Below, piece after piece: positions 1-64,000 of a stretch of DNA of 64,000 bases (its first letter is position 1; each line of letters begins with the position of its first letter). The stretch is from Selaginella moellendorffii (lineage: Eukaryota; Plantae; Lycopodiophyta). The notes below the pieces were generated by a model, which saw only the letters and a program-made list of their open reading frames with translations, did not search any database and was not told the origin of the DNA. Both the position numbers and the translations under genes were made by a program. The stretch lies in assembly GCF_000143415.4 (NCBI RefSeq), contig NW_003314269.1:1158623-1222622 (forward strand). Direction: 5' to 3'.

Positions 1-311
1 TGCGTGATTGGACTCCGTCAAGATATGTTGTCCTCTGTCTCAGGAGACATTGCTCTGGAATGGTTCCATTACTGGATTAGGTCATAGAAAACCTGACTAG
101 CATCTCTTCTATATACTTAGCTTGGTGAAAATAGTGTGTTGAGAGTGATCATGCTCTATCCACAACCTCGCCTACAAATTCACACATGAACTGTACTAGA
201 GAGTCATGTCTTCCCGACCTGCTACTCCTCAAGGATAAGCCCACTCTTAGGACCTCCCGATGCTAACACTAGTGGTGATATACTTGAGCACTAATAAAAG
301 TCGAGCTAAGA

Positions 312-1229
312 TGTAATCACTTGAGTTTGGACTTTCTAAGAGGTCACCCAACCCAGTACTATTCAAACCCAAGGACACTTAACCCAAATATCCCAAGACT
401 CTTAATTGATTAGAAAAGGGGGTGCACTCTTATTCATAAACCCTTTCCCTCTATATTTGAACCCCATGGATTGTCTCTCAAGTCATTCTCTTTGGTTACT
501 TATAATCCACTACGCTTTCCTATAAATTCACGCCCTCGTGAATGGAAGAGAGTGACCCGAGGCGTGAATGGAAGCTAAGAGCCACAACTCTCCTAAGAGC
601 CCCACTCTCTTGACACCCTACCCCTCGAGCCCCGCTCTCTTGACACCCTACCCCTCAGGTCAAGCCCAGTCGGAGCATACTAGACCCTTCCCAGATGTCA
701 ATCAACATGTGATGTAACTCTCCTAAAAGCCCCACTCTCTTGACACCCTACCCCTCGAGCCCCGCTCTCTTGACACCCTACCCCTCAGGTCAAGCTCAGT
801 CGGAGCATACTAGACCCTTCCCAGATGTCAATCAACATGTGGTGTAACTCTCCTAAGAGCCCCACTCTTGATTGACATGTGGTGTAACTCTCCTAAGAGC
901 CCCACTCTCTTGACACCCTACCCCTCAGGTCAAGCCCAGTCGGAGCATACTAGACCCTTCCCAGATGTCAATCAACATGTGGTGTGATTCCCCTAGCCAA
1001 CCAATAGAGTTAGATTTGAGACCTCTGATACTAAATGTAAGCTCCTGAATTTAGACTTTCTAAGAGGTCACCCAACCCAGTACTATTCAAACCCAAGGAC
1101 ACTTAACCCTAGATATCTCAAGACCCTTAACCGATTGAAAAAGAGGGTGCACTTTTATTCATAAGCTCTTTCCCTTTATATTTGAACCTCATAGATCGTC
1201 TTTTAAGTCATTCTCTTTGGTTGCTTACA
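312..1229 (-). mobile_element. Cassandra-like TRIM (non-autonomous LTR retrotransposon with 5S rRNA-derived LTR domain)
   Basis: Two ~194-bp direct repeats (312-504, 1036-1229; the latter TGTAAGC...GCTTACA). iMet-type PBS remnant (ctctgatacta, 1023-1033) next to the 5' LTR and a purine-rich tract next to the 3' LTR. No ORF. Each LTR carries GTTAAG...AGTACT-GG-TGGGTGACC on the minus strand, matching the plant 5S rRNA A-box/C-box region. Confidence 0.85.
586..990. repeat. Tandem repeats (~130-bp unit with ~29-bp subrepeats) inside the TRIM internal domain
   Basis: aactctcctaagagccccactctcttgacaccctacccctc...cccagatgtcaatcaacatgtg occurs about three times, plus partial units. Confidence 0.9.
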
Positions 1230-1240
1230 TAAAGAATAGT

Positions 1241-2347
1241 TCCGATACCACATTGTAGGAGACTAAATTTTCCATTCTACTTTACTCCCTTAACCACACC
1301 TCACAACCTCCATAAGTCCTATTTTGGACTTGAGGCTTGCTAGCCCCAAGAATGGCATCCATGCCACTCATACTTTGCACCTGGTCCAAGTGCTCCACGT
1401 GTCCAATCCCCTGACTGACACCCAAAGGTACCATTGATGTATTAGCCCGTTACGCTAAAGCCATGCCCATTCACCTTTGTCACATTGGTGATCCAACACC
1501 ACCTACATCACAGTCCTGTCTCTCAAAGACTAGGCTATCCATCCACGAGTGGTCATCCTTTAAGCACGCTCTAGCACCTTTAAGATGCCTAGAGGCATGG
1601 GAAACACCCTTCCCCAATGTCCCTTCTTCCGTCCCTACCAAGTCCCTCTTCATCCACGGCCATGCTTGCCAACACCGCCACTGGGTTAAGGCTCAAAGGC
1701 CCGACCACTAAGTCCCACTATCTTCTAGGACTTCCTCACCATGTGACTGTATCCTTGGTCACTATATTAGAAGACTGTTCCTCTTCTTTCCTATAGTCTG
1801 AGGCTTTCGAACAACATTTCGAAACACCATGGCCCTATGTGAGCCTCATGGGTACTCTCCCCACCTTTTACCTTTGGGTGCTTTAGCCATGGGCTTAGAG
1901 TGAGGTTCCGTTAAGCCATGCCAGGTATCCAAATAAGTAATGCCACCCACACTTGAATTGGGAGCATCAACCATTCGATCTCCCAAGGGAGCTAGAGCCA
2001 GCTCTTGAACACTTCACCAAGCTACCTCACTTGTCTGTCTGTATTCACTAAGCCCATGAGGTTCCATTAAGCCACGCCAGGTATCCAAGTAAGTAGTGCC
2101 ACCCACACTTGAATTGGGAGCATCAACCATTTGATCTCTCGGGGGAGCTAGAGCCAGCTCTTGAACACTTTACCAAGCTACCTCACTTGTCTATCTGATT
2201 CACTCTAGTTTTGGACTCCTTAATGGTTTTATTATCACCCACCACGTGGGTATAGCTTCCCTTAATCACACTAGCCTTTCCTGGCCAAACTGGCTCCACT
2301 AGAGTCCTCCCCCTACTATTCTTTTGGAGCTCACCAAACCCCCTAGG
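1241..2347 (-). mobile_element. PBS and probable LTR of a second (host) LTR retrotransposon
   Basis: tccgatacca (reverse of TGGTATCGGA, iMet-like PBS) at 1241-1250 is followed by tgtagg. The region is non-coding and contains a ~156-bp tandem duplication (1901-2205). Confidence 0.5.
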
Positions 2348-2690
2348 TGTAAACTCCCGAGTTTAGACTTCCCGGGAGGTCATCCAGCCTAGTACTATTC
2401 AAACTCAAAGACGTATAACCCCAAGTATTCTAAAACCCTTAACCGATTGGAAAAGGGGGTGCACTCTTGTTCATGGGCCCTTTCCTTTTATATTTGAACC
2501 CCATGGATCGTCTCTTAAGTCATTTTCTTTGGTTGCTTATAATCCACCACGCTTCTCTGCAAGTTCACGCCCTTGTGAACAGAAGCTAAGAGCCACAGCT
2601 CTCTCGAGAGCCCCACTCTCTTGACACCTTACCCCTCGGGTCGAACCCAACGGGAGCAAATTGGACTAGCCAGACATCAATCAATGTTTT
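2348..2690 (-). mobile_element. Truncated third Cassandra-like copy (3' LTR 2348-2541 plus part of the internal domain)
   Basis: Same 194-bp LTR with the 5S-like core (gacttcccgggaggtcatccagcctagtact), followed by the same internal sequence as 505-680. Confidence 0.8.
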
Positions 2691-3933
2691 AACAATTTTG
2701 CAACGAATGATGAACGAAGTTCTTTGTGATATGTCGGAAGTCACTATTGACTTCATCAATGATGTCTTGATCCACTTAGAGGAGATATGAAAGGAACACA
2801 ATACTCCCCCTTATGTTGTAGAAGGATGGTTGGAATCAATTATAATTTCCTGTTTATTTAAGTTGGTGGTATTTGATTTGATAGGGCCTTTTCCATAGTC
2901 AACTATTGACAATGAGTATATATCATTATTTCTGCTGACTACTTGATTTTCTGGATGGAAGTCAATGCTCTTGCTAGTGTATTTGCAACTATTAAATACT
3001 TCCTTCTTAATTTAGTGGTGTTCCAACATTCTTGTCCCTAGCAAATTCTTTTGGATAATGGTCCTGCATTTATGGTTGAGGCTTTTCACGTTTTCATGTC
3101 TCGGTTTACTTTCACAAGTGTTTATCATCCATAATCAAATGGTTAGGTGAAACAATTTATTCAGACTTTTAAAGGGATGATCACAAAGTATGTAAACTTT
3201 CAACATTGGATTAAGATGGTTATTTGCCGTTTTATTAGTGTATATATATCACAGGGGTGTAGAGTTTTTATTGGTGTTTCACCATATAAACTCTTATATA
3301 CAAAGTTGAGTTTACCTTTGCAATTCTCATGAGTAAGTCTTAGGATTGGTATTTTATGAGCATTCTTCAACTTATCTAAGCAAAGTCTACCAAACATTTA
3401 GGTTGTGTAAAACTAGGATAACAATAGCATTATAACTCTCATCATCATTCACCTGTAGAGTATAAAATGGATGACGTAGTGTTAGTCCACTTTCCCAATT
3501 TTATGGTAGGTGGTTTGCATAAAGAGTTCCTTGCTCAGTGAAAGGGACTATATCAGGTGCTGCGACAAGTTGGACCACAAATTTATGAGGTTTAACATGA
3601 CATTCAATAAGTCAATCCTCCAAAAATTGTGCATATGCAACAACTAAAACACTTTATATAAAAGGACCAAGAACAATTGACACCACATACAAATACACTA
3701 ATTCCTCTAAATCCCAGCCCCTCCACTACAAAACCTTGATTTGTTTTCCATCATTCTAAGAGGAGGGCCAAGTGTATAATTACAATGCTATATATTAATA
3801 TTAGTATAGCAGGATTTTAATAGTCATCAAATTGGTTTTAATTTGAACCATTTACTCTTATATATAAGTTAAAGTTTTTGGGCCAATTGATATGCATATT
3901 TTTTTATTTCATTTTTATATTCCATGCACTCAC
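2690..3933 (+). mobile_element. Decayed Ty3/gypsy copy (RT and integrase fragments plus 3' LTR ~3761-3933), same family as 7968-12307
   Basis: 2690-2800 aligns to the RT region near 9790-9895 (reverse complement), 2820-3330 to the integrase region, and 3761-3933 to the LTR at 12132-12307. Many stops and C>T/G>A changes. Confidence 0.85.
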
Positions 3934-4128
3934 ATTTTTTAGATAAAAGTTTTATGCAATTTGTATTGCCAAATTATTTTATTCCTTTTTCTTATTTTAA
4001 AATAATCATCTTTCAATTATCTATCTTAAAAGAATTGCAATTGAAAATTAACTGCATTTCACTTAAATTCCTATAAGGATATTATAGGTGGAGATATAGT
4101 AAAATTCATTTTCATTAGATCTAACAAG

Positions 4129-5092
4129 ATGACTGAGCAGAAAATCAAATTGCTACCCACTCTTGTCATTATTAGGCTTCCATTCCAACATTTCCATCTA
4201 GATATTTGGATGATCAATCATGCTTACAAATATTTTTGCAGAATTGTCACCAAGAACTGCTTCCCCTGGGTGATGATGTCACAAATGGTCATCTTCATGA
4301 AGGTTACCCTAACATAGGGCTCACAATGGAATGGCGGCGCAGTGGAGCTTTTGAGGTAATTCGGGGGTGGTTGGGTGGTGAGGAACCTCAAGAGGTGGCA
4401 TAATATAGTCTAGGGCAACTAGATCTTTGTCTTTTTGCGCCGGATCATAACATTGGTATCAGAGGTGGAACATCTCTTTTTCAAAATCCTGCCTTGTTGT
4501 TTGGAACACAATGATAGCTGCTCACATCACAAAACAACGCTCTTCTCAAGGCAGTCACTTTATGAATCAATGCCAGAATGGAATCTCATTTCTTCTATAC
4601 AATTCTTACTGCACTTGCTTGTTCTGGGCATTTGGAGAATAGGTTTTCATTCAATGGAGGAACGTGATCTCATCACCTAGAACACAATGCTCGCTGCCTA
4701 TACACACAGTGACAATATGGACGAACTCACTGCTATCCCCCAGCAGATGCCAGAACTTGATATTGTCTCGTGGAACACAATTCTGTCAGCATATGCACGA
4801 TCTGGGGATTCTCACACCACAGAACAAATCTTCCATCGCATGACTGAAGCTGATCTTGTCTCCAGCACCACAATGCTTAAATTTTATGCAGAGAGGCGCG
4901 AGACAGATCAAGCGCAACAAGTCTCTGATGGATTGTCACACTGCAAGGACATCTCCTGGACAGTGATGATCGGAGCATATAGCGCTGCAAGGAGCTTAAC
5001 CGATGCTGTCATCTCTTTAACAAAACCAGCAGCAGTGAGGTGGGAAGCTATGCTATGGGTATATACCAAGGCCGGGTATATACCAAGGCCGA
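4129..5092 (+). pseudogene. PPR-A pseudogene, copy 1 (paralog of 16761-18452)
   Basis: Starts MTEQK and aligns to the intact gene, with deletions, stops, a ~163-bp insertion and 3' truncation. Confidence 0.9.
4302..4464 (+). mobile_element. Inserted LTR-end plus PBS fragment
   Basis: Interrupts catgaa|gcggaa of the PPR-A sequence and ends in taaca-t-TGGTATCAGAG (LTR terminus plus iMet PBS). Confidence 0.7.
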
Positions 5093-5122
5093 GCACGGAA
5101 TTTCGCATTTGTTGAAAATACA

Positions 5123-5196
5123 GGGGCGTTGTGAGAATCGGGCTCGCGACCTCTCGCACCCAAAACGAGAATCATACCCATTAAGGACTAACGCCC
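5123..5196 (-). pseudogene. tRNA-Pro(UGG) pseudogene, copy 1
   Basis: Minus strand GGGCGTT...ATGATTCTCGTTTTGGGTGCGAGAGGTCGCGAGCCCGATTCTCACAACGCCCC. T-loop TTCGA changed to CCCGA and D-arm disrupted. Confidence 0.85.
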
Positions 5197-5411
5197 CTTA
5201 GATATTTCAGTCATCGCTCCAGGCACGGCCCAGGACAAAATCAATCTGTGGATGTCACGGTTATAGAATCGCCAGCCAATATTGGTGAAGCAATGCACCA
5301 GGAATTTAAGAAGCGAAACCAATGTCGATCGGGAGGAATAACACGCTACTTTTAATTGTTCTCCATTTTGATGTACTCTAAAACTTTTAATCACAGGAGT
5401 GATTCTTACAG

Positions 5412-6086
5412 TCAATGGTGGACGCTCTCCACACGGATTGGAGAGAAGTAACTGTTGCACTTGTTCCCAGAGACATGGGAGAGGATCTCTTGAATCATGT
5501 TGTTTGTCTTGTTTGTGCAATCCTTGGCATGGATTTCCTTGGACATGTCCCGGCTCATGTTCGCGCTCCTCCCATCAAACATATACTTGAACAGCGTGGA
5601 CAAGCTTCCACCTTCCTTAATCTGGACTCCATACCAGATCTTGTCTCCAGCACATCTAGTCGAGTGGCACAAATCCTCGAGGCGCCTCATCATGTGGCAT
5701 CTCGTCCCGCCAATCACCACCAAGAGCTGGGCGTTCTTTGGGGCACAATCGTCACGGTCTCTGCTGCAGAGCTCTTGGGTGAGGAGGCTGTGAAGCTCTT
5801 GAGCTCTAGCACAGTGGAGGAAGTCCGGTGCCAGTAGCTTGGATGCCGATCGTGGCCAAAAGTCATGAAAATCACTGTGGGAAGTGATAACTAACCCATC
5901 AATCTTGTATACTACCTTGCTGCTCGGACTTTTCTTGGGGACCATGGGAGGCTCCTCCTGGAGCTCACGCCTTCTCTTTGGAGCACTAATCTTGGTATCA
6001 ACTTGTCCTTCCTTGTTTCGCTGCCTCTTCTTTCCCTTCTTCATCGCCGCCACAGCGCTAGCCTTCTTGTCCACGCTCTCGATCAC
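5412..6086 (-). CDS. Orphan ORF-X, copy 1 (hypothetical protein with basic NLS-like N-terminus)
   Basis: Intronless open frame conserved in four copies. The first ATG is ATA here, so the next ATG (MKKGKKRQR, ~6044) would be the start. Confidence 0.6.
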   Translation of the reverse strand: MIESVDKKASAVAAMKKGKKRQRNKEGQVDTKISAPKRRRELQEEPPMVPKKSPSSKVVYKIDGLVITSHSDFHDFWPRSASKLLAPDFLHCARAQELHSLLTQELCSRDRDDCAPKNAQLLVVIGGTRCHMMRRLEDLCHSTRCAGDKIWYGVQIKEGGSLSTLFKYMFDGRSANMSRDMSKEIHAKDCTNKTNNMIQEILSHVSGNKCNSYFSPIRVESVHH

Positions 6087-6230
6087 TGCTATTAAACCCT
6101 GATTGTGTGAATCCTAAAGGGCCCTTTTATATGGTAACATAAAATGCAATCAAATCAAAATCTAGTACGGACCGCGAATATTTTATTGATCGTTTATAAG
6201 ACATGGGTTCCGTTTAATATAAAGAATCAA

Positions 6231-7938
6231 ATGAGTCCTAGTTCTTCCACTTCCCGACCTCGATCTTTCCGTTCCAAGCTTGACCGCGCCCACTCCAGCG
6301 ATTGCGAGGTGAGGAGATTCCTTGCGTCGCTCAAGGAATGCTCGCGATCCCGGGATCTGGATTGGGGTAAGCAAATCCACGCCGAGGCGGAGTGCTGCGG
6401 CCTCGATTCCAATGCGTTCGTGGCGAGCAGCCTGGTGAATCTCTATGGCAAGTGCGGCTGCATGGACGAGGCGCGCAGGGCTTTCGACCGGATGAATTGC
6501 CCCGACCTCGTCGCGTGGAATTCTCTCATTCTGGGCTATGCCGTGAATGGGCATGGCGGGGTTGCGCTCCAGCTCTTCCTGGACATGGAATCGCGGGGCT
6601 TGAAAGGGAATTCTGTCACGTTTATTGGATTGCTCAAGGCCTGCGCGAGCCTCGCAGAGAAGGAGAATGGGAAGGTTTTAGAAGATCTAGAGCTCGTCGT
6701 GAAGTTTTCTTCTCTTGAGAGAGGAATGGCTCTTCACTCCCTTGCCACTGCAAGGGGAATCGACACAAACGCTTTGGTAGCTAGCAGCCTGGTGGAAATG
6801 TATGCTCGGTGTGGAAGCGTGGTGGATGCGTGGAAGGTTTTTCATGGAGCTCCAAAGCGTGACGTAGTTCTATGGACTTCTTTGATGCAGGGTTTTGTAG
6901 AGAATGGGCAGAGCGAGGTGGTGCTTGAGCTCTTCGTGGAAATGCAACGAGAAAGCAGTGGAGCAAATGCCAGAACCTTTGTTGCGGTGTTCCAGGCCAT
7001 CACTTCTTTAGCAAAGAGGGAACGAGGAGAAGAAACTATCCATGGAAGGATACTCAAGCTGGAGTCTCTGGAAAGAGGTATGGCTTTTCACGCGCAAGCC
7101 TTGCGAATTGCTAACCATCGCTTGGATATCTTTCTTCACAGCTGCTTGATCCAAATGTACGCGGCTTGTGGCAGCATGGGCGATGCTCTTGGAGTGTTTA
7201 GCACCATTTTCCAGCCAAATCAAGTCTGCTGGACGGCATTGATGCTCGGGTACGTTGAAAACAGCCAGGCCGAAACAGCGCTACATTTTTTCTTGCTAAT
7301 GCAGCTCGAGGGATGTTCTCCAGACGTGTGGACGCTCGTTTGCGTGCTCAAAGCTTGTGGAAGCTCAGTAGCCATGAGGCTTGGCCGGATACTTCACGAA
7401 GAGATCACGAGCTTGGGGTTCCAGTTCCAGGGAGCCGTGATCTCTTCGTTGGTAGATTTCTACAGCAGATGTGGGAGCATGGATGAAGCGGAGCTGGTTT
7501 TCAACTCGGTCTCGAGGAAGGATGCTGTGACTTGGAGCTCACTTATCGCGGGCTACAGCCGCCAGGGAGACAACGATCAAGTGATCCAGCTCTTTGAGAA
7601 GATGTGTGACGAGGGTGTCAAGCCGGACGGTGTAACTTATGTCTCGGTGCTCACGACTTGCAGCCGGGCTGGGATGATCGAGCAAGAAATTTTTCCAGGA
7701 GATGACGTCTAGGTGTGGATTAGATCCAGGCATTGAGCACTACCACTGCATGATCGACATGCTCGGACGAGCAAAGCAGCTCGAGGAAGCTCTGGAGATG
7801 GTGGAAGCTATGCCGTTCGAAGCCACAATGGTCACTTGGACGAGTTTGCTGGCTGCTTGCTCGAAGTGGAAGAATGGGAGAGTGGAGAAGATTGCTTGTG
7901 ACAACATCGTCTCTCTCCTGCGGAAGATTTCTCCATAG
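6231..7938 (+). pseudogene. PPR-B (PLS/E-class PPR), copy 1, frameshifted
   Basis: PPR motifs (SLVNLYGKCG, WNSLILGY, EHYHCMIDMLGRA). A 5-bp gcaag deletion near 7685 relative to copy 2 shifts the frame before the last motifs. Confidence 0.9.
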
Positions 7939-7967
7939 CTCATTACACGGGCTTTTGAAAAGAGATC

Positions 7968-10900
7968 GCAAAGGTAAACCCAGCTCCGTTAGTAATATTG
8001 GATCATGACCATATAGGAGTTTATATGGTGAAGCACCAACAGAACTCTACACCCTTGTGAGATAAGCATACCGAAGAGACGGCAAATAACTATCCCAACC
8101 CGAATGCTGAAAGTTCATATACTTCGCAATCATCCCTTTGAATGTTCGAACAAACCGTTCCACCAGACTGTCTGATTGTGGATGATAAGCACTCGTGAAA
8201 GTGTGGTATATCCCCAACTGAGACGTTAAAATATGAAATACCTCAGCTATAAATGCAGGATCATTATCCGAAAGAATCCGTTCTGGACAAGAATGTTGGA
8301 ACACCACTCAATTGAGGAGGAAGTATCCAACAGCAGTTGCAGAGGCGCTAGCAAGAGCACCAACTTCCACCCAATGAGTCAAGTAGTCAAAAGCAATAAT
8401 AATATACTCATTGCCAGTAGTCGACCATGGAAAAGGTCCTATAAGATCAAATGCCACCAACTCAAACGGACGGGAAACTACAATTGACTCCAATCGTCCT
8501 TCTGCAGCACAAAGGGGAGTATTATGAGCTTGGCACCAAACGCAACTACGCACATACCAGATAACATCACGTTGCATCTCCGGCCAATAGAAAGACCTGC
8601 GCAGCTTCTCGGTCACCCGACGATGTCCCATATGCCCACCTAGAACAGGAGAATTATGGTAGGCATGGAGAAACCACGGAATAAAGACAGAAGGCACCAC
8701 CAGCCGTAAATGATCATCAGGATCTGTCCCCACAAAATAAAGAAGACCATCTTTAAGGCGATATTGAGAATGTAAATGCCGAAAAGCCAAGTCATCAGCA
8801 AGTGATGTAGGATTCTCAAATGCATCTCGAAGCCTTCGAATCCACAGCTCAATCTTTTGACCCTCGCGAACCTCATCAAGAGAAGGTAGATCTTGTTCTG
8901 TGCCTTGAGGACACTGAACGTCAAGTACAACAACCGCTGATGGCACAGAATCCTCGTCTAGAAAATCCACAGATGCTGGAATAACAGACTCATCAGAAAT
9001 ATGAAAAGAGAGTGGAAGAGGAAGAGGAGCTCGAGAAAGGGCATCAGCATCAGCCATAAAACTCCTTGGGCGATGAACAACATCAAAATCATATATCTGA
9101 AGCTTCAAAGCCCACCAAACAGTACAACCAACTAGGTTCTTCCGCTTCAATAATGAAGTAACGGCAGCATGGTCACCTTCAAGTAACGTCCGAGAACCAT
9201 GTAGATATGTATGAAGTTTCTCGAAACCCCAAACTACCGCTAAACACTCCTTCTCTGTCGTGGAGTAGTTCACCTTTGCTAGTTGTAACGTACAACTTAT
9301 ATATGCAATGGGATGATGCTGACCAAGCACACTCAGGCTTTCTTGCATTAATACACCTCCAAGACCAATATCAGAAGCATCGACGCACAAAATAAAAAGT
9401 TGAGTGTAGTCAGGATATGCCAAAACCGGAGGAGTCGTTAAAAGCTTTTTGAGATCCACAAACGCCCGCTCACAATCTAAAGACCAGATGAAAGATGATG
9501 TTGACGACTTCAGCAATGCTCGCAACGGTGCAGTGCGATCAGAAAGATGATCTATAAAACGACCGAGATACTGCACCTTGCCTAGGAAGCGCTGCACATC
9601 ATTCACACACTTCGGAGTAGGGAACTTTAGAACAGCTACAAGTTTGTTAGGATCAACTTGTAAACCTTCACGAAAAATACAGTACCCAAGATAAGTTGTG
9701 TCTTTGGAGCCAAACACGCACTTCGACCGCTTCAGCTTTAAACCAACATTGCGTAGCCGATCCAACACTTTACACACATCATGAATGTGCTCCTCCCATG
9801 TCCCCTTCGAGTGAATCAAAACATCATCAATGAAGTCAGCAGTCACCTCTGGCATATCACAAAGAACCTCGTCCATCATCCGCTGGAAAGTCGCTGGAGC
9901 ATTATTCAAACCAAACAGCATCACCAAGAACTCGTACAAACCAAACGGTGTACGAAAAGCAGTCTTAGGAATATCTTCTTCGGCCATCGGTATTTGCCAG
10001 TACCCAGAAGCAAGATCTAACTTGGTGAACTAACGACTTCGCCCCAGATGATCCAAGAGATCAGCAGTGTGAGGAAGAGGGTACACATCCGGGATCGTCA
10101 CTTCATTTAACGGACGATAGTCGATGCAAAAACGAATACTCCCATTAGGCTTCGTCACCAGATGAGGTTCACATGCCCAAGGACTTCGCGACTTCCGAAT
10201 AACACCCTTCTCCAACATCTCCTTGACGTTTGCACGTAAAATCTTGATCTCCTTGGGTGACCGACGATGAACAGGAACCTTGATTGAACGAGCATCCCCA
10301 GTTGGAATGGGATGACGTGTGGCAATCTTGGCCCCAGACGATAGGTCAAATTCAAAGATATCAGAATACTCCTTCATCAGTCGGTCAACAGCTTCAACAC
10401 AAAGATCGTCAGAGGGATCGGAAAAGGGAAGAGCAGAACAAGATAGAAACACAGGAGGAAATAGTGGGGGAACAAAAGTAATGGAAGCAGAGGTAAAAGT
10501 AAAGGGACGAAAAGGTACAGAAGTGAGAGGAATGGATGAAACATAAGGAAGTATGAGACAAGGGGGAGAAGCCTCAAAGTCACACTTGGCATGATTGCGC
10601 TGCAACAAATCCATACCAAGAATGAGGTCAAAAGCTTGACTCGGCATCACCCGCAACGACTGCAGCTCAAGCTCAAGATCGTCCACACACACAATCAAGT
10701 CTGCCTCATCTCGTGCACATGCATGTGTACAGCCGTTGCCATAAAAAGAATGAAAACTGGGTCCGCCGCACAACGCAAGTGTAGATGACAACGTGTGGCA
10801 ACAGGTCGAGCAATAAAAGATAAACTCAAACCTGTATCAACCAACACGGAGAGAATAATAGGAGACCTCTTGTTATAAAAACGAGCTTGGAAAGTAAATA

Positions 10901-12307
10901 CGGGATGAACCGGTGCCGAGTGAACCCCTTGATGATACTCCCGAAAGAAAAATGAAAAGGTCACTAACTTATTCGCGCAAGGTCCCTCCATTACTCATGT
11001 GACTCCTCGTTTCCCGGATGCACCACAGTGTCCAAACCTTCCACTGCAGCAGCACCAACGGGACGTTGATGACACCAAAGTCTCCACCTAGGAAATGGAG
11101 GTCGCCAATCTGGAAAACGCCGACAACACCGATAAGTATGACTAACTTCATCACACGCCCAGTAACAAACATCACGGCCACGACCACGTCCTCGCCCTTG
11201 TCCTTGGACTCGAGTAGTAACAGCATCAACCTCTATTGGAACAAGACCATCACTCATAGGAAGTGGAGCTGAAGGACATGCAGTGAGAAGTGGAAGAAGC
11301 GACGTCTCATAACGTTGTGCCAAGCGAAGAGCATCGTCAAGGGTAGCAGAAGCAAGTGCATGCATAAGTCCAACAAGATCTTGACGAAGTGCTGGCCACA
11401 ACATTCCTAACTTGATCCGCTTTGACATATTGGGCTCCGCACGAAGCAAAAGATTTCAAAAACGAACGTCAAATTGCATCACTGACTCAGATGGCCCTTG
11501 GCGAAGACGATGCAATTGTTGGATCCGAAGGCGCGTTTGAAGACGTCCAGAAGAACACTCTAATCCCCACGAGCGGCCACGCTCAATCCATTGTACCACT
11601 GCAACACCGTCCCTTGGAGACACGTGGGAAACTCACGCAAACGTCGAGCATCATCCCAAGAATGATATGTGGCAATCACTGTGAAGTGATCGAACCAATG
11701 GTATACATCATCCTCAGGATTCCCACAAAAGAACTCCGGCCGAACGCAAGGATTGGCACCAAGAGCAGGAGGAGTTGAACCACATGCCGTGAATGCCACC
11801 ATCAATTGAGTTTGGTTGTTCAATTGCAAGCACATAGCATCAAGCAATTGAACCAACTACTGCTCTAGAGTCAAGGGAGGAGATTGTTGATCTGCCATGA
11901 AGATGAACGAAAAAGAAAAAGCAAAAGAAGAGAAATGACAAAAAGCTAGAAAGAAATGGTAGATCTAAACAATCCAAAAAGCTAGATCTAAAGCAAAATC
12001 CTGAAAGGGAAGAACAAAAGAAAGGAAATGGAAAAAGCTAAATCTAGACGATGCAAAAACTAGATCTAAACTAAAATCCCAAATCCAATCACTCTTCAGG
12101 GACAATCAAAGGTGCCCCTCACCTCCACCAATGTGAGTGCATGGAATATGGAAAAGGGAATATAGAAATGTGCATATCAATTAACCCAAAAACCCTAGCT
12201 TATATACAAGAGTGAGTGGTCTGGATTGAAACCAATCTGACGGCTACCAAAATCCCACTACGCTAATATTAGTATACGGCATCGTAGCCATACACCTGGC
12301 CCTCACA
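7968..12307 (-). mobile_element. Ty3/gypsy LTR retrotransposon, 3'-truncated and inactivated (gag-PR-RT-RH-INT)
   Basis: 176-bp LTR 12132-12307 (TGTGAG...CTCACA) followed by PBS TGGTGGAGGTGAGGGGCA. Gag with a degenerate zinc knuckle, protease LVDTG, RT (RFCIDYR, KTAFRTPFGLYEF, FIDDVLI), RNase H (VDASDIGLGGVL, YSTTEKECLA), integrase (HHCC region, SDND, YHPQSD). In-frame stops and frameshifts; no 3' LTR. Confidence 0.95.
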
Positions 12308-12467
12308 AAGCCTAAATTTTTATAAAAGTTTTTGTTGCAAAATGCTTTTTCTTATTTAAAATAACCATCTTTCACTAAAAGTTACATTTGAATGTTAATC
12401 TATAAAGGGGCATATTTGCAAGTAGATATATGGCAAACTTTCTTTTGGTTGATAATGATCTAACCAG

Positions 12468-13470
12468 ATGACTGAGCAGAAAAGCAAATCACTATGCCAG
12501 GAGCTTGAAACAGCTATCTGCTCTTGTCACACCCTCCCTCAAGCCCATCAAATTCATGTGAAACTATCCTTAATAGACTTGAATGACACTTCCTCATTGG
12601 TCTTTCTCTCCAATATTTCCATCCATGGTCATCTCCATGAAGCGGAACATCTCTTTTTCAAAATCCCGCAAACCAACCTTGTTGTTTGGAACGCAATGAT
12701 AGCTGCTTACATCACAAACAACGCTCTTCTCAAGGCACAGTCACTTTATGAATCAATGCCAGAATGGAATCTCATTTCTTCTACCACAATTCTTACTGCA
12801 CTTGCGTGTTCTGGGGATTTGGAGAAAGCGAAGGCCGTTTTTGATTCGATGGAGGAACGCGATCTCATCGCCTGGAACACAATACTTGCTGCCTATACAC
12901 ACAGTGACAATATGGACGAACTCACTGCTATCCCCCAGCAGATGCCATAACTTGATATTGTCTCGTGGAACACAATTCTGTCAGCATACGCACGATCTGG
13001 GGATTCTCACACCACAGAACAAATCTTCCATCGCATGACTGAAGCTGATCTTGTCTCCAGCACCACAATGCTTAAATTTTATGCAGAGAGCCTCGAGACA
13101 GATCAAGCCCAACAAGTCTCTGATGGACTGCCACATTGCAATGACATCTCCTGGACAGTGATGATCAAAGCATATAGGGCTGCAAGGACCTTAACCCATG
13201 CTTTGATCTCTTTAACAAAGCCAACAGCAGTGATGTGGGAAGCTATGCTATGCGTATATACCAAGGCCGGGATTGCTAAAAAAAAAATTTATTCCATGCC
13301 CGCTACAACCCTCATGCCAGCATATGTTCAATAAGACCATCACTTGAAGCGTCATGATTCACGGGTATGCCATGAAGGTCGCGCGAGTGATGCTTGGCGC
13401 CTTTGCGAGTGATGCTTGGCGCCTTTGCGAGCAATGGGCTCTTGGACGAGGCAAAAGGCTTCTTCGATTC
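12468..13470 (+). pseudogene. PPR-A pseudogene, copy 2
   Basis: Aligns to 16761-17990 with internal deletions, a premature TAA at 12948-12950 and 3' truncation at ttcttcgattcc. Confidence 0.9.
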
Positions 13471-13503
13471 CGAGCACGGAATTTCGCATTTGTTGAAAAT
13501 ACA

Positions 13504-13577
13504 GGGGCGTTGTGAGAATCGGGCTCGCGACCTCTCGCACCCAAAACGAGAATCATACCCATTAAGGACTAACGCCC
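13504..13577 (-). pseudogene. tRNA-Pro(UGG) pseudogene, copy 2
   Basis: Identical to 5123-5196. Confidence 0.85.
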
Positions 13578-13792
13578 CTTAGATATTTCAGTCATCGCTC
13601 CAGGCACGGCCCAGGACAAAATCAATCTGTGGATGTCACGGTTATAGAATCGCCAGCCAATATTGGTGAAGCAATGCACCAGGAATTTAAGAAGCGAAAC
13701 CAATGTCGATCGGGAGGAATAACACGCTACTTTTAATTGTTCTCCATTTTGATGTACTCTAAAACTTTTAATCACAGGAGTGATTCTTACAG

Positions 13793-14467
13793 TCAATGGT
13801 GGACGCTCTCCACACGGATTGGAGAGAAGTAACTGTTGCACTTGTTCCCAGAGACATGGGAGAGGATCTCTTGAATCATGTTGTTTGTTTTGTTTGTGCA
13901 ATCCTTGGCATGGATTTCCTTGGACATGTCCCGGCTCATGTTCGCGCTCCTCCCATCAAACATATACTTGAACAGCGTGCACAAGCTTCCACCTTCCTTA
14001 ATCTGGACTCCATACCAGATCTTGTCTCCAGCACATCTAGTCGAGTGGCACAAATCCTCGAGGCGCCTCATCATGTGGCATCTCGTCCCGCCAATCACCA
14101 CCAAGAGCTGGGCGTTCTTTGGGGCACAATCGTCACGGTCTCTGCTGCAGAGCTCTTGGGTGAGGAGGCTGTGAAGCTCTTGAGCTCTAGCACAGTGGAG
14201 GAAGTCCGGTGCCAGTAGCTTGGATGCCGATCGTGGCCAAAAGTCATGAAAATCACTGTGGGAAGTGATAACTAACCCATCAATCTTGTATACTACCTTG
14301 CTGCTCGGACTTTTCTTGGGGACCATGGGAGGCTCCTCCTGGAGCTCACGCCTTCTCTTTGGAGCACTAATCTTGGTATCAACTTGTCCTTCCTTGTTTC
14401 GCTGCCTCTTCTTTCCCTTCTTCATCGCCGCCACAGCGCTAGCCTTCTTGTCCACGCTCTCGATCAC
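13793..14467 (-). CDS. Orphan ORF-X, copy 2
   Basis: Nearly identical to copy 1, with the same ATG>ATA change. Confidence 0.6.
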   Translation of the reverse strand: MIESVDKKASAVAAMKKGKKRQRNKEGQVDTKISAPKRRRELQEEPPMVPKKSPSSKVVYKIDGLVITSHSDFHDFWPRSASKLLAPDFLHCARAQELHSLLTQELCSRDRDDCAPKNAQLLVVIGGTRCHMMRRLEDLCHSTRCAGDKIWYGVQIKEGGSLCTLFKYMFDGRSANMSRDMSKEIHAKDCTNKTNNMIQEILSHVSGNKCNSYFSPIRVESVHH

Positions 14468-14611
14468 TGCTATTAAACCCTGATTGTGTGAATCCTAAAG
14501 GGCCCTTTTATATGGTAACATAAAATGCAATCAAATCAAAATCTAGTACGGACCGCGAATATTTTATTGATCGTTTATAAGACATGGGTTCCGTTTAATA
14601 TAAAGAATCAA

Positions 14612-16324
14612 ATGAGTCCTAGTTCTTCCACTTCCCGACCTCGATCTTTCCGTTCCAAGCTTGACCGCGCCCACTCCAGCGATTGCGAGGTGAGGAGATT
14701 CCTTGCGTCGCTCAAGGAATGCTCGCGATCCCGGGATCTGGATTGGGGTAAGCAAATCCACGCCGAGGCGGAGTGCTGCGGCCTCGATTCCAATGCGTTC
14801 GTGGCGAGCAGCCTGGTGAATCTCTATGGCAAGTGCGGCTGCATGGACGAGGCGCGCAGGGCTTTCGACCGGATGAATTGCCCCGACCTCGTCGCGTGGA
14901 ATTCTCTCATTCTGGGCTATGCCGTGAATGGGCATGGCGGGGTTGCGCTCCAGCTCTTCCTGGACATGGAATCGCGGGGCTTGAAAGGGAATTCTGTCAC
15001 GTTTATTGGATTGCTCAAGGCCTGCGCGAGCCTCGCAGAGAAGGAGAATGGGAAGGTTTTAGAAGATCTAGAGCTCGTCGTGAAGTTTTCTTCTCTTGAG
15101 AGAGGAATGGCTCTTCACTCCCTTGCCACTGCAAGGGGAATCGACACAAACGCTTTGGTAGCTAGCAGCCTGGTGGAAATGTATGCTCGGTGTGGAAGCG
15201 TGGTGGATGCGTGGAAGGTTTTTCATGGAGCTCCAAAGCGTGACGTAGTTCTATGGACTTCTTTGATGCAGGGTTTTGTAGAGAATGGGCAGAGCGAGGT
15301 GGTGCTTGAGCTCTTCGTGGAAATGCAACGAGAAAGCAGTGGAGCAAATGCCAGAACCTTTGTTGCGGTGTTCCAGGCCATCACTTCTTTAGCAAAGAGG
15401 GAACGAGGAGAAGAAACTATCCATGGAAGGATACTCAAGCTGGAGTCTCTGGAAAGAGGTATGGCTTTTCACGCGCAAGCCTTGCGAATTGCTAACCATC
15501 GCTTGGATATCTTTCTTCACAGCTGCTTGATCCAAATGTACGCGGCTTGTGGCAGCATGGGCGATGCTCTTGGAGTGTTTAGCACCATTTTCCAGCCAAA
15601 TCAAGTCTGCTGGACGGCATTGATGCTCGGGTACGTTGAAAACAGCCAGGCCGAAACAGCGCTACATTTTTTCTTGCTAATGCAGCTCGAGGGATGTTCT
15701 CCAGACGTGTGGACGCTCGTTTGCGTGCTCAAAGCTTGTGGAAGCTCAGTAGCCTTGAGGCTTGGCCGGATACTTCACGAAGAGATCACGAGCTTGGGGT
15801 TCCAGTTCCAGGGAGCCGTGATCTCTTCGTTGGTAGATTTCTACAGCAGATGTGGGAGCATGGACGAAGCGGAGCTGGTTTTCAACTCGGTCTCGAGGAA
15901 GGATGCTGTGAGTTGGAGCTCACTTATCGCGGGCTACAGCCGCCAGGGAGACAACGATCGAGTGATCCAGCTCTTTGAGAAGATGTGTGACGAGGGTGTC
16001 AAGCCGGACGGTGTAACTTATGTCTCGGTGCTCGCGACTTGCAGCCGGGCTGGGATGATCGAGCAAGGCAAGAAATTTTTCCAGGAGATGACGTCTAGGT
16101 GTGGATTAGATCCGGGCATTGAGCACTACCACTGCATGATCGACATGCTCGGACGAGCAAAGCAGCTCGAGGAAGCTCTGGAGATGGTGGAAGCTATGCC
16201 GTTCGAAGCCACAATGGTCACTTGGACGAGTTTGCTGGCTGCTTGCTCGAAGTGGAAGAATGGGAGAGTGGAGAAGATTGCTTGTGACAACATCGTCTCT
16301 CTCCTGCGGCAGATTTCTCCGTAG
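14612..16324 (+). CDS. PPR-B, intact PLS/E-class pentatricopeptide repeat protein (copy 2)
   Basis: Uninterrupted ORF with repeated PPR motifs and a partial E domain (WTSLLAAC). Likely start is MSPSSS (14612), because the upstream extension carries indels in other copies. Confidence 0.9.
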   Translation: MSPSSSTSRPRSFRSKLDRAHSSDCEVRRFLASLKECSRSRDLDWGKQIHAEAECCGLDSNAFVASSLVNLYGKCGCMDEARRAFDRMNCPDLVAWNSLILGYAVNGHGGVALQLFLDMESRGLKGNSVTFIGLLKACASLAEKENGKVLEDLELVVKFSSLERGMALHSLATARGIDTNALVASSLVEMYARCGSVVDAWKVFHGAPKRDVVLWTSLMQGFVENGQSEVVLELFVEMQRESSGANARTFVAVFQAITSLAKRERGEETIHGRILKLESLERGMAFHAQALRIANHRLDIFLHSCLIQMYAACGSMGDALGVFSTIFQPNQVCWTALMLGYVENSQAETALHFFLLMQLEGCSPDVWTLVCVLKACGSSVALRLGRILHEEITSLGFQFQGAVISSLVDFYSRCGSMDEAELVFNSVSRKDAVSWSSLIAGYSRQGDNDRVIQLFEKMCDEGVKPDGVTYVSVLATCSRAGMIEQGKKFFQEMTSRCGLDPGIEHYHCMIDMLGRAKQLEEALEMVEAMPFEATMVTWTSLLAACSKWKNGRVEKIACDNIVSLLRQISP

Positions 16325-16760
16325 CTCATTACACGGGCTTTTCAAAAGAGATCACGTCGATCGATCACGTCAATGATAGCTTATAGTCAGCGCGATTCGA
16401 TTGATTCCTTTCTTACTTTAGTGTCATCTTCAAGATGAATGGCAATCGCCTCTGCAAAGGAAGACAATTCCAAAAGCTGTGGGCAAACGGATGATCCCGA
16501 CATCTCGCGTTACAAAAAATAGAAAATCTATATGCGAGAAGAACTGCTAAAATGCAATTGTGCATTATATCTTTAGCTTAATTTTTATTTGATGGCTTAG
16601 TTGAAATATTTTTCTTGAAAAATTTTATAAAATTAAAACTCTTCAAGCCTAAATTTTTATAAAAAATTTTGTTGCAAAATGCTTTTTCTTATTTAAAAAC
16701 ACCATCCTTCACTAAAAATTGCATATGAATGTTAAATTGCATATGCATATTTGCAAGTAG

Positions 16761-18452
16761 ATGACTGAGCAGAAAAGCAAATTACTATGCCAGGAGCTTG
16801 AAACAGCTATCCGCTCTTGTCACACCCTCCCTCAAGCCCATCAAATTCATGCGAAACTATCCTTAATAGACTTGAATGACACTTCCTCATTGGTCTTTCT
16901 TTCCAATATTTCCATCCAGATGTTTGGACGATGCGGCAGCATCAGTCATGCTTACCAAATCTTTTGCAGAATTGTCACCAAAGACTGCTTCTCCTGGGTG
17001 ATGATGTTGCAAGCATTTGCCACAAATGGTCATCTCCATGAAGCGGAACATCTCTTTTTCAAAATCCCGCAAACCAACCTCGTTGTTTGGAACGCAATGA
17101 TAGCTGCTTACATCACAAACAACGCTCTTCTCAAGGCACAGTCACTTTATGAATCAATGCCAGAATGGAATCTCATTTCATCTACCACAATTCTTACTGC
17201 ACTTGCTTGTTCTGGGGATTTGGAGAAAGCGAAGGTAGTTTTTGATTCGATGGAGGAACGTGATCTCATCGCCTGGAACGCAATGCTCGCTGCCTATACA
17301 CACAGTGACAATATGGACGAACTCACCGCTGTCGCCCAGCAGATGCGAGAACTTGATATTGTCTCGTGGAACACAATTCTGTCAGCATACGCCCGATCTG
17401 GGGATTCTCACACCACAGAACAAATCTTCCATCGCATGACTGAAGTTGATCTTGTCTCCTGCACCACAATGCTCAAATCTTATGCGGAGAGCGGCCAAAT
17501 AGGTCAAGCCCAACATGTCTTTGATGGATTGCCACACCGCGATGCCACCTCTTGGACAGTGATGATCGAAGCATATAGCGCTGTAGGAAGCTTAACCGAA
17601 GCTGTTGATCTCTTTAACAAAGCCAACAGCAAGGATATAGTGACGTGGAACGCCATGCTTTCATTATATGCCCAGTCTGGGCATCTGGAACAGTCAAAGC
17701 ACTTTTTTGATTCCATGCCTCTACAAGATGCCGCTACGTGGAATACCCTCTTGGCAGCATATGCTCAACGCGGGCACTTGATATATGCTCAAGAGCTGTT
17801 CGATAAGATGCCTTGCGCAGATTCCATCACTTGGAGCGTCATGATACACGGGTATGCCATGAACGGGCAAATGGCGGAGGCAAAGAGCTTGTTTAGCACT
17901 TCTCTGATTCGATTCCAGGTCGCGCGAGTGATGCTTGGCGCCTATGCGAGCAATGGGCTCTTGGACGAGGCAAAGGGCTTCTTCGATTCCATGCCGGAGA
18001 GAGATGGAGAGACGAGCGCGGCCATGGCGGCGGCCATGGCACAGGGCGGTCGATTCAACGACGCGACGGCGTTCTTCCACGAGGCTAAGATTGAAGGATT
18101 CAAGCCCGGTGCTATTTCTTTCGCGTGTGCCATCGTGGGCTGTAGCTACAGGGGCGACTTGGAAGCTGGGATCCAGTGCTTCAATTCGATGATCGCAGAT
18201 TTCGGGATCCGGCCCAACAAGCAGCACTACTGCTGTGTGATCGATTTGCTGGGTCGCGCTGGTCATCTGGAAGCCGCGGAGGAGCTCATCGCCAACATGC
18301 CCTTCGTTCCCGATCAGTCCGACTGGAAATGCCTGCTCGCGGCGTGCCGATTCCACGGCGGCGGTGGCGATGCCCGAGAGACCGCGGCTCTCTCCGCCGC
18401 TCGGGAGGATCCACACGACCCAGCGCCGTATGTATTGCTCGCCAATCCATAG
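16761..18452 (+). CDS. PPR-A, intact PLS/E-class pentatricopeptide repeat protein (563 aa)
   Basis: Intronless, with many short PPR repeats (WNAMLAAY, WNTLLAAYAQ), QHYCCVIDLLGRAG and E-domain motifs WKCLLAAC and APYVLLAN. Confidence 0.93.
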   Translation: MTEQKSKLLCQELETAIRSCHTLPQAHQIHAKLSLIDLNDTSSLVFLSNISIQMFGRCGSISHAYQIFCRIVTKDCFSWVMMLQAFATNGHLHEAEHLFFKIPQTNLVVWNAMIAAYITNNALLKAQSLYESMPEWNLISSTTILTALACSGDLEKAKVVFDSMEERDLIAWNAMLAAYTHSDNMDELTAVAQQMRELDIVSWNTILSAYARSGDSHTTEQIFHRMTEVDLVSCTTMLKSYAESGQIGQAQHVFDGLPHRDATSWTVMIEAYSAVGSLTEAVDLFNKANSKDIVTWNAMLSLYAQSGHLEQSKHFFDSMPLQDAATWNTLLAAYAQRGHLIYAQELFDKMPCADSITWSVMIHGYAMNGQMAEAKSLFSTSLIRFQVARVMLGAYASNGLLDEAKGFFDSMPERDGETSAAMAAAMAQGGRFNDATAFFHEAKIEGFKPGAISFACAIVGCSYRGDLEAGIQCFNSMIADFGIRPNKQHYCCVIDLLGRAGHLEAAEELIANMPFVPDQSDWKCLLAACRFHGGGGDARETAALSAAREDPHDPAPYVLLANP

Positions 18453-18613
18453 TACTTTCAAAGAGATAGAAGAAGAGCGAATATACTTGTTTGGTGGCAA
18501 ATATTTCTTTCAGCCCTAATAAAAGGAATAGACAGGATATTCCAAACTGTTAGCCTGGAGGCGAGAAAATAGGGAGGGTTAAACGCAAAGGGAAAGGGGG
18601 TGCTAGCATCGCC

Positions 18614-20464
18614 ATGGATCAGGGCAGCGGCGGCGGCGAGGCGAGCGACGAGAAGCTGGCTCACTTCCAGAGCTTGACGGGCATGGAGGACATGGCCGTG
18701 TGCACGCGCATTCTAGAGCGCCATGGCTGGGATCTGGACTCGGCGGTCACGGCGGCGGTGTCGGACGATTCGCACAGCCATGCCCGGGAGTATTCTCGCC
18801 AAAATCTCCAGCCGCAGCGCCTCAGTCCCAGGTACTCGCCCTCTCTGCCCCATCGCAACAGTGGCACAGCTCCACCGCTAGGGCTCGCGCAATTGGCCAC
18901 GACGAGCGGCGACGAGGACATGCTCGTGGATCACCAGCCCCGCCCGGGGCCGATTCCCCCTAGCAACGACGCCACCGCCACTAACAGCGGGAATCTGGTG
19001 TGGAAGATCGTCACGCTCCCCTTCTCGATCGTTCGTGGGGGGCTTTTCATGGTTTCCGGCGCCATGGGGCTTGGTGTTTGGGTGGCTGGATCGCTCCTTT
19101 CGTACTCTCTAGGGGCTCTTGGCATTGGCAACCAGCAAGGTGGTGGTGGTAGATTAACGGAGGCGAGAGATCGTTTCCTTCCAGTTCCTACTGCCGGAGC
19201 TGTCCAGGCAATCCAGTTCATCCGGAGCTTTGAGCAAGAGTATGGGAGCGTCCGCCCGGACTTCCAGGCTCTCAGCTTCATGGAGGCGCTGCGGCGGTCG
19301 ACGGAGGGGTTTAAGTTCCTCTTCGTCTACTTGCACTCGCCGGAGCACGTCGACACGCCCGCGTTTTGCCAGGCTACGCTCTGCTCGGAGCCGGTCAGCC
19401 AGTTCTTGAGCCAGAACTTCGTCGTGTGGGGGGCGGACGTGAGGAACACCGAGGGGTTCCAGATGTTTAACAGCTTGAAGGCGTCGACGTTTCCCTTCTG
19501 CGCGGTCGTCATGGCTTCTTCCAACCAACGGATAGCTCTCTTGCAACAGGTTCTTCTCTCCTGTTTGTTTTCGCTTTTGTGGTGGATTTTTCATGGTTTT
19601 CTTTGCTTTCGTTTCCTTTCTTGCAGGTGGAAGGATTCAAATCTCCAGAGACATTGCTCTCGCTGCTGCAAAGAGTTTTGGAGGAGCAAGGTGCCGCTTT
19701 GGTGGCGATGCGTGTCGAGGACGAGGAGAGAAGGCGCAACAGGCAATTGCGCGAGGAGCAAGACGCAGCATATCAGGCCGCCTTGCTAGCAGACCAGGTG
19801 ATCCTCGTTTCGCGCTCGTCCATTTCTTAAAAGCGCTGCTTTCATTCGCAGGAACGGGAGAGGAAAAGAGTGGAAGAAGCCGAGAGGGTGGCCAGGGAGG
19901 CCGCCGAGTCGGAGAGGCAAATGCGAGAGAAGGAGCTTGCGGCGCAAAGAGCTGCGCAGGTGGCCGCCGAGAAGCAAGCGGCCATGGACAAGCTCCGAAA
20001 GGAGAAGGCCCTGGCCCTGGGAGCCGAGCCGGAGAGAGGCCCACAAGTCACACAGGTTAGTCTTGCCCTCCCATAGCTTGTTTGTTTCAATCACCTTCAT
20101 CTCTTCGCTTTCTTCGTAGCTTGTTTCGATCATCCCTTTGCTTCCTTCCTTCTAGCTTGTTTCAACCACCCTTTGCTTCTTTCGTGGAAATGTTTTGACA
20201 TGTTGGTCCTTGGTGTTGTTGGTTTGATAGGTGCTAGTTCGGTTTCCAAATGGTGAACGCAAAGAGCGAAGGTTTAGCTGCACGTCCGCCGTGCAGTGTG
20301 TGTACGATTTCGTGGACTCTCTGGGCAGCCTTGGAGATGCTCGCTACAGTCTCGTGTCCAATTTTCCCAGAAAGGTGTACGGCGCGGACAAGCTCCACAT
20401 GTCCTTGGCCGACGCAGGGCTCCACCCGCACGCCAGCCTTTTTGTCCAGGTGGACACTCCATAG
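18614..20464 (+). CDS. PUX10: Plant UBX-domain protein (UBA-like, UAS, coiled coil, UBX), PUX10/FAF2-like
   Basis: Exons ~18614-19549, 19627-19797, 19852-20055, 20231-20464. Motifs FQSLTG..ILERHGWDL, KFLFVYLHSPEH, LREEQDAAY, VRFPNGERKERRF, NFPRKVY. Confidence 0.9.
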
Positions 20465-20864
20465 CTTTTCTTGTGTGTAGGAGAGGAAGAGAGAGAGGAA
20501 GAGAGAGAGAGAGCGGGAGCTACTCTTATCATATTAATAACACTTTTGTACTTTCTGGGGATGGAGAAATGGTCAACTTGTACAAATTTTAATTAATACT
20601 ACCACTGTAAAGTTGACAAAGAAGATTCCTTTAAATTCTAAATTTTAACTGATTTTTTAAAAAAAATTAAAAGAAAATTACTATAGTATTGTTTTTGGTT
20701 TTGAAGTCTTTTGCGCGGTCAAGCACGAGATTGTGCAGTGGAAGACTGGTGTTGACGTGAGAAGTTTCCAAGGGCAAAGCGTAAATCGACCGGCAAAGTT
20801 GCCACTTCGGTTGGGCTACTCTAGAGCTGTGCTACAAAGCACTTCTTGTCGCAATGCTCGATCA

Positions 20865-23096
20865 ATGGAGAGCTTCCAGCGCGCCATCGATGCGCTCGAC
20901 GCCCTTCTCACCGCGCCTGGATCTCTTTCGCCGCTCGAGTCCCATCTCCAGATCACTTCACAGCATCTCAGGGTATAAAACGCAGTTTTTCGTGAGTGCT
21001 TTCAAGCAAACCATAGAACTTTTGCTGTGTGCTAGCATTTGGATTTGGAAGAACCACTGTCCGAGCTCAGTGTCATTCATGTGGCCGGGACCAAAGGCAA
21101 AGTAGAATGGATCATAAATTCCTAGTTTTTCTTTCCAACGCTCTCGCTGTGAATTTAGGGGTCGACATGCGCTTTCGTGGAGGAGATACTGAGAGCTTCC
21201 GGGTTCCGGACGGGACTTTTCACTTCACCGCATCTACTGGACGTTAGAGAACGATTTCGTTTCGATGGGTACTGCATCGTTTTGAATTTGTTCCGACTTG
21301 TTTCTAAGTAGCGCTTATGCCAGGCAACCAGTCTCGCAGGAGCTCTTTGCCAAGTACTTTTGGTGGTGCTGGGAACGTCTACAGGTCTGGATTAAGCTAC
21401 AGTTCACTTCTAAAACTGCAATTATCAGGCTCTCCCAGGAGATAGTTTCCACAGTGGAGTTTCGATAGCGCGGGTTTCAAGGTTTCTCACTGTTCTAGCA
21501 TTCAAGATGTTTATCTCCGAGAAAGTATGGTTGTTGTCGGTTTCTTCTTCTTCTTCTTCTTCTGCTCTAGTCATGGGCTTATTATTTCTTGTATTTTGTA
21601 GGTGGATGTTGCAATTCTAGAAGTTGGTCTTGGTGGTCGATACGACACCACCAACGTCGTAATACCTTCGCCTTTCATTCTTGGGAAAGAACAGTGTCTA
21701 ACGAATTCTTGTGTTTTTTATTCATAGGTGAAATCCCCGGTTGTCTGCGGAGTAACTTCTCTTGGTTACGATCATATGGAAGTCCTGGGTAGGCTTTTCT
21801 AACACAAAAGTTTTTGATATTTAACACACTGGTGCAGGAAGTACTCTTGGAGAAATCGCTTCCGAAAAGGCTGGAATTTTCAAGGTACTTCAAAAAGTTT
21901 GTGAAGTTTCTAAATTCCACTGTAGGCAGGTGTTCCAGCCATAACCGTGCCACAGGCGAGCGAAGCTTTAGATTCTTTGCAAAAACGAGCAAAGGAACTC
22001 AATGTAATGCCACTTTTTGTTCTTCCGATATTCTCTAATGTTGCTGGACAGATTTGCTTGGAAGTGGCAGCCCCTTTGACAGCGTATGGCCTTGGAGACT
22101 TAGAACTGGGGCTCAAAGGCGAGCATCAGCGCGTAAACGCTGCACTCGCCGTAGCTCTTTGCAAACGCTGGGCCGGGAGTTCCGGACACAACGAGCACAA
22201 ACTTCTCGTAGAAAATGTCCATCGAGACTCTTCCGTTCTTTAAAGGCAAACTTACAGTTTCTGTTTTTCTAAATCGCAGGCTATCGAGCATGCTCGTCTG
22301 CCTGATTCTTACATCACTGGCCTCGTCCAAGCTCGCTGGGAAGGAAGAGCACAAGTCATCCATGACAAGCTTTGCAGCAACCTTAGCTTTTACATCGATG
22401 GAGCTCACAGCCCCGAGAGCATGGAAGTTTGCGGCAAATGGTTCTCTTCAGCGTCCAAAGCTGATGCTTCTCCGTGTGGAGATCAGTGCAAGGTTTGTGA
22501 GAAACTCTCTCATTTTGACGATCTCTCGTATAATGCGCTCTTCGCTCGCTACCGCACAGATCCTTCTTTTCAACTGCATGCCCAAGCGTGATCCACAGCT
22601 TCTCTTGCCACGCCTGAAGGAAGCCTGTGCTCGGGAGGAATCACCAATTCAGCTGGCTCTCTTTGTGCCACCATACTCGAGCAGCTTCTCGGTGAAGCAC
22701 ATTTGCACCGGGAGAGCTGACACTTCCTGGCAGGAGATCTTGTGGCAGCACTGGGAAGCACTGGAAGCAAGCAAAGATGATCACTGCTTCATCAACTCCA
22801 GCGAAAGCTCCAGCATCGTCCAACAGCTGAAAGACGACGAAGGCTTTTCTCGAGACACGAGTTTGATGATTGGATCCTCCAGCGCAGTATTGCCTTCGCT
22901 GCCATCATCGATACAATGGCTACAGCGTATTGCAAAAGGCTATCCTCAGCTACACTTGCAGGTACTCCAACGTTTTAGTCTAATTGTTCCTCTTTCTTTT
23001 TTCCCTTTCATTCCATAGCATGTAATCTTCCAGGTTCTTGTCACTGGCTCTTTGCACTTGGTCGGAGATGTCTTAAAACTTATCAAGTATACTTGA
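20865..23096 (+). CDS. FPGS: Folylpolyglutamate synthetase (multi-exon)
   Basis: Spliced motifs [73 protein letters not shown]. Confidence 0.93.
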
Positions 23097-23229
23097 TAAG
23101 CTATGCATACTTGTACAGGTTTGCTTAAGCAAACCAATTAGTTTGCTTAATGTAATCATGTCAATAACCACGTGATTTTTATTGGCTACCTACATTTCTC
23201 GCCATCATCCAAATGTATGGCCATAACCA

Positions 23230-24270
23230 AGATAGCAACGACTAGACGTTCAACCTGGATGTAGATTAAGAATTCCCAACCAGCGGAGCTGACAAGTCTG
23301 CTTCTTAGTTTCTGTGATATGACCAGCTATGGCCCATCCTATATTCTCGATTACTCTGGTCCAGATCGTGGCACCACCAAGTACTTTCAGTATGAGTTCC
23401 ATGAGCAGGACTCCAAAGCTATAGATTGTTAAAAAAGCTTGTATTGTGATAAGAAAAAAACTGAGGTTCATAGGTGTTTCAACCTAATGCAATGAGAGAG
23501 TTCCTTTTGAAATTTGATTTAGAGCCTCTAATTGTCTTTTCCCAAAGTGTTCTAAGAGAAAGTTTTCCTTTGTAAAAGATGTTAAAAAGCTTGTACTATG
23601 ATATGATAAAAACAGATGTTCACAAGAGTTTTGATTTTATGCAATGAGAGAGTTCCACTGGAAATTTGATTGAGAGCATCCAATCCAAAGTGTTCTAGAG
23701 AAAATTGCCTTTGTAAAAGATTCAAATTGAAGCTTTGTTCTTTTTGTCTTGAGAATGTATGTCATGACATGGGAAGTCTGGTAGAAAATTTTTTCGATGA
23801 CCTGGTATTCAGTGGGATCTTGATAGATACACTTTGTCACAAGATCTTCAAAGCATTTTGATGAGGGTGCTTCAGCTTCTCAGTTGCAACAGGTTGAGAG
23901 ATTAACCGGCTGTGGTTCACAGGAGTTTTGATTTTATTAGATTGCCAATTTTTACTCCAATCCATTATCCTGCAAGAATGTCTTCACCTGGACCATCCTC
24001 ATCATTGCTCACACCCACAACAGCCTCTTCTTAACCCCATTTATGTGTCTGACGTGTGAGCAAACATTGATGCTTTCTTTTAGATGACATAGATATTGTA
24101 TGATAAAGGTTAGTGATATGAACATTCAGGTAGGCAATAAAATCAAAACTCTTGTGAACCTTAGTTTTCTTTTTATCACAGTACAAGCTTTTTTAACAAG
24201 AGGCATCTATAGTTTTGGAGTCCTACTCATGGAACTCATACTCAAAGTATTTGGTGGTGCCACGATCACA
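23230..24270. repeat. Scrambled repeats containing a protein-kinase subdomain IX fragment in inverted orientation
   Basis: IYSFGVLLMELI is encoded on the minus strand near 23390-23430 and on the plus strand near 24205-24245. There is also a ~150-bp tandem duplication at 23428-23720. Confidence 0.6.
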
Positions 24271-24629
24271 GCATGATAATGATAAAGTAGAAAAGGTTAG
24301 CGAAGAAAATAAACAATGCTCATGATGCTGGTAGAGGATCAACTCCATCACTTATTTGAACTTTAGCAGCTAGTAAGGGATTTTAAACCTTTTGGGTTCA
24401 AGGGATAGAGGGGTTCATAGGAGTTTGATTTTATGAATGTTTGTATCGATAGCCTTTATCAATGTTAGCCTTTATCCATCAAAGTTTATTTTAATTTTTA
24501 ATCTAATGATAATATGATGCTATGCTATTGGAAATTTAATTTTTTTTGGAAAAAAAACATAAAAGGAAAACATTAAAGAGGTTAGAACAATATAGATACT
24601 TGTGGCCAATTTCACAAATGAAACTTCCT

Positions 24630-27600
24630 TAAAGTAGCTTTTAAAGAATGTATTAGTCAAATAAGCCCTTGGACAGGCCAAGATAAAATGAGTCAATGTG
24701 GAGTTTGATAGTATATTGCAAGCATGCAAGTGAGGAATGGCAACAACTCAAACTCATGCTTACTAGCAATAATCTCTGAAAAAGGTGGTAGAATATAAGT
24801 AGGATCTGAAATAAATGTAATATGGTTCTAATAAAGAAACATGAAACACCAAATAAAAGCCCATGGTAGAGAAAGATTAAGCTAATAAGTCATCTCAAAG
24901 GTTGTCTTAAATGTGATTATAAGTATTAAAAGTTACATATCAATTAATTCTTTTAGATATTCTATTATTGTCACATTGTTGGTATTGCTAGTTCCTTATG
25001 TTAGTCCTTTTTGTTTTTTGTTGAACTGTTACGAAACTAAGTTTAAGTAGAATAGGAATTGAAAGAATAGAAAGTGTCAAATATATTTAGTCTTGTTAGT
25101 TCTCTTTTGCTTTTTCATGTATTGGCTTGGCAAAAAGCTTTGTATATGGAGTATTAATCCCTTAAAATTGTTATATGATAACTTACTATATTTTCTATCT
25201 GTAACTTTGATCTTAAAGCACCTTTAAATTGATATTTATTCATTTATTTGTGATTGTAATTTGAGGAAAAGCTTTAAGGATAATTTTTTTTATCACTACA
25301 TTATTTATTTTATTAGTTTTGTTAGGAGTTTGTCATTGAGAGAAGAAAGGACGACTAAAGCAATGAAGAAAAAAGGATAGGATTTATAATTAACACTTTG
25401 AGTACACTGAAATCCCTAAGTTTATAGGGGCTTTTAATTTTATTCAAGCTAATAAAGAAACCTATTAATCTCAAATTGTATTAGACACTTAAGGTTTGAT
25501 TCTTACTGTGGCTAGTAATGGTGAATATACTCTTAATAAATATAAAGAAATGATAAATATATAACATTATGGCCCCCCTTTTTTATATAGAAATTTGCAA
25601 CCATCTTAGAAGTATGAACAAGATAATAAACAAATGCTCAACTATTATCTCTATGAGAATATCCAAGCCAATTAACCAAATAATAAAGTTTGTGATACTA
25701 GTACTTTGAGTCAAGAATGACAACAACCTCAAACTCATGCTTGCCAATAATAATATCTAGAGAAGGTGCTAAAGACTAGAGAGAGATGTATTGAAAAATG
25801 CTAAAAATTATTATAAATAAACTTAGTATAAGTAAGGAGAAGATATTGCTCAAGAGTTTGAATAGTATGCTTTGTTTACTTATCAGTCTAAGGATGGTAA
25901 AAAATAAATGATTTACTTTTGACATAGATAAAGGAAAGAAATTTGTCCTAAAAGGTCAAAACAAATTAATGCCTTTAATCATTAATAATATTATCTAACA
26001 ATACATGAAAGCTTAAAATCTTCTTATCAACAAATTTAGTTAAATTTTCTCTATCTTGACATGGTAACAAATGTGTCATTTTAGAAAATTGATGGACTAT
26101 AACAAAAACATTATTAACAAAGACACTTGAGATTGGTAATAAATCTATAAAATTAAATTTCTAATGCAATTAAGTAAGAGGAGTTGAAAAAGACCATATG
26201 GAAGATGTCAAGGCATCTTAATTTATCGATAATTATCACAAATATATACAAATTTTTATTTATATATATGCATATAGGGGCCACCAAAATTCTTGTTGAA
26301 TTAGTTTAAGTGCTATGCTGTTAGAGTGTTATAGCATACTTAAATCACACACAATTTCATTATGCAATCAGATAAATATAATTGAGTATATTAATAAAGG
26401 TCTATCCCAAAATAAAAAAACTTGATAATCACTATGTTAGGCTGAAGAAACACTAAGAAAAAAACTTGCCAAGATTCATAAGCAAATGAATTAGTAGTTT
26501 AAATTACTTAAATTTATAATTTAAGGGAGTGATCAAGAGGAACAAAATATTATGTAAGGGAATTGATTTTAAATTAACAGGATTTAATGAAAGTTTGGTG
26601 TTAAAAGTCAAATACAAAGTTTGAAGATGAGGGTGTAATATAACTATATCGAGTAAAAGTATCAACTTTTCTATTTACTTTTTCTAGGTGATGTATAATT
26701 ATAAATTAAAAATAGGATAATGATTGCGATTATCGAGTTTGATACTAAGGACACATACCAAGGCAATATTAAAGGTTTTTGCAATTATTATATATAGTAG
26801 TCATGTGCAGAAATGATACCAAGCTTCAAAAGGGTTTATAATTGCAATTAATTGTTTTGTTGAAGATATTATAATTGAATTGTGTAATTATACACTTTTG
26901 AAAGTGGAAACAATAAGGTGAATTTTGCTATTATGTCCCTTTGTGACAATACAATGCCCAAAATAGAATCTAAAATATTTATCTCAACAAAATATAATTT
27001 CATATTGTTTAGATGGATAAGAACTAAAATGGAAGGAAATGTAAGCTTTATAAGATAGTAAAACGTTTGGCCAATAAAAAGCCATATAAAAAAAGCATTT
27101 TTTATAGTGAGTCTCCTCATCAAATGAAAATGAATTTAGAAAAGTTTTGAATGAAGTGTTAATAAAAGTTTGCAAAACTAAGAAAATATTAAATATCATG
27201 AATAAAGTTTAGGTGTTGTTACTCAAGAATTCTTGGAAGGATCCATAATGATGACATAAAAAGAAATAATGTAATTTAAAATCTTTATTGAATCTTGATT
27301 AAAATATAAAAAAATGATCTTAGTGGAATATTAATATGAAAAGGCTTGGAAATTTAAAGTTAAGATGTGAAAACAATGAATCATCCTTAATTAAATTTAA
27401 TATTTTTTATTTTTCAAAATATAGATGTTGCCTCCACTATACAACCCTAAGGGCAAATGCAAAAACAAAAACATTGCTCCAAGAAGTGGTTTGCATCACT
27501 ATAAATTGTTCTCAATTTAACATTGTCATTCGGCATTGAAAAGACATTATTGATATATGGCTCCAATCTCCATTAAAAATATACTTTATTCATATGCTAG

Positions 27601-27950
27601 TTACTGTAAGATTTAAGTCATTAGACAAAGGAATAAAGATTTATTTATGATGTTCCAATTGACATTATTGCAATTAATTGTTACAATGAACAATAAGATT
27701 AATAATAGTTGTGAGAGATGTTAAATCTACATAAAAAAGCATAAGATCTTTGACATTTTTACAAAAGTAAAGATGGAAATATTTTTAAAGAGTTGCATTA
27801 TCCCATGAAAAATTAGTGGCAAACATCTAGAAGTCTAATATATAGATGGATGTAAATTTGAGCCTTGGTGTAAAAGAGTGGTCCTATTTGCAAATGATTT
27901 TAAAATAGTTTGTTCATAATTGCCACAAATGTTGCAAGAGCATTAGTGAG
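24630..27950 (-). mobile_element. Heavily decayed chromovirus (Ty3/gypsy) remnants
   Basis: Minus strand 25745-25635 reads GKHEFEVVVILDSKY*YHKLYYLVNWLGYSHRDNS* (chromodomain), followed by a polypurine tract (25571-25585) and TGTTAT. RNase H remnant near 26930-27000; second chromodomain relic near 24660-24790. Very AT-rich. Confidence 0.7.
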
Positions 27951-27959
27951 TCCAAAGGG

Positions 27960-28975
27960 CATGACTAAATGAATGATACACTCATCTACACTAAAACTGA
28001 AGAAGAACACGTCCACTTGCTATATAATGTGCTTGATCTGCTCAAGAAAAATGAGTTTTATTTAAATCTAAATAAAAGTTTCTTCTTTCAAGATCATAGT
28101 ATCTTGGGCCCTCTAGAGGGATCACAATGGATGTTCATAAGGTTGAGGCCATGAGGACGTGGTTAACTCCTCACAATCCACATGACAGTTACTCATTTTT
28201 GGGCTTTATAAGGTTTGGTTCTAGGGTTGTTAGGGATTTTTTTGTGATGTAATTTGCTTCTTTTAAGTGGAATGAAATAGAAGCTTCTATAGTGATGACA
28301 AATGCAAGTGATGCTAGAATTGGTGTTGTGCTCATGCAAGACAATCATATAATCACTTTTGAAAGCCACAAAAATTCAAGTGCTAATTCTCATTACTCAG
28401 TTTATGATAAAGAATTTCTTACCATGATTTATACTTTGCAAAAGTGGAAACACTTTCTCATAGGGGTGGATCTTGAAATGCATACCAATCATAATGCACT
28501 ACAACATTACCTCTCTCAGCCAGTTATGAATAAGTAATAGGCTCACTGGGTGGCCTTCTTTGCTAATTTTTGTTTTAAGACCATTTTTATTCTTAGCAAT
28601 AAGAATTTAGTGGCTGATGTGCTAAGTCAGAGGGCACATACACACACACATTAATGCTATTTTGGTGGTTTTCATTAATTTTGCAGTGTCTTTTCCATAT
28701 AAGTATATGACTGATTATTATTTTAAGCTTATATATGAGAGTTTAAAACATGAGTAATGTTCAGAGACTAAAATCTCTTTGTAAGACTTATTCTCTTTCT
28801 GAGTATTTGCTTTATTTCCATGATTGTCTTTGTGTTCTTTTGTGTAAGGATACTTGGACTAAAAACAGGATATGTGACATTTCTTTATTGGTTCAGAAAG
28901 AATATTCAAAGTATAAAATTGGATATTCTCCTAGTGAAAACGCATATTCCCCATGTTACTCCAGATGAAAACTCA
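27960..28975 (+). mobile_element. Decayed Ty3/gypsy RT/RNase H fragment
   Basis: DTLIYTKTEEEHVHLL, TNASDARIGVVLMQD, YSVYDKEFL, KWKHFL. Confidence 0.85.
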
Positions 28976-29189
28976 CCAATTGAAATTAATTTTATTGAAG
29001 ACTGGATCCCGATCATGGACCATGTATGGCAAGTGCTCCAGGCAGGCAGAAAGTCTTCCATGCTATCATTCCCAACACGCCCTAGAAATCGTCCAAGAAA
29101 TGATCGCTGTAGAGGCTTCCCGATACAATGTAGCTCGCAGACGATTCATTGAGAAGGACGTGATCTCTTTTGAAAAAACCAGCGTAATG

Positions 29190-30868
29190 AGCTCTCGAGA
29201 AATCTTCCGCAGGAGAGAGAGGATGTTGTCACAAGCAATCTTCTCCCTTGAAGCAAGCAGCCAGCAAACTCGTCCAAGTGACCATTGTGGCTTCGAACGG
29301 CATAGCTTCCACCATCTCCAGAGCTTCCTCGTGCTGCTTTGGTCGTCCAGCGTGTAGTGGTAGTGCTCAATGCCCGGATCTATAGACGTCATCTCCTAGA
29401 AAAACTTCTTGCCTTGCTCGATCATCCCAGCCCGGCTGCAAGTCGCGAGCACCGAGACATAAGTTACACCGTCCGGCTTGACACCCTCGTCACACATCTT
29501 CTCAAAGAGCTGGATCACTCGATCGCTGTCTCCCTAGCGGCTGTAGCCCGCGATAAGTGAGCTCCAACTCACAGCATCCTTCCTCGAGACCGAGTTGAAA
29601 ACCAGCTCCGCTTCGTCCATGCTCCCACATCTGCTGTAGAAATCTACCAACGAAGAGATCACGGCTCCCTGGAACTGGAACCCCAAGCTCGTGATCTCTT
29701 CGTGAAGTATCCGGCCAAGCTTCAAGGCTACCGAGCTTCCACAAGCTTTGAGCGCGCAAACGAGAGTCCAGACGTCTGGAGAACATCCCTCCAGTTGCAT
29801 TAGCAAGAAAAAATGTAGCGTTGTTTCGGCCTGACTGTTTTCAACGTACCCGAGCATCAATGCCGTCCAGCAGACTTGATTTGGCTGGAAAATGGTGCTA
29901 AACACTCCAAGAGCATTGCCCATGCTGCCACAAGCCGCGTACATTTGGATCAAGCAGCTATGGAGAAAGATATCCAAGAGATGGTTGGTAATTCGCAAGG
30001 CTTGCGCGTGAAAAGCCATACCTCTTTCCAGAGACTTCAGCTTGAGTATCCTTCCATGGATAGTTTCTTCTCCTCGTTCCCTCTTTGCTAAAGAAGTGAT
30101 GGCCTGGAACACCGCAACAAAGGTTCTGGCATTTGCTCCACTGCTTTCTCGTTGCATTTCCACGAAGAGCTCAAGCACCACCTCGCTCTGCCCATTCTCC
30201 ACAAAACCCTGCATCAAAGAAGTCCATAGAACTACGTCACGCTTTGGAGCTCCATGAAAAACCTTCCACGCATCCACCACGCTTCCACACCGAGCATACA
30301 TTTCCACCAGGCTGCTAGCTACCAAAGCGTTTGTGTCGATTCCCCTTGCAGTGGCAAGGGAGTGAAGAGCCATTCCTCTGTCAAGAGAAGAAAACTTCAC
30401 GACGAGCTCTAGATCTTCCAAAACCTTCCCATTCTCCTTCTCTGCGAGGCTCGCGCAGGCCATGAGCAATCCAATAAACGTGACAGAATTCCCTTGCAAG
30501 CCCCGCGATTCCATGTCCAGGAAGAGCTGGAGCGCAACCCCGCCATGCCCATTCACGGCATAGCCCAGAATGAGAGAATTCCACGCGACGAGGTCGGGGC
30601 AATTCATCCGGTCGAAAGCCCTGCGCGCCTCGTCCATGCAGCCGCACTTGCCATAGAGATTCACCAGGCTGCTCGCCACGAACGCATTGGAATCGAGGCC
30701 GCAGCACTCCGCCTCGGCGTGGATTTGCTTACCCCAATCCAGATCCCGGGATCGCGAGCATTCCTTGAGCGACGCAAGGAATCTCCTCACCTCGCAATCG
30801 CTGGAGTGGGCGCGGTCAAGCTTGGAACGGAAAGATCGAGGTCGGGAAGTGGAAGAACTAGGACTCAT
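29190..30868 (-). pseudogene. PPR-B copy 3, pseudogene
   Basis: CAG>TAG stops at 29534 and ~29396, plus 3' deletions. Confidence 0.9.
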
Positions 30869-30996
30869 TTGATTCTTTATATTAAACGGAACCCATGTCT
30901 TATAAACGATATTCGCGGTCCGTACTAGATTTTGATTTGATTGCATTTTTTGTTACCATATAAAAGGCCCTTTAGGATTCACACAATCAGGGTTTA

Positions 30997-31686
30997 ATGG
31001 CAGTGATCGAGAGCGTGGACAAGAAGGCTAGCGCTGTGGCGGCGATGGGCGCAATCAAGAAGGGAAAGAAGAGGCAGCGAGACAAGGACGGACAAGCTGA
31101 TACCAAGACTAGTGTTCCAAAAAGAAGGCGTGAGCTTCAGGAGGAGCCTCCCATGGTCCCCAAGAAAAATTCGAGCAGCAAGGTAACATACAAGATTGAT
31201 GGGTTAGTTATCACTTCCCACAGTGACTTTCATGATTTCTGGCCGCGATCGGCATCCAAGCTACTGGCACCAGACTTCCTCCACTGTGCTAGAGCTCAAG
31301 AGCTTCACAGCCTCCTCACCCAAGAGCTCTGCAGTAGAGACCGTGATGATTGTGCCCCGAGGAACGCCCAGCTCTTGGTGGTGATTGGCGGGACGAGATG
31401 CCACATGATGAGGCGACTCGAGGACTTGTGCCACTCGACTAGATGTGCTGGAGACAAGATCTGGTATGGAGTCCAGATTAAGGAAGGTGGAAGCTTGTGC
31501 ACGCTGTTCAAGTATATGTTTGATGGGAGGAGCGCAAGCATGAGCCGGGACATGTCCAAGGAAATCCATGCCAAGGATTGCAGAAACAAGACAAACAACA
31601 TGATTCAAGAGATCCTCTCCCATGTCTCTGGGAACAAGAGCAACAGTTACTTCTCTCCAATCCGTGTGGAGAGCGTCCACCATTGA
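30997..31686 (+). CDS. Orphan ORF-X, copy 3 (229 aa)
   Basis: ATG start; TATAAAA about 38 bp upstream and an agggttt telo-like box just before the ATG; intact frame. Confidence 0.7.
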   Translation: MAVIESVDKKASAVAAMGAIKKGKKRQRDKDGQADTKTSVPKRRRELQEEPPMVPKKNSSSKVTYKIDGLVITSHSDFHDFWPRSASKLLAPDFLHCARAQELHSLLTQELCSRDRDDCAPRNAQLLVVIGGTRCHMMRRLEDLCHSTRCAGDKIWYGVQIKEGGSLCTLFKYMFDGRSASMSRDMSKEIHAKDCRNKTNNMIQEILSHVSGNKSNSYFSPIRVESVHH

Positions 31687-31902
31687 CTGTAAGAATCACT
31701 CCTGTGTGTAAAAGCTTTAGAGTACATCAAAATGGAGAACAATTAAAAGTAGCGTGTTATTCCTCCCGATCGACATTGGTTTTGCTTCTTAGATTCCTGG
31801 TCCATTGCTTCACCAATATTGGCTGGCGATTCTATAACCGTGACATCCACAGATTTCAGTCTATTGATTTTGTTCTGGGCGGTGCCTGGAGAAATATTTA
31901 AA

Positions 31903-31976
31903 GGGCGTTAGTCCTTAATGGGTATGATTCTCGTTTTGGGTGCGAGAGGTCGCGAGCCCGATTCTCACAATGCCCC
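31903..31976 (+). pseudogene. tRNA-Pro(UGG) pseudogene, copy 3
   Basis: Same D-arm and T-loop lesions as copies 1 and 2. Confidence 0.85.
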
Positions 31977-32023
31977 TGTATTTTCAACAAATGCGAAATT
32001 ACTCGGCCGCCATCACCGTGCTC

Positions 32024-32403
32024 GGAATCGAAGAAGCCTTTTGCCTCGTCCAAGACCCCATTGCTCGCATAGGCGCCAAGCATCACTCGCGCGACCTTCA
32101 TGGCATACCCGTGGATCATGACGCTTCAAGTGATGGTCTTATTGAACATATGCTGGCACGAGGGTTGTAGCGGGCATGGAATAAAAAATTTGTTTAGCCA
32201 TCCCGGCCTTGGTATATACGCATAGCATAGCTTCCCACATCACTGCTGCTGGCTTTGTTAAAGAGATCAAAGCATGGGTTAAGGTCCTTGCAGCCCTATA
32301 TGCTTTGATCATCACTGTCCATGAGATGTCATTGCAATGTGGCAATCCATCAGAGACTTGTTGGGCTTGATCTGTCTCGCGGCTCTCTGCATAAGATTTG
32401 AGC
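32024..32403 (-). pseudogene. PPR-A fragment, copy 3
   Basis: Reverse complement of the 13070-13470 type sequence. Confidence 0.85.
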
Positions 32404-32994
32404 AAAAGTGGAAACACTTTCTCATAGGGGTGAATCTTGAAATGCATACCAACTACAACATTACCTCACTCAGCCAGTTATGAATAAGTAATAGGCTCAC
32501 TGGTTGGCCTTCTTTGCTAATTTTTGTTTTAAGACCATTTATATTCTTAGCAATAAGAATTTAGTGGCTGATGTGCTAAGTCAAAGGGCACATACACACA
32601 CACATTAATGGTATTTTGGTGGTTTTCATTAATTTTGCAGTGTCTTTTCCATATAAGTATATGACTGATTATTCTTTTAAGCTTATTTATGAGAGTTTTA
32701 AGCATGAGTAATGTTCAGAGACTAAAATCTCTTTGTATAAGACTTATTCTCTTTCTGAGTATTTGCTTTATTTCCATGATTGTCTTTGTGTTCTCTTGTG
32801 TAAGGATACTTGGACTATGCTTTTACTATGGCATGTTATTCGTAAACCAGTGTTGCATGATAAAAGACTATACTATGTGAAAAACAGGATATGTGACATT
32901 TCTTTATTGGTTCAGAAAGAATATTCTAAGTGTAAAATTGGATATTCTCCTAGTGAAAACGCATATTCCCCATGTTACTCCAGATGAAAACTCA
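32402..32994 (+). repeat. Direct repeat of the retroelement fragment at 28438-28975
   Basis: Near-identical from gcaaaagtggaaacac to cagatgaaaactca, differing by small indels. Confidence 0.9.
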
Positions 32995-35425
32995 TTAAAT
33001 ATTCCCTATAAATACTTGAAAAATATTCCCCAGAATCTAATGCATTATGGGGTGTTCATGGCCATGTAAATGACCTCTTACACAGCCATCCAATGCAATC
33101 ATAGCATACCTAACATTCTTTCTTTGTGACTTAGATTTGGATTTCTTGAATTTTTTTGACCATGATCAAGAAAAGCTCAGAGTTTCTCAAATTCATGAAC
33201 TTACATACTATTTGTCATGACTTTCACATTTCAGAAGCTGATTTTTTTCACAAATATTAGAAAACAAAAGTTTACTACATAGGAAGAGGATTACATTGCA
33301 AGTAACTTTCTAGTTAATCATCTAGTAGTTCTTCCAGATCTTGCATTGGCTCCTAGTCTTGACTTCAATGAGGAAGATCATCTTCACCATGGCATCAGGA
33401 AATTATTGGAGTTTTGTTTAAGGCTTATGTCTAAGAGTGTTCCATGTACGACTGTCCATGTATTGCGAATGGAATAGAAGCCTTAGAGTGTCTCCAAATT
33501 TAGTAGACAAATGCTGTTGGGAAGGAGCTCGAAATGCTCTCCTCTCAAGTTCCTGTATAATTTTCTCAAAGATCTTTTGCTTCACTTGCATTGCTGGCTA
33601 TGGCGGCCAATTCCAATCCCTCCTCTCTTTCCAGTGATTACCAAAACGGTGGCATGAATTCCAGCTTACAGTTGATCAGAAACACAATCAAAATGTGTCA
33701 TGGATTCTCAACCAGGCTGATCACCTGGTGCTCATGATCGACAAGGCTGAGCACGAGCCTTGGAGATTTGTGGGTAAGGTTGACAGGTTAGGCAATCTAG
33801 ACATAGAGCAGCAGCTATGGATCAACTACAGATTCATGCAAATGCAATTGATCTTTGGAGTAGAGGGCGAAAGCAATGAACAACTAGAAAATGCTGCTTA
33901 TGGGTAACTGCTGGAGTGCAGAAGATCTGTCCCCCTGGAACCATTTGGCTGCTTTTTCTGAAGGATCACCACCAGCAAGAAAACGGTTTCTACTCCCATC
34001 ATCACAGTGATGTGTTCGTGAGCCGATCTAAATAAGAATTGAGAGCCACATTGACCATGGTGGAGCCGTGGGTGAAGTGGAGGTTGTTGATTCTCGCTGC
34101 TCGCTCATCAATATGGCTGGAAATGAAGGCATGCTTCTTCGTGCATGTTCACACTACCACACTCAATCTAATTGTAAGAGGAGAATTTTCTATTGATTTC
34201 GAAATCTTTATCTCGGTAGGGAAGATGAAGCTATGGAAGTAGGAGACTAGAGTGCTGGCCGTGTGAATGCTCTGCTGGAGTAATAGCTGTTGTTGAAGGT
34301 GTCTGGATGGGGTTGAGGGATGCCACATCCAGTGACCAAGATCCATATCCCCTCCACATTGCAGTTCTATAGCAAAGAGATATTAAGTACAAATTTACGT
34401 GGTCCAATTACATATTGCCACGTGGAAGATAAATATTGTTTGGATAGACAAATAACACACCATATTTAACACTTATCTATCAAAGTAGATTTCTATAACT
34501 CAATCGTGGATAGTTATAGATTTTTTGACATTCACCTTACATATTGTAAGTAGTTTCTTATCATATTTGTTTAAAAAAGAAATATGGAATAAAATATAAA
34601 CCAAAGGAAGGACCAGATGCCAATGATATGAGAATGGTCATGCATAGATTCAAGTGAACTCATTATTAAATCTATATAAAAATAATTGATATTATTTACT
34701 AAAAGATAGGATGAAGAAAATGTTAATTTTTTTATCATTTGTATTAAGCTGGAAAAATATAAAAATATTTAAAAAGAAAAAGTAAAATCTAAAACTAAAT
34801 ACATCACTCTTATTAATTTAGCTAATATTTAAAGTAAATGTACTTATAATAGAATAGTACTTATTTATAATATACATATGAATATTAATTTGATATTTAA
34901 ATAAAAGGATTATATAATAAGTGAAAAATATTATACTAAGTGAATTTGACTTAAGAAAAACAATAAAATGCATTGCAGTAATTATGACATCATATGATAA
35001 GGTAATAGAAGAGAACATAGCCACACTTCTAAAAGAAATGATTGAGTTTAATGTTAAGTTGAATTTTTGAAAAAATTATAATTTTATTTTATACTAGAAA
35101 ATATCATTCAAAACATAATATCTCATTTTGAAATTACTTAATAGTTAATTCATAAAGCCTTAGCTATTTTGTATAAAAATGTTTTTTCACATTCTTTTAA
35201 AAGAATAAAATTATAGCTAACAAATTTTTACAATATATAAGTGTTTAAGATCCACTCAAATGCATAATTACATTTAAAAAATAACCTTATGACATTTTGA
35301 AATTATTTTATTTTATCTTAGATGAAATATTCATTGTTGTGTTTGTATCGCTACTGTGTGGTATTAGTTTCTCAAAATAATCCAAGTAATTTCTCTTTTG
35401 TAAAAGCAATAATTCATTTTTGATT

Positions 35426-36107
35426 CCATGATCACATGCGCTACACTCACCCCCCCCTTCAGAGATGTCAATGTCCTCATTGATTATTGACTAGCAACCC
35501 CTACTAAGCCAAGAGGAACTAGCATCTTCATTTCCGCACTCAATCTACCAATCCTTCCATTGTGTAAATTAGCTATTCCATGTGAGGTAACTAGTTATCC
35601 ACCCGTACCACAGTCCCACAGTGAATACCTTCATCTGTGGATACTCCACACAAGAGGAAGGATGTACGCATGGATGTCCAATACGTACAATTTCAAATTT
35701 TAGGGGTAGGAATATACCTTACTCAAGGGTCACTGTGCCACAGTGGATACCTTCATCTGTGGATATTCCACAAGAGGAAGGATGTACGCATGGATGTCCA
35801 ATACATACGATTTCAAAATGTCCAATACGTACGATTTCAAATTTTAGGGGTAGGAATATACCTTGCTCAAGGGTATATTATATTTTTTTAAGTAGCCACT
35901 AATCAATGGAAATCAAACCTGTGCCATTTGCTTCGATACCAACTATAGCGCACCTTTTATCTCTCTCCCCTTAAACCAACTGGAAAAAGGGCAATTGCTT
36001 GATGAGAGAGCCCTTAGTGGCTATTTTATCCCCATTTATCCCCTAAGGTTCCAAGGATCCATGGTGATAGTATATCCAAATCTCATCCCATGATCACATG
36101 CGCTACA
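35426..36107 (-). mobile_element. Second TRIM-like non-autonomous LTR element (3' LTR truncated)
   Basis: 164-bp LTR 35944-36107 (TGTAGCGC...GCGCTATA on minus), PBS TGGTATCGAAGC (35930-35941), PPT GAAGGGGGGGGTGAG (35446-35460), then the first 20 bp of the LTR again (35426-35445). Internal ~120-bp tandem duplication. Confidence 0.8.
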
Positions 36108-36255
36108 TAAATTAAGGAAAAAAGATCTTTATAGTGCATGTGTGTTTGATATTTTATATTTTTTTATAAAAAATAAAATACAATATAATGTGTATATTTT
36201 ATTATTTAATTTCCTACTTGACTCAATATATAGCTTCAATAGCACTTGAATTTAC

Positions 36256-36506
36256 TTTTAATATATAACCAATTTAAAATAAGAACATAAAAAATAGAAT
36301 CACGAAGATGTGGATTTCAAGTTTAGTAAATAAATAAGTGGCAAATAATCTAGGTCATAGCTGTTTAGCAAGGCACTAGTGGATCCTTTCAAAATTTGAA
36401 GTCCATTTTTGATAATTTTGAAATCAATTTATTTACTAAACTTGAAATCCACATCTTCGTGATTCTATTTTTCATATTCTCATTTTAAATTGGTTATATA
36501 TTAAAA
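36256..36506. repeat. Foldback/MITE-like inverted repeat (80-bp arms, ~91-bp spacer)
   Basis: 36256-36335 is a near-perfect reverse complement of 36427-36506. Confidence 0.85.
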
Positions 36507-36754
36507 TAATAAAATAAAAAATAAAAACTTTACATGATAAACCACCCAGTTCATTAATTGAAATTAATTTTATTGAAGACTGGATCCCGATCATGGACCA
36601 TGTATGGCAAGTGCTCCAGCCGTCTTCCATGCTATCATTCCCAACACGCCCTAGAAATCGTCCAAGAAATGATCGCTGTAGAGGCTTCCCGATACAATGT
36701 AGCTCGCAGACGATTCATTGAGAAGGACGTGATCTCTTTTGAAAAAACCAGCGT

Positions 36755-38437
36755 AATGAGCTCTCGAGAAATCTTCCGCAGGAGAGAGAGGATGTTGTCA
36801 CAAGCAATCTTCTCCCTTGAAGCAAGCAGCCAGCAAACTCGTCCAAGTGACCATTGTGGCTTCGAACGGCATAGCTTCCACCATCTCCAGAGCTTCCTCG
36901 TGCTGCTTTGGTCGTCCAGCGTGTAGTGGTAGTGCTCAATGCCCGGATCTATAGACGTCATCTCCTAGAAAAACTTCTTGCCTTGCTCGATCATCCCAGC
37001 CCGGCTGCAAGTCGCGAGCACCGAGACATAAGTTACACCGTCCGGCTTGACACCCTCGTCACACATCTTCTCAAAGAGCTGGATCACTCGATCGTTGTCT
37101 CCCTGGCGGCTGTAGCCCGCGATAAGTGAGCTCCAACTCACAGCATCCTTCCTCGAGACCGAGTTGAAAACCAGCTCCGCTTCGTCCATGCTCCCACATC
37201 TGCTGTAGAAATCTACCAACGAAGAGATCACGGCTCCCTGGAACTGGAACCCCAAGCTCGTGATCTCTTCGTGAAGTATCCGGCCAAGCCTCAAGGCTAC
37301 TGAGCTTCCACAAGCTTTGAGCACGCAAACGAGCGTCCACACGTCTGGAGAACATCCCTCGAGCTGCATTAGCAAGAAAAAATGTAGCGCTGTTTCGGCC
37401 TGGCTGTTTTCAACGTACCCGAGCATCAATGCCGTCCAGCAGACTTGATTTGGCTGGAAAATGGTGCTAAACACTCCAAGAGCATCGCCCATGCTGCCAC
37501 AAGCCGCGTACATTTGGATCAAGCAGCTGTGAAGAAAGATATCCAAGCGATGGTTAGTAATTCGCAAGGCTTGCGCGTGAAAAGCCATACCTCTTTCCAG
37601 AGACTTCAGCTTGAGTATCCTTCCATGGATAGTTTCTTCTCCTCGTTCCCTCTTTGCTAAAGAAGTGATGGCCTGGAACACCGCAACAAAGGTTCTGGCA
37701 TTTGCTCCACCGCTTTCTCGTTGCATTTCCACGAAGAGCTCAAGCACCACCTCGCTCTGCCCATTCTCTACAAAACCCTGCATCAAAGAAGTCCATAGAA
37801 CTACGTCACGCTTTGGAGCTCCATGAAAAACCTTCCACGCATCCACCACGCTTCCACACCGAGCATACATTTCCACCAGGCTGCTAGCTACCAAAGCGTT
37901 TGTGTCGATTCCCCTTGCAGTGGCAAGGGAGTGAAGAGCCATTCCTCTGTCAAGAGAAGAAAACTTCACGACGAGCTCTAGATCTTCTAAAACCTTCCCA
38001 TTCTCCTTCTCTGTGAGGCTCGCGCAGGCCTTGAGCAAACCAATAAACGTGACAGAATTCCCTTGCAAGCCCCGCGATTCCATGTCCAGGAAGAGCTGGA
38101 GCGCAACCCCGCCGTGCCCATTCACGGCATAGCCCAGAATGAGAGAATTCCACGCGACGAGGTCGGGGCAATTCATCCGGTCGAAAGCCCTGCGCGCCTC
38201 GTCCATGCAGCCGCACTTGCCATAGAGATTCACCAGGCTGCTCGCCACGAACGCATTGGAATCGAGGCCGCAGCACTCCGCCTCGGCGTGGATTTGCTTA
38301 CCCCAATCCAGATCCCGGGATCGCGAGCATTCCTTGAGCGACGCAAGGAATCTCCTCACCTCGCAATCGCTGGAGTGGGCGCGGTCAAGCTTGGAACGGA
38401 AAGATCGAGGTCGGGAAGTGGAAGAACTAGGACTCAT
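36755..38437 (-). pseudogene. PPR-B copy 4, C-terminally truncated
   Basis: Open to a TAG at 36965 (GKKFF*). Downstream deletions are shared with copy 3. Confidence 0.85.
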
Positions 38438-38561
38438 TTGATTCTTTATATTAAACGGAACATGTCTAATAAAATATTCGCGGTCCGTACTAGATTTTGA
38501 TTTGATTGCATTTTTTGTTACCATATAAAAGGCCCTTTAGGATTCACACAATCAGGGTTTA

Positions 38562-39251
38562 ATGGCAGTGATCGAGAGCGTCGACAAGAAGGCTAGCGCT
38601 GTGGCAGCGATGGATGCAATCAAGAAGGGAAAGAAGAGGCAGCGAGACAAGGACGGACAAGCTGATACCAAGACTAGTGTTCCAAAAAGAAGGCGTGAGC
38701 TTCAGGAGGAGCCTCCCATGGTCCCCAAGAAAAATTCGAGCAGCAAGGTAACATACAAGATTGATGGGTTAGTTATCACTTCCCACAGTGACTTTTATGA
38801 TTTCTGGCCGCGATCGGCATCCAAGCTACTGGCACCAGACTTCCTCCACTGTGCTAGAGCTCAAGAGCTTCACAGCCTGCTCACCCAAGAGCTCTGCAGT
38901 AGAGACCGTGATGATTGTGCCCCGAGGAACGCCCAGCTCTTGGTGGTGATTGGCGGGACGAGATGCCACATGATGAGGCGACTCGAGGACTTGTGCCACT
39001 CGACTAGATGTGCTGGAGACAAGATCTGGTATGGAGTCCAGATTAAGGAAGGTGGAAGCTTGTGCACGCTGTTCAAGTATATGTTTGATGGGAGGAGCGC
39101 AAGCATGAGCCGGGACATGTCCAAGGAAATCCATGCCAAGGATTGCAGAAACAAGACAAACAACATGATTCAAGAGATCCTCTCCCATGTCTCTGGGAAC
39201 AAGAGTAACAGTTACTTCTCTCCAATCCGTGTGGAGAGCGTCCACCATTGA
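38562..39251 (+). CDS. Orphan ORF-X, copy 4 (229 aa)
   Basis: ATG start, upstream TATA, intact frame; two residues differ from copy 3. Confidence 0.7.
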   Translation: MAVIESVDKKASAVAAMDAIKKGKKRQRDKDGQADTKTSVPKRRRELQEEPPMVPKKNSSSKVTYKIDGLVITSHSDFYDFWPRSASKLLAPDFLHCARAQELHSLLTQELCSRDRDDCAPRNAQLLVVIGGTRCHMMRRLEDLCHSTRCAGDKIWYGVQIKEGGSLCTLFKYMFDGRSASMSRDMSKEIHAKDCRNKTNNMIQEILSHVSGNKSNSYFSPIRVESVHH

Positions 39252-39510
39252 CTGTAAGAATCACTCCTGTGATCAAAACCTTAGAACAATTGTGTTATAT
39301 TTTCGTCTATCCCTGTCGATTGACACTGGTTTTGTAATCTTGTCTGCCGATTCTACAACCGTGACTCCCACCCACAGCTTTCAGTCTCGTGACTTGTTTT
39401 TACCTTAAACACACAGATTATTCATGTTATTCGATATTTCAATGGAAAAGAGACCAGGCACTGCGGTTTCCTGGAGGAAAATGCGCGTTAATGCTTCTTA
39501 ATATTGTAAT

Positions 39511-39582
39511 GGGCATTTGGTCTAGTGGTATGATTCTCGCTTTGGGTGTGAGAGGTCGCGAGTTCGATTCTCGCAATGCCCC
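39511..39582 (+). tRNA. tRNA-Pro(UGG)
   Basis: GGGCATT/AATGCCC acceptor stem, TGGTCTAGTGG A box, CTCGC-TT-TGG-GT-GTGAG anticodon arm, GCGAG-TTCGATT-CTCGC T arm. Confidence 0.93.
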
Positions 39583-39732
39583 CCCATTTAATTTGATTTA
39601 ATTCCATTTAATTTGACTTAATTCCATTTGTGGTACAATTTATTCAAATCATGTTCAGATTAGAAATGCGAAATTGATTATTCAATTTTACAGTCAGAAA
39701 GGAAACAAACGAAAGAAAACAAAGAATTACTG

Positions 39733-42700
39733 TCACGCTTGCACTGCCCGTGACGATGAAACGGCAAACTTCCGGGTGGAGCTTGGATCTGTGAACGAGG
39801 CCTTCTTTCCGTCCGGGTCGAGCATCATCGGCCCCGAAAACCTCTCGTTCTTCCTGGGAGCGTTGCTGGATCCTCCTCCTCCTCCTGCTTCTGTAGAGAT
39901 CGAGAACGCCCTCGAGGTAGTAGCAGTAACCGTGGTGCGCGGATATGGTGGAAGAATGCCCTCGGCTACGTGGGATTCCGGGACGACCTGGCCGTTTCTC
40001 ACGTTGAAAGACGAGCCGTGCCTCCTTGACTGGGTCATCAGCGTCGGGACCGAGTTCTCGTAGTATGACTGGTAGATGGAGCGCATCATCGAGCGCGGAA
40101 TGCAAGCCTCGAGAGTGCTCCTCGGAAGATAGTTTGAAAGATCACAGAGCTGGTCCAAGAATATCAGCTTTGCTACGAGGCCGCCCCTGAAAGGAGTACA
40201 AAACAAAACAGTGAGATTGCCAGAGCAACAAAGAAGAAAAACCTGGCTCCATCAGATGACAAATCCAATGCGGTCACCGCAGCGCCTTGCAGGAATGTTT
40301 TCATCATCGCCTTGATTGACATCTCGATGTTCTCCAGAATCCGCGAGTCCGAGTCCTCAATCTTTCGCTCGGGATGCTGCTGAGCAATCATCCTTCTCTG
40401 GAGCTCTCTGCGCTCGAAGCGGACCAGCTCGCTCGCAGCCACAACAGCATGTATGCACCTGACGTCGCAAGCCAACAGCGTAGATCAGAACAAGCGAGAG
40501 GAAAAATCGCGACGTACCTCGCTAAGCAGTGAACGTTATTGTTAAAGCCTCCGGCATGGATGTCAAAGCTACTGTCGTCCCAGACACTGGACGTCATGAG
40601 AGCAACGTACAAGTATGGAACGAGTGCCCAGGTAGAATCGCCAGCTCCTCCCAAGTTCAAGAGAATGGACTGGACGACCTTTGAGTCCTGGTCTTTGCTT
40701 GCTCCAAACTGGCACGCTAGCATCTTCACCTTTGAGACTGCTGGCTTCTCCGGAAAAGATGGCGGTGCGTGCCTTGCAAAGTCCGAGACGAGTGAAGCCA
40801 GCAAAGGTGCGCTTGATTCGAGGACTTGCGAGGCCGCTTCGGCGAGGAGGCATCGGAAGCTCAAGATATGGCCGGCTTGGAGCGAGAAGTTCATGAGCGT
40901 CTCAAGCTCGGTCATGCTCTTCAGCGCAGCGTCTCGGTCCCTTTTGCTGTGGAGACTGGTCGCAAGGTTCTCCAGAGCCTCTTTATTGGAGCGTAAGGTG
41001 ATGTCGATGCAGTTTAATAGCACCGCGAGCTGTTCCCTGAGATCGTTGTCCAGCTTATCAGCTCCATAAGGCCCGAAAATTCGAACGAATGCTTTGAGCT
41101 CCGTCACGTCCGCTACCATGTGTGCTGCTGTTTTACCCACGGGCCTCGCACTCCTGAAGCTTTTCTCCGATGGTGTGAATATAACTCCCACATTATTGAC
41201 ATCCTTGATGATGTTCTCAATGTACCAGTCGCAGATAGTCGATGCTGCTGAGCCACCGACTTTAGCATCAGGCACGTAGTTCGGAATGAAGGTCTGCGGA
41301 TGTCCCGAGATCGCCTCCTTGAGCAGGACTTCCCGAACGGATTGAGTTAAGTCCATGCCAACGTGCTGCTCAATTATATGGATTATAGTCATGTGGCGCT
41401 GGATGGAAGCTTCAATTACTGACGGCCGTTGCAAGTCTTTTTCAATGAGTGGAATCTTTAGCAATTGGGAGCGAAAGTTGCCGAGTATCCGGTCCCTCAT
41501 GTACTGCAATAAAAGGTTACAAGATCATGCCATTACTTTTTATTTTCAAGCCTTCTTTACCTCTCTAGGAACAAATACATGATTGACGACACGGACAGGC
41601 TCCATCTCGTTTATCACGGAACAAAACGTAGTCAACCTTTGAACGGCTGCGTCGATCCTGCAGATTTTAACAATAGATTCAGCAAGAAGCGTTTGTAATA
41701 ACACGGAAACACCCACAGTTTCATCGACTCCTTATTGGAAGGCTTGCTTTCAAAACCAGGTAAATCAAGGCTCACTCTTACCGACTTGTTGGAAGAAAAT
41801 CCAGCTCTTGCTACCTGGTTCAAGCGCGAAGCTGCTTGCTCAGGAAGAAGCTGTAAGACAAAATGTGTTTTATTTTACAATCCTCTAGAAGCGATAGAAA
41901 CATACCTGCTGATCAAGGCGTCCGAATCCTTCTTCTGAGTCGAGAAGGTTGATAAGTCCTTCGAATCCTTTCATTATGTAGTTAAGGAGCGTTTCGGCGT
42001 ATGAAATCGCATCCTCCGCAAGCTTTGCAGGCTGCAACAATAAAGCTGTTAGAGAATAGAAACATTGCTGATCTGTTTCACTTCATCGGCCACACTATAG
42101 TGGGCATTTTCCGGGAAGGTGCTCGCGATGCTCAACCAGGCGCAGCAGTTATGAGGTCGTCCTTCAGGCCCATACATAGTATGACGAAACACCTGCAGAA
42201 AATATACGAGTCACGGATATAAGTCATACTCAAGCTCACCATGTTGAGATGTTCTCTGTAAAAACATAAAGTTTTCAGGGATCCGTGTTGAGATAGCACC
42301 TTTTGCATATCATCCACACTCCTACAAGACGAACGGGACGTCAGCAAATCAGAACTTAAAATTCAAACAGCTACCTGGACCACACGTAAGCCATGTTTCC
42401 TTCGGTTATTATGCTATCTTTTCCAGTTGAGATTGTGGCCTTCTCCAAGTGCCTAAAATTTATTGAAGATCGCGACGATGAAACTGTCATTATAATCCTT
42501 AGCCAGTCTTGGCGAAATACCTGTAGTAAAAAAGTTTGAAATCACGAGACTTTTCACACATTAACAAACCTACAGATAGATCAAAGTTGCTGTGCCTGAG
42601 CTTCTCAGTTTGTAGTTTAGGCAGTGTCTCCAACCGTTCCATAACAGCGAGAAAACTGTTACGCAAGTCACTTTCAAAATCTAGAGCAACAGCACCAGGG

Positions 42701-45057
42701 CTTTCAAAAAGTAATCGCATCCTTTGTGCTATGCCGGTGAGATGTCCCAGCGAAAATGCTCTTATGGCTGTCAAAACACATTTTTTTTCTTTCATGCAAG
42801 TAAAGACATTAACGACGAACCTGAGGCGTACTTCCGAATAAGCACAATAAGCTTGTCCATACTTTTTAAAAGATAGCCTATTGTATGATCAGAAGGATCA
42901 ACAGTAACGGGCATAACACGATTTCCTTTGGCCCTTCCGACTACGAGGCCCGCGTGACTAAAATACCAAAGTGCTTCTGCTCGAGCCACAGCTAATGCAG
43001 CATACGCCATCTTCGAAGTACAACTGGTATCAGATCATGTTTACAGAAACTAAAATACAAACTAAAACAGCGTACCTGGACATTTGGAGCAAGTAGACTT
43101 GGCTGGTCCGTAAAAAACACGATCATTCTCCTAAGTTCAAGTTTCAAAGTTACTCGATGCTCTCTGTGAATGCCATCTGATTGAAGGATGGCCACGTCGT
43201 GCGCATCACTTGAGATACGCATCTGGGTAAGTGTCATGCTTTGATACACAAACATACTCACATGATTGTTTTTTCGACTTGTTTAGCAAGGTTGTACTCC
43301 ATGTCCGCGTCCTTTTGTTTCACACGACCAACTTTTGCAAGTTTTCTTGATTCTGATATCTTGGGTAAAACGGAATGCTGGTATTCCTCATGTAGAGATA
43401 GGTACTGCGTTCAGACCGATAGTGAAGTAAGACCAAAATATAACAAAATTGTATTTTACCTCATCTCGAAACAATGGAAGCACTAGCGTATTTTTAAGGA
43501 CTGCCTGCATTATTAGAAATTATTTAAAATCGTGTAAACTGTGCTCTAACCAAGATGTCATTTTACCATCACAATGTCGATTGCACCTATTCGTAAAAGT
43601 TCGCTGGGGCAAACTAAGTATCCTAAAAGCACCCACTCACGATAAGAATAAATGTTGGCCAGCTCCTGTGCCCTCTGTATTGTCCCGAACGAATAAAACT
43701 TAAGAGAGTACACTTGCATTTGTCACAAGCTTACCGCTGGATGAGCCGAGTTTGTAAGCTTTTCTGGATAGCGAGGATGATAAGGACTGAGAAAACCTTC
43801 ACTTCTAATGCGCTCAAAATCAGATCCAAGATATATCGTCGGACCAATTGCATCCAGTATCTGCGACTTTAGTGGTTAAGAGACAAGCCAATGAGAGTAT
43901 AATTTAATGCTATACCTCTCCCACCCTATGGCTCACAAAATTCAAATCTTCGTGCAAACCTTTCAGTGGGGGGTCGAACGAGTCGACAAACTGAACGAGT
44001 CTGCAGATCAACGTTGTTTGTAATAGTTAAGATTTGTGTAAACATACCTGTGGTAAAACTCGTAGTCTCTCCCGCTTTTTAAGATTGTGTGTGTTAGATT
44101 GTATAGCTGGAGTAGCATTTTCCTTGGAATCTAATTGGCAAGTAGCGATAGTTTAAAACTACAAATGAACAATTCGAGACGCTACCTTGTCGGCATACAA
44201 GTTGACTTTGACGAAAGCACAAAAAAGGTTCATAAAAGCATGTAGAACTATTGGATTCTGGTGTGGCTGGAACAGCCAAGAAAAGTTTCTAAGCACGATG
44301 AAACAAGGATTTACAATTTGTGCATACCATAAGCGTGACAACGGTGCTGCTCATGTCAAGGATCACCCGCAGCGCTTGCTCACGAAATGTCATCAAGTCA
44401 AGCAGTACCTGCGAAATAGAGACTTTACCGTACAGGCCGAAAAACAATTGTAAACTCTTACCAGCAACCACGGCTCCAGCGCCGTAAGATAGCTCTCAGC
44501 ATTGTCTCGAAGCAAGTCTAATCCCGGCTTATCGACCTGACTAACTCACAGAAAACACATTGAGAATCACGCAAAACAAAGAAGAAAAGATCATTCACCT
44601 TCTCGGGTAGAAGCTTCACGGGGTGCTCTGGAAACTTTCGGAGGAGATGTGTGCAAAGCTTGGGAGCATTTGGGAAGAGCCCGGACTGCCAGAACGCATC
44701 CGAGAACTGCTGGTTGCCATTGTCGTTGAGCTCCAGGATTTCGCGAAGCCGATAGATTTTGGTCATGAGACCCTCGGCAACGTCTTGGAGCTGGAAAACC
44801 CATTCAATCTGCCGAAACTTTTGAGCGTTCACTGCGCTGGAGCCTTTGGCACCGTAGCCACGCCCTGCTGCCGGAGAGCTCGACATTGCTTTCTTCCAGT
44901 GTGGAGAGGACGTCGATGGCGACGCGGCTGCGCTGCTCGACTCGTTGTTCTTCACATCGTCCCAGTCGCTGCCGTGTTTGTCCGGGGAGTTGATTCGAAT
45001 GTCTGGCCTCGAGAAGCCCTGGAGCTTCTTTTCGAGCAATTGACTCTCCGTCCCCAT
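39733..45057 (-). CDS. NAP1: NAP1 / Nck-associated protein 1 (SCAR/WAVE complex subunit), multi-exon
   Basis: Motifs QLQDVAEGLMTKIYRL, FTDQPSLLAPNVQ, QHGSLKTLCFY, ELKAFVRIFGPYG, GGFNNNVHCLARC, YLPRSTLEACIP. Confidence 0.92.
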
Positions 45058-45752
45058 CTCCCTCCCTCCTGGAAAGAAACCAAGAACTCCGCTTTAGTCG
45101 AGACACACGAAATTTCTCAAGAACACCGGGCTCTAGAAACGCGCGGCGCCATAGAAACGCACAGATTTCGGAGAGCGCCATACCTGGATTGGAATGCCGG
45201 CGCGGTCGGCCGCGCTCCAGATCCAGGCCTCGCTCGCCTAGGGCATCCAGAAATCCCCGGGCGCGTATTTCACCTGTGATCCCTTCCCCGTCGCAGCTAC
45301 GAGAGATCCCGTCGAAGGAGTGGCAACGATGGCGATGGAAGAGAGACGACGCGCGCTACGGTGGAATCTCGCCCCACGGCCCAGCTAGAATAGCCAGGCT
45401 TTCGGCCACAGCGATATAGCTTATACCTCCTCTACACATTCACAGTTGTGCACAGTGTTTTTCCTGGCCCAATTCACAGTACGATGATGGTCACCCGTGG
45501 CCGTACATATGGCCACGCAAAGAATGAGCCCACAACGGAATCACGGCAGTAACAGTGGTAACTAAATCATACTTACCCCGCCATCATGGTAACTTGCATT
45601 ACATTTCAAGGATAGAAAGTAGCTGGGCAGGCATCGGACGGTCGAGATTCCACCAGTACGGACGGCCTGGATAAGACGAAAATAGAATATACCCTATTTT
45701 GACCCGTGCAGATTCTTTTGGAAGAACCCTAGGATTGATTGGAGCGAGCGCG

Positions 45753-46083
45753 ATGGCGGGCGTAGCGGCGGTGGCGAGAGCGGCGACCAGGACGATCGCG
45801 CAGTCCTCGCAGCTAGCTTGTAAGTGACTCGCATTCTCTCGCGATCGATTAGGGCTTTCTTTTTCTCCTCTTTCTTGTTCTTCCAGCGACGAGGAGCTTC
45901 CAGACGGGCGCGCCGAGGCAGTGCTACTACGATTACGAGCACCGGGAGCATATGTATGAGATCTGGAACATGAAGAACCGGAACCTCAAATTTGGGCTGC
46001 TGGTGTGGGGCGGGATCGTCGGGCTGGGGATCGCGATTCCGATCTATGTCGTCAGGTTCCAAATGAAGAAGGCGCAGGCTTAG
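45753..46083 (+). CDS. Small mitochondrial single-TM protein (87 aa), COX-X3/COX7c-like
   Basis: Exons 45753-45819 and 45887-46083 give MAGVAAVARAATRTIAQSSQLASTRSFQTGAPRQCYYDYEHREHMYEIWNMKNRNLKFGLLVWGGIVGLGIAIPIYVVRFQMKKAQA. Presequence-like N-terminus, HMY motif, TM ending IP..V.FQ..K. Confidence 0.8.
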
Positions 46084-46591
46084 ACGACGAAGACGAACTC
46101 CCGCGTCGAGCAGCAAGAAAACTCCTCTAGGTAGGAGTCTCTTCGTCTTTTTTCTTCTTTCATTGTTTCTCTTCTCTTTCTTTTTTCTGCTCATTGCTCT
46201 TCCTCCTCCCAGCTAAATGCATTGGTCAGGGCATGCAACGCCAGGCATCTTCCCCGTATAAAAAGACATCGTTTTTTAGCTCTTTGTCTAAAGGAATCTC
46301 TTCACGAATAAAAATGTTCCTTGAAAACTTTTAGGTTGAGCAAACACACACACAAAAGTGTGACGTGTCAGCCGATATGGCCTCCACGTCAAGAGAATCA
46401 CACGTCACCGGCCAGGCTAAACGCTTTTAACTAATCAAAGCACGAACTTTTCACAGATGTTAAGGCTAATTCAAGCGATTCACTATATAACAGTGAAACC
46501 GAATTTCCGGGTTCGAATCCTGGCACTCTCAACTCAAAAGTTTTTATTTTTTCACCTAACCGCAGGTTAAACATATATTATCTTCATGGTT

Positions 46592-46844
46592 TCACTTTGG
46601 TTTGGTTCGAGTGACCTGCGCGATGAGGCCCGAGAGCGCAGCGCAGTGCTTGGATCGATTCTCACACTCGTCGCAGCACTTCTGAAGATTGAGTATCACT
46701 TGTCGGCAGCTAGAAAGGCAAAATTGGAAACACGAGGCAAATAAGTGACCGATCCTCGTACCTTTCCATGACGTAGTGGTTTCTCTGGAGGCACGCTTGG
46801 ATGTCGCAAGCGTGCTGATTACACGGGTCTTTGCTCTTGGGCAT
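46592..46844 (-). CDS. CMC4: Twin-Cx9C protein, CMC4/MTCP1-like, copy b (66 aa)
   Basis: Exons 46844-46762 and 46709-46592 give MPKSKDPCNQHACDIQACLQRNHYVMESCRQVILNLQKCCDECENRSKHCAALSGLIAQVTRTKPK. Confidence 0.88.
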
Positions 46845-46951
46845 TTCTGGGAGAAAGAGGATCCAAGAACGAGGTGGCCTAGAAAGATAAATCGAGATCG
46901 CTACCTTACTTGCAGGAAAATAGAAGTAACCTACACAGAGGAGGACGATTT

Positions 46952-47248
46952 CTACTTGGCAACTTCGGCGGATTTTTGGGCCCTCTTCTTCTTGTCAAAG
47001 CTCGCGATCAGCCCCGACAGCGCTCCACAGTGCTTGGATTTATAATCGCAGTCCTCGCAGCACTGCTGGAGGTCCATGATCACGCCGCGGCATCTGCCAG
47101 AGATCAAATCTCCAGAGGAATTGGAGCTTGCGTTTGGGATTTGTTACCTTTGGATCACATAATCCTTCTTCTTGAGGCAATCCTGGATGTCGCACGCGTT
47201 CTGGTTGCAAGGACTGGCGCCAGCCGCGGGGACCCCAGTTCCTTGCAT
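46952..47248 (-). CDS. CMC4: Twin-Cx9C protein, CMC4/MTCP1-like, copy a (80 aa)
   Basis: Exons 47248-47148 and 47093-46952 give MQGTGVPAAGASPCNQNACDIQDCLKKKDYVIQRCRGVIMDLQQCCEDCDYKSKHCGALSGLIASFDKKKRAQKSAEVAK. Same intron position and phase as copy b. Confidence 0.88.
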
Positions 47249-47293
47249 TGGAGCCCAAGAACCCTAGAATATGGCTTCAAACGAATGGAATGT

Positions 47294-50200
47294 TTAGAAA
47301 AGTGGCAGGCTATTTGGGAAGCGAATGGCGAGCCAGTGCTTCTCGTACTCCACCCAGTGCTTCAATCCCATCTCTTCCAGGATCCGGATTCGCAGCTCAA
47401 ACAGTGGCTTCTGCGGCGGCTTGGAATCGTCTTGGATGAGCTCGTTGAGTGCCTGGAGAGAAATCGATCCAAAAGTCGTGAGAAAAAAAAAAAAAAAAAA
47501 CACGATCGAAATGAAGCTATGACATACCTTCAATGCGTTCCCGTAGCGTTTGAGCTTTCTCTCTCGCTTGACGTTGAAGAGCGCGTACTTGGACGATGTT
47601 ATGTCGACCCACTTTCGCAGCTCAGCGAATGTGGCCTCGTACTCGCTACTGTCTTCTTGTTTCTTGTCCTCTTCTTTCACGACCTCGCTCGAGCCTTCTC
47701 CGCTTTCGTCTTGTGGAGTTTCAATGCTCTCTTGCTTGGCCGATTCGAAGACGCCGGCCTTGTTTTGCTGTTCTTCTTTTTCTGCAATCGCAGTCAGCTT
47801 TTTACACAGCGCGTCCAGGAATGCGTCGCGCTGCATTTCCATGTCCTTTTTGGCTTGCTGCAAATGGAGTGCTTAGTCTCGGCCAAGTTTGTGCAACACT
47901 ACAAACGTACCACAGCATCAGCGTCTTCTGGTTCGTTCTTCATGGCAATAAACTTTGCGAGAGCGTCTTTCTCAATGCAACTGATGAGCTCGTCCGCAGC
48001 TGCGATCACCTGAAACGTCAAAAAGGCCTCGTCAGCCACAATGCTCATCGTGTTTTCGGATACCTCGTCGTAATCTTGCTCACTGTCCTTGGATGCTGCA
48101 AGCTTCTGCAAAATTTCGGACAGGAGCGGTATGTAGTTTGTAAACTCCGCCTGGCAGCATATCAGAAGGGCAAAATAAGCAAAACCAATTTCAGTTGAGA
48201 AAGGAATTACCTTTAAAGAATTTGCTTGACTAGACCATTCAGCGCGCTCTTCTTTTGTGGTTCTTGGGAGAAGCGATAGCAATTTGATCTTAACGTCTCT
48301 AACCTGCAGCGAGACGACAATGAAAAACACCGACAGCTTTGACATTGCAACTTACTTCCTCCTCAATTTTCTTGAAAGGAGACTTTTGTTGCTCTGGCTC
48401 CTTGTCTTTGGCCTTTTCATCATTCTAAAAGAACTCACAAATTACAACGGCAATAGAAAAAAAAATCATAATTACCTTGGCAGCGGGAGCAATCGGGACC
48501 ACAACCCGTGACACCGCAGGGCACGCCTGTCCATTTTCTTCACCTTTGTTGTTCGCGAATGAAGTCTTTCCCAACGTCATTTTTCCCATTAACAATGTTC
48601 CAATAGGCGCGTCCTGGAAAACTGCTGGTAAGAAAACTTTGTTTGCTGGAAAACTCCATTACCTTTGGAGCTTTATCGTCTCCAGGAGATGCAACATAAA
48701 AAGCACGTTTTTCTCTAACACAAATAACAAAAAGGATAAGTCAAGCAACGCTTTTCTTAGACATACCCGGGAGCCAGCACTGTAGGTTTGAGGCCGTTCG
48801 TACCAGTGATAGCACCATCGATATTTGAATAGGAGCTCAATTTTATGTAATTCTGCACAGAACACCGCCCGTGAGCTCATTTACAGTGAAAAATAAGCAC
48901 ACCTTTTCTTCAAGTCCACGATCAATGAATAATACTGCCTTCTTTAACTTCTCTAGGAAACTTGAATTGTCATGCCTACAAAAATATCGTTGAAGCTGAT
49001 TTTAAAAGGAAATATTTAGTACCTAATGAGCAAACGAATGGTGTATTCTCCCTTGGAAAGCTTCACGCCTTTGGGATAAACATCCCCCATTGAAAGTACT
49101 CTCTGCAAAATTCACACCATAAATGGGTAAAAGCAAAAAGCTGTGCCATACCTTGTTAGCATCATAAATCATATAAAACTGCGATTCAAATTCATTGTCA
49201 TAAACTCGACCATTCAAGGCGGGAAATCTTGGAGTATATTTACCCCCTTCTGAAAGGTTGACCTTATATCTGGACAAGCGTAAGTTATTAACAGACACAA
49301 TGACAGAGAACTCACATCAGTGTTAGACCATGTATTTGTCGTCCATCTGGTAAATTGTCTCGCTCTGCAGATAAGGCTTCTAACTTCCATTCGGAGGGCC
49401 GGTAAGGAGTTCGCACCTGTAACATCATTCAGAATTAACGTTGACTAAAATAAGATCCTTACCCTTGTTAAGGTTATTGAAGGAGTCAGTCTTTCACTAG
49501 AAAGAGGAGACATAACGTTGACTCGTGTCGCTACATCCGCTCCGTTTAAGAACAGATCACCGCTACAGCGAGTTAAGCCACGAAATTCAATCTGCACACA
49601 AATATAAGATGGGAACATTATAACATAACGTACAAAAATACCTCCACATCTACATGGGCGGCAGCATGACTACCACTGCCGCTAGACCAAAATTGCGATA
49701 TAGTCAACTCCATCGTTAGGCCCTCGCAAACAGAAAAGGCAAAACTTTTAGAGCAAGGTGCAGTTAGAGTAAGAATGCTTTCCCAAACGGATGGTCTCGC
49801 ACTCCTTTGAAGCTGGAAATTTTTTTTAAGTTACCACCAAGAAGTATAAAAAGACTAGTACCTGAACAGCGTTAAGGAAAAATTTCCTAGGTGTATCAAA
49901 ATTGGAAGTTCGGACAGTCATCTCGGCCCACGTAGCACCTTCGGGAACGGCTATGAATCTCCTCTCAACATGACCTTGATGAAAAAACATGAGTGCAATT
50001 CATAAAAATGAGGTTTCGAGCGAGGATTTACCAGGTGAGAATATCAATTTTAAGAAAGATACCGCTGGTGGCACTTCGGTTACTTGAACGGGCTTGACAA
50101 TTGTGACCGGGACACGAAACAATGGACCTCGCCACGGTGCCATACAATCTATGCCAACAACTTCAGCATAATGAACACCCGGCTTAAGATTTGTTGGGTC

Positions 50201-53200
50201 GACTATCACACTGTAAATCAATTATTAACAACGTGGCTAGTAGAATGACGTAACGTACTTGAAGGTTCGCCCATTGTGCGTGAGCAACAAATACTCGGGG
50301 CATTTAACGATTGATACGTCAGTGCTCTCGAGTTGAAGACGTTCTTCGAACGGTGCAAGCACATCTAGTTTGTCTACTCCCTCCTGAAACTTGGTCTTCA
50401 CTTGCACCGTCCACTGCAATTTTTTACGCTTGTCAATAACGGAAGTTGAAAAAAACAAGAGCTGAAAACAAGACGACACATCACCTCACTTGCACGCTGA
50501 GATTCACACGCATCTCTCAGATAAATGCCACGCATTGTAGGACCTGGATTAGCCGCCCGAGTTACTTGCACTGGATACCAAAGGGAAGGTAGCTCCTTGC
50601 ACTTTTGCAAATACTCATAGGCCCTTAACGCAGAAAAGAGATGAAGAGATTATTAGATTAGTGCGCTCACAGATCTTACTTGTCCACTTGAAGAAGTCCT
50701 CTTCCAGTCGTCAAACATTCTTCAGGAGAATTGCGTATTCGCGCCGCTGTATTCTCCAATGCCTTCCTCACAACGTATGGACTTATAGGCCTGCCTTCTT
50801 CCTGAACTGACATTTAGTCAATATACAAGGCATCTAGAAAAACCTTACTTTCAAGGAGCTGAGCACGAGTGCTATGCCTCCACAAGCACACGGCGACGCC
50901 ATGGAAGTTCCATTCATCAACATACGATGCTGCAGTGTCCATTTGGGAACAGGTGCAACAGCACCACCCGGTGCACTTAAACAAACGCCCAGATCACCGT
51001 CCGAAGTAGGACCACGGCTGGACCTGTCCAGAATCACGTTCATGAGTATGGAAACAAGGAAATAGCGAGCAAACTTTACCATGTGTATTGCATCCCCTCA
51101 GATGGTGGTTCTAAGATCGAATGAGCAGCGGCAGCCATCACCGGCGATACATATGCACCAATCCCCAAAATGCAAGACGAAGTACCACCAGGTGCTCCCA
51201 CTGTAGTTAGTGAAGGTCCATTGTTCCCAGCACTACTCACAAAAATCACACCGTGCTTATGTACCACCTATAAAACATAAAACTTGTTCAGAAACAACAG
51301 AACAAGCTACAAGTGTTTGCATGATACCTCATTCGCCAGTCTGGTGAAGCGACCATAATCAGGAAATCTCGTTGGCTCCCCGTAGCTCATATTGATCAAG
51401 TCACATTTGTTCTGTCAGGCGAAAGTAAGTCACTATATAGAACGAAAAACTGAACGACGCCAGGAGTTTCGCACAAGCAACACGGGTGCAGTAATACAGT
51501 CTATCAGGAGAAAAGGATACAAGGCTTGCATTGGCATGAGAAAGCTGTTACATATGAGCTCCGTTGAACAGTACCATTTCGTAAGTACCTCAATTACAGC
51601 AATGAGTGCACGAGTGAGGCCGGTGCCTGTTTCCATGGAGCCAAGTCTCGTATCTCCGATTTTACAGGAAACTAGCTGGGCTCCAGGAGCAATCCCATTC
51701 AACAATGGCTCCTATAAGTACGTCACAGCTTTAGTACGCATCATAGAAGTAAGATAAACAACCTTCGGATCGTGAGCTGCCGTGATCCCAGCCACATGAG
51801 TACCATGAGGGGAGCAATCAGTCACGATGCTAAGGATATCTCCATTGTCGTAGACATTAGTCACGAAGCTGCACGCATCCGTTCGAGAAAAAATGCCGTA
51901 TTTCTTCTCAATCCTACAAAAAAGTGGTCAGTAACAAACAAATTATACGCCTGTGTTACTTGTAGTTGGTCATTGGAGTAAAATCCTCAAGCTTTCCAAT
52001 CCCATCATCATCTTCCATCTCTGATGTATCAAGTGCAACGCGCCAAACCTCTCCATCGTGCCATACCACGGCGTCTATAATAGGACCTTTGTCCTCGTAG
52101 CTCTAGAACAAAGCAGCGAATCAGAAGGGACGATTCACAAAAAAGAAAAACTTTTGCTCACATCCATTAGCTTCTGAAGGATATCCACTTTATTCTGAAG
52201 GTCCTCTCTTTGCTTCTTCAAGTTTGAATCCGAAGGCTTTGGATATTTCTGTAGAATGCATCAGTGTTTAGGAGTAAAGCCGAAAAAAAGGAAACGGGAA
52301 AGGAAGCACAAGGAAAAAAGATGAAAAACAAAAAAAAGAGATGAGCTCTTACAAGGTCAAATGCCTGGAGTTGCCGGATAGCATCGGTAATGGCCTCCCT
52401 GTGATTTTTGTCCCAGTGTTTCCTTCGCTCCCTCTGAAAACATATTTCGAACTCATGCCGGAGACACAGACTATTACCTTCAGACGAGTAGACAGTCTCT
52501 CTGGAAAGAGCTCATACACAAATTTGCAGCCGACTCGCCAATCTCCTGATGGATTTACCCAGGATTCATTGAGCCGCAACGTGGCACCTGGTTGGAAAGA
52601 GAAATATCGAACCGAGCATAGTCGTGATCAATTTTCATACCAGAAGCTCCAATAATGCATCCCTTGTCATCTTGACGTACAACTTTGGATGTATCAACGT
52701 CTCCACTTCCAGTGCTACAAGAATTTTGTTGGTGCACGTAAACACACACTAGGAAGTACTGAAACTAGACTCACCAATCAACGATGTCTATGATTTTTGG
52801 CTTGCCATCCGATGTGATTTGTAGCCCAGCTGCGGCAGGATCTACACCAGAATCTGCAAACAGAGAGCATAAGAAATGCAAAAACTACCAATCAAACGAA
52901 CCAAATATCGCAATCACGACTCCTCTCCCATCATACTCGGGATGCTCTTCCAGGAACCGATCGGCGCCAATCTCCTTCTTGGGCATCAATCCGGCCAGGA
53001 ACGTGGACGCATCAATCGTCTCGTAGGACGCCAGATCCTCGAATTTCGACCCAGCGCTGTGGAAGGCGGGCATTGCCGACGCGCTCCTCGCCCGGAGCCT
53101 TACCCTAGACGACGACGACGATCGCCGGAGGAGCCTGCTGTGGCGCCGGATTTCGAGGTGAATCGACGAGATCCAATGCTGGCGCCCGCGATGGCGCTGC

Positions 53201-53274
53201 TGATCCGCCGGCGGCGATGGCGACCAACAGCGCGAGAGGACGAGCACTTGCGCACGGCACGAATAGAGATGCAT
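47294..53274 (-). CDS. TPP2: Tripeptidyl peptidase II (subtilisin-like), multi-exon
   Basis: [56 protein letters not shown] and C-terminal RFPNSLPLF. An alternative start at 53073 is possible. Confidence 0.95.
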
Positions 53275-53399
53275 AAATGGTGACCCTAGAGCACTATATA
53301 TTCTTCTCGATGGAGGGAATACATTCCGGGAATGATCCCCCTCAACTCATACGTATGGGTAAAACGCATGGATAAGTGGTAAATGTAGAATCTCTGGTT

Positions 53400-53878
53400 T
53401 TACTTTTTACTATCGGCAGCGGTGCTAGCGACCGCGATATCGAAGGTCTTGGGCTGGTGGGGCTCTGGAGGTGGGATCTTGGGCACAGTGACGGTGAGGA
53501 TTCCATCCTGGCAAGACGCCGCCACCGCCTCTAGGTTGGCATTGGCGGGAAGATTAAATTTCCTCATGAATTTGCCCACGGCGCGCTCCACCCTCACGTA
53601 TTTGATGTCATAGCTTGGATTGTCCTCGCGCTTGCGCTCGCCGCTGATCTTGAGGATGCTATCGTTCTCGATTTGGACCTGGATTGGATAGGATCACACA
53701 CACAGAGAGAGTTGATCGAGAGAGGATTCGCCCCAGGGCTGCATTTGGTGTGAAATTCCTTCGATCGCGTTTGTTTAGGTAATTTTACCTTGATGTCCGT
53801 GTTCTTGAGCCCCGGGACATCGGCCACAAACACGTATGATGCTGGGAGCTCCTTGACATCCACTGACGCGGTCGCCAT
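53400..53878 (-). CDS. Small heat-shock protein (HSP20 alpha-crystallin domain, cytosolic class II/III-like), 122 aa
   Basis: Exons 53878-53789 and 53678-53400. Motifs [48 protein letters not shown]. Confidence 0.9.
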
Positions 53879-54300
53879 TTCTTTTGGTTCTTTCTCTCTC
53901 TCTCTCTCTCTCTCTCGCTTCCAAAGAGAGGAAGAAGAAAGCTTTTGCTCGCGAGCTGGGCTTGATGACAGGGCCCAAAGGGCGTGACCTTTCGTACGCG
54001 AATGGCTGTACGATGGGGTGGCCAAAACGTCGACCCAAAATAAGTGAAAGGCAGAATATTCGGAGGATCTTTGGAAAGTACCTTGGGTGTATTTTTTTCC
54101 TTCTTCTTTTCCCTCCTTTCTTTGGTCCCAGCACCAAGCGTCTTACTTTAGGGTTTTTCATTTCGTCCAGCTCTGGGATGGGGGAGCTCCACTGAGGCGC
54201 CCGGATCCGCGCCCGAGGTTAGTAGCTCCGCGCGGCATTTGCGAGATCTGGAGATTGGTAGCTGCAAGAATTGGCCCGCTGCGTGTGAGATTTCGAAGCG

Positions 54301-57300
54301 ATGGCTCCCGGATTTAGGGGTGGGACGCGATTCCAGCAGCATAATGCGATGGGGGATGCGCATATCGCGCATCGAACAGTGTACTGCAATGATCCGGAGC
54401 AAAATGCGCCCTTCAAGTTCAAGGTGGAGTTACTGGAATTTGGTTTTCTCTTGTCTGATTCCTTGCTTGGGGGTTTTGCGATCCAGGGTAACGTGATATC
54501 AACGACGAAGTATAATTTGATCACTTTTCTGCCCAAGGGCTTGTTTGAACAGGTTCATAGCGCTCTACTCATCCTTTTTCTTAAACTTTTCTTCTTCATT
54601 CTCCTATGCAGTTCCGACGTGTTGCAAACCTCTATTTTCTTATGATCGCCATCCTTTCAGCAACACCTGTAAGGTCTGAGCTTAGTTCTTTGTTTGCTGG
54701 TATCATTTTTCCAACGTTGTGTTGAAATTTGCAGCCCTGTTCAGCCCATCACGAACATCGTACCACTGTCGCTAGTGCTTGCAGTATCTTTGATCAAGGA
54801 GGCTTTCGAGGATCAGGTGGGCATTATGAAAGCTTCTAGACACACGCGTTTTAATTCTACAGTCGTATAGAGGCGCTATCAAAGCGATAAAATAGTCAAC
54901 GCGAGCCCCGTCGAAGTCTGTAGAGGAAACGAGTGGAGGAATGTTGCGTGGAAGGATTTGAATGTAGGAGATGTTATCAGGGTACGTAATTCTCGTGTTT
55001 TAGGCATTTCACGGAGCGTTCTTAACAGGTTAACCAAGACCAATACTTTCCAGCAGACTTGCTTTTCCTAGCAAGTACCAATGCTGATGGGATCTGTTAC
55101 ATCGAGGTACTGTTTACATCTTGACGTCTAGAGTTCGTTGATTCACTGAAGTTTCTTTCATCTGGTCCAGACATCTAACCTTGATGGAGAAACTAATTTG
55201 AAGATTCGCAAAGCACTAGAAAAAACCTGGGATTACATGTATCCCGATAAGGCGCCAGACTTTAGAGGTAATCTCGAACTCCAGAAAAGCTATTCTGAGC
55301 GTTTGCGATGCGCAGGCGTAATAGAATGCGAGCAGCCTAATAACTCTTTATACACGTTCACTGGGAATCTAGTCATGGGAAAGCAAACACTGCCGTTATC
55401 ACCGAATCAGATTTTGCTGAGGGTAACACTGGTGTACTTGGAGTTTGCGTCCGCTGATATCGATGTGATGCGCAGGGTTGTAGCCTGCGGAACACGGAGT
55501 GGGTTGTTGGCGTCGTTCTTTTTACTGGTCATGAGACAAAGGTACACAAGTGCATTTTACTTGACAATTTTCAAACTTTAATCCAGGTGATGATGAATGC
55601 AATGGCCGTACCTTCTAAACGCAGTACTCTAGAACGAAGGCTTGACAAGCTGATTCTCCTTTTATTCTGTATATTGTTTGTCCTATGTGTGATTGGCGCC
55701 ATTGGAAGGTAAGTTGAGAGAAATGCTATATTGTTTCTAACACTTTCTGGATGGATGACAGTGCAGCTTTTATCGATCGCAAGTACTGGTATCTCAATCT
55801 CAGTAATGACGTGGAACAGCAATACAACCCCAGCAACAAATTTGTGGTATTATCTTTTGGCTATTTTTGCTGGCCTGGTTTTAAAACCGACTCTACAGGT
55901 TGCGATTCTCAATCTGTTCACTTTTGTCACCCTCTATTCGCCCATTATTCCAATTTCTTTATATGTGTCTATTGAGGTGATTACCTTCGTTCTATTCAAT
56001 CTCTGCCTGAACCGATTCTTCTGGCAGATGATCAAGTTTATCCAGTCAACACAGTTTATCAATAATGATCGTAATATGTACCATGCTCCCAGTAAAACAT
56101 ACGCGATGGCTCGTACATCAAACCTTAACGAGGAACTTGGCCAGGTAAACTATTTTGTCTTAAGTCAAATTCACGCAAGAACATGTCTGCTCACTATTTG
56201 CAGATCGAGTACATCTTCTCAGATAAGACTGGTACACTAACAAGAAACTTGATGGAATTTTTCAAATGCTCGATCGCCGGAGTAATGTACGGAACAGGAA
56301 TAACGGAAATTCAAAGAGCAGCTGCTCGACGCACTGGGACTACTATTGAAGAGGTATTTTATCTGATAGTTTTTTCATGATCTGGAAGGCTTAACGATGG
56401 CAATAGGTAAAACCTTCCGAATATGCCATCCGAGAGAAGGGGTTCAACTTTGACGATAGAAGGTTGATGAAGGGAGCATGGAAAAACGAAACTCAACCTG
56501 AAATGTGCATGGTGGGCTTAGTTTGGTACCAAGTTCTAGCTTATATCACTTGTGGTGCAGGAGTTTTTTAGGTGTCTTGCAATTTGCCATACGGTGTTGC
56601 CTGAAGGGGATGAGATGCCGGACAAAATAGTTTATCAAGCCGCCTCTCCGGACGAGGCTGCTCTTGTGCAAGCTGCTAAAAATTTTGGCTTTTTCTTTTA
56701 CCGGTAAGTTGAAACAGCAATTTAATTTTGTATAAATATATCTGGTTGGTGCTTGCAGGAGGTCACCCACAACGATCAAAGTTCGAGAATCATACCTCGA
56801 GAAGGCTGGTCGTGTCCAAGACGCTGAATACGAAATTTTAAATGTTTTGGAGTTCAACAGGTGAAGAAAGTTAATTCTAGGCGCTAGTTTCTTAACAGTC
56901 TTTGTTAGTGATATAGCACAAGGAAACGTCAGTCTGTCATTTGCCGCTATCCAAACGGGAGGCTCGTCTTGTACTGCAAGGTTTGTAGACCATGAAGATG
57001 CTTTTTTTTTTTTTCTAACGTTTTTGCATCTGCTAGGGAGCCGATAATGTTATTTATGAAAGATTGTCCGACAAGAATACTGAGATCAAAGAAGTGACGA
57101 GAGAACACCTCGAGAAGTTTGGAGCAGATGGACTTCGAACCTTGTGCTTGGCGTATCGTGATCTGGATCCGCAGCTCTATGATGCGTGGAACGAGAAATT
57201 CGTGCAAGCAAAATCAGCTTTACGAGATCGAGAAAAGAAGCTCGACGAGGTTTTCATTGCAGTCCCTAAAATGACGGTCTTCTGATGCTGTTTTCGAATA

Positions 57301-59403
57301 TAGGTTGCGGAACTTATTGAGAAAGAGCTAATGTTGATTGGAGCAACAGCCATTGAAGATAAGTTGCAGGAAGGAGTCCCAACGTGCATAGAAACTCTTG
57401 CGAGGGCTGGAATTAAAATCTGGGTGTTAACCGGGGACAAAATGGAGACAGCTATCAATATTGCCTACGGTATGGTATTGTTTTTCGTTGTTAAACAGCT
57501 CGCAAGATTTGCATTTTGATCAGCTTGCAACCTCGTCAACAACGAAATGAAGCAGTTTGTTATTGGTTCTGAAACAAAGGCAATCCGAGAGGTCGAAGAG
57601 AGGGTGAGTGAGAGCTGCTCTACAGTTCGTTAAAGTATGGTATTGACCTTCTTTCCAGGGAGATCCTGCTGCCACTGCTCGCACAATCGAGTCTTGGGTG
57701 AGAGACCAATTGTTTTCCTCTTTAACAGAGGCGGAAGACAATGAACGTGCAAGGACAGGGCTTGATATGGCGCTAGTAATCGACGGTAAATGCTTAATGT
57801 TTGCGCTGGATTCTCCGTTACGCGCCACTCTCTTGAAACTGGGAATTAAGTGCAAGGCTGTTGTGTGCTGTCGAGTTTCTCCATTGCAGAAAGCTCAAGT
57901 AAGTGTTTCCTTTCCATTTGTGTGTTTTGATCTTGTAATTCTATTGGCAGGTAACGAAACTAGTGAAAGACGGAGCCAAGAAAATAACTTTAAGCATTGG
58001 TGATGGTGCTAACGACGTGAGCATGATTCAAGCTGCTCATATCGGGGTTGGAATCAGTGGGCAGGAAGGAATGCAAGCAGTGATGGCCAGCGATTTTGCT
58101 ATAGCACAGTTTCGATTTCTTACTGATCTGCTCCTGGTGCATGGACGGTGGTCATATATTCGGATAACAAAGGTTCGTATGGTTCAAATGTCTCGTTTTA
58201 TCAGTCCTCTAATGCTGCCGCTTTCAGGTCGTGAGCTATTTCTTTTACAAGAATCTTACGTTCACCTTGACGCAGTTCTGGTTCAATTGCTACACTGGTT
58301 TTTCTGGCCAACGGTTCTACGACGACTGGTTTCAGTCTTTATACAATGTGTTGTTCACAGCACTGCCAGTCATCGTTGTTGGAATTTTCGACCAGGTAAC
58401 CGATACACTACTTCGCTCTGTTTCATTTTCACGGTGTTTGTTTGAGGCAGGATGTCAGTGCGACCAAGTCCAAGCTAAATCCTCAACTTTATATGGCTGG
58501 AATAAGAAATGCGTATTTCAGATGGCGTGTCTTAGCGGTTTGGTTCATCTCGGGAATTTACCAGTCCATCATTCTATTCGCTTTCCCCGTTCACGCCGGA
58601 AGGATTGGTCAAAACAGCTCTGGTATGCTACTTGGCCTGTGGGATCTAGGCACGATGGCTTTCACATGTATCGTCATCACGGTTAACTTGCGGCTCCTAA
58701 TGGCATCGACGTACTTGACCATCTGGCACCATATAAGCGTTGGATGCAGCATCCTGGCGTGGTTCGTCTTTGTTTTCATATACTCGGCTCTTAGAACAAA
58801 CTGGACTAGTCAGGTGCGTCCTCGCAAACCGATTTCGCTGCTAGCTCTCGTCTTACGCTTGCTTTGTTGCGTGCCTTTCCAGCTAAACATCCGTTTCGTG
58901 ATATTCGTTCTCATGGGGACTTTCTACTTTTGGTTCACGTTAGTCTTAGTTCCAGTGGTAGCTTTACTTGGCGATTTCCTCTACAGCGGGTAAGCCTACT
59001 TTTCCACCATCTGTCTTAGCATTTCTCTCGACTGTTTTGGCTTTGCAGACTCAGGCGCTGGTTCGCTCCTTACGACTACGAGATCATAGAAGAAGACGAG
59101 AAGTATCACCTGCGATCCTCCCCGACCTTCTCGTCCGAGGACGCGTACGAGATGCACCTGCTAGACGGGGAGCAGTCACTGACCGAGGAGGAGCGTCGGA
59201 CTCTGGCCATGGCTCAGCTCCCCCGCGAGAGGTCCCGGCACACGGGCTTCTCCTTCGACTCTCCGGGTTTCGACTCCTTCTTTGCGCTGCAAGAGGGCGT
59301 GAGCACCCCTCACAGGTCGTGGGACGTGGCCAGGCGAGCCAGCATGCATCCTCGGAGAAGGCTGGGAGATGGCTCCTCATCTTCGCGTTACAATGATATG
59401 TAA
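54301..59403 (+). CDS. ALA3: P4-ATPase phospholipid flippase, ALA3-like, multi-exon
   Basis: [77 protein letters not shown]. Confidence 0.93.
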
Positions 59404-60433
59404 AATAGCTATTGTCTTGGTTTCGCTCACTTGGTTTTGTAGCTCTCTCGTGTATAGAGAAAACCTCCCAGACGTACATATATGAGTCCATTTTTCACGC
59501 CATTGTCTTGCAATTGCGGTATAATTATTGCTATTTTCCAGAAAAGCGTTTAATTTAAATTAAAAAAACCAACGGTTAAAAACATCATATAAATCTTGAC
59601 CGTTAAAAGAGCACAAAACAGAGAATGTTCTTAAAGCCCACTAAACATTATTGTTTTGATTGCGAAACCAAGTAAGTTGGCGTAACAAACAAAGCGACTG
59701 TTGGAGTTAGAAACCGAGGGGCTGTTTTGTTAGGTAGCTCGTCATCACTAAACGCACTCTACATAGACAGCTACCACAATGGAATAATTCCCTCCACAAT
59801 CTCTCCAGGTGCAAGCAAGGATTGCTTGAAAAGCCAGCCAGTTCATCCAAAAATCTATCAATCTTACCATCAAACTTTGGGAATAAAAAACTTAGAACTC
59901 CAAGCTGAGTGTAAGAATGACCAAAGCAAAGCACGTCTCTACAACAATAAACCTCGATCAATATAATACTCAAACCTAACCACGATCGCACGTTGCGCTC
60001 ACCGCAAAGTCAAGGTAGAAACACGTGGCACATCGTGGTTGGGTGGAGGCGCCCTGAGCTGGCGGGCAGCACGTCAAGTATGAGTGAGGGGTTTATTTGT
60101 TTTTTCGCCGGAGAGAAGAAGCTTCTTCTTTCCGCGTGTTCCCAATTCTGACCGGTGCTCGTCACAGCCAGCTATGGCGGAGGCGCCGAGCTGGGCTGGG
60201 CTGGCGTCGACGCTCTGCGATTGCAAGAAATTTCGGTAAGCTGAGCGGCATTCCTTGACTTCTTTCCAAGATCGTCCAGCGTCTTGCTGGAGATATTTCG
60301 ATCGGGCAAAGCGTGCGTTACAGGTCGCAAGAATCGCCGCCGCCACACTTTCTTGGCAAGATTCTAGCCGCATTGCGTCGATTGCCGGCCGGGCACGCCA
60401 ATTTCTGGTCAGCGCCGCGATCGATCGATCGCC

Positions 60434-62590
60434 ATGTACCATAATTCATGGGGCGGCCCCCTGGAGCTGGATCCTTCCGTGAACGAGGAGGATCAGAGCA
60501 ACAGGAGCATGGATTTGGACAGGGCGGCCTTGCAGAAGCTGGAGGAGACGCAGCAGAGCTGGCTTCTCGGGGCCGGGGAGAAGAAAAGGAAGAAAACGAT
60601 CGATCTGGGATGCATCGTTTGTAGCCAGAAGCTCTTCCTCGGGATCGTCTACGCCATCCTCGCGGTGGGATTCATCGCCGGATTCACGGTTCTCATCGTC
60701 AAGACAGCTCCCAGGCACCACCGCCATTCGTCCCCTCCGGACAACTACACGATCGCTCTACACAAAGCTCTCAAGTTTTTCAACGCCCAAAAATGTGAGT
60801 ATACCCTTTTCTTCTTTTGGCTTTCTAGGAGGAGGAAGTTTGAAGTTGTTTTCTTCTTCCAGCTGGGAAACTCCCGCATGGGAACAACATCTCGTACCGA
60901 GGTGACTCGGGTCTTAAGGATGGATCGGACAACCAGGCCGATTTGGTTGGAGGATACTACGACGCCGGCGACAATATCAAGTTCCACTTTCCACAGGCGT
61001 TCGCTATGACGCTGCTAAGTTGGAGCGTGATTGAGTACAGTAGCAAGTATGAGGCGGTGGGCGAGCTCGGTCACGTTAAAGACTTGATTAAATGGGGGAC
61101 TGACTATCTGCTCAAGACGTTTAATGCCTCTGCGCCAAGCGTGAATTCGATCTATGCTCAGGTATGGTTGTTAAGTTGAAAGAGCTGTCAAGAGAAAAGT
61201 GTTTTTCTTTTCTTTTTCTGACCAGGTAGGCAAGGGACGTGGGGATTCTCCTGATGATCATTTCTGCTGGGAGAGGCCAGAGGACATGGACTACCCGCGG
61301 CCATCGATGCAGACTGGCACGGCATCAGACTTGGCTGCGGAAATGGCAGCCGCCTTGGCCGCGGCATCTATAGTTTTTAAAGGAAACAGTGCTTACTCCC
61401 AGAAGCTGGTTCACGGTGCGGACATCTTGTTCAAGATGTCCAGGGATCGACGCGGTCGCTACAGTGCAAGCGTGCCTGATGCAGCGGGATTTTACAACTC
61501 GAGTGGATACTACGACGAGTATTTGTGGGGTGGAGCTTGGCTGTACTACGCAACGGGAAATATCAGCTACCTCCAACTTGTGACAACTTATGGAATAGGA
61601 CGGCATGCCGGGGCATACAGCAACAGCCAGTTTTATGGAGTTTTCAATTGGGACAACAAACTTATCGGTGCTCAGGTATGTACACTCTAGTTTTTTTCGT
61701 TTTGGTCTGTTTTTGTTCTTTTTGAGCAAGTCGACTTGAAATACAAAACTCCGGAATGTACAGGTGTTGCTAACCAGACTAAGGATGCTCCAGGGTCCTG
61801 GATATCCATATGAAACCGTCCTTAAGAGCTTTCACAATCAGACAGACATCGTTATGTGCTCGTACTTGCCAGTGTATAAAATATTTCCAAAGACGCCAGG
61901 TACATCCCAGCAAACAGAAAAGAATCTATATAATCAGTTCCATAACTCGCATTTTCCAGGAGGACTCGTGCTCTTCAACAGAGGCGGCCCGGCACCATTG
62001 CAATACTCCGTCAATGCTGCATTCCTAGCGACGCTTTACAGTGACTACTTACTGGCGGCGGACATTCCTGGCTGGTCATGCGGTCCGCAGCTCTACAAGG
62101 CTGACAAGCTACGCGAATTTGCAAAGTCTCAGGCAAGCATCGATAGTTTCCCAGTTTTCCTTCGAGTTATAACTAGTTTCCTATCCAGATGGACTACATT
62201 CTCGGGAAGAACCCACGGCATATGAGCTACGTTGTGGGATTCGGCAACAAGTATCCCAAGTACGTCCACCACCGAGCAGCATCGGTTCCCAAGAATCGCA
62301 AGACTGCTTGCGATGTGTCTGGATTCAAGTGGAGGGATAGCAAGCAGCCCAATCCCAATGTTATCGATGGCGCTCTAGTCGGGGGCCCCGATCCCAAGGA
62401 CAGGTTCCAAGACAAGAGAGGGAACTACAACTTCACGGAGCCGACCATCGCTGGAAATGCGGGTTTAGTCGCAGCTTTGATCGCACTCTCTGGCAAAGAC
62501 GACGCTGGTATTGATGCAATGACGATATTTTCTGCGATACCTCCTATGTTTCCAGCTCCACCACCACCCTCCCCTCCATGGACTCCATAG
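60434..62590 (+). CDS. KOR1: Membrane-anchored endo-1,4-beta-glucanase (GH9 class A), KORRIGAN-like
   Basis: N-terminal [16 protein letters not shown] and a TM helix; [31 protein letters not shown]; C-terminal [10 protein letters not shown]. Confidence 0.93.
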
Positions 62591-62782
62591 ATTTTATATA
62601 TTTCATTTTTTCGATTGAACTAATATTTTAGTTCGCATTAATAATATATCTAGCATCAAACACTATTTCTAGCTGCTGTAGCATTAAAAATATTGTGAAC
62701 CGTAAAAAAATTATATTATATATGGTTTATTATCGTTTTATATAAATCAGAAAATATAGTTCAATATTTGTCAAAAGTCAAA

Positions 62783-64000
62783 ATGTTTAAGTTAGCTGCA
62801 ACTGTTCTTGTGTTGAGTTTGATCTTCGTTCCATGCATTGTCTGCGACGAGAGACATCAATCCGTGATAAATGCTGACAATCATCCAATTTATATTTTTG
62901 TTGATCCAAATTATACTTCTGATGCTAACAGTCCAATGCGTGCTTATACCTTCCAAAATATTAGCTCTGCAATCGATTGGATTCCTTATAATGCATCAAA
63001 TCGATTTGTGATTTTGGTTGAGCCAGGTGTCTACCGGTACGTAATATTTGTCATTATATTATGTTTTCTGATTTTTTTTTGTTTCTGGAATGCAGTGAAA
63101 AGATCACAATACCAAAATTTAAAGATTATATCACATTGCAAGGCCAAACCAAGTATATATTTGATACTGTGATTGTTTATAATGCAAATCATGGATCAGC
63201 TAATGGAACTGGTAAAAGTGCAACTTTTGAAGTATTTTCTAGATATTTTATTGCTCAATACATCACCTTCCAAGTAAGTCATTTCTATAGTTTCCTCTTT
63301 TATAATTTTTGGTTTGATGTTTTGGTAGAACGATGCACCATTCGCAAATCCAGGAGCCCATGACATGCAAGCCGTGGCCTTGAAATTAAGTGGCGATTTT
63401 GCAAGGATTTCTGATTGCTTCATCCTGTCAAGCCAGGACACCCTCTACGACGATCGTGGGAGGCACTACTTCAAGAACACATACATCGAGGGGAACATCG
63501 ATTTCATATTTGGCCTTGGAAGGTCACTCTACGAGGTAAGGAAAACTTTGTCTTTCAGTTCCTACACTACAACTCTCTTCTCCCCTCGCACAGAGATGTA
63601 ATCTCATCTCGAATGTCAATGCCACAACCAGTGGATCCTTGACGGCACAAGGAAAAGCCGCGCTCACTAATTTCACTTCTGGGTACTCCTTCCACAATTG
63701 CTATCTTGGTGGGACTGGAAAGATGACGCTGGGCCGACCTTGGGGGAGCAACGCATTTGTGGTTTTTAGCAATTGTTACATGGAGGCAGTGGTAGATCCC
63801 GTTGGCTGGACTCACTGGACTGATTCTTACGGCCCATCCAACAGGTAAATTATAGTAACTTCACACCTGTTTACTAACTTTTTTTTATCGCTCTCTTACA
63901 GCACTGCCTTTTTCGTGGAGTATCAAAATTACGGTCCCGGTGCTCATTCGTTGAAACGCGCAAACTGGACCAGAACGATAAAGCCAGACGTTGCTGAATT
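62783..64000 (+). CDS. Pectin methylesterase (CE8, no PMEI pro-domain); runs off the window end
   Basis: Signal peptide, GVYREKI-like exon junction, QAVAL, QDTLYD, DFIFG, LGRPW, EYQNYGPGA. Confidence 0.92.

Follow-up and report, generated by a model that had tools for sequence, protein, structure and literature searches.

The TPP2 gene of Selaginella moellendorffii and two small genes directly behind it, CMC4a and CMC4b, share or overlap one transcription unit, as supported by RNA contigs that run across both boundaries between the reading frames. The three genes follow each other in this order on the minus strand, as a compact, co-oriented cluster, within the 64,000-nucleotide stretch of contig NW_003314269.1 analyzed here (the window, whose numbering is used throughout). 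We favor, with a probability of roughly 0.6, a co-transcribed or overlapping RNA polymerase II cluster with one shared 3′ end, in which CMC4a and CMC4b would be carried by an intron-bridged dicistronic RNA.

Gene models of the cluster

The initial annotation of this locus had called TPP2 and, directly behind it on the same strand, two spliced CMC4 paralogs, and these gene calls proved correct (Table 1). The allelic annotated TPP2 gene in GL377565.1, whose 3′ exons align to the window, codes for 1386 aa with PF00082, PF21223, PF21316, and PF12580, which places Peptidase_S8 and TPPII domains in one protein within ~1300–1400 aa. Rechecking the coordinates on the minus strand also returned the spacer lengths first given, namely, 45 nt from the TPP2 stop (47294) to the CMC4a ATG (47248) and 107 nt from the CMC4a stop (46952) to the CMC4b ATG (46844). 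The 45-nt spacer, in which the haplotypes differ by three SNPs, continues the TPP2 frame, yet it holds an in-frame stop (TAG 47266-47264). This TAG is part of the ttctAG motif that sits 15 nt 5′ of the CMC4a ATG and with which the last TPP2 donor (47527), of phase 0, is in frame, as had been claimed. The last TPP2 intron differs in length between haplotypes in the allelic alignment.

The assignment of both small genes to the CMC4 family held when checked against profiles, as all four of their exons match Pfam CMC4 (PF08991). CMC4b, of 66 aa, equals the annotated protein P0001 (SELMODRAFT_74630) except for one allelic K/E change, and its exon 1 is 100% identical to P0001 residues 1–27. P0001 scores 57.6 bits against PF08991 (cut-off 28.9) and matches PDB 1hp8 at 6e-10. 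The CMC4a model, of 80 aa, is absent from the GenBank annotation; scored separately, its exons cover profile positions 1–18 and 23–54 (E=0.0037 for the latter). The cysteines of CMC4a (C14, C24, C35, C45, C46, and C56) and CMC4b (C8, C18, C29, C39, C40, and C50) follow the pattern CX9C-X(9-10)-CX9C and then, from an adjacent cysteine, C-X(9-10)-C. The two proteins have 34 of 57 core residues in common, with pN at 0.22 and pS at 0.79, a saturated value, and appear from these figures to be old, constrained paralogs.

The CMC4/p8-MTCP1 family (PF08991; PDB 1HP8/2HP8) has, like the plant copies, a CX9C-X10-CX9C helical hairpin and a third cysteine pair. When aligned to 1hp8, the plant cysteines fall on the human ones, with a one-residue gap in the last pair: this third pair is CX9C in the plant proteins and CX10C in human CMC4, and the plant copies have one extra cysteine. 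The human protein forms three disulfides, C7-C38, C17-C28, and C39-C50, and members of the family, whose function is unknown, serve as substrates of MIA40/CHCHD4 (PMC12114033). Family membership predicts that CMC4a and CMC4b are MIA40-dependent imports of the mitochondrial intermembrane space.

Table 1 Features of the TPP2-CMC4a-CMC4b cluster, in order of transcription
Feature	Coordinates	Strand	Evidence
Penultimate TPP2 exon (coding)	47527..47857	-	Joints 47857/47911 and 47451/47527 in 4/4 RNA contig sets
Last TPP2 intron, 75 nt, phase 0, T21 tract	47452..47526	-	GT..AG, spliced in 4/4 runs
Last TPP2 exon, stop TAA 47296-47294	47294..47451	-	ORF listing; contigs unbroken into CMC4a exon 1
TPP2-CMC4a spacer, 45 nt	47249..47293	-	Within TPP2 contig in X1, X2, X3, X5
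CMC4a exon 1, 101 nt (33 codons + 2 nt), ATG 47248	47148..47248	-	Pfam CMC4 E=1.7e-5
CMC4a intron, 54 nt, phase 2	47094..47147	-	Joint 47093/47148 in X1, X3, X5
CMC4a exon 2, stop TAG 46954-46952	46952..47093	-	Pfam CMC4 match
CMC4a-CMC4b inter-ORF stretch, 107 nt	46845..46951	-	
Bridging intron, 58 nt, GT..AG	46847..46904	-	Joint 46846/46905 in X3, X5
CMC4b exon 1, 83 nt (27 codons + 2 nt), ATG 46844	46762..46844	-	Pfam CMC4 31.1 bits
CMC4b intron, 52 nt, phase 2	46710..46761	-	Spliced in 4/4 runs
CMC4b exon 2, stop TGA	46592..46709	-	Pfam CMC4 match
Shared 3′ UTR	46504..46591	-	Motif scan; contig ends at 46548 or 46504

RNA continuity across the reading frames

The RNA evidence consists of the assembled contigs of four independent studies (X1, X2, X3, and X5). 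CMC4a and CMC4b are both expressed and spliced, and every intron of the TPP2 3′ part and of the two CMC4 genes is spliced in the contigs; the CMC4a intron is also present in retained form in X3. In each of the four sets, a TPP2 contig with its upstream exons spliced crosses the stop codon, the spacer, and CMC4a exon 1 to reach 47166 or 47148, and a single contig links CMC4a exon 2 to CMC4b. Breaks occur only beside allelic SNPs: those at 47166 and 47086 adjoin the SNPs at 47165 and 47087 and are thus heterozygosity bubbles, not RNA ends. No loose contig ends were reported in the four sets. Contigs are k-mer paths, and one that spans two genes does not establish one transcript; a true di- or tricistronic molecule is therefore not separable from overlapping transcripts whose promoters lie embedded in upstream exons. 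The initial proposal of a polycistronic or read-through unit is accordingly upheld for co-transcription or overlap, seen as contigs over both ORF boundaries in four studies, whereas single molecules with several ORFs are not demonstrated by contigs.

This property of contigs leaves room for three independent monocistronic mRNAs that overlap, with CMC4a and CMC4b promoters inside the last exon or intron of the gene before them and with cryptic poly(A) sites for TPP2 and CMC4a, merged by the assembly. We regard this explanation as unlikely. The 5′-most-ORF rule of eukaryotic translation favors separate starts, and the depth ratio of the CMC4 contig to the TPP2 contig, a rough measure, varies between runs from 0.44 to 1.42, which hints at more than one RNA species. 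Contig depth is too coarse for ranking transcripts and was taken as a hint. However, independent mRNAs fit poorly with breaks confined to SNPs and with no loose ends between the ORFs, and k-mer continuity would demand, at each of the two junctions, an overlap of 31 nt or more between the units.

The stretch between CMC4a and CMC4b is bridged by an intron. Its existence had been anticipated, but as 63 nt starting from GT 46909; the RNA joint gives 58 nt, from a donor (AAG/GTAGCG) 5 nt away, to an acceptor 2 nt 5′ of the CMC4b ATG. In the other haplotype, a GC takes the place of the GT at 46909, and the intron has alleles of 58 nt and 66 nt. Once it is spliced out, the distance from ORF to ORF is 49 nt instead of the ~42 nt first estimated. 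X3 and X5 have this bridging intron removed, and X1 and X2 retain it, in contigs from which the CMC4b intron has been spliced out and which so come from RNA, not DNA. The exonic portions of the bin 46811-46911 wholly account for its depth in X3 and X5. As no RNA end lies inside the bridging intron in these two sets, the 3′ end of an RNA with CMC4a only would have to fall at most 47 nt past the stop, where no signal is visible, and this is a further point against independent mRNAs.

Splicing could also join the genes into a fusion, from the TPP2 donor at 47527 to ttctAG, or into a chimera of CMC4a exon 1 and CMC4b exon 2, as the initial annotation suggested. Such products have compatible frames, given the phase-0 donor, the in-frame AG 15 nt before the ATG, and the phase 2 that the two CMC4 introns were correctly said to share, both being spliced in the contigs. 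Nevertheless, the four RNA contig sets contain neither the fusion joint (47527 to ~47263) nor the chimera joint (47148 to 46709), while the canonical joints are all present in them. Contigs drop rare variants, and this negative does not reach rare isoforms; we consider either product highly improbable.

In its anatomy, the cluster resembles nematode or tunicate operons: the spacers are short, and an AG precedes the ATGs by 2 nt or 15 nt. Read in this way, it would be an operon in which trans-splicing of a spliced leader to the AG before each ATG separates the genes. This reading was rejected, and we give it next to no weight, as the host is a land plant and the contigs have no leader-like loose ends at either 47264 or 46847; at 46847, the AG is spliced in cis to the donor at 46904. 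Spliced-leader trans-splicing is not known in land plants, and no spliced-leader RNA was found in the window by Rfam.

Signals and routes of expression

Between 47560 and 46480 on the minus strand, the sole AATAAA is at 46548-46543, after CMC4b, and a motif scan of this interval found no recognizable 3′-end signal between the reading frames. Plant poly(A) signals are degenerate, and a missing AATAAA is compatible with cryptic sites. An Rfam search of the 3′ end gave only a snoRNA match at chance level. The 3′ UTR has a 17-nt indel allele.

The single AATAAA, together with an unbroken RNA path that in each of the four studies takes in spliced exons of TPP2 and extends through the whole of CMC4b, would also suit a tricistronic mRNA as the main form, that is, one capped RNA from the TPP2 promoter as the source of all three proteins. 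Ribosomes would, however, need to get past the many AUGs of a 1386-codon ORF, whereas algal polycistrons have short upstream ORFs, and the depth ratio of the TPP2 contig to the CMC4 contig changes from run to run. In addition, a TPP2 mRNA with three spliced introns 3′ of its stop is an expected target of nonsense-mediated decay (NMD), which counts against a tricistron and against the shared-unit model as well. Nuclear polycistronic mRNAs are known in green algae (PMC7896298) and polycistronic-like RNAs have been reported in Populus (preprint 10.1101/2025.07.17.665350), but we still judge a tricistronic main form improbable.

The CMC4a start (ccaATGc) lacks both a purine at -3 and a G at +4, and appears weak when judged against the general plant consensus; the CMC4b start (gaaATGc) has a purine at -3. 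Three ATGs lie between the two starts, at 47160, 47093, and 47077 (in-frame, good context). None was found between 47076 and 46845, which makes the final 232 nt before the CMC4b ATG an ATG-free zone. A TATAAA at 47044, inside CMC4a exon 2 and ~200 nt 5′ of the CMC4b ATG, could be an independent promoter of CMC4b; the 58-nt intron would then be an ordinary 5′-UTR intron. Similarly, the T21/pyrimidine-rich tract in the last TPP2 intron could be a core promoter element of the Y-patch type. Both elements would suit independent mRNAs.

In the preferred model of a shared or overlapping cluster, TPP2, CMC4a, and CMC4b would be served by just one poly(A) region, located 3′ of CMC4b (AATAAA 46548; contig ends 46548-46504). 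Transcription of TPP2 would extend at least into CMC4a, and a common intron-bridged dicistronic mRNA would hold both CMC4 frames. The small proteins are probably made from shorter, 3′-co-terminal RNAs that start within the 3′ part of TPP2, on which CMC4a would be the first ORF. CMC4b might be reached by leaky scanning beyond the apparently weak start of CMC4a, by reinitiation after short ORFs, or on an even shorter RNA whose 5′ end lies in CMC4a exon 2. A broader proposal, in which S. moellendorffii routinely makes intron-bridged polycistronic mRNAs from gene chains, with CMC4a and CMC4b both translated from one such RNA that possibly rides on TPP2 transcription, seems doubtful; if true, it would carry nuclear polycistrony of the algal type over to vascular plants.

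Relatives and known systems

Relatives were taken from an exhaustive search. When the CMC4b ORF and P0001 served as queries in word searches, nothing beyond P0001 was returned, and CMC4a exon 2 as a query gave no candidates, not even itself. The exhaustive search ranked P0002 first (2356 aa, 23 stretches), but this repetitive coiled-coil protein was discarded as a false positive. The only relative locus with DNA, that of P0004 (GCA_014871385.1), has a DUF707 gene upstream and, within 8 kb on either side, no TPP2 and one CMC4 copy, compared with two in tandem in Selaginella; neither the TPP2 adjacency nor the tandem pair is present there. P0003 has no neighbour within 8 kb on its 137-Mb contig, and no second plausible ORF was found in the 930-nt transcript contig of P0006. 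A literature search for nuclear polycistrons in Selaginella returned no paper.

From a biological perspective, the rigorous demonstrations of nuclear polycistronic expression to date come from green algae, and for a few seed plants there are suggestions of it. Should CMC4a and CMC4b, or the three ORFs together, prove to lie on single molecules, the locus would be a clean, RNA-supported nuclear polycistron of a lycophyte. With paralogous ORFs of 66–80 aa, an alternatively retained intron of 58 nt, and one poly(A) site, it is a small and tractable test case that could probe how land-plant ribosomes get to a second ORF and how such RNAs avoid NMD. The Selaginella gene set also gains CMC4a and a COX7C, both of them small mitochondrial genes missing from the annotation, which is a warning that small genes packed behind large ones are overlooked by annotation pipelines.

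Human MTCP1/CMC4 offers a first comparison, as CMC4 there also shares a transcription unit with an unrelated protein-coding gene. Its transcripts arise from one common promoter and share a 5′ exon, to which alternative sets of 3′ exons are spliced. In Selaginella, by contrast, the partner gene is another one and the RNA contigs contain no joint from TPP2 exons to CMC4 exons.

The green-algal bicistronic mRNAs resemble this locus in having small co-oriented ORFs that are tightly spaced along one spliced RNA path and of which the first is short, with a start context that also appears weak here. The algal loci commonly encode small mitochondrial assembly-type proteins, such as TOM22-like/SDHAF3 and LYR proteins (Gallaher et al. 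2021, PMC7896298). The very short inter-ORF distance of the algal type is found here, at 45 nt and 107 nt (49 nt when spliced). Algal bicistrons are also depleted of AUGs upstream of their second ORF (leaky-scanning study PMC11892635), a depletion that is absent here given the three ATGs between the starts (47160, 47093, and 47077), which weakens the case for leaky scanning. Unlike the algal ORFs, the CMC4 ORFs are paralogous and separated by an intron, and their unit abuts, and is RNA-contiguous with, an upstream gene of 1386 codons, in a lycophyte rather than a chlorophyte. The algal cases have single-molecule or protein support, whereas the Selaginella locus is known from short-read contigs.

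The polycistronic-like transcripts of Populus are, as here, RNAs that extend over neighbouring genes at nuclear loci of a land plant. They were read as Nanopore direct RNA, in contrast to the short-read contigs available for Selaginella, and the Selaginella spacers of 45 and 107 nt leave no space for ordinary UTRs or promoters. In Populus, organelle-associated genes are reported to be over-represented and mono- and multi-gene RNAs to coexist (bioRxiv 10.1101/2025.07.17.665350), a coexistence that is consistent with the shared or overlapping cluster that we prefer for TPP2, CMC4a, and CMC4b.

RNA across the TPP2-CMC4a-CMC4b cluster

It is practically certain that TPP2, CMC4a and CMC4b are not separate, non-overlapping transcription units, since all four independent data sets show k-mer continuity of RNA over each of the two boundaries. 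Logan contigs from four separate studies (runs X1, X2, X3 and X5, labelled 'RNA?' but identified as RNA by the introns missing from their contigs) were aligned to 45700-48700. In every run, a spliced TPP2 contig continues through the TPP2 stop, the spacer and the CMC4a ATG into CMC4a exon 1, ending at 47166 (X1, X3, X5) or 47148 (X2), and a single contig links CMC4a exon 2 with CMC4b, reaching 46548 or 46504. The CMC4a intron joint (47093/47148) was seen in X1, X3 and X5, with a retained form additionally in X3. No loose contig ends were reported for the four runs in this region; the breaks at 47166 and 47086 directly adjoin allelic SNPs (47165 and 47087) and are heterozygosity bubbles, not transcript ends.

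Co-transcription or overlap within the unit proposed in the initial annotation is supported by RNA continuity over both boundaries in 4/4 runs, and the proposed inter-ORF distances and intron phases proved right on the minus-strand sequence. The spliced TPP2-CMC4 fusion proposed with it is not supported: the ttctAG lies 15 nt 5′ of the CMC4a ATG as described, but no contig of the four runs joins donor 47527 to it, nor does any carry the suggested joint of CMC4a exon 1 to CMC4b exon 2. The spacer is in the same frame as TPP2, but its in-frame TAG rules out stop-codon read-through into CMC4a.

Coordinates of the cluster and neighbouring features
Feature	Position	Strand	Remark
TPP2 last exon	47451-47294	-	stop TAA 47296-47294
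TPP2 stop to CMC4a ATG	ATG at 47248	-	45 nt
CMC4a exon 1	47248-47148	-	33 codons + 2 nt
ATG	47160	-	TGA immediately after
CMC4a intron	47147-47094	-	54 nt
CMC4a exon 2	47093-46952	-	stop TAG
ATG	47093	-	17-codon ORF
ATG	47077	-	in frame, good context
CMC4a stop to CMC4b ATG	ATG at 46844	-	107 nt
Bridging intron	46904-46847	-	58 nt, from RNA contigs
CMC4b exon 1	46844-46762	-	27 codons + 2 nt
CMC4b intron	46761-46710	-	52 nt
CMC4b exon 2	46709-46592	-
Convergent gene exons	45753-45819, 45887-46128	+	3′-UTR intron 46129-46210; RNA to about 46400
tRNA-Pro (TGG) gene	39511-39584	+	only Rfam gathering-level match in window

The bridging intron and the transcription units

The intron predicted between the two CMC4 frames is real, but its donor is not the GT at 46909 first proposed, which is GC in the other haplotype (GenBank scaffold GL377565.1; the two haplotypes are alignable throughout and differ by scattered SNPs and small indels); the donor used in RNA is conserved. 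This bridging intron is spliced in X3 and X5 and retained in X1 and X2, whose contigs have the CMC4b intron spliced and therefore represent processed RNA, not DNA. Bin 46811-46911 has, in both X3 and X5, just the depth expected from its exonic bases alone, and no RNA ends inside the intron. The only minus-strand AATAAA within 47560-46480 lies at 46548, 44 nt past the CMC4b stop and where contigs end, and the 47 nt that follow the stop of CMC4a hold no recognisable 3′-end signal. Given the splicing, the lack of coverage ending inside the intron and the missing 3′-end signal, CMC4a-containing RNAs most likely continue into CMC4b, and we put the probability that such intron-bridged dicistronic molecules exist at roughly 0.8.

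The 3′ UTR is of the window type in the runs that retain the intron (X1, X2) and of the GL377565 type in those that splice it (X3, X5); the latter type has a 17-nt insertion after 46576 and a T>C change at 46603 (K64E). An 8-nt insertion lengthens the GL377565 intron to 66 nt. The split between runs may reflect allele-specific splicing or a difference in plant stock.

At the TPP2-CMC4a boundary, read-through from TPP2 and CMC4a RNAs starting inside the last TPP2 exon are about equally probable; in the latter case, these RNAs would overlap a short TPP2 3′ UTR. The CMC4-contig to TPP2-contig depth ratio, a weak measure, varies from 0.44 to 1.42 across runs, which is compatible with two or more RNA species. 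A full-length TPP2 mRNA is an unlikely template for translating the small ORFs, because the upstream ORF has 1386 codons, as against the short first ORFs of algal polycistrons, and because such an RNA would have three exon junctions past the TPP2 stop and should be a target of NMD. We prefer for this reason a 3′-co-terminal set of RNAs that would share one terminator and start inside the 3′ part of TPP2, possibly also inside CMC4a. Ribosomes would then get to CMC4b through leaky scanning or reinitiation, or CMC4b would have a shorter RNA of its own. The CMC4a start (ccaATGc) has neither favoured position of the plant consensus, and that of CMC4b (gaaATGc) has the -3 purine. Three ATGs lie between the two starts, and the final 232 nt 5′ of the CMC4b ATG are ATG-free.

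A TATAAA occurs at 47044 in CMC4a exon 2. The 75-nt last intron of TPP2 contains a T21 homopolymer (within 47474-47510, minus strand), flagged as a repeat at which reads are apparently cut, with an adjacent 12-nt length difference between haplotypes; this tract might be a pyrimidine-patch promoter element for CMC4a.

The CMC4 paralogs and their neighbours

The CMC4 identity given to both paralogs holds, as 4/4 exons, searched separately, match Pfam CMC4 (PF08991), each on the corresponding half of the profile. The CMC4b first-exon ORF matched a 66-aa Selaginella moellendorffii database protein (SELMODRAFT_74630, P0001), the length of our CMC4b model; this database protein, the only full-length CMC4b query, scored 57.6 bits against PF08991 and 6e-10 against human CMC4 (PDB 1hp8). 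Human CMC4 has six cysteines forming three disulfides (PMC12114033). All six are kept in both copies, although the third pair is CX9C in Selaginella and CX10C in human. An exhaustive search gave 92 relatives, the best of which read as plant CMC4 proteins. The phase-2 intron is ancestral, since it occupies the same position in three unspliced predictions (P0018, P0020, P0023) and in the gene of a relative (L002). One 99-aa plant prediction (P0005) contains two tandem copies of the second-exon segment (CVRVIQLLQSCCEQCEYKSTHC); this may stem from duplication of the exon or from an error of assembly or annotation in some angiosperm.

The two copies share 34 of 57 core residues, with pS 0.79 (synonymous sites saturated) and pN 0.22, and their introns are unalignable with each other; the duplication is old, and both copies are constrained. 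CMC4a is the more divergent, with 34-43% identity to two relatives (P0003, P0004) and 48-62% for CMC4b.

At the GL377565.1 locus, HSP20 is followed on the same strand, after a gap of 126 nt, by a 1386-aa protein with Peptidase_S8 and TPPII domains and then, after 458 nt of unannotated sequence, by the 66-aa CMC4. CMC4a (80 aa in our model) falls within the 458-nt gap and is absent from the GenBank annotation; a word search with its exon 2 found no protein of 25-80 aa. In the window, the annotated TPP2 ATG (53274) likewise follows the HSP20 stop (53402-53400) on the minus strand by just 126 nt, so that the tight co-oriented chain may run HSP20-TPP2-CMC4a-CMC4b if that ATG is correct.

A small spliced gene (45753-46083, plus strand) is convergent to CMC4b. 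Its exon 2 matches Pfam COX7C (26.4 bits; cut-off 25), and it is expressed and spliced in X1, X3 and X5 (3/4 runs), but GenBank does not annotate it at the allelic locus. Only ~100-150 nt separate its 3′ end from that of CMC4b, placing three small mitochondrial genes side by side. Opposite the 3′ end of the CMC4 unit, 46500-46531 (plus strand, ...CCGGGTTCGAATCCTGGCACTCTC) resembles the T-arm and acceptor 3′ half of a tRNA; neither ARAGORN nor Rfam called a tRNA there, and it may be a tRNA-derived remnant. Elsewhere, GC falls sharply to 0.28 at 24001-28000, against 0.42-0.52 across most of the window, with a second low stretch (0.36) at 32001-36000.

Comparison with known systems

Our literature search found no report of nuclear polycistrons in Selaginella. 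L002/L003, the only relative's locus with DNA, shows neither the TPP2-CMC4 adjacency nor the tandem pair; DUF707 lies upstream of a single CMC4 copy. Two described systems come closest. One is that of green algae, whose nuclear polycistrons have short first ORFs, weak starts and few AUGs (PMC7896298, PMC11892635). The Selaginella locus shares their short spacers but not their AUG depletion; by the general plant consensus, its first start may be weak as well. The other is Populus, from which direct RNA sequencing is reported to give polycistronic-like RNAs (preprint 10.1101/2025.07.17.665350).
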